DNA from: Craspedostauros australis
Lineage: Eukaryota
Assembly: GCA_030167865.1 (NCBI GenBank)
Contig: JALAGF010006287.1
Span: 1 to 64,000, forward strand
Reading direction: 5' to 3'
DNA: 64,000 nt
Positions 1 to 64,000 of this stretch are shown here, in pieces (positions within the stretch are counted from its first letter, which is position 1; each line of letters opens with the position of its first letter). Under the pieces are notes generated by a model. That model had not been told where the DNA came from, did no database searches, and was given only the letters and a program-made list of their open reading frames with translations. Position numbers and translations under genes: made by a program.

Positions 1-444
1 CTACTGCGGCATCGTGTTCGACCTTCCTGCCTCACTACAAGCAAAGGGTGAGCATCCAGGTACGGCTGAGTATCACGTTGCACCGGGTATATAGTGCCGC
101 CAACTGCAACGCTCTCCATTTCCCACGTTGCCACACAGATTGATTGATGACTGCTCATGCTGACAGCGCCGTTGCATTTCACCTTTTTCACTTCGATCCA
201 TGCAAACGGACACTCCTGCGCCCATGTTCCACCGCGCACATCTTCCCATTTTGATACGTGTAATACAACACGCGTGACGCTACATCACACAGACGATCAG
301 AGAACAGCCAGATACGATCGCACTACTCCACTTACAAGTACATCTCCGATCAGCACAAACCACACCGATACGCCGCTGAACCAACTGGATCTCTCGCTCC
401 CTCCCCCATCTTCAAGCGCGACGGCAAGTTTCAACCACAGCCTG

Positions 445-2745
445 ATGGCATCCAACGTAGACAGACAGACCCGCGCATGCGAGACGTCGCTGATGCGCGC
501 ATGCCGGAACCAAGATATTGCACAGGTCAAGCATCAGCTCGAATCAAGAAGCGCATGCCGATATCCACCAGGAGCCATCAAAGACCCCGAAGGCAACACC
601 GCCTTTCATTACGCTTGCGCCGCCAGCAACGCGGACGTGGCGAAGTGCCTCATCGAATCCAAACACGGTTCCATCGACGTCAACGTGCAAAACAATAATC
701 TGGAAACGCCATTGCACCGTGCCTGCAGAAACAACTGCGTCCAGGTCGTGAAGTATCTGTGCGAAACGGATGACCTCAAGGTCAACCAGTTCATTCAAGA
801 CTGCTGGGGCACTCTGCCAATTCACATCGTGTGCTACGATTGGTCCATCCCAATCCTGAAGATCCTGATGGAAGCCGACAAAACCAACTCAATTTGCAGC
901 ACACCAAACAAAAATGGCATTACAGCGCTCCATCGCGCATGCATGAACCACAATCTAGAGGTGCTCAAGTTCATGCTGAGTTCAACGACAGCCCAGAAGA
1001 TCGACGTCAACGTGAAGGACACGGACGGGAAGACACCGCTCCACTACGCATGCGAGCTGGACCACTCCAAGATACTGGCTTGCTTCATTGGGTCCAACGT
1101 ACCCAACATGAATGCCAACATCCAAGATGACGAAGGAAGGACACCTCTCCACCTTGCTTGTCGCAGCCGCGACGACAGAATGATGCGGCTTTTACTTGAT
1201 CGACATTCACATATGGATGTCGACCCAAACATTGCCGATAAGAACGGTGATACGCCGCTGCATCTGATCTGCTCCTCCGCCCAGAGAAAAGTAATCCAGA
1301 ACATGATAAAGAAGCCGAGACTCCCAAAGCTCGATTTCCACAGAAAGAACACGGAGGGTCACACTCCATTTGAGCTTGCATGTCGCCAGAATAAAGATCA
1401 AACCATGGCACCTTATTTGGTGATGTTGGATCCAAGCATTGACATCACTGTCCAAGACAGCAAATCCGGCGACACCCCGGTCCATTGTGCGTTTCGCAAT
1501 GGGTCCGTCCGTGCGGTACGATGCTGGATGGCAATCAAGAAGTTCCCCGAAGCTTTCCGCATCCAAAACAAGGATGGGGACACAGCTTTCCACGCCGCCT
1601 GCCGCTCTGAGAACGTGAATGTAGTCAGGTACTTGATCGAGTCGAGTAAAGTGGACGTTGGCGTTCAGACGAAGAACGGAAAAGGTGATACTCTTTTTCA
1701 CATCGCATTCGCTTCCAGAGGTCAAGACATGCTTTCATATCTGATCAAGTCACATGAAGCCGAGATGAAGAGAGAGATGCAAAACAATGATGGCAACACT
1801 CTCCTTCATGTCGCATTGATCGACAATCACTCGCGGAAGTGCCTGTCGTTGATATGTCCCAACAAGGGAACTTTGGACGCGACGATTCAGAACAAAGACG
1901 GCGACACGGCATTACACCTTGGAATGAAAAACAGCAACACAGACATACGCGCAATGATGCTTAAATCCGACTCTCTTGTTGTCGACGGCAGCATCCGAAA
2001 CCACAAGGGGGATACTGCACTTCACGCCCTGTGCGCCAATAAGTCTGCCGACACGAGTACGGCGTATGCGTTTTTTGCATCGGACCTGCCAAACGTAAAT
2101 TTCAATGCCCAGAACAACCATGGCGATACACCCCTGCATGTCGCATCCCGGGAGGGCTCCGGGTACATTCTCAGATATATCTCGAGATGGCACAAAGACA
2201 AGTTTGATCCCACCGTCAGGAACAAGAATGGTGAAACACCCATGCACGTTCTCAAACGAGATCGCCGGTTATTTCCAATTGACGAGGAAATGAAGCTCAC
2301 CAGACTCTACGATCTGATCCGAAACAGAGCCATAGGATACCGCAACTTGCATCAAGCCTGCACCGTCGCAAACGGAGATGCGATAGATCGGTTGATCGCG
2401 TCGGCGCCGCCATCGGCGAACCTGCAAGACAAGAATGGCGACACTCCGTTGCATATCGCAGTCCGCCGAAACCTTTTGAGGTCAGCGGAGTCATTGGTAG
2501 CATTCAAGGGGGCAGACCCGACAATTCGAAACTGTGCTGGTGATACTGCATTACACACGGCCAGCAAATGGAATCGAAAGAGATTGCTGAAGTCATTGAT
2601 CAAAGCAGAGAGTGTGGCTGCTTCTTCCGATGTGAAGAACCATGAGGGTAAAACAGCATTCGATATTGCGAACGAAAGGGGCTACGATGAAGTCAGAGTG
2701 CTATTGGATGAAGCTCGTCCGAACAAACGCATGAAGGTGACCTGA
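445..2745 (+). CDS. Ankyrin-repeat protein, intronless, roughly 20 ANK repeats; likely start 445 (ORF open from 157)
   Basis: Repeated ANK consensus (GNTAFHYAC, ETPLHRAC, GKTPLHYAC, GRTPLHLAC, GDTPLHVAS, GDTPLHIAV) across the ORF; ends in the basic NLS-like RPNKRMKVT. Confidence 0.93.
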   Translation: MASNVDRQTRACETSLMRACRNQDIAQVKHQLESRSACRYPPGAIKDPEGNTAFHYACAASNADVAKCLIESKHGSIDVNVQNNNLETPLHRACRNNCVQVVKYLCETDDLKVNQFIQDCWGTLPIHIVCYDWSIPILKILMEADKTNSICSTPNKNGITALHRACMNHNLEVLKFMLSSTTAQKIDVNVKDTDGKTPLHYACELDHSKILACFIGSNVPNMNANIQDDEGRTPLHLACRSRDDRMMRLLLDRHSHMDVDPNIADKNGDTPLHLICSSAQRKVIQNMIKKPRLPKLDFHRKNTEGHTPFELACRQNKDQTMAPYLVMLDPSIDITVQDSKSGDTPVHCAFRNGSVRAVRCWMAIKKFPEAFRIQNKDGDTAFHAACRSENVNVVRYLIESSKVDVGVQTKNGKGDTLFHIAFASRGQDMLSYLIKSHEAEMKREMQNNDGNTLLHVALIDNHSRKCLSLICPNKGTLDATIQNKDGDTALHLGMKNSNTDIRAMMLKSDSLVVDGSIRNHKGDTALHALCANKSADTSTAYAFFASDLPNVNFNAQNNHGDTPLHVASREGSGYILRYISRWHKDKFDPTVRNKNGETPMHVLKRDRRLFPIDEEMKLTRLYDLIRNRAIGYRNLHQACTVANGDAIDRLIASAPPSANLQDKNGDTPLHIAVRRNLLRSAESLVAFKGADPTIRNCAGDTALHTASKWNRKRLLKSLIKAESVAASSDVKNHEGKTAFDIANERGYDEVRVLLDEARPNKRMKVT

Positions 2746-3111
2746 GATATCAGCATAGCACTTCCCCGACGAAGGCACGCAACGGAAGATCGGCTGGAGC
2801 AATCCGTCAGTACAACAGCGATGTAAAATGTACAAATAGTTCATACGCTCGCGTGGCGAATCAAATCGGCACAAAAACACCTTCGCATGGTTCTGAGTGT
2901 GGTTACCGCGACCTTTAGCCGAGCTGCGCTCACATGCAATCATCATGGCATGATTGCACCATGGCGTGCTCAGACGACGACAGCGATGGCAGCATCTATC
3001 TGCAGACCGAACATCAGGGTCGTTGCCTTGCACGAAGAATGCGCCGAAGGGAATAATGCCATCCGCTTTGCCAGAGGATAGATCACGATGCACCGGGACG
3101 AACGTCTCTCT

Positions 3112-3113
<2 letters not shown>

Positions 3114-3142
<29 letters not shown>
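3114..3142. repeat. (GA)n microsatellite
   Basis: Read directly; similar GA/CT tracts near 6625, 39690 and 47500. Confidence 0.9.
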
Positions 3143-3146
<4 letters not shown>

Positions 3147-4997
3147 GGGCGGAGAGTTGATGGAGGTTGCTTTGTGATCGCCATCGAGGCCAGAGCAGAG
3201 TAGAAGTATCTGGAAGCATGCATGATCGCACTTGCGAGCAGGGTAAGGACACCCACATCGTGCAGGTTGCAACGAACTTTCTCTTTGCCGCTCAGGTCAA
3301 CCGTTGAATAGCCTGGCACTCATGCTTTCCTTTGCAATGTTTTGCTTGCTTCATGTGAAAGCGGAATGGACGTGCGTGTTCGGAACATGCGGTCCCAAGA
3401 TCCTTGTCAATTGCTTCCGAACAACTCTTCTGCAAGTGTGCTCGAGTACATCGCGGGTACAACTATGCACAGGTTCGCTGACACACAGAGCTGCGTGACG
3501 ACGAAGCTCGTTCGCGGCGCATGGGCTGACTTGCTCATACCCACTGGCGCTCGAAACGCATGTGCTCCGAGTCGCTTTGAGCCACGCCGATTCGGACACG
3601 AGCAACAGATCGATCAGCACATGGCGAGTGCATCTCCGTCTGCTGTACGAATCGATGAGAACAATGGGAGCTCCGCATAGAAGAGTAGAATAGGAATGGA
3701 ATAGTGATACTGGTGGCGAACAGGACTGGCACAACTCCAGCACTCCAGCACCCCCGCCACGCCGGCAATCCATTCCATACATGCAGTAGCACTACGGTCG
3801 CTTGATACTGACCGTGCTGAATGGAGTGCATATCATGGAGATGCAAGGTGAACAGCAACACCAACATCATGCGACGTGTGAAGCTGTGAGTACGACGGCG
3901 AAACTGTGCGAAGAATGGGTGGTGTGTGGCTTGCCTTTCACTTGGTAGCTTGGTCGCTTGGTTGATTGATCGTCGCAGAGTGTTGCTTGCCATCACAAAA
4001 CATTGCGAATTGTGGCGAATTGTAGCGATCTGTTTTGCTGTTCACTCGATAGACGAGAGTTGTCTCAACAAAGGACAACAAGTGGACATTGAGCCGAACA
4101 ATAGGGGACCAAACCACGAGCGTGCGATATTTGTAGCTATTCCACTTAGTGAGATCGATCGATTCAGTTCTTGATCTTGTTGCGCCTGTCGGCTGCAGTC
4201 ACCAATCAAAACACGCGGGCGTGACATCCAGTCATTCCTAATGTCGAACAAAACCAACGCCACAAATTCAACACACCACTTCACATCACATCACATGTTC
4301 TCTGTGTGGTGTCACTCCCAACACTCGTCTCATGGCCAATACTCAAACGATGTCGTTCATACCAGTATCAACAATCGGCACCGCTGGTACTATTAACAAT
4401 ATTAGCACTATTATCCCGTTTAGTACTGTTGGTGCTGTTGAATTGATGCTCCAATCCATCACAACAAACGATTCGCTGGAGTCTCGGCACGAGCGAAACT
4501 GGGGGTACGGGTGAGAAACAAGACCAATTGCCATGATGGATACATAATATGAGCACTCCAGAAGAGTGAGAGTACATACTAGTATGATCAAGTAGATGCA
4601 ACAGTCGGTGGATCACCCGCTCGAGCAAAATGCCATCAAGATGGATCTTGCTCTTGCAATCCGCAACCGATTGTAGTCCTGCGCCGACATGTATCTTGGA
4701 TTGGACTCAATTCGATGATCGATCGAGATGCGCCATGCACAAGCCATAGAGCAGTATCAGTCCTGTATACTCCTCCTGTACCAGCGAACGAGTGGAATGC
4801 AGGAATACATGAATGAGTGGAATGCGACCTCCTCTGGGGAGTGGATTCCATTCCATCCCTCGTCGTCTCTTCTCATCTCATAAAATCAAATCGCATTCAG
4901 CAACAACAATATCAGCACATCACAGCAACGACGTACTCGTACTCGCACTCGCACTCGCCATCAACACCAACGCCAACACCGACACGAGCGAGCAACC

Positions 4998-6618
4998 ATG
5001 AAACTTTCATCAGCCCTTCCCATCTTCATCGCAGTCATCGCGACTGCCTCAAACATCGCTGCATCGGCAGCAGACCATCATTCTGCCGTCGGCCGTGACA
5101 CCCAACATGACACCAAAGGACGCGCACTCAGAGGCGGTGCCCACACCAACAATCCTGCTCTGCATCATCATGATTCTCACACCAACGCGAAGAAGACCAC
5201 GCGTGGCGGAGATCGTCCAAAGAAGCATGGACATGGCAGCAGCCCAACCCACAACAAGCGCACCCACTCCATCAACGCCAACAACTATGAGACGCACATC
5301 GTGGGAGGAAACGAAGCGACGAAGGGAGAGTACCCAGAGTTCGTCCATTGGGCCGTGGGATGCGGCGGATTGCTCATCGCACCTGACATCGTCCTCACTG
5401 CGGCACATTGCGACTCCGATCAGACCATCAGGATGGACGCCATCATCAGCGCGTACGATGAGTTTGCATGGAACCAGCCAACAGGACCCAACGCACGCAA
5501 GATCGATGACAAGCGCGTCCATCCAGACTATGCCGCCACTCAGATCAACGACATCATGCTCTTCTGTCTATCCAACCCTGCACCATCCAATGTGTCCATG
5601 ATGAAGATCAACAGCAAGTTCGGCACTCCAGGCACGGACGGCTTGGGAAATCCGCAGACCATGACGGTGATTGGTTTTGGAGACACATCGGACGGTGGCT
5701 CTCCATCAGAGACTCTGATGGAGCTGGACATCCAGCAGGTCGATACTGCGTGGTGAAACGATCAGGACAGATACAACGGACAGGTCAGCGATGAGGCGGA
5801 GTTCTGTGCTGGCTTCGTGAAGGATGGTGTCCACCAGGGTGCCAAGGACTCGTGTCAGGGTGACTCTGGCGGTCCCGTGTTTGTGACTGAGGGTGGCGAG
5901 CGCGTTCAGGTGGGCGTGGTGTCTTGGGGTATCGGCTGTGCTCAGCAGCGATATCCTGGTGTGTATGCTCGTGTGAGCAACACGTATGAATGGATCAAGG
6001 TACGTACATCCGAGTAGGTGCATGCATGTCAATGCATGATGGAAGCATGATTGAAGTATGGTTGAAACATGAAAGAGTATGGTGAGTATGGTGAGTATGC
6101 AAAGATATATGGTATGATCACAGCAGCGAGCTCACTATTCCATTCCATTCCATTCTATTGTGCTTTTCCCCACTCTCCCAATACTCCTACACCCACAGGA
6201 GAATGCATGTGCCATGTCCAAAGTACCATCCGAGCTGTGTGGCACAGGAGGCGGAAACAGCGATGATGAGAATGACAACAACAACGGTGATGGTGGCGAT
6301 GATGACAGCTCCTGCATCCCTGTCACGTTGAAGCTCCACACCGATGATTTCCCAGAAGACACATCCTTTATGATGTATGACTCTCAAGATTCGAGCACAG
6401 AGTATTGGAATGAGTCTGGCTTCATTCGGTCCAACACTGAGTATCCTGAATACAAAGCATGCGTTCCACGTGATCGTTGCACTTACTTTGATTTCTTTGA
6501 TGCCTTCGGCGATGGCATCAGCGGAGACGGCTTCACGTTGACCGCCGACGGAAAGCAGCTGCACTCTGGTGGCAACATCGGATCGGAGGTGTTGAAGAAC
6601 ATTCCTGATGGTTGCTAG
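4998..6618 (+). CDS. Secreted trypsin-like serine protease (S1 family), join(4998..5999,6199..6618), interrupted by an in-frame TGA at 5754-5756 (pseudogene allele, error or recoding)
   Basis: Signal peptide [17 protein letters not shown]; His-rich propeptide; IVGG activation site; LTAAHC, NDIML and [11 protein letters not shown] catalytic motifs; [12 protein letters not shown] and PGVYARV. Intron GTACGT 6000 to CACAG 6198 joins WIK|ENACA in frame. Confidence 0.9.
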
Positions 6619-8012
6619 AGCGAGAAGAGAGAGAGAGAGAGAGAGAATAGAGAGGATGGATTGTGTGTGAGACAACAGAACGGTCTTTGTAATGCCAATA
6701 GCAACAGCAACGCCAACGACAATGGCAGCATTATGCAATCCTCCTCTTCCAAGTACGTGTGTTCCACAATAGAGTAGTCGTAGGAAAACCAATCGGAGCG
6801 TGGTTGCTCACACAACTCCAGAATGTAGGATCGTGTATCACAACAACCGTTGATTGCTTGTTGTGTACTCACGCGGATGCACCATCACCGTTCGAATTGT
6901 GGAGCACATACCGACGACCGCGGTTGCTTGCGCTGACGCGGGCAGAGGCAAAGCATGAGAGGAATGATAGGGTGTGCCAGATCAAGAAGGGAGGTGTTGC
7001 CACCCAATGCGCTGCGATGATGGCTGCTTGTGAGGAAGCGGGAGTTTGTTGTTATTGATGGATTGTGTGTGTGTTTGTGGGGAGGTTGGATGGGGGTGGT
7101 GGACAGTCAAGGCGGTGTGTGAAATGCCAGGACCATCCTTGTGGAGGACGTTGTGCAAGCACAAAGGGATCCTCCCCGTGTCAAAAAGTAGTTTCAACAA
7201 GTGTCGGGCGATGCCCGACAATACTTCGTTAAAAGATATTAGAACAGTTACTACACAAGATCAAAGCCAATAGGCGAAGAGAGATGGGTGTTAGAAAGGT
7301 GCGCACACGCACAGGCGAGGAGAGGAGTTGATGCTGTGTGATGCTCATCTCGTACAAATTCCGCAGAATGGGCGAGGCGCTGATGTGTGTGTCCCGATGG
7401 CGCTTTCCGACCACCTTTTTTATTGCGCAGTCTACCATACTTGCATGAGCACAGAGGATGCCGAAGGGAGAGGAATGAATCTTGTGCGCATGTTATGGGC
7501 GAAGATGGAGTTGCGAAGGTAGACACCCACGTCGGATGACTCGCGAGAGGGGCTTGGGTTGATGGACGGAACTGGAGTTGTGGAATGTTGGAGGAGGCGG
7601 AGAAGCGATTCGAAGTGATCAAAATGAGATCAAAGGAGGCTTGCCAAGCCCAACAACCGGTCAACAGACGAGGTAGAATACGAGGGCAGGCGGCACCAAT
7701 CCAACACCAACTGCTGATCCGCAGCATGGGTGTTGCGTATCATCCGGCAGACCGCACTGTGATGGTTTGATACAATTTCTCTACCCATCTTCCGATTTCT
7801 ACACTAATTTTCCATTTCCGGACATCTGCCTCTCGCGTGCTCTTGCTGTCTCAACGCCTCGACGTGGGCCTTTTCATATTGGTATCATGCGTGCATGTGC
7901 ATGTATGTGCGTACATGTGTGTTTGTGCGATACCCCGTCTCTATGTTTCCCTGGACTATCGACGGATGAAGCTGCCGCTGTTTCCCCTTCAGATCCTGCT
8001 TCGTCTCCTTTT

Positions 8013-9399
8013 TTACATGATGGCGCAAGGATTCGTGAAGCATTCTTCCTTGTTGGAACCATCAGCCCCGTCGGCATCTTCCACGATCACGGCAGCTCGA
8101 TCCTTACTTTCTCTCCGCGACATCGCTGATTCGTCAGTGACGAACGAAGCTATTGACGCGACAGTCTCTGCAGCCAGGGACTTTCGTTGCTCCAGCGCGC
8201 TGCGGGCAACCTTCGGTGTCTTCTTTGGTTTGGCGGAGACCTTTTTGGAAGTGGAAACGGCGCCAGCCGATGCTGCCGGTTTTGGCTTCTTCGGGCGTGT
8301 GGCCTCCTTCTTCTCTTTCCCTCCTTCCGAAGCAGCAGCTTCATCTGCGTCGCCTGCGAAAAATTCCTGCGATGATTCCATCACAGTTCCGATACTGGCC
8401 CTTGGGGTGGTGTTGAGTGACATCTCGGTTTCTTCCGAAGTGTCACGTTCTGACCGCGGGCGATTTTCCGGACCATACATCACACTCCCGTGGCTTTCGA
8501 TGCTCAATCCAGACGCAATGGAGCTGTCGCTCTTCGCCTTGCGCCCGCGACGGAAGACTTTTCGCAGAACAGCGCGTGGCGATGTCATGACGGATGATGC
8601 GTTGCTCATGGTGGAGATGTCATCGTCACTGTTCTCGGAAAATTCGTCGATGGCGCTGGGGACTCCGTCCGGGCCGATGTCGCGCGATGGCTTGATCCCG
8701 TTCCTGCGGAAGGAACGGCTCATGTATTTCTTGCCGCGGCGGTGGGAGATCTTCCATTCAGGGTGCCGCGATTCGACCATTCTGCGGATTTGGCCAAACG
8801 ATGGCATGCGCGACTTTGCTTCCCCTTGTCCGCTCGGTTTCGCGTTGGCTCGGAACTGTGGAGATGCATGCAGCAATCAATGACGATGAAAGGAAAGGAG
8901 AGATGACAGTTCGAAAGTGTGAGATGCAATTGATGACGCAAATGGATTCATGTCCGTGTGTACTATCTTCACATGCACGTTTGCAAGGTGCCTTGTCATC
9001 GTCGTGAGATTCTGAATCCGCCAGTGGGCAACATAGCTGATCCGATTCATCACGACCGGCTGTGCAATGGGAGAATCGGAGGCGATTCTCTGTGTCACGG
9101 CCGTCTCTCGATTGCCACATTTGCGAACAGGTGTGCTTTCTCAACATTATCATCACCGTCATCGAATGTGATGCACGATGATCCCAACTGTTGTTCCGAA
9201 ACGCAATCGCATCATGCGATGCCATCCATGGCTTGCTTGGTTTGTCACGTACAGTCTTGATTGCGGTGTGGAATGCTGCCGTGAGTTGCATCCCTGACGG
9301 CCGGACGACCTCGACGCTGGCGGCGGCGTTGTTGGGCTCCTTGGCAGTCGCCGGTGGCGCACGGCGATCGCTCTTGGAACGGAATCCAAACTTGCCCAT
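8013..9399 (-). CDS. Uncharacterised CaaX-terminated protein, short paralog (329 aa), join(9399..9253,8855..8013)
   Basis: Phase-0 intron GTACGT (9252) to CCACAG (8856) gives AIKT|FRANAK. Colinear similarity to the 14061-20686 gene. C-terminus EECFTNPCAIM*. Confidence 0.8.
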
Positions 9400-12037
9400 C
9401 TTGTTGCCTTTCCTGAATGCTTTATATTTTTATTTGAATGTGTTTGAATGTCTTTCAATGTGCTTCAATGAAAGGACGGTGTGTCTCAGTGTCTTTGTGG
9501 TGGAGTATTTGCGTTCACTTCGCTTGGTGCGCGCTCTGATCGACTTTTGGTGTGCTGTTGATGAGCAATGAAAATGATGATTCAGGGTGATGCTGGGAAT
9601 TGTGGCTTTGTGTGGTGGTGTGTGGTGGTGTGTCATGGGTGTGGTGTGTTGTTTCTCACCGGCTCGGCGACACCAACAATGATGGTGGCAGCAACCACTC
9701 GCTCAACGCGTAACGCACAACGCAGGCACCGCCAACGATCAACAAATCGTTCCATTCTGCCTCCGAGTACCCGTGACTGTACCCTCGTGGCTGCTCTCTG
9801 TCGTTTTTCTCACCGTGCAACCTTGACACCCTTTACGGGTTGTTCTCGCGCGTTGTTGCGAATCCTTCCCACAACCGTCCACAATCGTCACGCCACAACC
9901 CTTCCCAGCCAACGGTACGGACACGCGACGGGATTGTTGCGACGGCAACGACGAACAACAAGCAACTCGGAGGGCGATTGATGCACCACGATCAGACAGC
10001 AGATACGCCCAAATGGACAACGAACCTCTCCTGTGATGTGTTTGATTGGGCAACTCCGCCACCCACGCGTAAGTCTCAACATTCTCACGTGTTCTGCTCT
10101 TTCGCACGAGAAGTGTTGATGCAACTGAGAAACTTGTTCGATGTCTCGCCACGGCAATGACAAAAAATCCAATAGCCCCTTGTCAATCCCGAATATCAGT
10201 GGTTTCAAGCCATTTTGGTCGATCGAGTCAAACACCCGTCGTGTTTCGAGTTCGTCATGAGAGAGCGATGAACGGACCAACCGAAGAAGCACAGACGTGA
10301 TATCTGATACTTAGAATTCCGAACGACACAGATAAGATGCCAGAAGGTCCCAATTGACACAGGCACGCAACAACGAGTCTCACTTTGTCGCCAGGCATCA
10401 TCGGCGCAGCATTGCCTGCAACTCGGCGTGGCGCTGCGCGGTCGGCCAGCATCAACATGAGCGCCACGGCATTACCATTGTCATCACAAACGCGATCACA
10501 CAGACCAACTGGACAACTGGACAACAAAGCAGCAGCATCGCTGACAGAGTGCGCAGTTCGGCCATGCAAAGCTCAATGGAGTATGATATTTCCAGATGGC
10601 CGTTCAATGGATCATGGCGCACCCGTGGCAAGAGGCGATGCTGTCTTCCTTTCTCGGTTGCCCCTTGTGTTGGTTATTCCTCCTTGGCCTTCTTGATCGT
10701 GAAGTCGTTCGCCACAATGCAAAATAGAGTTGGTTGGAGTAGGATAGAGAAGAGTTGAATACCTCCACACGCTTCTCAAGTCCGGAGTACTCTTCGGAGC
10801 AAGACAATTTGGTGCATCTCGGCGGATCCATACTCGCACATCCCGTCAGCAATCCCGCTCACTGCAACCAACTCCATCCTTGTTTGTACCATACGTAGAT
10901 ATGGCCAGCGGCATCGGGTGCCCACTACCATTGCGAGGTACTGATGCGTTCATCCGCGCGGGGCATTCGGAGATAAGGCAGTCCGTGTGGCAATCGCTTT
11001 CAATAGCTTCGGTGGATGAAGAGCTCATCGATTTCACGTGCGAACGAGGGGTTTCGCTACTCGTGCATACGTCTACTCCTGATGCACATCTTCGTCTTCA
11101 CATTGCCGCTGTCGCTGTAGTCATCTTGTGAAATCGAGTGGAGACTGGCTCCATATCGAATTCTACCCCCACGCACCCGTCTCCGCCGTGGTGCATCCAG
11201 GCTATTTCGTCATGAGCAGCAATACATCTTTCCTGTGTGCGCTGACTTGAATGGGATAGAGAAGACGAGAGCAGAACACAGTAGAGTAGTGGAGAGTAGG
11301 TCGCTCTATTGGTTGGGAGTAAGTTGGCAGAGTATGGCAAGAGTAGGTGTGGTAACACGCTCGCCCAACGAGCGGATCAGCACTTGGATCGGTTGGCACG
11401 ACACATGCTTCGTGGGCACTTTCTTTGTGACGAAAGAGCGCGCAATGGCGAAGCCTGTCCTGTCCGCAAAGTTGGCAAGCGATGGAACGAGCGGGAAATC
11501 TCGGCAGATCCATGGTGCGCAGGCAGCATTGGCGACTAACTCTCCCAAAAATGCTCCAGTTTGTGCATCGCCACACTCCAAAGACCACAACCACTCACAA
11601 AGGCTCAACGTTCAACCTCGCCGACCACACACTCCGACAACAACGAAAGCGCTCAAGCAATCTTCGATCCTTCAAGATGATGGTGCCGAATCGGCAAAAC
11701 GACGCCCAAGGGAAGCACGAGAGGACCGAAAGTGCCCCAGCGCTTTTGATGTCCGTATCTTCTCTCGTCGTCATCGGAAGATGATTGGCGATCTCTCGTG
11801 GTCACCACTGATCCAACTGTTGTCAAATCCTTTCAGGTGACACCACGGGGAACAGAGCAAACAGAGCCAACCATGAAGGATGGCTGATTGCGACTCAGCT
11901 TCCGTCGTGCTTTTCCACTGCAAATGCCAGGAAGTCGTCCGCTCCTCGATTCTTCATGTATCTCATCTCACAAATCCAAGCTCGACACAAAGAAAAAGCA
12001 AACACATCAACAAACCAACCAACAGCAAGCTTCCACC

Positions 12038-13417
12038 ATGAACTTCCGCAAGGCCACTTCCTTCATCGTCGCTGCCATCGCCATGGCCGCCCACGGCGCC
12101 ATGGCTGCGATTGGCGATGACTACATCGACGCCGTCCCTGCCACTGTCTACGAGGCCGCCGATCTCTCTCCACAGAACATGGACTACGACAAGGCCAACA
12201 AGAAGTTCATCGCTCACGGAGGATGGTACAACAACCGCCTCATCCACTACTACAAGTTCCGCATCTTCGCTCCAGGCACCTACCCAGATCTCATCAAGGG
12301 ACCACCAAACATGAGCCCAGCCTCAGATGTCCCAATCCAGAAGGTCATGATGGCAACCACCACCGGAGACTTCACCGGTGTTGTTGGAAAGCCAATCCTC
12401 GAGTTCCACACCAGCAATGGCAACTCTTATTCCGACTTCATGAACGTCAAATTCGTCATGGTTGATGATACCTATGTTGCAGACACCTTCAAGAGTGCCG
12501 GGGATGTCATCACCAGTGGCAATACCCTCAAGGAGACCGACATCATCATGAACTTCCCGGTCGTCCCAACAGGATCCTCCCTCCAGAGCCCAGTGGACAA
12601 GGCCGCAACCGCCCCCATCAAGCCCATCACCGCCTTCTACAAGGGACAGGAAGTTCAGACCTTCATCTTCGAGGTCAACAATCAGGCTGCCTTCGACTAC
12701 TTCAACCCCAAAACCCGTGATCAGCCAAACGATGCCGACTACGCCATCCCAGTCGTGACCACCTTCGCCAGCAAGACTGCCGTCACATCCATCCCACTGT
12801 GGCATGTGAACCAGTTCACCCGTGGTGTGTCCGCTGAGAAGGGCAATCAAGGCGGACCAAGCGATGCCGGTATGCGCAATCTGATCAACCTCGACCGTCC
12901 AGATGTGGGATACTCTCCATTGTGGCAGCTGTTCTGGGTCACTGAACTCCCAATCGACTACTTGGCCGATCAGATTTCTATCAACACCGAGCTTACTGCC
13001 GCCAACGGAGCCGCCTTCATTCCAACACCGATGTATGTCAACTGTCCAGATGTTGGTCCAGTCGGCACCGCCGACAACGCAGACCGCCAAGAAACACACC
13101 AGCTGAAGCTCGATCTCGCCCAGGAATCCAACTTCGTGCTTGGATCTCATGCGGACTTGCTCTTGAAAGAAGGATTGGACGTGAAGATCACCACCGAAGA
13201 TGGCACCAAGGTAGCTGAGGGAAAGACCAATATCATGGGAGCATACGAGATTGAGGTGAAGTCGTCTGACATCCCGGATGGCACCACCAAGCTCAAGGTC
13301 ATGTACGGAACCAAGGACATCCGCACGCTCGAGGTTGAAGACACCTCTTCTGATGCATCCAGCATCGCCATTGGCATGAGCATGGCCGCAGCCATGCTGG
13401 TTGGAACGCTCATGTAA
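12038..13417 (+). CDS. Secreted, probably GPI-anchored cell-surface protein with a two-fold internal repeat (459 aa)
   Basis: CCACCATG start; signal peptide MNFRKATSFIVAAIAMAAHGAMA; strong C-ending codon bias; intronless; C-terminal small residues then hydrophobic tail (SSDASSIAIGMSMAAAMLVGTLM*). Confidence 0.88.
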   Translation: MNFRKATSFIVAAIAMAAHGAMAAIGDDYIDAVPATVYEAADLSPQNMDYDKANKKFIAHGGWYNNRLIHYYKFRIFAPGTYPDLIKGPPNMSPASDVPIQKVMMATTTGDFTGVVGKPILEFHTSNGNSYSDFMNVKFVMVDDTYVADTFKSAGDVITSGNTLKETDIIMNFPVVPTGSSLQSPVDKAATAPIKPITAFYKGQEVQTFIFEVNNQAAFDYFNPKTRDQPNDADYAIPVVTTFASKTAVTSIPLWHVNQFTRGVSAEKGNQGGPSDAGMRNLINLDRPDVGYSPLWQLFWVTELPIDYLADQISINTELTAANGAAFIPTPMYVNCPDVGPVGTADNADRQETHQLKLDLAQESNFVLGSHADLLLKEGLDVKITTEDGTKVAEGKTNIMGAYEIEVKSSDIPDGTTKLKVMYGTKDIRTLEVEDTSSDASSIAIGMSMAAAMLVGTLM

Positions 13418-14060
13418 ATACATGACTTATTCGCAACATGCAGTCGATTTCTCAAGAGCGGACATTCAACAAATAATATAATAGAATCGTATTATGTACA
13501 AGCACGAGTACCATGCTCTGCACAAGGCCAATCCGAGCACAGCACGACAATAACTCATTTGGAACATCAATAGTTTTGTAACTCCAGCCCTGTTCAACCA
13601 CGACGCAGATGGGTTGTTGTCCCATGTACCCGATGACTCGTCCTGAAACAGAGAACGCTCAGATCGCACAGCCAAGATAGGCAGCACAAGCACTCACAAT
13701 AGTCAACAATCTTGTTGAGCACACTCATTGTCTCTATCAGCAAAGGCTTTGTGTGCGGAGCACGTTGAATAGGATGCATGGTCTCATCACAATCCTCATT
13801 GTCAAGTTTTTGTGAAGAACTCCGTTTTTCGGTTTCCTCTCAGTTCTGATACGCAGCGCAGCACCAGCGTAATTTTCGAATTCGCGTGGGAGAAAAGTGT
13901 GCTCTGCGATCTGCTCGACTTTGAGTAGATCGTAATCTGCTCGTGCATGCTTTGACTGCAGTTGCGATGGAATCTGATGTGTTGTGTAATTTAACGGGAT
14001 ATTCCTAACAAAGCACATTATTATTCTACTCCGGGTGGTGCTCCTCTGTGCCACTCACTA

Positions 14061-17000
14061 TTACATGATTTGGCATGGAGCTCCAAAGCATTCGCCCTTT
14101 CCTGGGCGCGAAATGAAGGCCTCGGTGTCGTCGTGGTAGTCGTACGCATTGATGGCTCGGTCTGTCTGATGCACATCACGCGTCATGGATGCTTCGGTCA
14201 CGATTTGCTTGTCTTCGTTGATGATGGAAGCGTCATCACCACTGCCGTCGGCATCATGGGCATCATCCGTTGGAGCTTTGGATGCTGGCTGGATGGTGGC
14301 CTCCGTGTCCATGACGAGCGCGGCCATTTCCGCAATGATCGAGCTTGCGCGTTCCCGTTCCTCTCGGTTTGGGGCATCAGCGGCGGAAGCAGTTTCGCTC
14401 GTGGCATCCTGGTCTTCGTCTTCGTCAACCTCTGCCTCTCCATTGGCATCCTGGCCCACGCCTGTATGGTCACGCACGATACTCTTGTCTTGCGATGTCG
14501 GCGTTGATGCCTTCATTGGTTGTTCAGACGCTTCCAAGCTTGCGCCTCGTTCGAGGACTCTTGCCAGCTCCATTTCCTCGTCGCCTTCGTCTTCTTCGGA
14601 GCTGCTGGCAATTGTCTGTGCTTGTGGCATGTCCTCCTCTTGGGTGAAAGACTGGAGCAACAGAAGCCCACGCTCAAGAGCTGCTTCCTCGTGTTCCTCG
14701 CCGCCTTGATCTTCTTCGGAGCTGCTGGCAATCGTCTGTGCTTGTGGCATGTCTTCCTCTTGAGAGAAAGTTTGGAGCAATAGGAGCCCACGCTCAAGAG
14801 CTGCTTCCTCATGCTCCTCTTCTCCAGTACTGTCAACGGCAGCCGACTCTGCTGCTGGCATGTCCGCATCCGTGTCCTGGGCGAGGCTCTCCAGCAGCAT
14901 GAGCGCACGCTCAAGCGCTGCCTCCTCGTCTTCTTCCGTCCTGGCAACCTTCAGAGCAGGCATCTTGACTTCTTGTTCCACTTCTGGTTCGGATTCATCC
15001 TCTCGTTCGACATCCGGCTGCTTCGTTTCTTGTGGTGCGAACTCGTCGGTCCCGTTGTCCGACCTTGCGTCTTCGGTCGGCACGGGCGCAGTCGGTGATT
15101 CTGCGTCATCTTCTGGCTCGGACTCTGCAGCGGATACAAAGTCCTCCAAGGAATCAGCCTCGACGTCTTGGCATGGCCTGATCTCCTCCGGCAAGTCGAG
15201 CGCACGTGCTGTGGCATCGATAATTTGCGCAGCGTCAGTGTCATGCCCGGTCTCGAGCATTTGAGAAGACTGGAATGTCTCTGTAGACTTTGAGTCGACT
15301 TCGGCGTCGCGGTCGTCGGGCCCTTCGGAGCTGACAGATGGCTCTGATTTCAAGGCATCCACAATCGCTGTCAGCTGCTCGGCTTCTGCGACGGAATCCT
15401 CGGATACGTCGTCGTCATCATCAGCTTCGCCATCGACATCATTCTCGCGGTTGTCCGGCAAAGGATCTGCGGAGTGTTGCATCGCCCCGTTAGGCATATC
15501 CATACACTCATCGCCAGGCCATGTGTCTCGCATGAGGCTTGAAGCGGATGCGGGTGAGACCGAGTCATCGTTGTCTTCGTTGTCTGCAGGTGTTGCAGAG
15601 TCAAGGAGCATGATTGAGTCGATTGCCTCCTGGTTGGGATGCTCCTTCAGCTTTGGCTCCAGCTCGGATTCTTCCACGTTCCCTTCTTCACGTTGGTCAT
15701 CCGTGGTGTCAAGAACCGCGGCCCCTGTTGCCGCAACCGCTGCAACTCCGATCAGCGCTGCTGTGTTAGCATGCTTCTCCAAACCTGCGACGTCATCGTT
15801 TTGCTTGTCGTCGCTGTCGCGAATGGTGGCTTCGTCTTCATCTTCGTCAGACTTCACGGCCAGTGGGGCATCCTGCAGAGCCATGGGCACAGCACCTTCC
15901 TCGTTCACGACTGGACGTCGCTCATCCTCTCCGGATGGAACGGTGTCCGCATCGAGAACGGGCTGGGACTCCAAGCCTTCATCGACTTGTGATGTCGCTG
16001 CTTCCATTTCAGTGGCATCGTCATCCCCATTCGCATCATCCTTGATATCCTGCCCGATATCCGATTCTGCGTCTTCGAAGATCTCGATGGAAGATGATGG
16101 CTCCAGTTCGCCCTCCAACTCAGGCCCCGAGTCTTCACCGTGGTCGAACAGTTCTCGTTGCAGAACGTCGCCCTGCTGTTCATCAACACATTCTGCCTCC
16201 TGATCCACTTCAGGTGCTTGTGGCATGCAGGCAGCGATGGCGACCTCTGATTCGGTCACAGCAACCGTCTCTGGCTGGGTGAATGACGCCGGTTGCTCGC
16301 CCAGTTCACCATCGGCTGCGACTTCGGTCTTGTCGTAGACTTTGGCTGCCGCCTCCACATCGTCCTCGAGTTCGTCGTCGGGGATCTCTTCTGCTTCAGC
16401 TTCCGCCTCCGACTTGGACAATCGCTCTGGTTGCGGCACCTCCTCACCTTCGACGGCCGATGGTGTTTCTGAGTGTTGGCTGAGATTCCTTGTCAGCATC
16501 GTTTCAGCTGCAAGGATCTCATCGTCCTGCGGTTGTGCCCACGATATGGAGTCTTGCGCAAGGCCTGGCTGACCCGTAATCGATTCTGCCTCATCCTCAT
16601 CTTCGTCTGAATCAACTGCGTCCTCCAGATGTCCCTCTGCGCCCAAGGCTCGTCCAGAGTCGAGTTCCGCTGACGACGCAAGTTCAAGCACTGCTGTTGT
16701 GGCTGCAGATGTCTTGATTGTGTCATCAAACTCTTCCATCGGTTCTTCATCCAGATCCTGATCCGCAAAGACGGGGTCTCGCACAGCTGGTTCTGAGGAG
16801 ACGTCAAATTCGCGCATGGTGATGGAGCCTTGCATGCTGTCTCGCTGTGACGCGCCAACTAACAAGTCTCGGCTCGAATCGATGTCGGCCTCATTCTGGA
16901 GATCGGATCCTGTTGTCACATCATCTGCGTCGTGTTCTTGGATTATGGCTGCGCCGGCGGCCAGGGCCGTCGCAGCACCGATGACAGCGCCGGAATCGGT

Positions 17001-20000
17001 GAAGTAATCCTCCTCCTCTTCTGGCTCGTGGCCTTCGATGCTTCCATCGTCGTAGGATTCAATGTCATTCCTGAGGATCATGTTTTCCCATGAGTGTTCG
17101 GGTTCCAGTTCGGGCTCTGAGTCCACCTCATCTGCATGGCCCAGCAGATCAGTGATGGTGATTGGATTGGATCCACGTGCGGGCACCTGATGGGACGAGG
17201 CGAACATCTCGGCGTCCTGCTCGGTTCCTGAAGTGGCTATCGATTCGTTGTCGTGCTGCGACTTCATCATCGATTCCAGGTCTGCGTCCTGCTCCAGATC
17301 GGTTTCCACTTGTCGGAAGGTTGTGCTGTGTAGCGTTTCGTCTGCCTCGTCGCGTGCTGAGATAGTTGCGAGATCAGACGCTTGCTTTGGTGCAAACGGT
17401 GGCTGAAACGATGACATGTGTGCTGATGCGAATTCCTCGACAAGGTCGTCATCTTCGTCTGGAACTTCATCAGATTCCATGCCGTCCACAAAGACGGACA
17501 GCTCTTCTCGATCAGGCATGATGACTTGGTCGATAATGATGTTGGTTTCGGCCTCTCGCTCCACCGCATGAGACTCGAGTTCGATGAGCTCGTCCGCATC
17601 TTGTTGGGACCCATTTTCGGAGACAATGTCTGCGTCGTCCATGGATGCTTCGTCTTCCTTGTCCTCGTCATCATTCTCGTCTTCGTCTATGCTCGCACTC
17701 ACGAACGCAGATTGCGTGGAAATAGACGGCTCCGGTGCTTCCTCCGGCTCGTCTTCGTCTTCCAGTTGCTCCTCGTCCTCATCCAAACTTGCACTGACAA
17801 ATGCAGATTGCATGGAGACGGAAGGCTCTGGTCCTTCCTCCGGTCCATCTTCGTCTTCCTGTTGCTCGTCGTCCTCATCCAAGCTTGCATTGACAAATGC
17901 AGATTGCATGGAAACGGATGGCTCCGGGACTTCCTCCGGTTCCTCTTCCTCCTCCTGTTGCTCCTCGTCCTCATCCAAGCTTGCATTGACATATGCAGAT
18001 TGCATGGAAACGGATGGCTCCGGGACTTCCTCCGGTCCCTCCTCCTCCTCTTGTTGCTCGTCCTCTTCATCTTCTTGTTGGTCTTCTCCTGCCACTGCGG
18101 CTGCTGCGGGGTCCGGCAGTGCCAGCGACTTGATTTCGTGCCCCAGCACCTTCTCCGGTCGCTCTTCAGCAGGTTCAGCTCCCGCCTGTGCACCTCCGCC
18201 GTCTTCCAACTCGGAGTCTTCATCAACCATCTCCTGCAGGGCTATGTCTTGCTCCTCTTCCGATGGTGCGAGATCGTACATGGTTGTTGCTGCTGACACA
18301 GCGGCCTCCAGGGGATCAGCCCGTGATTCCGTATCTGGCTCGGTCGGTGTTTCTTGTTGGTCGGGCACGGGCACGGGCGTGGACTCGGACATGACGGCGT
18401 CGGTGTCGAACGATTGGTCCATTCCCAACACGTCTGGCTCGGGCTCTTCGTCTTCTCCTCCGGCCTGTTCTGATCCCGCGGTCATCATTGTATCCGCTTC
18501 CGATGAAGCATCTGGATCAGCGGCGGACTCGGCCGTTTGTTCCGTGTCGGTGACTGGCGGAACTCCTGACACTACTTGGAAGGAGTCTGACGCCGGCTGC
18601 GTCTCCAGCACGGTCGTCTCATCCGCATCATATTGCGTGCCGCTGCTATCGTCGTCGTTTTGGTCCTGCTGTTGCAACGTTGTTGTTGCCGCTGCCTGGA
18701 GGTCCTTCGCTAGGATGGGCTCTATCGCAGCCTCGTTGTATGGCCCGGAGTCAGCGTGCTGTTGTTCTTCGTCGTTGTCTTCACTATGGAACATCGCAAG
18801 TGCAGCGAGGTGGTCAGCTGGTGCAGTTGCTGCATCAGGTGCCTGCTCCTTCTCCTGCCCTTGGTCTTCTTGTTCCTCGTCCTGTGCTGGGTTCGAGAGG
18901 CGTTCCGTCTCTGCAAGCGATTCGGACGTGGCCTCGGTCTGAGAGATGTGCTCGGGGTCGAGCTTGACGATCGCTGCCGGTGCGACAACAGCTGCTTCTT
19001 CTGGTTGTGGTTCCGCATCATCGGCTTCATTCTCGTCTTCGTCGACCTCAAACTCGATGTCGGACGTGGTTTGCGAAACAGATCTGCTGGCCAATGTCGC
19101 ATCTGCTTGTGCATCATTTGCTTCCGCTGGCTCAGCAACGAGCGATGGTGCCTGTTCGACGACTAGGTCGAGTTTGGCATCAACAGCATCAAGATCTTCT
19201 GGTCTCGCGTCAAGGTCTGCGGCCGGGTCTGAGACCAGCGGTTGTGGCTTCGTGAGTTGTTCGGTGTTTTGCTCCGAAAGTTCCTCTTCGGCTGGCATGC
19301 GGTCGAGCTTCATGACGTGCTCAGCATCCTGATGAGTTGATGCCTCTTGCACCATCTCCGTGCTGTTGCCTTGCCACTCCTCTTCCTCCTTGAGGTCAGC
19401 CAGGTGAATGTCGCTGCGAACACCATGGCCTTCTTCATCTTGATCTTGATCATCATCGTGTTCCTCCGCCTTTTCAGATTCTTCGTCCACCATGACATCG
19501 GCTCCGGTTCGCATCATGGCAGCCGTTGCAATGCCGGCTCCAAGCATCTGTGGCAGGGAGAGGGCGGAAATCTTGCGCTCCTCCTCTTCATCGCGCTCCT
19601 CCTCTCGGTTTTCCTCCTCCTCGATGACATCGACCTCCAGGTCCTGCATCCTCGATATGCTGGCGGCAGGGCTGGCGAATCCGGTTGCACGGTCCATTGC
19701 ATCCATCGCATCCGTCGGTGGGGGGTGCGGGGCGCCTTGCGGTGAGAGCTTGGTGGTGTTGACGCGCAATGGGCTCTTGTGCATGCCGGGGCTGGTATGC
19801 GCATAGTCGAATGTCCTCGGACTGCCTTGCATCCTGGGGCTTCCATGCCTCTTGGGACTGCCGTACCTGTTCGGAGTGAGCGGACTGTCCGCGCCAGTGA
19901 AACGCTGCGAACGCGGCCGGTTTTCGGGCCCGTACTGCGGGCGAGGCGAGACGTGACCGCCCCCAATGACGACACCCGTGAGGTTTTTCGGCTTGCGTTG

Positions 20001-20686
20001 ACGGTGGAAGACGCGGCGCAGCACGGCGCGCGGTGACGGGATGTAGGAGACGGTGCTGACGGTGGAGATGCTATCGTCGCAGTTCGATGTGGAATCTCCG
20101 CTGACGCTGCGAGAGCTTCCCATCATGCGGACACCACGTGGTGGACCATCGCCATTGCGAAGGGCGCGGCCCAGATGCTTCTTCGCACGGCGTTCCGAAA
20201 CCCTCCAGTTGGGATACTGCGATCCGATGATCTTGCGGATTTCGTTGACCGTTGGAACGGGAGCTTGTTCGGCGAGATCATCCCCGTTGTCCAATCGGGC
20301 GTTCTTGTACTGTTGTTAGTGGACCATCGAGATGAATGATCCACAACAATCATATTATGTGATACAATATCACGAGCATTTGGGAAAGAAACGACAGAAG
20401 AAAGAGAGAAGCGTGAGCGTCTAGGCTGGTGCATTCATTTCGAACTCCACTCCGCTCCGCTCCGCTCGACGCTCAACTCAACTCGACATAGCTGGACTGG
20501 AAATCAGGAACGTACCGTATCCAATGCACCCTGCACTGCCAACTGCAGCTGCTGCGACGTCGGCCGGATGATCTTGACACTCGCGAAGATCCCATCGATC
20601 TCGCTGTCGTGTTCCGACGGAGGGGCTGGTTCTCGGTTGGAACCGAATCCAAACCGCTTCTTCAGCTTCGGCTTCACCTTGCTCAT
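14061..20686 (-). CDS. Uncharacterised giant acidic CaaX-terminated protein, long paralog (about 2,139 aa), join(20686..20516,20309..14061)
   Basis: 2,077-codon ORF; phase-0 intron GTACGT (20515) to CTAACAACAG (20310) gives ALDT|YKNARL. D/E-rich low-complexity body. C-terminus GECFGAPCQIM*. Confidence 0.87.
14560..14935 (-). repeat. Coding tandem repeat, 120-nt/40-aa period (EEHEEAALERGLLLLQxFxQEEDMPQAQTIASSSEED), 2 near-perfect plus 2 degenerate copies
   Basis: CTTCTTCGGAGCTGCTGGCAAT recurs at 14591 and 14711. Confidence 0.85.
17670..18065 (-). repeat. Coding tandem repeat, 96-nt/32-aa unit x4 (PEEVPEPSVSMQSAFVNASLDEDEEQQEEEEE)
   Basis: Equivalent positions at 17689, 17785, 17881 and 17977. 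Confidence 0.9.
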
Positions 20687-21919
20687 GGTCACCTGTTCCT
20701 GTGGCTGTCGCTGCTTGTACTGGTCTCCTGGATGGGGGGAAGAAACTGTGCTCTGCTCTGCTCTCTTCTACTCTGCCACGGCACCACCAGAAGCAACTAG
20801 GGAGGTGGTTCCAGTCTCCTCTCCTTGGCTTTATGCGAACAGGTGGCGGAAGGAGCAACAATGCCTCTCGGTTTGTCCTTCTTCATTTTTTGATCCTCTC
20901 GAGGTGATGTGTTCGTTACGTCGCGTTTTAGCGCGTTGTTGGCTCGTTCTCGTTCTCGTTCTCCCATCAGCGGGCGCAAAGGGCGCGAAAACCGTCAAAC
21001 GAGAAAGATGCGGCTTCGCAAAGCGGGAATCTGGTGCGCAAAAACGGGATAGACGCCACGTTCGTGTGGGGGAGAAACGCTCCCTCGCGCAAAACACTGG
21101 TAACGAACCACCTGTGTGATCTTCCGTCGCGTCCTGACGAACAATCCACACATGTGCCGCGCAAAAGTACTGTGTTTATATCATTCCTTGGAATTCCATA
21201 CATGCGCCACGAGAGTATCTTTCACGCAGAATTGAGCGATGCTTTGTCCATGCTCGCTGCCAATCGAAGTCACGGACGTTAATTTGACGTTAGAAGGGGT
21301 TATCGAAGAGTGTCCCATTGTCGCCGTTTCTCACGCTCATCCAGCCGCAGATCAAGGTTCACGTCGGACTGCTGGATGCGCCATGTCCACCCATTTGTGG
21401 TAGAGCAGAACAGTGCGAGGTATGCTCCAATCTCATCATGTTACTCTCCAGGGAGCAAGATGACAGCAATGGGATGGAACACGCGAGGGGAGCAATCGTC
21501 ATGCTCTGGCGCTCTATCCTACATTGCAATCACAAGAGTGTGCAACCATCTCATGTGTCTATGATTACTGTGGTATCAATCTTGTATGGTATCCAGCAGC
21601 AGCGGTAGCGGTAGCGGCAACGGTAATGGCTCATTGATCAGTTCCAGCCTTTCCCTTTGTGGCTCGTTCTGCTCCTTTGCTTGTTGCTTGTTACTGGTCA
21701 TGCCAGTGTCTGTCTTGCCTCCGTGTTTGCTTGCGTACCCGTGCTTGGTTCCTTTCTGGCATTGCTTCATCGTGCTTAGCCGAGTAGAGTAGAGCAGGTG
21801 TGTTGCATTTCCTTCTTTGCGAGCGAGCTGCGATCATGGTCGTGGCCTGCCACCAAAGAATTCTGGTTCAGCCGGGCCCACCACCCACCATTCCAACCCT
21901 TGGAACAAACCCTGAAGGC

Positions 21920-24900
21920 TTAAAACAGCACCAGCAACTCGAGCAGAGGTGAGTTCGGATCGCCCATCAGGCTGTTCCCAGACTCGTCCTTGCTGTATGG
22001 GCCGTTCCACGTGCTCGCGCCTTGTCGCAGGCTGCGCCCCTGCGGCTTCTGAGATTTGGTCAGCTGAGAATTCTGCGTCGATGTCTGCGCCTGCGCCTTT
22101 GGCTGCGTCTGCGATTGACGAAGCTGAGACGGCTGCGATTGTGATTGTGATTGCGACTGCGCATTCGACTGCCGGGCGCCATTGGCTCCGCCAGTTCGCG
22201 TGCTTGGTACAGATGCCTGCTGCCGACCCCCTCTATGCATCAGTGAGGTCGTCGCTCCGGACGCTCCGCTCGTCTCGGCTGCGTTGGACAAGGAGAGGTA
22301 GGCTTGCGCAAAGATGCAACGGATGCTGCTCCATGCAAAGCAGCTCCTCGCCACGTTGTTGCTTTCTGCACCCTCCAAGGGATCGTAAACAACGATCGGA
22401 TCGACTGTTAGCATCCCCGTCATGGGGTCGTACGAGCCGGCCGACTTGCGCTGGATGTACGGCGACAACGGCGAATACAGCTTCCCGCCGCTGTAGTCTC
22501 GCTCGTGCTTCCCGGAGTAATCAATCGCGGTCGCCTGCGAATCAAAGTGCTGTCCGTAGAAGAGCAGAAAGTGCATCAGCAGCTTCCCGGACGTTGTTTC
22601 GCCAGAACACAGCACTTCGATCACATCGTGGAAACCCTGCGGAAAGACCAAACCGTTGTTGACCAGAGAGGCATCGAATGCTGCCGGCTGATGTCGTGGA
22701 AGCGGCGGTTTCGGAGTCTTCGATTGGGCCTGATGCGAGGACGCTGCTGCCGTTGTTGCCGCCGCGGTTGACCTGCGTCTTGCCTCCCCATCTCTCGCTG
22801 CACTTGCTTGTTGGGCGGCATGGGTTTCGGTGACGAGCTTCGGTGATTTTGAGGTGTCTGATTGATTTGGGGCTGCTGCTGTACCAGAAGTTGATGGCCT
22901 CATCGCATGTGCTTGTGCTGAGTTCGTTTGCGGCGACGACGCAGACACAGCCGGATTGGACGATGATGCTGATGCTGATGATGGTGCGAGCGGTGCATTT
23001 CCAGACATTTGTTTCTTTGAGTTTGTGAGTGTGGACTTGAAGATGGCGCTTGGCGTACTCGTACCTGGTCTTGGCTTTTCCCCAGCCTTGTTCATCTCTC
23101 TGCTGGCTCCTTCACTGGGCCGTGGCTGAGACACAGCAGAAGTAGCTGGTGCTGCAGACGTAGACTTGTCAGGCTTTGCATGAGATGGCTTCCCCATCAT
23201 CACCTTTGATGCGAAGGAACCCTTTGCGACCGCATCTGCGAATGAGTTCACCTTCTTTGGAGCAGGTTGGGCCTTATCGGCGTTTTGACCAGCAGCCGCG
23301 GATTGGTCTGCCCTCGTCTTCCCTCTAGTAGTTTGTGCGGAAGGTGCGGACTTCGATGCAGTCGGCTTCTTCGCGATGGATGCCCAGGACGAGGTAACTG
23401 GCAACACTGCTTTACCTGTTGATCTTGGCGCTCCCTTTCTTGCAACTGCCGCAGCAGTGGTAGACGCCTTTGCTGTGCCTGCTGGTCCGGTTGCGGATGA
23501 TGGCGCCGGTGTCGACTTTCTCGATTGCGCATTTTTCTGAGTAAGCTGCGCTTGGCTTGCAAACGTCTTTCCAGCCACAACACCACTAGTTCCTCGCCTC
23601 GTATCGGCTGCTGCATTTGATTTTGCTTCCACTTTCGGCTTCGTTGATGAATGTCGTGAACGCACCTGTTGAGGTTGAGGTTGAGGTTGGTGCTGTTGCT
23701 GTGTGGACAACGACGTCTGTTGTTTGCTGGATGCAGAACCTCTGGTTGCTTGCGCAGTGGCTGGTGCTGGCTTTCCCTTCGCTGGTCCTGTTGTCTGCGT
23801 CGCCGCTCCGACAGCATCAGACGCCGATGCGGCCAGTGACGAAGATGGCTTCACTTTTGCTGCCTCGCGTTGCTCCCTTGCTTGCCCAGTTGGTGCAGGG
23901 CGCACAGTCTCGGCAATTCTGTTGCTGTTGCCACTGCTGCCGTTGTTGGACGCAGCGACGGAAGCCACCGTTCGTTGGAATCCAGTTACGCTGACCCCTT
24001 CTGCCACAAGCCGTCTTTGACGCTCGACCCTTTCGAGCTCCTCCCGGATGACTGACCGTTCTCGCATCATGGAAACGACGAGCAGGAGCAAAGCGTAGCT
24101 GCTGAGACCGCCCGAAAACGGCTCGTTCAGTCTCCGTTGCGCCAACAGCTCCTTCAGTACCATCAACGTTTGAACAGCGGGGGTGTCCTCCGGTCGCAGG
24201 CCTGTTTGGATGCAAACGTCTTGCACAACTCTCGTCGAGAACTCGGTGGAGCCAATGCCACCATGCTCGGGCCCTTGGAATGTGATGTCCACCTTCAAGA
24301 GGCCATTGACGACATCCGCACCGCGCCAAACTGGCGGAGTCTGTGTGGAATGGAACAGCGATGAATGTTGATGCGAACCCGATGTTTCCAAGTGCTCACC
24401 GCCACTGCTGTGGCCTGGCGCTCCGACTTGATGGTTCACAGCACCTTCCTGCCCAACCATCCAGTTGGGTTTGCCAGTGGCGGAGGCCAGTCGCGCTGGG
24501 TCGGCGAGAATCTTCACAACAGGAACTGTCGCTGTTGGGATGGGCTTGACTTGCACTGCCCATGGTTGCGCCTCCAACTCTTGCGCCAAGCGCAGCACTC
24601 GCTCACCATTCGTCGTCAGACCCCCCATCATCATGACGGGACTCATGTGTCGATGCTGAGGAGGGTGTTGATGGTAATAGTTTTGTGTCTGCTGTTGCAT
24701 GCGATGGTGGTGATGCGAGTGATGTTGCTGCTGTTGTTGTTGCTGTTGCTGGTGCGTAGGTGAACCATCGAGCCTCTGAAAGTTCGGATTGCCGCTCTCC
24801 ACCGAGCTCGTATCAGAAGCAATTGTGCCACCTCCGGTGGCCACGGATCCGCCAGGATGATCGCTCGTCTGGCTGGATGGTACACCAGCCATATTCATGT

Positions 24901-27900
24901 GTTGCAAGTGCATGCTGTCCAAGCCGCAAACCACCACATCCAAATCAGATGAAGGCAGGTCGAGCTGGGTCGCGCAGCTGCCGTACATCTCGACGGAGCA
25001 CATATCAGGCCAGATCCCCTATTGTGATGTCGTTGCGCAAACGTAGAGCAAAGTCACGAGCATGTAGATCGCCGGTAGCGTTGTCAATGGAATTGTGGGA
25101 AGAAACATGAAACCGGAATGAATGTGAGGAAATTGTTGAAACCGCGTCATCCTTTTGACTTCAACAAGCTTTTTGCGATGGATTCGTGTATGCGCACGCG
25201 CACATCCTCAAGCAAGCAACAGAAGGACTTACCGAGAGCGTCTCCTCAAGGGCGATCAACACAGAGTTGCGCTCGGACCGACGTAGCTGCAGCGCGTGTG
25301 ATCTACGACGCATGAACACCGTCATGTCCCGAGTCAAGCGGTCGCAAACATCCAACAAGTGATATCCAACATCATTCTCGTCGACGGCCGACGATGACAA
25401 ATGATGGCGACCTGAATGCGGTGCATCAAGGCTGGAGGCAACGGACGACCCGGCGCTGTTGGCATTCTCGGGGCTCAGCAGGGTCGGCAGCGGCGGCGAG
25501 GCTGAGGACTCGTTCTGTGTCTCAGAGATTGTCTTCTGCGTCCTTGGCCGCTGGTGATTGGCGCTGTCGCCAAGACTCGAGTCGCTCCTCACGATGTTGA
25601 CTTGCTGCTCATTCGGTTTGCTGACCTTCGGTTCCTTGGGCACAACGCCGTTGGTGGTCATGGAATTGGTTGATACAGCAGAGAGTGTTTCTGGCACAGT
25701 CGTGGTCGTGTTCTGATCGATGCTGGTTTGCGCTGCCTTGTCACGCCCAAGTCTTTTTCCATCGTTTCTAGGCTTTGGCGATACGTGAGTGCGCCTCGAG
25801 GTGTCTCCAACGGCAGACTTTTTGGGGAGCACGCTGATGGGTTTCCTCGCGGAAGGAGCGGCACCATTGTTGGATGTTCCCAATAGCACGTCGCGCAAGG
25901 TCCCTTCCTTCGGTGATGCTGAAACCGAAGTAGAACCAGACCTTCGGGACACGGATTGCTGCATGGATGACGGCTTAGCACCACTTCCTGAGTTGCGGTT
26001 TTCAAAGCGAGATGGAGCAGGCCACCGACTGGAGGTTGGGAGTCCAGGGGCGTCTCTTCTCAAGGGCTGAACACGTCGCCGCTGGACTTCGGTGTCTACA
26101 GCATCAAGCACCGTCGAAAGGATCTCCCTTGCCATCTTGCGATTCGCGGTGCTTCTGCGTGCAGCGCGGCTCCGCGGTGTCTTCGACTTCTTCCCACCGC
26201 TCGAATTGCTGCTGGAACCGAAGCTCTGCTGGTTGCCGAAGCGGACACCTCCCGACTTCTTGCGGTTCTTTGATCGTACTTCAACCGTCTCCCAGGCGTC
26301 GTCATTGTCGTCGCCGTCGTTCGCTGGAGCTGCTGCTGCTGGCGGTGATGGTACGGAGGTTGGTGACACGCTGCTGGCTGCTGTCGCGTCAGTGCTGTTG
26401 TGGGCGTCGCCCTTGGGTGCGCGATATGGTGCTGCAGTTGTGTTCATGTTCCCGCTCGCCGGACTCTCTGATTTCGTGGAAACATCAGTCGTCACTGACG
26501 CAATCGATTTCGCATCCTGCTCGACCTTCGCATCAATGTGACCGGCATCAAGAGACGTGGAGCTTGCTCTGTCGGACCGGGCATCGTCACGGCTGGCGTC
26601 TGCTGTGCTGTCGCTTTCGATTGGTTGCTGCTGTGGTTGCTGTTGCTTGCGAGATGCTCCAGGCATGTTCGATGCCACACTCTTTTGAGCTTCGTGTGTC
26701 GATTTTGACTTCACGGTGCCAGCGTGCGTATCACCCGATGAAAAAGCACCCTCGATATTCCCCAAGGACACACGAACCGCCGTCGCATCATCTTTACCAT
26801 CGTCAGCTTGCGAAAACTTCGACAGGTCCTCCAGAGATGTGTTCGACGCACCCAATGATACGTCTGGACTTGTCTGTGTGGATGCATCTGCTGTTGAGTT
26901 TTTACGCTTCTGTGAAGACATAAACATCGTGCATAGAACAACAAGACAGTTAGTCAGTGAGTATGGCCAATAGAGCAGAGTATCCGAAGTTGACAAACTG
27001 ATCGCAATCTCTTCGATCCGTCACAAGCATGCATTGAGCAGACCATCACAATCCGCGCAAGCGAAAGAGCGCAGTACCATTCTCCAAGAGGTGTACCAAC
27101 ACCGGAAACCTTGTTTCGTTTCGTTTCCTTTCATTTCGTCTTGTACTCGTAGACTGTAGACGAGACCGAAATCATCGAGTCCACGTCGAGAAGCAATTAG
27201 CGGAGCAAATGAACCGACCAACTCTTACCTTTTTCTTCTTGTTCTTCCTCTTTTTCTTCTGCGAGTCGTTGCCTTCAGCAAGTGTCGCGGCAGCCGCATC
27301 GATCACAGAAGCCGGAGTTGCGCTGACGGTCACTTTTGAATTTTGTGCCGCAACGTCAATGATCTCCGGTCCGGTCTTTGGATCATCGGTGGGGGGATTG
27401 ACGACATCTTTTTCCACGGATGTCGACTTCGTCTCAGCACTTGCTTGAACGGGTTCCGGATTATTGATGTCGGCGACACTGCAAGTAGATGCCTGTTCCG
27501 TCGTCGCTGTGGTTGCTGCTTCTGCTGCAGCCGATGTGTTCACTGCTGCGCTTGGCATCGGCGAAGCAGTGATGCCAGCAACAGTGGTCGAAGGCAACGC
27601 AGTGCCAGGTGTCGCAGCTGTCCATGTTGCAGGACTTTCTTCATCAGTGGTGGCGTTCAACGATGATTCTGGTTGTAGTTTGTTGTCGAAACTCGTCAAT
27701 GATTGACGAAATGAGTCGTCCCACCGATGGAACAGTGCGGTCGATGATGGAATCCCAAGCGACAGCCAGCCCGCGAGCCGAGTGACTGGACTCAGGAGAA
27801 GATCCTGAATACTGACCTCGATCTCGATGGTGGACGGCGTCGATATTGGCTGTGGCAAGGCAGCGGGAAGTGAGACATTAGCCGAAGCAATGCTACCGCC

Positions 27901-30849
27901 GAAACGCGTGTGCATCTCATCTGCCTTCAAGGAGACCGAAGTGATGAGTGCTCGGACTTCTGGCGAAGGCACGGTTGATGGTGATTGTGCATCGGACGCG
28001 GATTGCATAGATTTGGAGGCTGCACGGAATGAATCATGAATGGCCATCTCGAAACGAAAGAGCAGTAATTTGTACAAGGCCATCTTCTGCTGATGACGTT
28101 GCTGGCGTCTTGTTTGTTGATGCTCATGGCTGATGTCATGATTGGTGTTGTCACCCTTCTCGTCGCCATGATCGTTTTCCACAGTGTTGGTCCCATGCGC
28201 TCCAGTTTCATTTTCAAGTCGCTGCCGCAGGTTGCTCAGCCAGAGCGAGCCGTCTCCGTCGTAGAATTGAGTAAGAAAGGCCGGGGCCTCCAACCCTCCC
28301 TCTCCCTGTGACAAAGCCTGGTCAAACGCCGCCAAGGTTTGTTCCCCATCCATTAGCTCCATAAAGTTCGGCTGCAATGTTACGAATAGTTGCCGATTGG
28401 TGTCACTGCTTGTTCCAGGAACTTCCAAAGATTTTGCCTGGGCTGTAGTCTCAGTAGCGCTGAAGTCGAAAGCAGCTGGGAAGATGACGCAGAGTGTGTT
28501 CATGAGGATGTCAACTCTCTCAGTCACTTCCATCGATGCGGGCTGTGTATGGTCGATCGAATCGTCATTGGATTTGTTGGAGCTCCGGTTGGGCTCTGCA
28601 GTCGTGTCCATATTGGTGGTGGCACTGGTGCTCGATGGTGTGGCTGTGCTTGGTGGTGCTGTCGTCCCGACTGTTGTCGTTGTCGTTGTCGATGCAGTCG
28701 TTGCTATCTGTCTTTGATGCGGTTGTTCCGCGTCGGTGCTGGGACCAAATGCAGTTTGAGAATCACGTATTCTGTACGCATCTCCGGGTGCCTGTGTCGT
28801 TGACGACGCATCATCTTCCTTCTCCGGTGCAGCGTTGACACTGGAGTCTGCCTTTGCACTCGTACTGTGAGTGTCGCTGTCGTTGCCATTGTCGGCGGTT
28901 CTCCCCTTGTTGTTGTTGTTGGTGGTGGTGGTGGTGCTATTCTGCAAACCATTGCAGTCCGGCGTGATGGTACCCACAATCACGGCATCGTTCGTTGGTG
29001 GTGCAGACACCATCGCTCCGTGGTCAGCAGCGTTGTCAGAGACGATCACATCATCGTGCATTGGCGTCACATGACTTGTTCCAGCGCCAGTCAGACCGCC
29101 GGTTGCGACGACTGCTTTGCTTGCGTCTTCCATGTCACTCAAAGTCATCATTCGTCCCCAATGGATTGCTGCTTCCAGTGTTGCGTGTTGCGTGTTGCGT
29201 GTGACGTGTTAGGAAGAGCCGTGCGTCCGGAAAATACGATTGCGTTGCGTTGCAATGCAGCAGACCAATGAGCAGATCGGCACGTGAGGCCAGCAAGATG
29301 GGAGACGCCAGTACGTATGACGCGGGCAAGCAAAGGAGTTATTGATCGGGTGAGCAAGTTGGTACCAGTCAATCCAAACAATCACAGTGCTGGGTATTCG
29401 TGTGCTGTGCCGTGCCGCACGTTGCTGTGCGCTTGTAGATGAGTGTGTGGATGTCGATGTGTGCGTGCGTGATGGCCTTTGTGTGTGCCTTTGGTGAAGA
29501 GATGGTTCGTTTGGAACACCTCCCAATCACAAATCGCACACCACCACCGTTTCAAGCTCTGATCCGTATCGCAAGGGACGTCTGCTTCTGTGGAGGTGTG
29601 TCTTTGTGTGCGTATTGTATCGTATCGTATTGTATGGTATCGTAGCTCGCACTCGTGTCGCAGTCTGGTGCAGTTCCTTTTGGATGAGGTGCACGAATGG
29701 AGTCGATGATGGCATCCACTCCTTTCGTTTTGTTTCTTTTCGCTTGTTTCTGTTTTTATCTCATTCCCCGCGCCACAGCACACAACACTGCGCAACACCA
29801 CCGCAAAACCACACATCAAAAGTCCACAGTGGCGGCAATCCAAGTTCGCACACAAATGCGCGAAAGCAGACAACACGAGATGACACAGCGAAGTCCATGA
29901 CACAAACGAATTTGTGGTGCTTGTGCACTCTTTTCCTGCTGTGGTACTGGTGGTACTTACGAGGGTTCGTCTGTCTGCCGACCGAAATGGTTGAGTCCAT
30001 CGAATCGAACGCCAAAGGCTCCTTTTTTGGATGGGTGTTGTTGTTGGGTTCGGCGTTGTTCGCGCTGTCGGTGTTGTGGGTATCGTCATTCGAACACGAA
30101 TGCCTGTGGGCTTGTTGATCACCAGAGGAATCCGCCACAAGATGGAGGAGGGTGGCGAGGAAGTGGTCGTCGTGGAAGCCCATGGCGGCAAGTCTTTCCG
30201 CCGATGAAAGCTTCCGAAACCAAGAACGAATGTCAGCGTCAGCCGGTTGCTGTGAAATGGTCTTGTCGGCGTTGAGGACCGGTGTTGATGGCTCGATGGT
30301 TGTTGCAGCGGTCAGAAGCGCCGTCATCGCGCCACCACTCTGGTTTGTGTCCATGGCATCAGCCGCAATGTTGTTGTTGCTGTTGTTGCTGTTGCTGTTG
30401 CTGTTGTTGCTGGGGGCCTTATCTCGCGCGCGTCGCCGGCGTGCTCTCTTGCGATTCCGGGCTGTTGCTCCTGATGGTTTTGGTTGGTCGTTCGGACTGG
30501 TGTTGGGACTGGTGTTGGTGTTGGCGATAGAGTTACCGCCAGGGTTTGCGCCGTTCGATTTCTTGCTGCTGCTGCGCATCGAATTCGGTTGGCTTCTGCG
30601 AGAGGCAGCCTCTGCCGCCTGTTCTTGGTTTGTGTTTGATGTTTCTGCAATCACTCCTTTGCTTGTCTTTGTGGCCGTGCGAGGCGACGTGGTCACCTTG
30701 GAAGCACTGGTGTGCTCGTTGGTCTTGTTGCGCTGCTTCTCCCCGCCTGACAAAGCTCCGTGGACAGGAACTGCTCCACCCCCTGGAGCAGCCTTGTTGT
30801 CCGCAGCGGAATGGGCGGTTTGGGCCGTAATGGTGCCGGTAGTTGTGAT
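21920..30849 (-). CDS. Large non-canonical poly(A)/RNA nucleotidyltransferase (Pol-beta superfamily, TRF4/TENT-like, resembling plant NTP6/MEE44); model join(30849?..29961,29168..27229,26909..25233,25018..21920); start uncertain (first in-frame ATG 30579)
   Basis: IWPDMCSVEMYGSCATQLDLPSSDLDVVV (GS plus DxD), VDITF (third Asp), GGLSSYALLLL, PAP-associated LLMHFLLFYGQHFD and DPIVVYDPL...NNVARSCF. Three GT-AG introns keep the frame. The NTase call is firm; the 5' exon linkage is less so. Confidence 0.8.
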
Positions 30850-32086
30850 CTATAAGTGCTCCACAACGCTACGCTATGCAGCACTGCGCTGTTCTATGTT
30901 GTGTTGACGTCGCACTGATCCGTCGTTCTCGATTGCGGGATCCGTCTGTAGCCCTGTGGAAGTTGTTTGGAACTGCGCGGCAGGCAAGAACGGATACTCC
31001 TAGTCGTATGGTGTATTATGCGATGCAAAGATCTTCTCTTCTTGCTTCTCCAATTGGCGCCGACTTCAATCCGCAGAGTGTCTGTCCACTTGTTCGGTAC
31101 CAATACAACACTGGCGTGGTGCAGAAGCGATCGGATGGAGGTATCGCGAGCAATCTCTCCGCCGTCAATGTTCTATGGACTCTGCGAAGTGTGCCGTTGT
31201 GCTCTGCTGCACAGATGCCACGCTCTTCTTTTGGATGGTGCGCGCGATTTTTGATGTGACGAAGCGTTTCTTGCCCAACGACGACCACGAGCAACAGCGA
31301 GGCCGATGGAGAGGCGTCCTCCTTGTTTCTCGTGTTCCTTTCTCTCAACCTGGTCCCACCCGCCACGAACCGCCCTTGCACGTCCAGATACTCTGCGCCA
31401 CGCAGCACCACGAACAATGGCCGACACACCTGTTTGTGTGTGTTCCTCCTTTCACCAGAAGATGGCGATGTTGAGGTTTGCGAATCCAATGAAGTCCGCT
31501 GAATGGACTCCTTCGACTAATTGACATTTATGGTTGGTGGGAGATTCCCACTCGCGAGGACCAATCAGAAGCGACCAATCATCCGATTTGATGTTGGCAC
31601 GTTTCGAAACGTCCTGTGGCCACAAGGTCGGCATTTTCTGGTTCTCTGTTGTTGTTCCGATCGCCGCAATCGTCACCAACACAATCACCAACACCATCAA
31701 CGCCTCCGCTCCTTCTTGGAGGCAAAGGAGCAGAGCTGTGTAGAGTACCTGTACGACTACTCACACACAATCAAGGACGATTGATGAGCCGACGATGTGA
31801 GGCAGTTCCGGCTTGATTCTCTTGATTGATGAACGGTTGTTGTGCTGCACGTGCCGTATGATCTACGGGACAAGAGAGTATCCACGCTCGTTTGCGCCAA
31901 TAGTAAGCCATCAAATGAGGAAGAAATATAGTATCACACTGGCGCTGCACTAACACTACAGCACTAGCACCGCGTATCATTGGTCTCCGCATCAATGCAA
32001 AATCGAGAGAGGTTGCATTAAATCGTCCGATTCGAGAATCACCGACGGAAGATCACAATCAATGAGGTTGTTCCTGAGTGAAGCTG

Positions 32087-35000
32087 CTACTCTGGCTGCC
32101 CTGCTTGCTTCTGTTGTGCTGGCTTGTCTTCTTGCGTCTGTGGCCGTAGCTCCTCCGCCTTCGGCTCCTCCTTAGACTCTTCCTTAGACTTTTCTACCTC
32201 TGCCTTCATACCATCCTGCTTCTGTTCTGATTCTTGTTGTTCATGCTTGTTCGCTTGGGCTTGGCCGGCTTCTTGTACCGACGACACCTCAGTCGTTTCA
32301 GTTGGTGCAGGAGCACTTTCTGACCTTGTGACAGCCTCAGGCGCAGGGCTTGGCACTGATTCTTTCGTTCCCGCCTTGGTCATCGTCGAAGATCTAACTT
32401 CAGCCTTGCTTGCTGGCTTTGAGCTCGACTTCGTTATTCCTGCTTGCTCCTCCTCTTCGATGATCTCGCCTTCATCTTCGCTCGAATCATCGTGCACATT
32501 TCTGGACTTGCTCTGTTGCTTTGCTTGCGCTCCGCTCCCCTCTTTCGCCCTCCGCATTAGCTCGTCGTAGTACAGCTTCGCGCTGCAAACAGGATCCGAG
32601 TGCCGCAGTATCTGGCGGACTTCGCCGTAGAACGTGGACGAGTACGCAGCCTCCTTCAACAGATTCTGGGTGAAGTCATCGTAGCTCGTGCTCACCTTGA
32701 CAGAAATGTCCTGTTTGGCATCGTGCACAATGTCACTGAGCAGCAAGCGGTCACGACGGTACACGTGATCCCAATCATCCACGAAGCGGTTGAAGAGATC
32801 GATAGGAGCATCTCGATCCTGCGAGAGCACCGGTGCGTACGATGCGTCCGCTGACAAGTGCTCCTCGACGTGCCTCCACTGGCTGTGCGGGAAAATCTTA
32901 CCCTGGACAGCGAGCTTTCGCAAGGCATCCCGGTACGCATCGCGCTGGGCCTTCTCGGCTCTGCGCCGAGCCTCACGGATGCGATGCTGCTTGTCATCTT
33001 CGGTTGCTTGCAAGTCTGTGACTGCGTCAGCAAAGTAAAGCTGCCTGTCCGAGTCCGCAAGGATGTTGGACGTTGCGAATCTTGGATCTGCCTTGTCTGC
33101 TTCGCTTAGATTCGCAACGAATACCTCCCTGTTGCCATGTCACAACACACACGCACATAGTAGAGCAGAGCAGATACGTATGGCATAATACAGACGTGCG
33201 CACGCACGAAAGGGAGAGAGGGGAGAGAGAGAGAAGGATATGAGTGGATATGAACACATTTTGAAGTGATGGATGTGAGTGAACGACTGAACGACTGACT
33301 GCCCGGACGAAAGAACGAACGAACGAACAAATAAGCAAGCATGTGGGTATCCAGAATTACTCAAGCCAAGTTGAACCAGCGCATGTGCAGTATGTGCGCA
33401 GTACATTGCAGTACAGTACTCGCATGGACAGACTCGTGCAAGTACAATCGATACTCACCATGTTGATGCAAACGTGAATGTTCCAGCTTCCTCCTTCTCT
33501 TTGAGGAACGAAAGGAAGTTGGTCTGTGCATCGCGACGTCTATTGCGCTTTCTTCGCTCCTCGCGTTTTCGCATTTCTTCGCAGAATTCGCTGAACAATG
33601 TTTCTCTCGTCGCTTCGTCTTCCACCGCATAAAATCGATCCTGCTTGGACAAGAAGGATCGGATGTCGATGAAGCGCGAGGTGCGAGCTGAAAAGCTGGG
33701 GATTGTTGGCAAGATCTCCGTGAGCATCTCTCCGAATGCTTCCTTCGCTCTGGCTCTTTCTTGCCGTTCCAGATTTCGCAGTTCGTTTGCTCGTTTCGTC
33801 TGATACTCTGCCATGGCCTGTTTCCGATCGCCGACTGTCAGGGTGAGTTCGCAGGCAGCCCAGCGCGAGTCCGAGGAGCACATCTTGACAACCTCGTTCC
33901 ACTTGATGTTCGGTGGCACAGCCTTTGCGAGCAGCAGACCCTTGAAAGCTGCAATGGCCTCCGCACGGTTGTTGAAGATGGATTCCTTCTCTTTCTTTGC
34001 TTCCGCCTTCTTGCGTTTGGGTGGCGGTTCGCGAGGTTCCGGTTTCTCCTCGTCGCCTACAAAGTCAGCAGGTCGTTCCCAGGTCGTTGAGGTGCCATCG
34101 GAATAGTACTTCTTCCCGGTCGCCGCATCCTCATACTCAAGCCAGTTTCGTTTCGACCGTTTCTGTGCGGATGTCGCTGAAGATTGAGTGCTGGTGGTGA
34201 CGCTGTTGGATGTAGGTGTCTGCGCAGCTGCGGGCATCATCGTGGTCTGTGGCATCGATCCAGGTGTGATGTAGGTGGATTCGCGTGTCACCGAATTGTA
34301 GAAGTATTTCTCACCCTCATCTGACAGGTGGTCCGTCCATACCTGATCACGGGGGGTGTTTGCATAGGCAGATGTCGGCGTGGCACCCGTCGCTGGCACT
34401 GCGTTCAATGGTATCGTCTGTGGATATTGCTGAGTCAGCGGGTGGGACGGTGAGCCATGCATTTGATTCTGCAGATGCGGCAAAAGTGCTCCCGTCTGCG
34501 GCGGTGGTGAGTTGATTGGCATTGATGGATGGGGTGGTCGTGCGAAGGGAGCCATTGGCGAAACACCATTCTGATGCATGCTCTGTGGTGGGAGACGATC
34601 AACCGGTGGTTGCAACATCATGGGTGACGCTGGAGGGCGGCCAGCAAGACCAAACCCACCCGGTGGTGAGTGCTGATGATGGTGTTGTTGTTGTGGTGGA
34701 TGCTGTGGTAGGTGTTGTGGTGGATGTTGCTGATGCTGATGTGGTGGATGCTGTGGTGGATGTTGCTGATGCTGATGTGGTCCTCTCCCAGGCATAGATC
34801 TGTTCGTGGGTGGTCTTGCCAGATTCATGTTGGGTGGCATGTTTCCGTGTGGCGAGCCCATCGGAGGTGGGACTCCATTTCTTGGCGCCCAATTGCCTTG
34901 CGGATGTGGCAGGTGGCGGTTCCCATTTTCCAGCATTCGGTGCTGCTGCGGTCCACCTCTGCCAGGAGGGCCACGCATCCCGCCACCTCGCCCACCCATG

Positions 35001-35404
35001 TTTCTGCCACCCATGTTTCCACCACCGCCTCTCATTGGTGGGCCGCGATCGTCATGAGGATGGTTCATCATCATCGGTCCTCTTCCCATGTGTCTTCCTC
35101 CTCCCATCCTGCCTCTCCCTCTTCCTCGGAAGCCACCGTGTGGCATCGGACCCGGTCCTCTGCCTTGCATGTCCCGCGGATGCTGATGTTGATGTTGATG
35201 TTGGTGTGGATGCTGATGCTGATGATGTGGTGATGGCTGATGATGGTGTGGAGGTTGGTGATTCCGTCCCGGTCCACCTCGCCCCATGCGACCTCTGCCA
35301 CCAAAGAAGCCTCGCTCATTGCCATTCATGCCGCCACGTCCATTTGAACGAGGATCGTGCGGGCGATAGCCTGGCGGCAAGGCCCCAGGATGGTTCCGCT
35401 TCAT
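32087..35404 (-). CDS. PRP40: Pre-mRNA processing factor 40 (2 WW plus FF domains), join(35404..33459,33128..32087)
   Basis: WW domains WTDHLSDEGEKYFYNSVTRESTY and WLEYEDAATGKKYYSDGTSTTWERP; FF repeats (AIAAFKGLL, AKEAFGEML, AQTNFLSFL); RGG/Pro/His-rich N-terminus; phase-2 intron joins FASTW-EVFV. Confidence 0.88.
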
Positions 35405-38292
35405 TCCGAATCAGTCTGTGGATATACTGTTGTTCTTCTTCTCCTTCGTTGCCGAATGGATCGCTCTGATAGTCTTGATGTGTCGTGTCTCGAAGTGCCC
35501 AAACGAAGAAGAAGAAGTTCGGCCATCGAATTCGATTCGAGATGGTGGGAGGAGGATCGTTACGACCAACGGCGTATCGTTGTCGGAACCAATGGGTTGC
35601 CAGCGATAGCTGCAGGATGTGCCGAATGATGTGCCGAAGGATGTGCCAAAGAATAGATCAAGGAAGAATGATCCGATGATTGATACTGTTGTCAAAGAAG
35701 ACGTTCACGGCCCTCCGAACAAGTACCCGCTTGATGTGTATTGGAAGATTGCTTGATGGGTGTGTGTTCCAATGCTGATCAACTGGTTGCTGTCTATCCG
35801 TAGAGGAGAGTACTGCGATACAATGGGCATGTGTTGTCGTCCTCGCACTCGCACTCGTACGTTGGTATGCTAGGCTATTCGTGCGAATGGACAGATTGAT
35901 GGATGGATGGATCAATCGAGACGCACGCACAGAAACGGATCTGCACACACAGAACAGGGAGTCAGCCAAGGGAAGACATCAACAACATCAGCAACGACAT
36001 CAGCAACGACATCAGCAACAACGTCCAACCACGGAGGCCGGAGGTTGGCGGGACGAAAAGAAAGGAGGAGGGAGACGAGACGGCGCGCACCACAAAAAAG
36101 AAAAAAGACAATCGTGGTGGAAGACGGGTGGAGGACGAAATCGCCAGAATCCATCGAGTCGATCTGGTCAAAATATCATAACAATTGTTTAAGTACTTGA
36201 TACATGTTTGGCAGAAATGATATTTGATTCGTGGGTGGATGCCGCAAAGCAATCGTGGAAAGAACCGAGATGGAAAGCGCCACTATTTGTGCACTGGAAA
36301 CAGGGAGAAGACACGACACGAAAAAGACCAAAAACGTGAAGGAGAACACGATACGATGTCGTTCTGGCGCGAGTGGCTCGTCGATGTTTGGTACCCTGCG
36401 GCTGCCACAAGCACCAACACCACCAGCGCGGGCACTTGGTGTTGGACACCTGCCTCCGTCTCTCGACATCCTCTTCCTTCGCATCAAAGGTGCCAGACAT
36501 GACCTCCAGGAGTATAGTATTATGGTATTGTATGCTCCACGAGGGAAGCAACAACGGTAACAGGGACATCAGCGCAGGTGAGAGGATTCCTGTGTATGGG
36601 ATGGAACCATGCGGAAGTCCTCTGTTCCGTCGCGCAGCGTTCCGTCGCATCGAGTTTCGTTGCTTCGCGTCGTGTTGTTGTGTGGTGTCTTGTTGCGTTT
36701 TGGTGGATGTTTCGCTTGTGGAGATTTTCTTTGGTGTGATGGTTTCGCAATGGAACTTCAAGTTGGGGACGCATGCGAATGGTCACGTTGGCGTAGTGGT
36801 GAAAACGAGATCAGGAACCTCCCGAGATTCCGTCACCCACCCGGGACTGTTTGATTCTTGTAAGCACCTGCTCGGTGACTGCGACAGATGGCAAGCCCAG
36901 CTGGTGAAAATCAAACCAGGTTGAAGTGCGCTGCGTGAAATGTCAGTAGGAGGTTACGCATGGGATATCCTCATCACATTTTGACTGTCAGCGGGCACAC
37001 AGGAGGCGAAAGGAAGCGATAAAAACGTGTTGATCTGATGCTCAACTTGGCTTCGGCTGTTGCTGTTGCCGTTGTTGTTCTTGGTCTCTTTTCTTCTTCT
37101 TCCTCCTTGCTTTGTGTCTCTCTCTCTCTCTCGCTGTGCCGTTTTTGCAGCGATTTTAATTGTGGCATGAATCTGCAGAGTCGCCAACACTCTTACCAAC
37201 ACTCTTACCAACACCAACACGGCTACGAGGTCCAGGGCCACAAGCGTATCCAGGTCTTTGGTCCTCCTTCTGCTTTCTTGTTGCACTCCTGGGATCGGCG
37301 TCAGTCCCTCTCTCTCTCTCTCTTGTTGGCGTGGAGTCCAATCCGGGTCAAAGCGTGCTTCATCCAACACACAACGTAACGCAGGGCGACGCGTCGAAGA
37401 AGGTATCTGCAGCTCATACCAGCACGATCTACAGTGCCCTCAGTTTTCCTTCGTGCACAGCATTGGACAGAGACGAAGATCCTCAAGTGAAATCAAGCCA
37501 ACACACACAACAACCACTGCAGCACCGCAGACATTCCGAGCAACACCAACCATCCCCAAGCAAGAAACAAGGACTGGAACACACGCTCACTCGCAAGCAA
37601 CTATTATAGTACTGCCTCGTTCATTCGGCAGGTGGTCGCCACAAGAGGACTCCAATACTGTTGTGACTTTGCTGCATTCGTCCGAGTGCGTTGTGGATCC
37701 AAATCCACCCGGCCATACTTGACGAGTACGTGTACCAAACACACCAAACTCCAAAGCAATCGGAAAGAGGGTGCGGAAGGTCGAGGGCAAGGCGTTTGTG
37801 GCCGAGACTCCAGCAATCAACATTCCAACAGAGTATTGTATTGTATTCTATTATAGAATATAATACTATTTTGTACTATTATATTACATTATACTCAACA
37901 AGACACAATACACAACAGACATCGAGATTGAGATTGAGGAAAGCACGTTGGATCGGATCGGATCAGTTCAGATCGCCGCAGAAACGTTGGAGGAAGTTGA
38001 AGTTGAGGTTGCGTGGGTGCATCACCAAGAGACGAAGAAACGAAGGAAACGGAACATAACACGGATCGGCAGCAAACAAGAAAGAACGCAAGAAAACAAG
38101 CAACGAAACAACCAAGCAAGCAAGAGAGAGAGGGAACGCGTCCACCTCTTGTGATCTGCTCATACAAGTACGAACACGAGAACGAGCACTTCATCGAAAC
38201 CTCATTCCGGGATCGCCATCACCACAAGGGCAACTACCACAGCAGAACACCACAGACCCTGGCTACGCTACGCTAGTATCAACAATCCCAAG

Positions 38293-40454
38293 ATGACCCC
38301 TGATCCTAACGACGGCAACCATGGGGGCAACACCCACGCTCCACGGGGAGATGGCAACTACATCACTGCAGTACCGAACATGCAGACAAACATCCACCAA
38401 CAGCCCAGCAAGATGAATGCCGAAGGGGAGAGCGCGGGACTTGACCCTTCTGGTTTGCTAGCAGCTTCGCCAGCAATGAATGAACGGCATGATGACCCCA
38501 TTGCTCGCTTGCAGAAGCTGGTGCCGACTTTGGGATCATCTGCAGGCATTCAAGGCACGCAGACCGTCCATGGCTCCAGTTCGCAGACATCCCAACGTCC
38601 AAGTCAGCGTCCAAGTCAACGTCGACATCATCATCATCATCAGCAGCAACTCTCCACATCCACCTCCACGTCACCAACAGCAACAGCAACAGCAACGAAT
38701 GAGGCAGACTCCGACAAGATCGATACCATCGTCATGATGAAGAGTGGCGTGGTTCCGTTGAACACAAACCGCAATGGCAGGAATCGGGACGCGGCCACCA
38801 AGCAGAGGCAGGGCGCGTCTATCAAACGGGGGAACGGCGCAAAGAATGATGCAACAACCACTGGAACACCCACTGGAACAACCACCGCTACAGCTACACT
38901 CACTGCTACTGCTACTGCTACTGCTACTGATATCGCTACTGCGCTCAAGAACCCAACGATACCTCGGGCTTCCACCTCAACAAGCACGTCCGTGCCAGTA
39001 GCAACTGCCGTCATTTCGAGAGCATCATCGGTAAGTCAGATGTGCCGTGAATAGCGACTGGCCAAGCATTGGCCAAGCATTGCATGAGATGACAAAGGCG
39101 ATGGAATATGTGTCTTTCGTCTTGCTCACGTTTTCGTCTCCATCAACTCCATTCTTTTCCAACAGAAACTCAAGCCAACCTCCGCATCCGTGCCTGGCCA
39201 CACGAGGCCTGGTCACACGGACGCTGGTGCGCGTGCACCGTCCACGCCCATAGCACCATCCACAACGCTCCATCCGCCAACGTCATCCTCCAACCCAAAG
39301 GCCAAGTCCACCCTCCGGCGAGGCAAGTGGACGGCCGAAGAGGAGGCGTACGTCGCTAGGATCATTCAGGATTTCAACTCTGGCTTCCTCAACGCACCAG
39401 CTGGCACAACGCTGCGCAGCTACCTTTCAGAGAAGCTGCAATGCGATCCCATGCGCATCACCAAGAAGTTTACGGGAGATGCTTGCATCGGCAAGAGGGT
39501 CTTCCATCCGGCAGTGCGAAGCTCCAGCAACGCATCGGCCATCGACAAGGCGCAGGTATGTATGCTCTTCGTCTTGTCCTTCGTCTCGTCCTTCGTCTCG
39601 TCCTTCGTCTCGTTGTCCGTTTTGGTTGTCTTTGTCATCGTTGTTGTCTCTTCTTCAAGCTCTCACTAACTTTCGTACGTATTCCACTCTCTCTCTCTCT
39701 CTCTCTCTCTTTGATGTTGTTCGATGCTGTTCGATGTTCCACCTTACTCTCGCACACACACAACACGCGTATGCAACACAATGCAACTTTTGCTCAGACC
39801 GAGCTGGATGGATTGGAACGTCGATGGAGACGAAGGCTCGAGGTTCAGCAGCGAGAATCGGCCAAGAAGGCAGCTGCCTCGGCCGCAGCACATGCGTCAA
39901 CCTTGGGCCGAGCATCTGTGCTGCTACCCAAGGGACCGCTGCACACCAACGCCGAGAGCGTGGGGAATCAAACCAAGCAGCAGGTCGTGACGCAGACCGC
40001 CTCGTGGCTGGATCGGGCCAACGCCCTTCTCAAGGCCGAGGTGGGGGCCGCAGCATCCAAGTCTTCTCCAGGCACCAGCTCCCACTCGAAAGATGCCACC
40101 GTTCCGAATCCAAACGCAGCAGCAGCAAGCGCAGAAATCGAGAATCAGATGAAGGAGGTCCAGCGGCTCATCTACGAAGGCCCCTACATACAGCAAACGA
40201 GCGCCGGGTTGCCGCAGCTGCTGGACCAATCGCACGATCGTCAACGAGAGCACACATCCACACCGACTGGCGCCGCTCGCACCATCTCCGCGCGCAGCAG
40301 CAACAGCGCTTCGCCGCCGGATTCGCCATCGTCTGAGCATTTGGACAAACGTATGCGTCCATCGTCTCAGCAACCAGGCGCCGAAGACGCCGAGGCTCTG
40401 GTCGGCTTCCTCCGATCTGTGCGCGCGTCAGCTGCGTCAGGGCAGACTCTTTAG
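38293..40454 (+). CDS. Putative transcription regulator with a Myb-like 'RRGKWT.EEE' domain, join(38293..39030,39166..39555,39798..40454)
   Basis: LRRGKWTAEEEAYVARIIQDFNSGFLNAPAGTTLRSYLSEKLQCDPMRITKKF; two phase-0 GT-AG introns; otherwise low complexity. Confidence 0.78.
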
Positions 40455-41374
40455 TTTGTGGAGGGAACTGCATACTCTATTCCATGTAATCAAGTCCGAC
40501 ACTGCACACCACTACACATCATCATCATGCTTGCATCATACCGCGTCATTTCGATTATCGGTCGCTCCATCACCGTGGCAACCATCATGGAGTGCCACAT
40601 AATGTGAACATGCCGCCCAACAAAATCTCCGCAACGCACAAGGCAATCCATCATCGAGACAAGGGAAGAACCAACTGTACATTACGTCCTAATTCCGAGT
40701 ATCCTGGTACTCTACAACATTTGGCAAGGCACCTCTCCACGACAGCACGTTGCAACGCGAGCCTACGCGCATACACGTCAATCTCCGCACATGTGACGCA
40801 CCACGCTGAGCATCAGTCCTTGCTTCGTCAAAAACCAGTTCAAGCTCCCATGGTACCTTCCTCTTCCGACTCCCGGACCCCAAACAAAAGCACTCCCAGA
40901 AGGCAACAGCATAAAGTGTACAAATACTTGCAAATGGCGCAGAGTGTATATCATAGAAATACTAAAATCGCGGGGTTACAGTTGGACATAGGTATGCAAA
41001 AATGAGCAATAAGATGAAGTAGCCCATCCAAGTGTGGTTCGTACTAGTGATCCTATCATTGTTGCTATGGCATGGTTGTATGCATGTCGTACGGTGCAGT
41101 GTAGTGTAGTGCTGCACGCCATTGCGCTGTTTTGTTCTGCGACTATCAACGCGGCGATGGTGGTGGGCTTGCTTCTCGGGATCCGGCATAACTGGTCGAA
41201 GTTCCGACCAACGTTGCAACCTGCCCCATGCCGTGATGCATCGTCCACTGTGTCGACATTGCAATATGCACACTGTACTGTACAAGTGGATGAAATGGAG
41301 TCGTATGGAATTCTCTGCGTGTATGCGAGTACCACTAACACTAGCAGTATGTACGCGCCCATTGCCGAAAGTCT

Positions 41375-42664
41375 TCAGTGCGGCGGGACCCGTATGCCTG
41401 GCGTCGAGTCTGCAGCAAACAGGACTTTGTATCGGACGCAATGGAGGGCTTCCATGTACCCGTCCACTCCCCACGTCTCTTCGCACTTGTCCCTCATCTC
41501 CTCCACGACGGGCCATAGGATCCACATGAGCAACGCGAATCGGAGCATGGAGTTGAAGAAGGACTGGAACGTCATGCCACCCTCGCTGCTGGTGGCTGGC
41601 TTGGATCTCCTGCGCGATGCACGCGACATGGAAAGCCACGCCAGCTTGCTGTCGGCAGACGCCGTCATTGCATGCACCTGAATGTCACCGTCGTCACCCT
41701 GCAACGGCAGCGAGAACGGGCGCGCTGCGCAACACGTGACCGGCAGATCGTGCACTTCGCGGAACGTCTTGAGCGCTCTCCACTTCTCGGTCCCCCACAG
41801 GATCATGCTGCCATCGACGGAACCGAGCGCCAGCATGCCGCCATCCTCCGACAAGGACATCGCCGAGATGGGGCACGGGCTGACCTCCGTGCGCTGCAGG
41901 CACTTGTAGTGCTTCTTGTCTGGCGTCATGCCCCATTTGGCGAGGTACGCCTTGCCTCTGCGTCCCGATGCGACCGTGTAGACGAGCTGACCCATGAGGT
42001 CGCCGAATGCGCAGCCTCGCACGAGGACCTGCGTGACACGCTTCGGAGGCGGCGCCTTGGGATCCTTCACGTCGCACGTCAGGACTTCAAGGCATTTGCC
42101 ACTCTTCCAAACTCGGGCGGTTCCATCCTTGGCAGAACTGACGATGTAGCCTTCTCTCGGCGAGAAGACGACGCTGCAAACGGCCTTGCTGTGCCCTTCG
42201 TACACGTGGATGGGCAGATCGCCCAACGCCTCGTCGCTGATCTTGTAGATCTTGACGGTGCCGCTCTCGCAGCCGACGGCCAGGGTGTCGCACATGGCGT
42301 TGACCCCCAGCGCATTGACGAAGTCGCCGGCATGCACTTCGCCGGTCGGCTGGCCGTCAGGCAGCCTGTATCGCACCACGCGGCTTCCCAAGGCGCAGAA
42401 CAGGTGCATGGCCTGCGTCACCGGGTTCTGAACGATCTTGACGGCCACGCCGATGTCATTGCCTGTGGAGATCTGGAGAGGGTCGATCAGATCGTTGCCG
42501 ACCACGCGGACGACCAGATAGTTCTTCACGCCAGTCGCGGCGGATCCACCGCCACCGCAGTAGGCCAAGAGGGACAGTCCGTCGCCTGGATTGGCATACC
42601 AGCACATTCCGAACAGCGGCGTCGCCACTGGCTCGATGTAGGATGGTGGTCGAGGGACTGGCAT
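41375..42664 (-). CDS. SEC12: SEC12/PREB-like WD40 guanine-nucleotide exchange factor for Sar1
   Basis: N-terminal YCGGGGSAATGVKN (Sec12 GGGG...G..N motif), WD40 repeats (GHSKAVCSVVFS...SSAKDGTARVW), C-terminal hydrophobic segment. Confidence 0.75.
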   Translation of the reverse strand: MPVPRPPSYIEPVATPLFGMCWYANPGDGLSLLAYCGGGGSAATGVKNYLVVRVVGNDLIDPLQISTGNDIGVAVKIVQNPVTQAMHLFCALGSRVVRYRLPDGQPTGEVHAGDFVNALGVNAMCDTLAVGCESGTVKIYKISDEALGDLPIHVYEGHSKAVCSVVFSPREGYIVSSAKDGTARVWKSGKCLEVLTCDVKDPKAPPPKRVTQVLVRGCAFGDLMGQLVYTVASGRRGKAYLAKWGMTPDKKHYKCLQRTEVSPCPISAMSLSEDGGMLALGSVDGSMILWGTEKWRALKTFREVHDLPVTCCAARPFSLPLQGDDGDIQVHAMTASADSKLAWLSMSRASRRRSKPATSSEGGMTFQSFFNSMLRFALLMWILWPVVEEMRDKCEETWGVDGYMEALHCVRYKVLFAADSTPGIRVPPH

Positions 42665-43516
42665 TTTGCTATTACTTGCTATTACTTGCTGTTGATGTGT
42701 TGACCTCCTCCCTCTGGACCTCTCCACAGATTATCACACTTTCGGACGGCTTGTGTTCTGTGTCTGGGTGTGTGGGATCCAACACAGATGCTATACGTGC
42801 AGATGTGTTGGCGGGTGTCTTCGGACTTGTGCGTTGCACGGCCACTGTCCGTGTTTCACGAGTCTTTTGTTTTGGCTTTTGTGTCGTGGTTTCCGCACAA
42901 TTGGGAGTTGGGGAAATGAAATAAATACAAGTACATTTCGAGCAACAGTTCTACTATCACAGCGCGCTATTTTGTGGGAGCGCACTCTCTCTCTCTCTCT
43001 CTGGATGGGTGGAGTGTTTGTATGTCTGTTCTATTGCGGCTGTTGCCGATCATGCTGTCACCAGCGCTGCTACCACTGCGAGGCAGACAGAGAGAAAGTG
43101 CCATCGATCTCCGGTCATGTGATCATATCTCCACCAGAAGAGGAGATTGTCGGGTCTGTCCCGGATACCTCTCGTTGCTAACAGGAAGTGTCTTCTTGAA
43201 TACTCATTTTTTACTATTCCGATCGAAGCGCAGATGCAATGGAAAGCGACTTCGGCACTGCTTCGAGGTGCCAGCTAATTGTAAAGAGGATGTATCGTCT
43301 CCTATCTCTTCACTTGGATGATCTTCATGAAGGCACAGAATTCATCACCATCGTCCACAAGATCGCATTTGCCTACACGCCCAAGAAGAACGCGAGAGCA
43401 TGGATCTTCTCGTCTGAATTCATGATTCCTCTGCGAACACGCTACCAACGCACTGCGTAGTCGCAAAGACTGTTGAGATGAACGTCGTGTTGTCGTCGTG
43501 TTGTTGTCTGTCTGTG

Positions 43517-43629
43517 GTTGCGTTGCGTTCCGTTGCGTTGCGTTCCGTTGCGTTGCGTTGCGTTCCGTTGCGTTGCGTTGCGTTGCGTTCCGTTGCGTTG
43601 CGTTGCGTTGCGTTGCGTTGCGTTGCGTT
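43517..43629. repeat. (CGTTG/CGTTC)n pentanucleotide microsatellite, about 22 units
   Basis: Read directly. Confidence 0.95.
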
Positions 43630-44523
43630 GGCGCCGAGGAATCCTTTGGCTTCATGTCGGTTGTTGCTGGGATGAAATCGAAAGTGCAAATACATTGATG
43701 ATGTGGTGATGGAGTGATGCGTAATTGCGCCGCAATCGATTGCGTACGTTGCTTTGCGGATATGTTTTTGCATATCGCAGGAGTCCATGCATGTTGCGAC
43801 GTGCTGAAAAGCGACGCGGAAGGAAGCATGATACGAACCACGGTGTATTCGTCCGGATGCGAGTCCACGTTCCATGATCGAGGCACGAGTGTGATGGAGT
43901 CGTTGCGATTTCGCATGGCCGGGCACAACCGGAGACGCGAAATGAACATTGTGGTGTCGAGCTCACTCCCCCTTTGCACGGAGTACTGTCAACACGATGA
44001 CAGATGTGGCGCTGTTGTGCAGGTCCTCGGAAAGATACCTTCCGATTCCCGCAAGACTGGTTTCACTCCAATAATTTCTAAACTTGGTTTGTGCGCTTAT
44101 CGTGGAAACGGCATTGGCTCCGCTGTTGTGCGCACGAAGGAAGTGGCATCGGCAACATTGGCATCGAAGTGATGCCATTCTCGTGCGACCTTCCTGGGAA
44201 TGCGTACGATCTGCCAACATGCATTCGTCGCGATCATAGTCGTATTATACTTTCAAGACTTTCAATACATTGCCATACTCGTACTGCACTACATAACACT
44301 CGCGGGAGAGGGGCTCGTGGTACATCCATCAAGTCATCCATCCATCCATCCATCCATCCATCCATCTTACTAGTCTGTCGCTTGTTCTTCGCATTCCCAT
44401 ACGTACGAACACGGTGGTCTTGGAATTCGAAGCATTTCACGGTGTGGAGCAGAACATCATCAAGCGGAGAGTGAAGGCACAGGCACGAGAACAAACGGGC
44501 TATCATAGACATCTGCAACAGAC

Positions 44524-46749
44524 ATGCGATGCGCAGATCGAGGCTCTGCCGCCGAACGTTCACGTGGACGTCGGCATCAGCGTCGGCGCCAAAGCCAACG
44601 CAATAGGTGTTTGCCATCGCTCGTCGCGTTGATAGCCTTTGGAGGGAATAGCGCCTTGGCATTTACGGAAGGTCCATCGTTGCGCTATCATTCATCGAAT
44701 CAGCCGCACAGTGCGAATCTGTTCAGGACGAACCCTATGAATCCTTTCGGCCCTGCTTCATCCACATCAATTTTCCCATCACAGGCGCCCTTCTCATCAC
44801 AAACGACGGCCAAGAGTATCAGCAGCACATCGTTGTCATCGAACGTTCTTGGTGACGCCATGCTGTTCTTCAACAGATCCAACAACTTCTTTCTCTCCAG
44901 GATCGTCTTTCTGCGTGCGTTGGCATTCGTGTACGCCATGGCATTCCTGATTGCCAAGGATCAGAACTACGGCCTGATCGGCGACAATGGCATCTCGCCT
45001 GCAAGGAATGTGCTCAACGCAGCCGAACGACGCGGCCGCAACGCACGTTACACGCGCGAGCAGTACATGAAGAAATCCGACGCGGGTCAGCGAAAGAAGC
45101 TACCACCTCCCATCACCTTCGATGATGGCGGCAAGGAGGCATCCACGCCGGCAGATGGCTTCAGAATACCCAACCCCATCAGCGGCTTGCTCAACACCGG
45201 CTTGATGCGAGGTCTGGGCATGGCGATGAATCGCAACCAGTTCGTCCAGCATTGGAGGGAGCGATTATGGGACCGCGCCGACGCGTTGGGACGGCCTGTC
45301 ACGACCTTGCTCTGGATGGCGCCTGATCGCAACAACCTCAATCCTTGGCTGGATCTGGTTGCCAACTGCGGCTTGCTACTGTCGATGGCCGTCTTCGCCA
45401 TGGGCGCGGCCAACTTCCCCATCATGGGCGCTCTGTGGCTTTGCCAAAGATCGCTGATGGCAGTCGGCGGTCCATTCTACGGCTTTGGTTGGGAACCGCA
45501 GTTGGCGGAGCTGGGCTTCCATGCCATGTTCCTCGTCCCGCTCTCCAGCCTTCAGGCTCTTCCGCCGATGGCACCGCCAATGATAGTGATCTGGATGATT
45601 CGGTGGCACCTGTTCCGCATCATGATCGGTGCCGGTCTCATCAAGATACGTTCGGGCGATCCCAAGTGGAAGATGTCCAACTTGAGCGCGATGGACTACT
45701 TCTACGAAACGCAGCCAATCCCGAATCCGCTCACGCGCTACATGCACTGGGCCCCCAAAGCTTGGCATCGATTCGAGGTGATGACGAATCATTTCGTCGA
45801 GCTCATCGCGCCGTGGTTACTCCTCCTGTCGCCCGTGCCCTTCGTGCGACAGCTTGGCGGCACCATCCAGCTCGCGTTTCAATCTATTCTGATCGCGACG
45901 GGCAACCTCAGCTTCCTCAACTGGCTCACGTGCGTGCCGGCTATTCTGTGCTTCGACGATCAGTTCCTGTCGAGGCTATTTCCTTACCGACTTCGCAACA
46001 CGGCCGCGTTGGCGTCCGCCTTTGTCCAACCAACGCAGGGGCGCAGATTTGTGTCGCTCACGTTCGGGATGCTGGTGGCCACACTCAGCATACCGGTCGT
46101 CAAGAACCTGCTGTCGAAGAACCAGCTCATGAACGCCTCCTTCGATCCGCTGCGGTTAATAAACACGTATGGAGCATTTGGGACCGTCGAGGAGGAACGG
46201 CACGAGCTGATCATTTCGGCTGCATCTGACATTGATGGTCCGTGGAAGGAGTACGCATTCCGCGTGAAACCCGGAGACGTCATGAAGGCACCCAAATTCA
46301 TATCACCGTACCACTATCGCCTGGATTGGCAGATGTGGATCGCGTCAGCATGCCAGACGCTCGATCGATCGCCATGGATGTACACCTTCTTGCTCAAGCT
46401 GCTGAGGCAGGAGCCAGACGTCACGGCGCTGCTCGAAAATGACCCATTTGCTGCGGATTTCGACGGCGGTGCCGGTATCCAAACGGACGGTCCCAAATAC
46501 ATCCGCGTGGACAAGTATCGATACCGTTTTCACCGCAAAACCAGCGGCGGCAAAGGAAAACAGGGGGAGACTGATGCCAGTGACGATAACAACAGCGAAG
46601 GTTCGGGTGAAGGCAAGTCCAGCGACACGGACGTTCGGGGGCGGGCACCCTATTGGGACCGCGAGCACATCCGGCGTGTTTTTCCTCGCCAAGGTGTAGC
46701 GACGGAACTGATTTTGGAGGACATCATTGGGCGGACAGGGTCTCCGTGA
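44524..46749 (+). CDS. Lipase maturation factor family membrane protein (LMF1/2-like)
   Basis: FLRALAFVYAMAF...GLIGDNGISP; FYGFGWEPQLAELGF; WHLFRIMIGAGLIK; YFYETQPIPNPL; GNLSFLNWLT; NTYGAFG; SPYHYRLDWQMW. Confidence 0.92.
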   Translation: MRCADRGSAAERSRGRRHQRRRQSQRNRCLPSLVALIAFGGNSALAFTEGPSLRYHSSNQPHSANLFRTNPMNPFGPASSTSIFPSQAPFSSQTTAKSISSTSLSSNVLGDAMLFFNRSNNFFLSRIVFLRALAFVYAMAFLIAKDQNYGLIGDNGISPARNVLNAAERRGRNARYTREQYMKKSDAGQRKKLPPPITFDDGGKEASTPADGFRIPNPISGLLNTGLMRGLGMAMNRNQFVQHWRERLWDRADALGRPVTTLLWMAPDRNNLNPWLDLVANCGLLLSMAVFAMGAANFPIMGALWLCQRSLMAVGGPFYGFGWEPQLAELGFHAMFLVPLSSLQALPPMAPPMIVIWMIRWHLFRIMIGAGLIKIRSGDPKWKMSNLSAMDYFYETQPIPNPLTRYMHWAPKAWHRFEVMTNHFVELIAPWLLLLSPVPFVRQLGGTIQLAFQSILIATGNLSFLNWLTCVPAILCFDDQFLSRLFPYRLRNTAALASAFVQPTQGRRFVSLTFGMLVATLSIPVVKNLLSKNQLMNASFDPLRLINTYGAFGTVEEERHELIISAASDIDGPWKEYAFRVKPGDVMKAPKFISPYHYRLDWQMWIASACQTLDRSPWMYTFLLKLLRQEPDVTALLENDPFAADFDGGAGIQTDGPKYIRVDKYRYRFHRKTSGGKGKQGETDASDDNNSEGSGEGKSSDTDVRGRAPYWDREHIRRVFPRQGVATELILEDIIGRTGSP

Positions 46750-47946
46750 GTGCAGCGTGCAGCTACCCACGAACCATTGGAAGGGTTCTGAACACATGAG
46801 TGAGGAGTCGGTGGGGTGGACCGATGGACCATGCGTCAAATAAGAGTAGACGACCGACGAGAGAATGTGTTGCCACAGGCACGCTGGGATGCTTGTAGAA
46901 CATTAGAAAACTCAATGAAGATCGGCGTGCCCGCCATCGTTTCAAACAGACAGACTCTACCCCTGCGTGTTGTCTAGCTCGGACCACGCCTCTTCCTCGA
47001 TTTGGGAAAGTCCCGAAAGTGTGTTCATGCCAAGCAAGATTGATACGACAGTTGATGATGTACTTGTACATGCTCTTCTTGGGTAGACTGCGTTGAGCTG
47101 TGCATGGGACTAGAGTGTGCCATTGTTGCTGACATAGGTATGTCGTCAAAATCCTGATTCCAGTTGGAGTTTACTTTTTTATATTCGACATATATATTGA
47201 CTGTACGGCGTCTGCCTTCATCGATGGAAATATAGAAGTCGATAGTTCATATACCGCATATCCCAATGGGACTATCACACAATGACAGACACATCTGGAC
47301 AGACTGACATACATAGAACGAAGACAGTCAACTGACAGCTCACTGACAAAATATAACTGACAGACAAGCACATCCAGTCAGACATACATACATACATACA
47401 GACATACATACAGTGCATACGCTACTTCTTTGAGTGTAGGGAGGGTCCCCTTTCTCTCTCTGCTGAGAGCCTCGTACAAGCTATCGTGGCAGGCGGAGAG
47501 AGAGAGAGAGAGAGACCTATCGTACATACCTGAAGGTGGCGCTCATCTATAGATCGAGAGAGGGAGGGGATTTGAACATTCTCTGAATACGAACGCGAGC
47601 ATCTTGCTTGGCGATGTTGTCTCTCCTCATGACTCTCATGCGTTTGGTGATCAACCGCTCCGCATCGCCCCTTGGCAAACCGCCACTCCATGGTGTTGCA
47701 CCAATTGCAACTACCATGCAAAGCGCCCGTATTCACCAGAGTATTCTTATTCGATTCGGAGTTGAAATGAGTGGAGCACGTACTAAGCCTAATTGGGTCT
47801 AAAATAACTACGGGAAGTTGGTGATCATCCTAAGATCTGATCTGCTACGTTCGCCTCGTCGCGTGTGCCGCTGTGGAAATGTATCACGCCGTTCGAGGAT
47901 GAGCACAACCAAGCGGTCCAACGCGCACCAAGACAACACGCTGGCT

Positions 47947-49975
47947 CTAGATTGAAATGACTGCAGCCTTCTCAACGGCTTCCTTGGCGGCCTCCACAGC
48001 GGCCGCAACTGTCGCATCGGTCACTTCGGGACCTGCAGCGGCTGCGGCTGCCGCAGCAGCAACGGTGTCGACATCTGCTGGTGCTGGTTGCATGGCATCC
48101 ACCATCTGGTTTGTGAGTGGTTGTGCCTGTATCGGCTGCGCTGGGATGTGCGGCTGGGCTTGAACTGCCTGGACCTGCAGAGGCACTTGCACTGGGATAT
48201 GTGGTTGCGCCACTGCGACGGGAATGGGGATGGAGACGGGCACCGCCACTTGGACCGGCAGGGGCATCTGCGCCTGAACCTGGACTTGTGCAGGCGAGTT
48301 GACGAGGTGGGGCTGGGCCATTCCGAGATTGCCATCCTTCTTTGCTCTTGCCATGGCTGCTCGTTCGCGACGCTTCCTGTTCTTGCTCTCCAGATCCATG
48401 GGCGAGAGGCGCTGGTAACGCTCCCTCTCCAGCTTGGCCCGACGAGCGTTGCGCTCCTTCGCATTGTCGTTGTCGAGCGCGTGATAGCGGGCCCGTTCCC
48501 TCTCGCGTCTCTTCTGGCGGCTGTTCTCTGACTGACGGTGGTACTGCTCGCGTCGCTTGGCGTTGTAGGCCTGTCGTTGGTCGGGCGTCATGTTGGCATA
48601 TCGCTGGCGATCCTTCAATCGCCTTGTGGCAAGCTGGTCCTCATGCGATTGACCCTTCTTGGCAGGCTTCTGGGTGAGGAGGTCATCGTCCGGCCTCATG
48701 CGCTTCAAACCGACGTCGGTGCCGTGTTGGGGGTCCTCATTTGGCTTCACCGCGAGAGCTGCTGCGGTGACATCCACGTCCTCTGCCGTCACGGCGGCCA
48801 CGGCTGTTGGATCGGTAGGATTGATGGGAACATGAGTAGAGTAGAGTGTCATGCAAACGGACACGGCCACAGACACATGGGCCGAATGAATTTGTTGAAT
48901 GATGTCATGGAATACGCGTAGTATGCAGAGGTGAGCAATGTTTTGTGACAACATACTTGGAGTGATGGCGAATGTCGCGGCATTTCTTCAGGTCAGAGAA
49001 CACTCATGCCACATAACACACACAACACGCATATACGTTGCCCAACGCCTTCATTGTGCAGTTGTCTCACTTACAGGCTGCGACTGCCTCCGCAATGAGG
49101 GCCGAGGTGTCCTTGTCCCCAACGGCTGCAGCTCCCTCCACCGCGGCCTGGATGGCCTCGTCGACGGCGGCGTCGGTAACGGCGACTTCCACATGCGGAT
49201 GATGTGCGTGCGGATGCGGTTGTCCATGTACGTGCGCATGGTCTTGGGCATGGCTGTGATCCACATGGAGGTGAGGCTGGTGCTGCTGATCATGCACCAT
49301 GTGCTCGGGATGGTCCGGCTGATGGTGATGCACCAAACCCACGGTGTGACCCTCGTGGTGCAGATGGTGGTCTTCTGCCGCAGCCAGCACGTCGCCGTGG
49401 AGGACATCGTCCTCGGCCTTGAGGATGTGATGCACCTGCGGGTCGTCCTGCGGCAGCACCCCGACGGTTGCTACGACTGCCACGGGCACCGGCACTGCCA
49501 CCTCTACCTCCAAGTTTGGCTCATGGTGCAGCTGCAGCTGATGTTGGTGTTCGATGGCTTGCCCATGAGGTTGCTCAATTGGTTGCTCATGAGGCTGCTG
49601 ATGGGACTGTTCGATGGCTTGCTCGATGGGTTGAACGACAGGTTGCTCAATTGGTTGTTGCTCGATGGGCTGTTGCTCAATTGGTTGCTGCTCAATTGGT
49701 TGCTGCTCAATTGGTTGCTCGATCGGTTGCTCCACTGATTGTTCGATACCTTGTCCAATGGGTTGCTCAACGGGCTGTTCCTGAACAGGTTGTTCCTCAA
49801 TGGGTTGCTGTTCAACAGGCTGCTCCTCAATGGGTTGTTCGATAGACTGCTCGATGGAGTGCTCAATCACATGACCAATACCCGTGGCATCCACGGATGC
49901 ATGAGGCTGCGAGTCTGGGAGCTCGTCCTCGTGCTGATGGTCATGTCGCAGCTCGAGCTGTTCTTCGTCTGCCAT
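47947..49975 (-). CDS. Uncharacterised low-complexity protein with a central Arg-rich helical region (probably nuclear, nucleic-acid binding), join(49975..49075,48803..47947), 585 aa
   Basis: Phase-1 intron GTAAGT to CCAACAG restores the frame; EQQPI repeats, His-rich tract, RRLKDRQRYANMTPDQRQAYNAKRREQYH. Confidence 0.72.
49540..49870 (-). repeat. Coding short tandem repeat (EQPI/EQQPI, 12-15-nt units)
   Basis: Repeated GCTCAATTGGTTGCT and variants on the + strand. Confidence 0.85.
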
Positions 49976-51001
49976 CTTGGCGGTCCTGGTTTCGTTGCTG
50001 AGTAGTAGTACAGTCGGGTTGGGTGGATCGCACTACTGCTACTACAGTTCAGTTGATCTCTTTGGGTGTCCTTTCGTCGGTCGTCTGGCGGCGTCTGTCT
50101 GTCAATGGCGAGTGATGACCTGCAATGCACCAATCCCAACCACGTTTTCGGTTGGTCCGTCTGTTGTTGCGGTCTCCCCTTGCGTCTTGCGGATAGGTCG
50201 TACTTGCGCGAGCCACGAGACGAATGCTCTCTCCTCTTTGTGTCTGTCCTCCACTTCGTTTTGCGCTTCGTTTTGCACTTCGTTCTGCGCTGTTGTGGCT
50301 TCTCGCCCGTCCTTCGTGTTGTTTTGCGCACAAGACCGGCCGTTGCGTCTTTTGGTTTGTGCGTTGTGCGTTCTCGCGTGGTCTGTCTGCTGCTTCCACC
50401 GTGTGTGTCATGGCTGCTGCTTCGCTGCGTTTGCCTTGCGCCAGAAATTTTCGCATCCACTCTTCGCTTTGGTGGTTGAGCGCAGCCCAAAATCGTGTTC
50501 AACGCGAACGTCTCATGCGACAACAGAATGTCTCATTCACATATATTCAAACCATCAATATGTCGCATATGATAGGATTTTGATAGTTTACAAAGTCTTA
50601 CCACAGTGCCAAAGGATATGGAGACTTTTAATTTCATGAGGTGTTACCTCATCAGGTTGGTATCGATTTGATCAGGCGACTAGCGCAGAGTGCTCTGTTC
50701 TTGCCCGCATCTCTCTCGGGAAAGGTCTTCGAGGTAGCCCACGCTGCCATGCCAATAGCCACAGAGCATGCACGTCGCTCGTGGATAGGAGCAAGAGAGG
50801 TTTGCCACGATACAAACGCATGTTCTCTCTGCCGTGAAGCGTTCTCTTGGTGCATCGCACTGCACTGATCTGCACTGAATTGCGTGGGAGCGGAGTACTA
50901 TCCGACATTTTAGTGCTAGTAATGTTGCCACCCATCTACTCCCGTTCTCACTGAGGAAAAGGAGATGCACTCCATCTGGTTGAGCCCATGTGAACGAGAC
51001 T

Positions 51002-52150
51002 TTACCGTGTCAGACCCAGCGTCTTGACCACCTTTCTGTACGTTTCGAATTCCTTTCGCTCCATGTAATCTAACAGCTTCCTCCGGCGGACGTACATGGC
51101 ATCCAGCCCGCGTTTCGAGTGTTTGTCCTTCTTGTGCATCCGCAAATGGGTCTGGACCTGCTGGATGCGTGTCGTCAGTGCGATCACTGCGCAGACAAAC
51201 ACAAAAATAACACAGACAGGGTGCAGAGGAAAGGAGAGCAAAGTATGTTGCACAAGTGCATCAGCGATTGAATGAGTGAACGAATGAATGAGTGCACGGA
51301 TGGACGAGCATGGAATACAGTGAAAACAAGTGGCAGGTCGCACACGCCATGAAGGATGGAATGAAGTTGATATGATCAACAAATAGAATGCTTGCATCCC
51401 ATGCCCATCTCACAAACGGAAAACTGATGGCGAGAGATGCCTGACTTCGTGATGGGCGAGCTATTCATCCATTCATCCGTCCATTCATCCCACCCAATCC
51501 ATCGAAGCTATCAGCCATCATCTCAGTAGTTGGCATCGCATCATGCTTGTTGAAATCCAGTGTTGCTCACCTTGAACAGCGCTCGAACCAGTGTCACCTT
51601 CGCGCATTTCGAACATCTCCATTCCCCGCTTCTTCTGGGATTTCACAACATCCTTCTGGTTGCCGTTGTGCAGATCCAACAGCTTGCGCACGCGGTCGCT
51701 CATGACGAGGCCAGTAGCTTCGAATCCGAAGCGCATCAGGTTGGGTTCCTTGACGATCTCCAGCTTGGCGTTGAGCTCGGCAGCAGCAACCTCATCTTGC
51801 CGCTTGGATTCGGCGTCGCGATCTTCACGGGGGACGGCATTCTTGACCGGCGTGTCCTTGTCCAGGTACATCTGCGGCTTGCGTGGAAAGATGCCCTTCT
51901 CGGCCAGCTCGGCCCACCGCTTTCGTTTCTCCTGTCGATGGATGCGCTTCTTCGTCACCATGGATCGCGTCTGCGTTTGTTGCGGCGTCTGATCGAAGCC
52001 GCCTGCGTTGGCAGCATCGATCAGGCCTTGGCAGCAAACTGCCGATGGTCGCGCCATTGCGGATCCTCCTCCCATCGCCAAGGCAGATTGGCGCCCGGCG
52101 GCGGCAACGCTGGAGGTCATGACATGGCGAACGAGGCGTTGCGTGAACAT
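51002..52150 (-). CDS. MRPS15: Ribosomal protein uS15, probably mitochondrial, join(52150..51571,51186..51002)
   Basis: GDTGSSAVQ|VIALTTRI...HKKDKHSKRGL...RRRKLLDY S15 signature; presequence-like MFTQRLVRHVMTSS. Confidence 0.9.
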
Positions 52151-52723
52151 GATCGTGAATGTTCTTGTTGCTGTGATCGAGTACAATTGAGAGTGCACCA
52201 GTTGAATGATGGCGATGGCTTTGCCGATGTCAATGCGACTTGTGCAGGGTATGGCACGATCTATTGGTTGCGCGATGATGCAGATGTGGATGATGTTGAT
52301 GATGTTGGTGATGGTGATGATGGTGGTGGAGTGAGTGACGGGAGACTTCTCTGGGTGTTTTGGGATGTTCCTGTGTCTCGTTGCCAAGTCGCCGTGCGAC
52401 GGACAGATCAAGCCAAAGATCCATTCACGCATTGCCACGATTGCTGGTGCTATCGTTAGCCACTGGCCACTTGCACGACCACGCGTGCTCTACATCCAAC
52501 TCACTCCTCTCCCCAGAGTGACATGCCCCCACTCACACCCGGACGACCACAACTACAACTATTACTACTACATTTACGAGCACCCAACAGATCCCTTGGA
52601 GTGTGCATAGTTGAATAGTTGCTATCCTCGAAGTACTCGTGCATTGCATGACAGGCATTTCTCTCTCTCTCTCTACTACTACTACTACTACGCTCGTAGT
52701 ACGATCTACGAGCTAGACGACGA

Positions 52724-55700
52724 CTATTGAATTATTCCCTTGGCGAAGAACCGCGAGATGGTGTCAAAATTGTCCTCCGACTGCTCCAGTTCTCTCCAGA
52801 ACGCTTCCCTGGACAGCTCCGTCTTACCAGCGCCGCCATCCATCATTGCCGCCGCAGTCATCATCGTGCCCTTCTCACCCTCCTCCGTTGCGGAGCGGAC
52901 CTTGGCATACATCTCTTCCACGTTGATCGTCCGCTGTGCCAGCTGCCCTTCTCCTGCGTCTGCAGATGTGTCCAACGCCGATGGACGTCGCTGCGGTGAT
53001 GCTGCCTTCAGCAGCGATTCTACCTCCATCTCCATCGCATTGCACATCTGATTGTACTCTTCAACCTCCGATTTCAATCGTGCAATGTCCTTCCTGGATT
53101 CATCCAACACATCGCCCACGTATTCGATGGCGACAGACAACGGCACGGTAGGGCGGTCGGAGATGATCTTGTAGCTCTCGGGGTTGCCGAACTGGCCGGT
53201 TCCATCACCCGCCAGAATGCGGGCGATGCGGACCGGTGGCAGCACGCCTTGTCGTCGTGCTATCAACAGGGCCTCCTGAATATCCTCCAGGATGTCCTCC
53301 ATCTCTTCGTCGTCATCATTGTCGTAGGGGTCGTTGCCATCATCGTTGAAATCATGGTTGTTTCCGTTGCCACCGTTCTTGTTGTTTCTACCATGCCTGT
53401 TTGCTTTGCTCAATTGCAACTGGTTGCGGGCCGACAGTCGCTCCGAGACCATCTCCACGAAGTGCCCCAGAACATCGGCGAGGATCTCGGGGTCGTTCTG
53501 TCCCATCGCCAGCATCTGCCTTCGGGCCTTGGGACTCCCGTCCTTGGCGTACCGCGAGATCAGCATGGGGCCCATCTGCAATCGTTCATACAGCAACAGC
53601 TCGCCCTCATCGAAGCCGGCCAACTGGACGATGACGAGGGCATCGAAGTCACCGATCTCCGTACAATGCGAATCCGTGAGAGCCGTGATGGCTTCTTTCC
53701 TACGCAGCCTCTCGGCCTCCGTATCACCATTGCGCTTGGCCGTGTTCCATTCCGCCAACGTCAACTCCAACCACGTCCGCCTCAACGATGGCGTCAATGG
53801 ACACTTGTTGCGGTTGCAATGGGACAGAATGATGCGCAACATCCTCGAATGTTCCATGAAGGCAGATGCGAAGAGATGCAGCGGGTAAGGTTCGCACCCT
53901 GATCCTTGCTGATGGTGCTGCTTGGTTGACGTGAACTCCAGCATCTTCTTGGTGTCCGCGATGATCTCGCCCACGGAATCCGATATCTTCTTCGGTGAGT
54001 ACGTTCCAAGGCAGAGGGACACGACCAAGCCTGCTGTCTCTCTCAGCAGCACACGTGCCAAGGTCGCCCCGTACACGATCAGCGCTTCTGCCGCCTGCGG
54101 TGCCTCGAAGGTGCAGATGGTTGCCAGAGCGTCCTTGGGGCTGCTGGCCAGGATTGATGTGAGGGATTCATTGTCCATCGAGCGAGACGACGAAACCGCG
54201 ATCGTCTCGGCTGATTCATGGTCGTTCAGCTTGAGGTAGCACGTCCGCAGCAATTCGTTATGAACTGCTGTGGAATGTTCCTTCGATCTCAGTTGCTCCA
54301 GGTACTGTGGGCGTGGGATTGACCATGCAGAACAGGACGGGTATGCAATGTAGGGTGAGTTCGTGATGATCCTTGTGCTGCATGGGCATCCACCAGCAAA
54401 CAATCAGGTGGGCAGGCAGGCAGGCAAATAAATAAATAAACAAACCAGGAACGAACAAGTGTGAACGCAATACGAGTGGTAAGGACGCACCTTGACCAAG
54501 TATGGTATCTTGGGCGCATCCAGGTACCGAAAGATGACGTGCGATGGCTCCAACGACCCGATGGTATGGATATACTGCTCGATGGCACCGGCGTAGTCAC
54601 CCTTGCGGTACAGGTACTCCGCATGCCGTCGATACAACGACGTGATTTCGGCCGCCTCGAACAACGGATCTGCGTACGCGACGAGGATGGCCGCAGAATA
54701 CAGGTTCTTCTGCACCAACAGATGGACCTTGTCGACCGTGTCCTTCTCGGTCAATGTCACCAACGACCCACCCGATGTCAGGACCAGGGCCGACGACCGA
54801 CCGCAGCGCAGCGATCCATCGCCCACGCGGGTTGGCGGCGTTGTGACGCCCGCAGATCGCACGGTGCGATGTCCAGGAGAGAGCAGCAGATGGAATGCGA
54901 CGAGTTTATTGGTGGAGTCGTAGACGTCCACCGCATCGCGTCTGGATTTGAAGTCGGTCGACGCAATGAGAGCGTAGCTGGATCCGACCGAGTGGCCAGG
55001 CGGCACATCTCTGCGCTTTCCCGCCGGGCTGGGGGGAGGCACGATGCACATGGCGAGCTTCGTTCCATCGATGGGCGAAACATCCACTTTCTGTGTCTGG
55101 GAGTAGGTGTAGAGTCCGTCGGGGCGCGCGATGGCGAATCTTGGATCTTCGCTTGCATCGATTTGCAGCAGATCGCAGAGATTGGACGACGGGACTTGTC
55201 TGCCATCTAGATCATGTCGCGCAGATGGTGCAGACAGCGTTCCTGGATTCATCCCCTTGGGCAGGGGCATTTCGAAGCAGCAGACGCCTGATGATGATGA
55301 GGAGGAGGACGTCGCCGACGGTCCTGCGGCTGTTGTTCCAGCTGCTGAGGATTGGTCAGTTTCCTTCTTGTACACGGCGAAGACGAATGCTTTGTCATTG
55401 GATACGGCCAGCTTGCAGGCGACGCATGTCACCCCGGGAGTTGGCGGGGCAGGAATGGAAAGGTAATGCTTCAGCAGCCTCTTTGGTTCCCTGTAGGTGA
55501 AGATGTGCACGGATCCCTTGTCCGTTCCCACAGCGACGATGCCCGGGACGAGATGCACAACTCGGGCATTGCCATCCTTCTGCGCATTCCATGTGGTCGG
55601 AAGCACATATCTCGTAGCATCTGACTTTTGCGGTTTGGAGAGGGGGCGGCGGCTGTGAAGATCGAGATTGGTCCACACACAAGGGGATAGAGCACCGTAC

Positions 55701-56754
55701 ATAAAAAGGGGTGGCGTGGAGCAGAAAGAGTGTGAGCGTGTAAGCGTTTAGCATTATGCTGAGCTCAGATGCTTTGTGACGTGGAGCGGTAAAAGCACAA
55801 TACAATGCGGCGCAATGCAACACAATACGGCACGTGCGAGTGCAGACACACGACTACAAAGCCTCATGCGCAAGCATACAGATGAACCAGCAATGGAGAT
55901 GCTCACCTTGATAGATGCAGATGAGGGTCCACGCAGACGACAAGGTTGGATGCGGTGATGCAGGCCATGTGCACTGCGCGATGGCCAATCTTGGCACGGC
56001 ACGTGGCGATGCCGACGATGCCTTCCACCGTATCCTGGTGCATGTGATCCGATACGATGCGTTCCTCCGCGGAAAGCTGCCTCTGAGCCACGCTCGATGG
56101 CTTGGGAGTGGCGTTGCGTCCCTTGAAGGGTGCAATGTAACCTCTCCAACCATCCAGATCTTCCAGGTTGGACGTGGCCTTCGAATCATTCCTCGAGGGC
56201 GGGTTGCATCGCACCGTCAGATCGAAGCAGTGGATGTAATCCGTGTCTTTGGATGTGACGAAGACGAGAACCAGGCCATCCACAGCGGCGGCACCGGTAT
56301 TTCCGACGTTTGCTCCAGCCGTCTCGAGGGGCTGGACTTGGCTGGGCAGCAGGAAGGTGCTGGTCTCATCCTTGCTGTCCGATGGCGGGATCTCCAATGC
56401 CGCGCACGCCGTGAGGCAGGACCACATCTCCAGCACCGCATTCAGTTCGCCCTCTGTCCCGCTGCCTTGGTTGGCACGTGTGGCAGCAGTGTTGGCCGAG
56501 CCCGTCGCCAAGATGGAGTTGCTTTCCATCACCTGCGGCCGACTCGTCAGCGGCAATGCTGCCGTCGTGACGACGAGCGAGACGGATTCATCGGATGGTT
56601 CCTCCGTTGGGCTGTTGAGAAAGGAATCATTGAAGGACCTCCTGCTGCGCCCGTTCGTTTGATGGACGGGGATCAAGTCCTCCAACACCTCCGAAGGCAA
56701 GTTCAGGGTGTTGCGGTCGAAGAAGGCAAATCGTTTCCATCTTGATGATGCCAT
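52724..56754 (-). CDS. VPS11: Vacuolar protein sorting 11 (HOPS/CORVET core subunit), join(56754..55907,55652..54491,54304..52724)
   Basis: N-terminal WKRFAFFD; KNLYSAAI...HAEYLYRKGDYAGAIEQYIHTIGSLEPSHVIFRYLDA; C-terminal FDTISRFFAKGII; both introns keep the frame. Confidence 0.88.
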
Positions 56755-57716
56755 CGTTGTCGATGTTGCAGACTCGCGTCGGAATCAGAGGTAATCGTTG
56801 CTATGTTGTGTTTGTCGTGGTGTTGACGTTCCGGCCTCCGTCTTTGTTGGTCTTGTCGGAGTGCCTTGGTTCAACGATGGGTGGTCTCGAATGTGTCCAG
56901 ACGAAGAGGTATCTGTACGACCTGCGACTCCTGCATTCGAATAGAATCGATCCAGCTGCGACCGGCGAACCTGAGATCTTCTTGGATGCGTTCCGCCATG
57001 GTCGCTTCGTTTCGTGTCTGTTGTTTTCTCCGCGCTCGTCGTTTGGCTTTCTTCTCGTCGTGTTTGATTCCCGTTTTATTCGTGGCGGATTTGAGTCGAG
57101 TGGCTCAGCGTCCTCGAATGACCCACAAGAGGGGCAGCGATCAGATTTCCCCCTTTTCTTGACACTTCCCCTTCTTCTTGTGCAAGAGACATCGCTTCGC
57201 GGTCACGAAGCGCAGCCGCGTTTGTTGGAGGTTGTGGTTTGCCTCGTTCGTGGTTGTTGTGGGCGTGTCTCTCTGTCTTTCGTACATACTCAACCACGGC
57301 AAACTGCTCTACTCGTCCTCGTGGGCGCGTTGTGTGGAGCCAAGAAACAACACGAGAGAATGCGAGAAGCGGCAAGCGAAGGGAGGAACAAAAGACGAAA
57401 CAAATCAGCGAGGAGCCAACAAGTGGAACAGGCAGAAGCCTCTCGACCCAAGGGAAGAGGCGGGCAGCATCGCACCTGAAACAACCGTCACGGCAACTAC
57501 GAGTAGAGAGAGAGAGACTGCCGACACTGTACTTGCATCGAGACATCAAGAACACCCAAGCCAGACGGAGGCAGAGTGGTGGAGGCAGCTCCATCCGCCA
57601 AGAGCCACAGGGTATCGCAACGTGCATCACGAAGGATATCCGGACGGTTTCGTGCGCATCGGTACAAGCACAAATACTCGCGATACTCGCAATACTCCAT
57701 ACGAATAGACGCAAAC

Positions 57717-60526
<2,810 letters not shown>

Positions 60527-60905
60527 TAATCCGCAATCGCTCGCAAACATCATTACTCTTTTGCTGCCTGCCTGTCTTTGCCAATGACTTCTGGGACGTT
60601 CGCGTTGCACGACGGATGGAACGGAGCAGGAGTGGGCGTTTTTTTTTCACTCTGTTCTGCTGTGTTGAATCATAAGCGCAGCACGTGACGAGAGCAAGAA
60701 CGAAAGGCAACCCGCAATCCCTGAAGAGTAATAATATAATAGTTGGTTGTAGAGCACAGGAAGTTGCAGTCTTCACATGGTTGCCATACAAATTCCTATT
60801 TTTGTCAAGGACTGCATGGTAGAGTGGGGTATGCGTGAGTACTGCCGCCACCACCACCACCACCACCACCGCGTCTCTACACACGTACAGTGATCCACCA
60901 TGAAA

Positions 60906-62750
60906 TTAGACACCATCCGGCGCAGCGTCATGATCGTAAAGAACGAAATCGAAATGCTCCTGAAAGCCTTTCAGATCCTGTTGAAAGACTAGGGACAGCA
61001 GATCCCACCGCTCCGCGCTTGACAGCGCCATGCGCAAATAACTCCAGCAGTGCGTGGCGCGGGGATTGAGACTGAGGGCCTGCAAGTAGCAGCGCGCCGC
61101 CTGGTCAAAGTTCTGCAGGTTGCTGTGCGAGATGGCCATGTTGAGCCATGCTCGTGCGTACTTGGGCTTGATCTGGATGGCACGGTGGTACGCGGGCAGG
61201 GCCTCTTCGCTGCGGTTGCCGTTAGCGAGGGTGGCGCCGAGCTTGTTCCACAGCTGATGGTCGTCGGGACGCTGTTGCAGGACGCTGCGGAAAGATGCGA
61301 TGGCGGAATCGAAGTCCTTGCTGACGTTGTAGACGACGCCGAGGACTTCGTGGATCTTGTCCGCGTCGGTGCTGTCGTGATCCAGCGCTCGTAGCAGCAG
61401 CGATTTGACCTCCTCGAAGGCTTTCGTGGCGGGGCTTGTGGTCGTCTCCACATCCGTTGTTGCGACGGGAGGTGCGGCGCCGTAGATATCCGGAGCCAAT
61501 TCCAAGCCGGCGTACTTGGGGTTGTTGGTGATCCACGCCTTCATGTTCTCAAGGGCCTTTTCGTGTTGCAATTCGTTGACGTAGCTAACTCCCAACGCCA
61601 AAAGAGCATCCGTGGAGTAGGGATCGCGGTCGACGGCTGCCTCCAAGCACTTGATGGCCTCTGGGTCTTGGTCATTCTCGGCGTGGCACTTGCCCAGCAT
61701 GCGCCACGCCAACGAGTTGTCTGGATTGTGATGCTGCAGTTCCATCTCAAATGATCGGATGGCCTCCTTGAGGTTGCCCTCGTTGAAGCTCTTGACGCCT
61801 TGTGCCATCCAATCGACGCTCTCCTTGGGTAGTTCCTCAAGCTTACTCGTATGCACGAATTGGTACTGCCCTGCGGAGCCCAGGGCGTCATCGATCTCCC
61901 CATTTGCATCAGCCCACATATTTCCGAGATCCTGGTCCTGATCCGCCAGCACGTTGTCGTACTCCTGCTCTGCCTGCTGCCATGCGGCTGCCAGCTCCTC
62001 TATAGAGGCACCGCCCAAATCGGGTTCGTCCTGGACGATGTCCGCACCATCCTCGTAGTGCGGTTTCTGATTCTGAAGCCGATGCTGCTTGTGTGCATTG
62101 GCGGTCTGGAATGCATGTTCGAAGTCCACCTCGAGGTCTTCATGCCAATTGTCCAACGCCTCGTCGGCTTGCTTCGCAGTCAACGTTGCTGCTTTCGGAG
62201 CTGCCTGCTTGGTAGATGCTTGTTGTGACTGGCTTTGCAGTTGCTGCTGGTGTTGCTGTTGCTGGTGTTGCATCATCTGTTGATGCTGCATGCTTTGCAT
62301 CTGCTGCATTTGCATCATCTGCATCTGCATCATTTGCTGCTGCTGCCGTTGCTGCTGCACGAGCATCATTGGATTGGGTTGTGGCATGGCAGCTGCAGCA
62401 TGCATTTGAGGATGAAACCCAGCATGCTGCGGATGCATCATGGCTGGCATTGCAGATGGGTTGGCGTTGGCATTGATTGGAGCATTCCTGGTGGTGTTCC
62501 ATGCAGCATCCATGCTCGGGTTCTGCATCTGCGCGGGCATCTGCGCGTGTGCGGATGGCAGCATCAGCTGATTCGGTGCCGACAGCGGCATCGCAGCAGC
62601 GGTCGTGGCGGAAGCCGCAGAAGCATGATTGAACAAGTTCGCCACCTGCTTCGACATGGCCGCCTGTCCCTGGTTGCTGCCAGCAGCTCCGCCCAGGAAG
62701 GCGCGGGCGGCCTGATCGATGGCCGTGCCGGATGCTCCACAGTCTGCCAT
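60906..62750 (-). CDS. PEX5: Peroxisomal PTS1 receptor
   Basis: N-terminal MADCG cysteine; C-terminal TPRs with AWRMLGKCHAENDQD, LALGVSYVNE, LWNKLGATLANGNRSEEALPAYHRAIQIKPKYARAWLNMAIS. Confidence 0.95.
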   Translation of the reverse strand: MADCGASGTAIDQAARAFLGGAAGSNQGQAAMSKQVANLFNHASAASATTAAAMPLSAPNQLMLPSAHAQMPAQMQNPSMDAAWNTTRNAPINANANPSAMPAMMHPQHAGFHPQMHAAAAMPQPNPMMLVQQQRQQQQMMQMQMMQMQQMQSMQHQQMMQHQQQQHQQQLQSQSQQASTKQAAPKAATLTAKQADEALDNWHEDLEVDFEHAFQTANAHKQHRLQNQKPHYEDGADIVQDEPDLGGASIEELAAAWQQAEQEYDNVLADQDQDLGNMWADANGEIDDALGSAGQYQFVHTSKLEELPKESVDWMAQGVKSFNEGNLKEAIRSFEMELQHHNPDNSLAWRMLGKCHAENDQDPEAIKCLEAAVDRDPYSTDALLALGVSYVNELQHEKALENMKAWITNNPKYAGLELAPDIYGAAPPVATTDVETTTSPATKAFEEVKSLLLRALDHDSTDADKIHEVLGVVYNVSKDFDSAIASFRSVLQQRPDDHQLWNKLGATLANGNRSEEALPAYHRAIQIKPKYARAWLNMAISHSNLQNFDQAARCYLQALSLNPRATHCWSYLRMALSSAERWDLLSLVFQQDLKGFQEHFDFVLYDHDAAPDGV

Positions 62751-63580
62751 TGCGTCTGTATGGTACCACCTATACTTCAGAGTATTGTATTATATTTGGT
62801 ATCAATGAGGATGCCAGCGTATGGGACGTCTATCCCCACGAGTGCTCCAGAGTGCGATGCCAGGTGAAGCAGAGAAGAAATGAGGAAAGCGAAGGTCGGC
62901 GTCTGCGTCCGCACACGCACATCTCGTAGCGCCGAGAACAACAACAAGGGTTTGGTTGTGACATCCACCCACACACGATCGCGGTCGTTGTTGTTCGTGT
63001 TGTCTCATTCCATTTTCGCGGTCAAGGGATTCCATCTCGTGACTCAAATACGACCAACATGCGTCATCACAACACACAAACGACTGTCAGTCGTGGGAGT
63101 CAATTCGCGCCAAAAAACTAGATTGATTGCACAGAGATGGATTCAGTCTGACGCCTCCCTGTTGAAGAGGTCGGCGTGCTGTTGCTCGACGTGCCTCACA
63201 CAGAGTGAAACTCATTTACAACACATGATAGTAAGACACATAATAGAGTCCACTTTTATGTTATATAATAGATCTGAGGACTCTTCTGGATTTACTCGAT
63301 GAAACGCAATCGGTGTTGCACGGTCACTGCTTTAATGGTGGATGATCCTCGGGCTGCCGCTGGCTTGGCTGTCGTTGCGTTCTTCGGTCCTGTTCTCAAT
63401 GCTCCAAAAAAGAATGTGCATCTCAAAATTGAGCATGTGCGAGTGCATATGTGCACGAGAGTGCAGAGCCGTGTGTATGGATGTATGGATGTATGTATTG
63501 AATCAACTTGTATGTGCTTGAATCATCACGAGACAGACAAACGTGATGGTACCAGTATTCCCACGAGTGCGAGTGCCGCA

Positions 63581-64000
63581 TCATTTCTGCGCCACCGACA
63601 GATCCGGCAGAGGCACTCCCTTATTGCCAAGGGAGGATGTGCTCAGGCGCCGCATGTGGTCTCCCCAGATCGGCGTGGAGACGCAGGTGTCGTCGCCGAT
63701 GCTGCTGATCTCAGAGACGGATTCGATTTGTGGCATCGAACGCATTGCCGGCGCTTTCTTGCTGTGCAGTGGGTGCTGCGTCTCGCTCCATCCTCCTCCT
63801 CGAACGGGCGTGAACTTGATAACGGTGTGCAGCGGAACTTCAATACTCATCGCCTTGTCCACCGGCGAGTTGCGAAAGTACGCAATGAGCATCTGCAGCA
63901 CGCTCACATGGCTGACCACCAGCGTTGGTGTCACCTGTTGCTCGATCTCCACAATCATGGACTCCAATCGTTGAATGAGATCTCTGTACGATTCGCCGCC
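63581..64000 (-). CDS. 6-phosphofructo-2-kinase/fructose-2,6-bisphosphatase, C-terminal phosphatase part (5' end outside the window)
   Basis: GGESYRDLIQRLESMIVEIEQQ..LVVSHVSVLQMLIAYF...EVPLHTVIKFTP matches the FBPase-2 histidine-phosphatase C-terminus. Confidence 0.85.
   Translation of the reverse strand, partial: GGESYRDLIQRLESMIVEIEQQVTPTLVVSHVSVLQMLIAYFRNSPVDKAMSIEVPLHTVIKFTPVRGGGWSETQHPLHSKKAPAMRSMPQIESVSEISSIGDDTCVSTPIWGDHMRRLSTSSLGNKGVPLPDLSVAQK

Follow-up and report, generated by a model that had tools for sequence, protein, structure and literature searches.

Gene pair and its neighbourhood

Do two genes on the minus strand of the window (the whole 64,000-nt stretch of Craspedostauros australis DNA analysed here) encode one family of lipid-anchored proteins with common ends and a linker of very different length, and what might such proteins do? 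Gene A has two exons and a predicted product of 329 aa, and gene B has two exons and a predicted product of 2,139 aa. Their features, together with the gene between them, are as follows.

9399-9253, minus strand: gene A exon 1, 49 codons, the 3' part being head helix 1
9303-9253, minus strand: gene A head helix 1, aa 33-49, assigned by homology to the model of the relative P0002
9252-8856, minus strand: gene A intron predicted from sequence, 397 nt, GT..AG (GTACGT..CACAG), phase 0
8855-8013, minus strand: gene A exon 2, 280 aa and stop
8715..8804, minus strand: gene A head helices 2-3, aa 67-96, with invariant P, W, RR, K and R
8445..8582, minus strand: gene A basic SP block (aa 141-157) and YGP block (aa 176-186)
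8016..8045, minus strand: gene A tail, Cys at -9 and CaaX box CAIM, holding the sole two cysteines of the protein
12038..13417, plus strand: intervening gene, 459 aa, hydrophobic N- and C-termini, unrelated to the A/B family
20686-20516, minus strand: gene B exon 1, 57 codons, the 3' part being head helix 1
20566-20516, minus strand: gene B head helix 1, aa 41-57
20515-20310, minus strand: gene B intron predicted from sequence, 206 nt, GT..AG (GTACGT..AACAG), phase 0
20309-14061, minus strand: gene B exon 2, 2,082 aa and stop, a single open frame
19902..20255, minus strand: gene B head helices 2-3 (aa 76-105), basic SP block (aa 149-165) and YGP block (aa 183-193)
17676..18071, minus strand: gene B 32-aa tandem repeat in the acidic arm, 96-nt unit, in-frame, 4.1 copies, 86% matches
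14574..14936, minus strand: gene B 40-aa repeat in the acidic arm, 120-nt unit, in-frame, two close copies and a third partial one
14064..14093, minus strand: gene B tail, Cys at -9 and CaaX box CQIM

The original prediction had given the two genes the same intron, and this was borne out: in both, a GTACGT donor follows a Thr codon in phase 0 and the junction joins to an open frame. It had also called them a tandem pair. They do share a strand and are clustered, but they are not adjacent because the 459-aa plus-strand gene, which had no family match in Pfam or NCBIfam, lies in between. Genome-wide searches in which exon 2, exon 1, the core helices or a relative from outside served as the query scored at loci A and B only. 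The GC fractions at the three codon positions of gene B exon 2 were 0.71, 0.42 and 0.59. The genome is that of a diatom: it encodes silicon transporters, which match at an E-value of 3e-247.

None of the runs recorded as RNA contains the stretch. A run whose RNA status is a guess yielded a 1,105-nt assembled contig on 7760-8855. Its start, at 8855, coincides with the predicted acceptor of gene A, and it contains the CaaX codons and the stop and extends 253 nt further. This contig fits the gene A model, in which splicing stays a prediction. Two more contigs from the same run lie on gene B (14069-14628 and 18986-19173).

Conservation between the two genes

The N-terminal block of about 190 aa was 35.8% identical between A and B over 201 residues (E = 3e-31), with an alignment score of 289 that none of 200 shuffles reached (maximum 61), and the N-terminal, SPRAVLR and YGPENRPRS motifs reported earlier were present in both genes. 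The common tail ECFxxPCxIM was likewise recovered, the last 12 aa scoring 43, above all 200 shuffles (maximum 31). The pre-terminal helix fared less well: its reported motif is present in A and B, but the match is marginal (29 of 200 shuffles reached it in one test, 7 of 150 in another), and it is without counterpart in the Stauroneis protein P0002, where 359 of 500 shuffles reach its best score. Across 181 aligned codons, identity was 0.54, 0.66 and 0.47 at the first, second and third positions, the second being best kept, and different codons are used at 34 of the 71 identical residues. We therefore conclude that conservation acts at the protein level and that the duplication is old.

These comparisons bear on the view that the tail arose by chance, or that B is a dead copy whose long exon is misassembled or untranslated. 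In the run of assembled contigs, neither of the intron junctions is crossed, and B is not spanned, by any read or contig, as this view would have it. The protein-level conservation between A and B, the same tail in three outside proteins and an open frame of 6.2 kb whose repeats are multiples of three all speak against it, and we regard it as highly improbable.

Family members in other organisms

A profile built from the two sequences gave three matches among 1.84 billion representatives, one of which was dropped as an unrelated repeat protein. Profile searching for relatives found three outside proteins with the same tail, P0002, P0003 and P0006, which with A and B make five distinct members from more than one organism; this number is a lower bound, as the family searches are shallow and lose members (one missed P0003). 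P0002 (426 aa), named by its source as from the diatom Stauroneis constricta, is complete in its blocks, from the helix of exon 1 through the P-x-W-x4-RR-x-KK core, the basic block with SPRA and the YGP block to the tail. P0003 (173 aa, with three near-identical members) and P0006 (174 aa) have the core, the basic Phe-containing block and the tail; both begin at helix 2, without helix 1, and may be calls of the second exon alone, that is, incomplete gene calls. Protein lengths in the family thus run from 173 to 2,139 aa. An orthologue of the long form B was not found in the profile searches, one of which covered 91-2,000 aa only.

The family had been described as unnamed, and this held: there were no Pfam matches at cut-off and none in NCBIfam, the members had no family match in PDB sequences or the ESM Atlas, and the relatives beyond A and B share the CaaX box and the second Cys. 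The literature surveyed, mainly titles and abstract openings with main texts in part, contained no account of this family, and within the same partial coverage no study of CaaX-anchored structural proteins in diatoms. The anchor is of a known kind; the family and its pairing of this anchor with a helix-turn-helix-like head appear undescribed.

The CaaX tail and a proposed membrane adaptor

All five members end in a CaaX box (CAIM, CQIM, CTIS, CVIL and CIIL), and all five have a second Cys at -8 or -9, confirming the conserved upstream Cys that the original prediction had pointed out; these two are the only cysteines in three of the five. Tails of this type are rare, occurring in 5 of the 1,804 stop-terminated frames of at least 30 aa in the window and five loci, and among these five only A and B exceed 70 aa. 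The genome encodes a farnesyltransferase beta subunit (E = 4e-76 to PDB), a geranylgeranyltransferase-I beta subunit (E = 3e-38) and an ICMT family protein (E = 3e-23), and gave 20 matches to DHHC acyltransferases. From its sequence context, the CaaX Cys is very probably prenylated. The box had been read as a farnesylation signal; its conservation supports the CaaX part, but not farnesyl in every case, as two relatives end in Leu, and the available part of PMC8393718 has Leu at the X position favouring geranylgeranyl and Met or Ser farnesyl. According to the same partial source, plasma membrane targeting of H-Ras and N-Ras also depends on a nearby palmitoylated Cys. In all five members the final 25 residues have a net acidic charge (-2 to -5) with no basic patch near the tail, and an S-acylated Cys is for this reason the likely second signal.

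We give about an even chance to the reading that the family consists of prenylated, probably S-acylated membrane adaptors that would act as paralemmin or MARCKS do while being unrelated to them. The proteins would lie on the cytosolic face of a membrane, where the CaaX Cys would be prenylated (farnesyl for members ending in Met or Ser, geranylgeranyl for those ending in Leu) and then methylated, with S-acylation of the Cys at -8/-9 as the second membrane signal. As in H-/N-Ras and paralemmin, the two lipids together would help to keep the protein stably on the plasma membrane or on a post-Golgi membrane. In a weaker step, the head and the basic Phe-containing block that follows a Ser-Pro site may bind a partner, either a protein or an anionic lipid, under the control of a kinase. 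The linker would merely hold the head at the membrane, so that its length and charge could drift freely, and that of B would have grown partly through in-frame repeats. A point for the adaptor reading is that A, P0002, P0003 and P0006 contain no hydrophobic 19-mer scoring above 0.85. Points against it are the Gln at a1 of the gene B box (CQIM), which is not aliphatic, the small number of members, two of them without helix 1, and the Ala/Gly-rich stretches of B, which reach a hydrophobicity of 1.76 (aa 1574-1592) and might insert into a membrane.

The head domain and a possible nuclear role

The AlphaFold model of P0002 has a three-helix, helix-turn-helix-like head whose helices have pLDDT values of 85-96. 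Beyond the head the model is disordered, with 272 of 426 residues under 50. The intron position interrupts this domain, leaving helix 1 in exon 1 and helices 2-3 in exon 2. The head had been described as basic, which is right for four members (net charge +12 to +18) but does not describe it fully: it is a predicted folded three-helix domain, and in P0002 its net charge is 0.

A likeness of the head to the DEK C-terminal domain had been presumed ahead of the fold prediction. In Foldseek, the top row for the predicted model was the DEK C-terminal domain 1q1v, with a like three-helix arrangement (67 residues aligned, 22% identity, E = 0.49, which is not significant), and the top rows were mostly nucleic-acid-binding helix-turn-helix or winged-helix domains. 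The Pfam model of the DEK C-terminal domain (PF08766) gave no score in the members, in which a long loop splits the domain, and comparison with the profiles of two weak DEK_C-like stretches in the genome, all very thin, gave a probability of 0.5%.

Since a cortical adaptor needs no nucleic-acid binding, these structural neighbours count against the adaptor reading and raise the alternative that the proteins tether chromatin to the inner nuclear membrane, the head binding DNA, the basic block serving import and the prenylated tail anchoring the protein in the nuclear envelope in the manner of Drosophila Kugelkern and the lamin tail, in a genome where no lamin was detected. Besides the Foldseek rows, this alternative draws on the absence of any lamin-tail match from the genome, three [ST]PxK/R sites that follow the head in B, and the precedent that an NLS combined with a CaaX box acts at the nuclear membrane, Kugelkern consisting of a coiled coil, an NLS and a CaaX box in the available part of PMC2947476. 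A pattern search further found monopartite NLS patterns in A and P0006 and bipartite NLS-like spacing in P0003 and P0006, but none in B or P0002, so that no canonical NLS is conserved across members; that B, P0002 and P0003 lack the monopartite K(K/R)x(K/R) signal is a point for the adaptor reading. The fold match is also weak, and the absence of a lamin is not established; very divergent ochrophyte lamins are reported in the part of PMC5630835 available, and the main texts of PMC5630835 and PMC4448529, as far as available, do not mention diatoms. We consider such a tether unlikely. Its extended form, in which diatoms replace the function of lamin or Kugelkern by a DEK-C-like head and a tail with prenyl and acyl groups at the inner nuclear membrane, the length of the arm (about 100 versus 1,900 residues) setting the distance from chromatin to envelope, seems to us quite doubtful.

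Spacer length, charge and repeats

The spacer lengths were about as claimed, 90 aa in A and 1,851 aa in B from the YGP block to the helix. The acidic spacer claimed for both copies was found in B alone. Residues 194-2114 of B contain 28.7% D/E with a net charge of -0.239 per residue, whereas residues 187-304 of A are neutral (15.3% D/E and 17.8% K/R, +0.025 per residue) and include a Lys-rich patch. The notion of a tunable acidic ruler is weakened because the A spacer is not acidic. Among the five members the linker ranges from 46 to 1,921 aa and is net acidic in four (-0.12 to -0.24 per residue), A being the exception. Judged from its sequence, part of the length of B is derived from the in-frame repeats of 32 and 40 aa, which look recent at 86-89% matches.

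A ruler would have head and tail attached to two structures, the linker setting a short gap in A and a long one in B. The conservation of both ends around so variable a linker fits such a ruler, as do the acidity in four of five members, which favours an extended chain, and the retention of a 2,083-codon open frame in B. The neutral, Lys-patched linker of A and the recent-looking repeats in B do not; with no orthologue of the long form found, a conserved length is unsupported, and no second attachment site is known. We therefore hold a ruler, still a conjecture, to be rather improbable.

Alternatively, B may have taken on a new job in which a polyanion of 1,900 aa does the work, by binding cations or polyamines, by crowding or by forming a membrane condensate, for example on the cytosolic face of the silica deposition vesicle, while the ends only target it. 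D and E make up 27% of B, whose net charge is negative in each window of 100 aa from residue 201 onward, and the organism is a diatom with silicon transporters, both of which agree with this idea. It leaves the four short members unexplained, and as no signal peptide is seen at the N-terminus of B, the protein would not meet silica directly. We consider it very unlikely.

Comparison with known systems

Returning to the adaptor reading, the architecture is close to that of the paralemmins. The available parts of PMC2148134 and PMC3405040 present these as a vertebrate family (PALM1-3 and palmdelphin), and that of PMC2148134 describes paralemmin as an acidic plasma membrane protein with conserved cassettes, poorly conserved linkers and a cysteine cluster carrying prenyl and palmitoyl groups. 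The present family resembles them, in architecture only, as a Cys-poor acidic chain (the linker being acidic in four of five members, not in A) with conserved cassettes, poor linkers and a CaaX box with an upstream Cys. It differs in that paralemmins are vertebrate proteins that have a coiled coil at the N-terminus and a paralemmin motif of 11 residues, while the members here have a three-helix head and lengths of 173 to 2,139 aa. The N-terminal coiled coil of about 105 aa is absent from the model, which has three short packed helices instead, and A, B, P0002, P0003 and P0006 gave no paralemmin match in Pfam at E-values up to 1-10, homology being judged at the Pfam level.

In sequence the anchor is like that of H-Ras and N-Ras (PMC8393718), with a terminal CaaX box, a Cys four or five residues upstream of the box and no polybasic second signal. 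Unlike these proteins, the family has no GTPase domain, and its predicted prenyl type varies among members (M/S versus L). GAP-43, MARCKS and CAP-23 are named as paralemmin-like in the accessible portion of PMC2148134. No sequence relation of the family to these three tested positive. They share with it an acidic disordered body, a lipid anchor and, close to Ser sites, a short block that is basic and contains Phe, and differ from it in being N-terminally acylated, without a folded head or CaaX box. The likeness of the basic block to that of MARCKS is a presumption.

Drosophila Kugelkern and the tails of B-type lamins, as covered in the available part of PMC2947476, are likewise mostly unstructured and combine short conserved blocks with a cluster of basic residues and a farnesylation box. 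The family differs in having a folded helix-turn-helix-like head and no coiled coil, lamin-tail domain or conserved canonical NLS. For the lamin coiled-coil rod and Ig-like lamin-tail domain, there was no Pfam match in any member, and the model is disordered past the head.

Significance

The family, currently uncharacterised and with a familiar anchor, is of moderate interest as a concrete and cheaply testable candidate. A and B share their ends while their linkers differ roughly 16-fold in length, which makes the pair a natural experiment on whether distance is set by a disordered linker. If the proteins lie at the cell cortex, they would have arrived at the paralemmin/MARCKS design by a new and unrelated route. 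If they lie at the nuclear rim, they would be a first candidate chromatin anchor in a diatom genome without a detected lamin.

Genes between and beside paralogues A and B

Besides the two CaaX-ending paralogues, the following gene and long frames were noted in the window.

12038-13417, plus strand: single-exon gene of 459 aa, between paralogues A and B
21920-25018, minus strand: long frame of 1,032 aa, weakly matching a poly(A)-polymerase-like palm
25161-27020, minus strand: long frame of 619 aa
27172-29208, minus strand: long frame of 678 aa

The 459-aa gene had no match at cut-off in Pfam and NCBIfam scans. Judged by eye, its N-terminus is signal-peptide-like and its C-terminal end is hydrophobic and possibly of the GPI type. 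Contigs of X1, an assembled run guessed to be RNA, differed by ~5% of letters from the gene on which they lie, hinting at a close paralogue or allele. The palm match of the 1,032-aa frame was below cut-off (E 2e-5) and is split by a long Ala/Ser/Gln-rich stretch, and the 619- and 678-aa frames matched nothing in the Pfam and NCBIfam scans.

Observations elsewhere in the genome

The silicon transporter family had 92 matches across the C. australis genome. Of these, ~9 were nearly complete, and many were truncated or contained internal stops; the family has either expanded greatly or been broken into numerous pieces in the assembly. Another contig contained a repetitive frame.

Locus L006 (genome G000, contig C6545), 2598-8711, plus strand: 2,037-aa frame with ~10 copies of a short domain

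This domain presumably resembles the cathepsin propeptide inhibitor I29, and no protease domain was evident in the frame.

Hydrophobic islands in gene B

Three Ala/Gly-rich hydrophobic islands (Kyte-Doolittle 1.3-1.8) were found in gene B, all within its acidic arm, the D/E-rich stretch.

aa 304-322: island 1
aa 1163-1181: island 2
aa 1574-1592: island 3

These islands may be sites of membrane contact or self-association.
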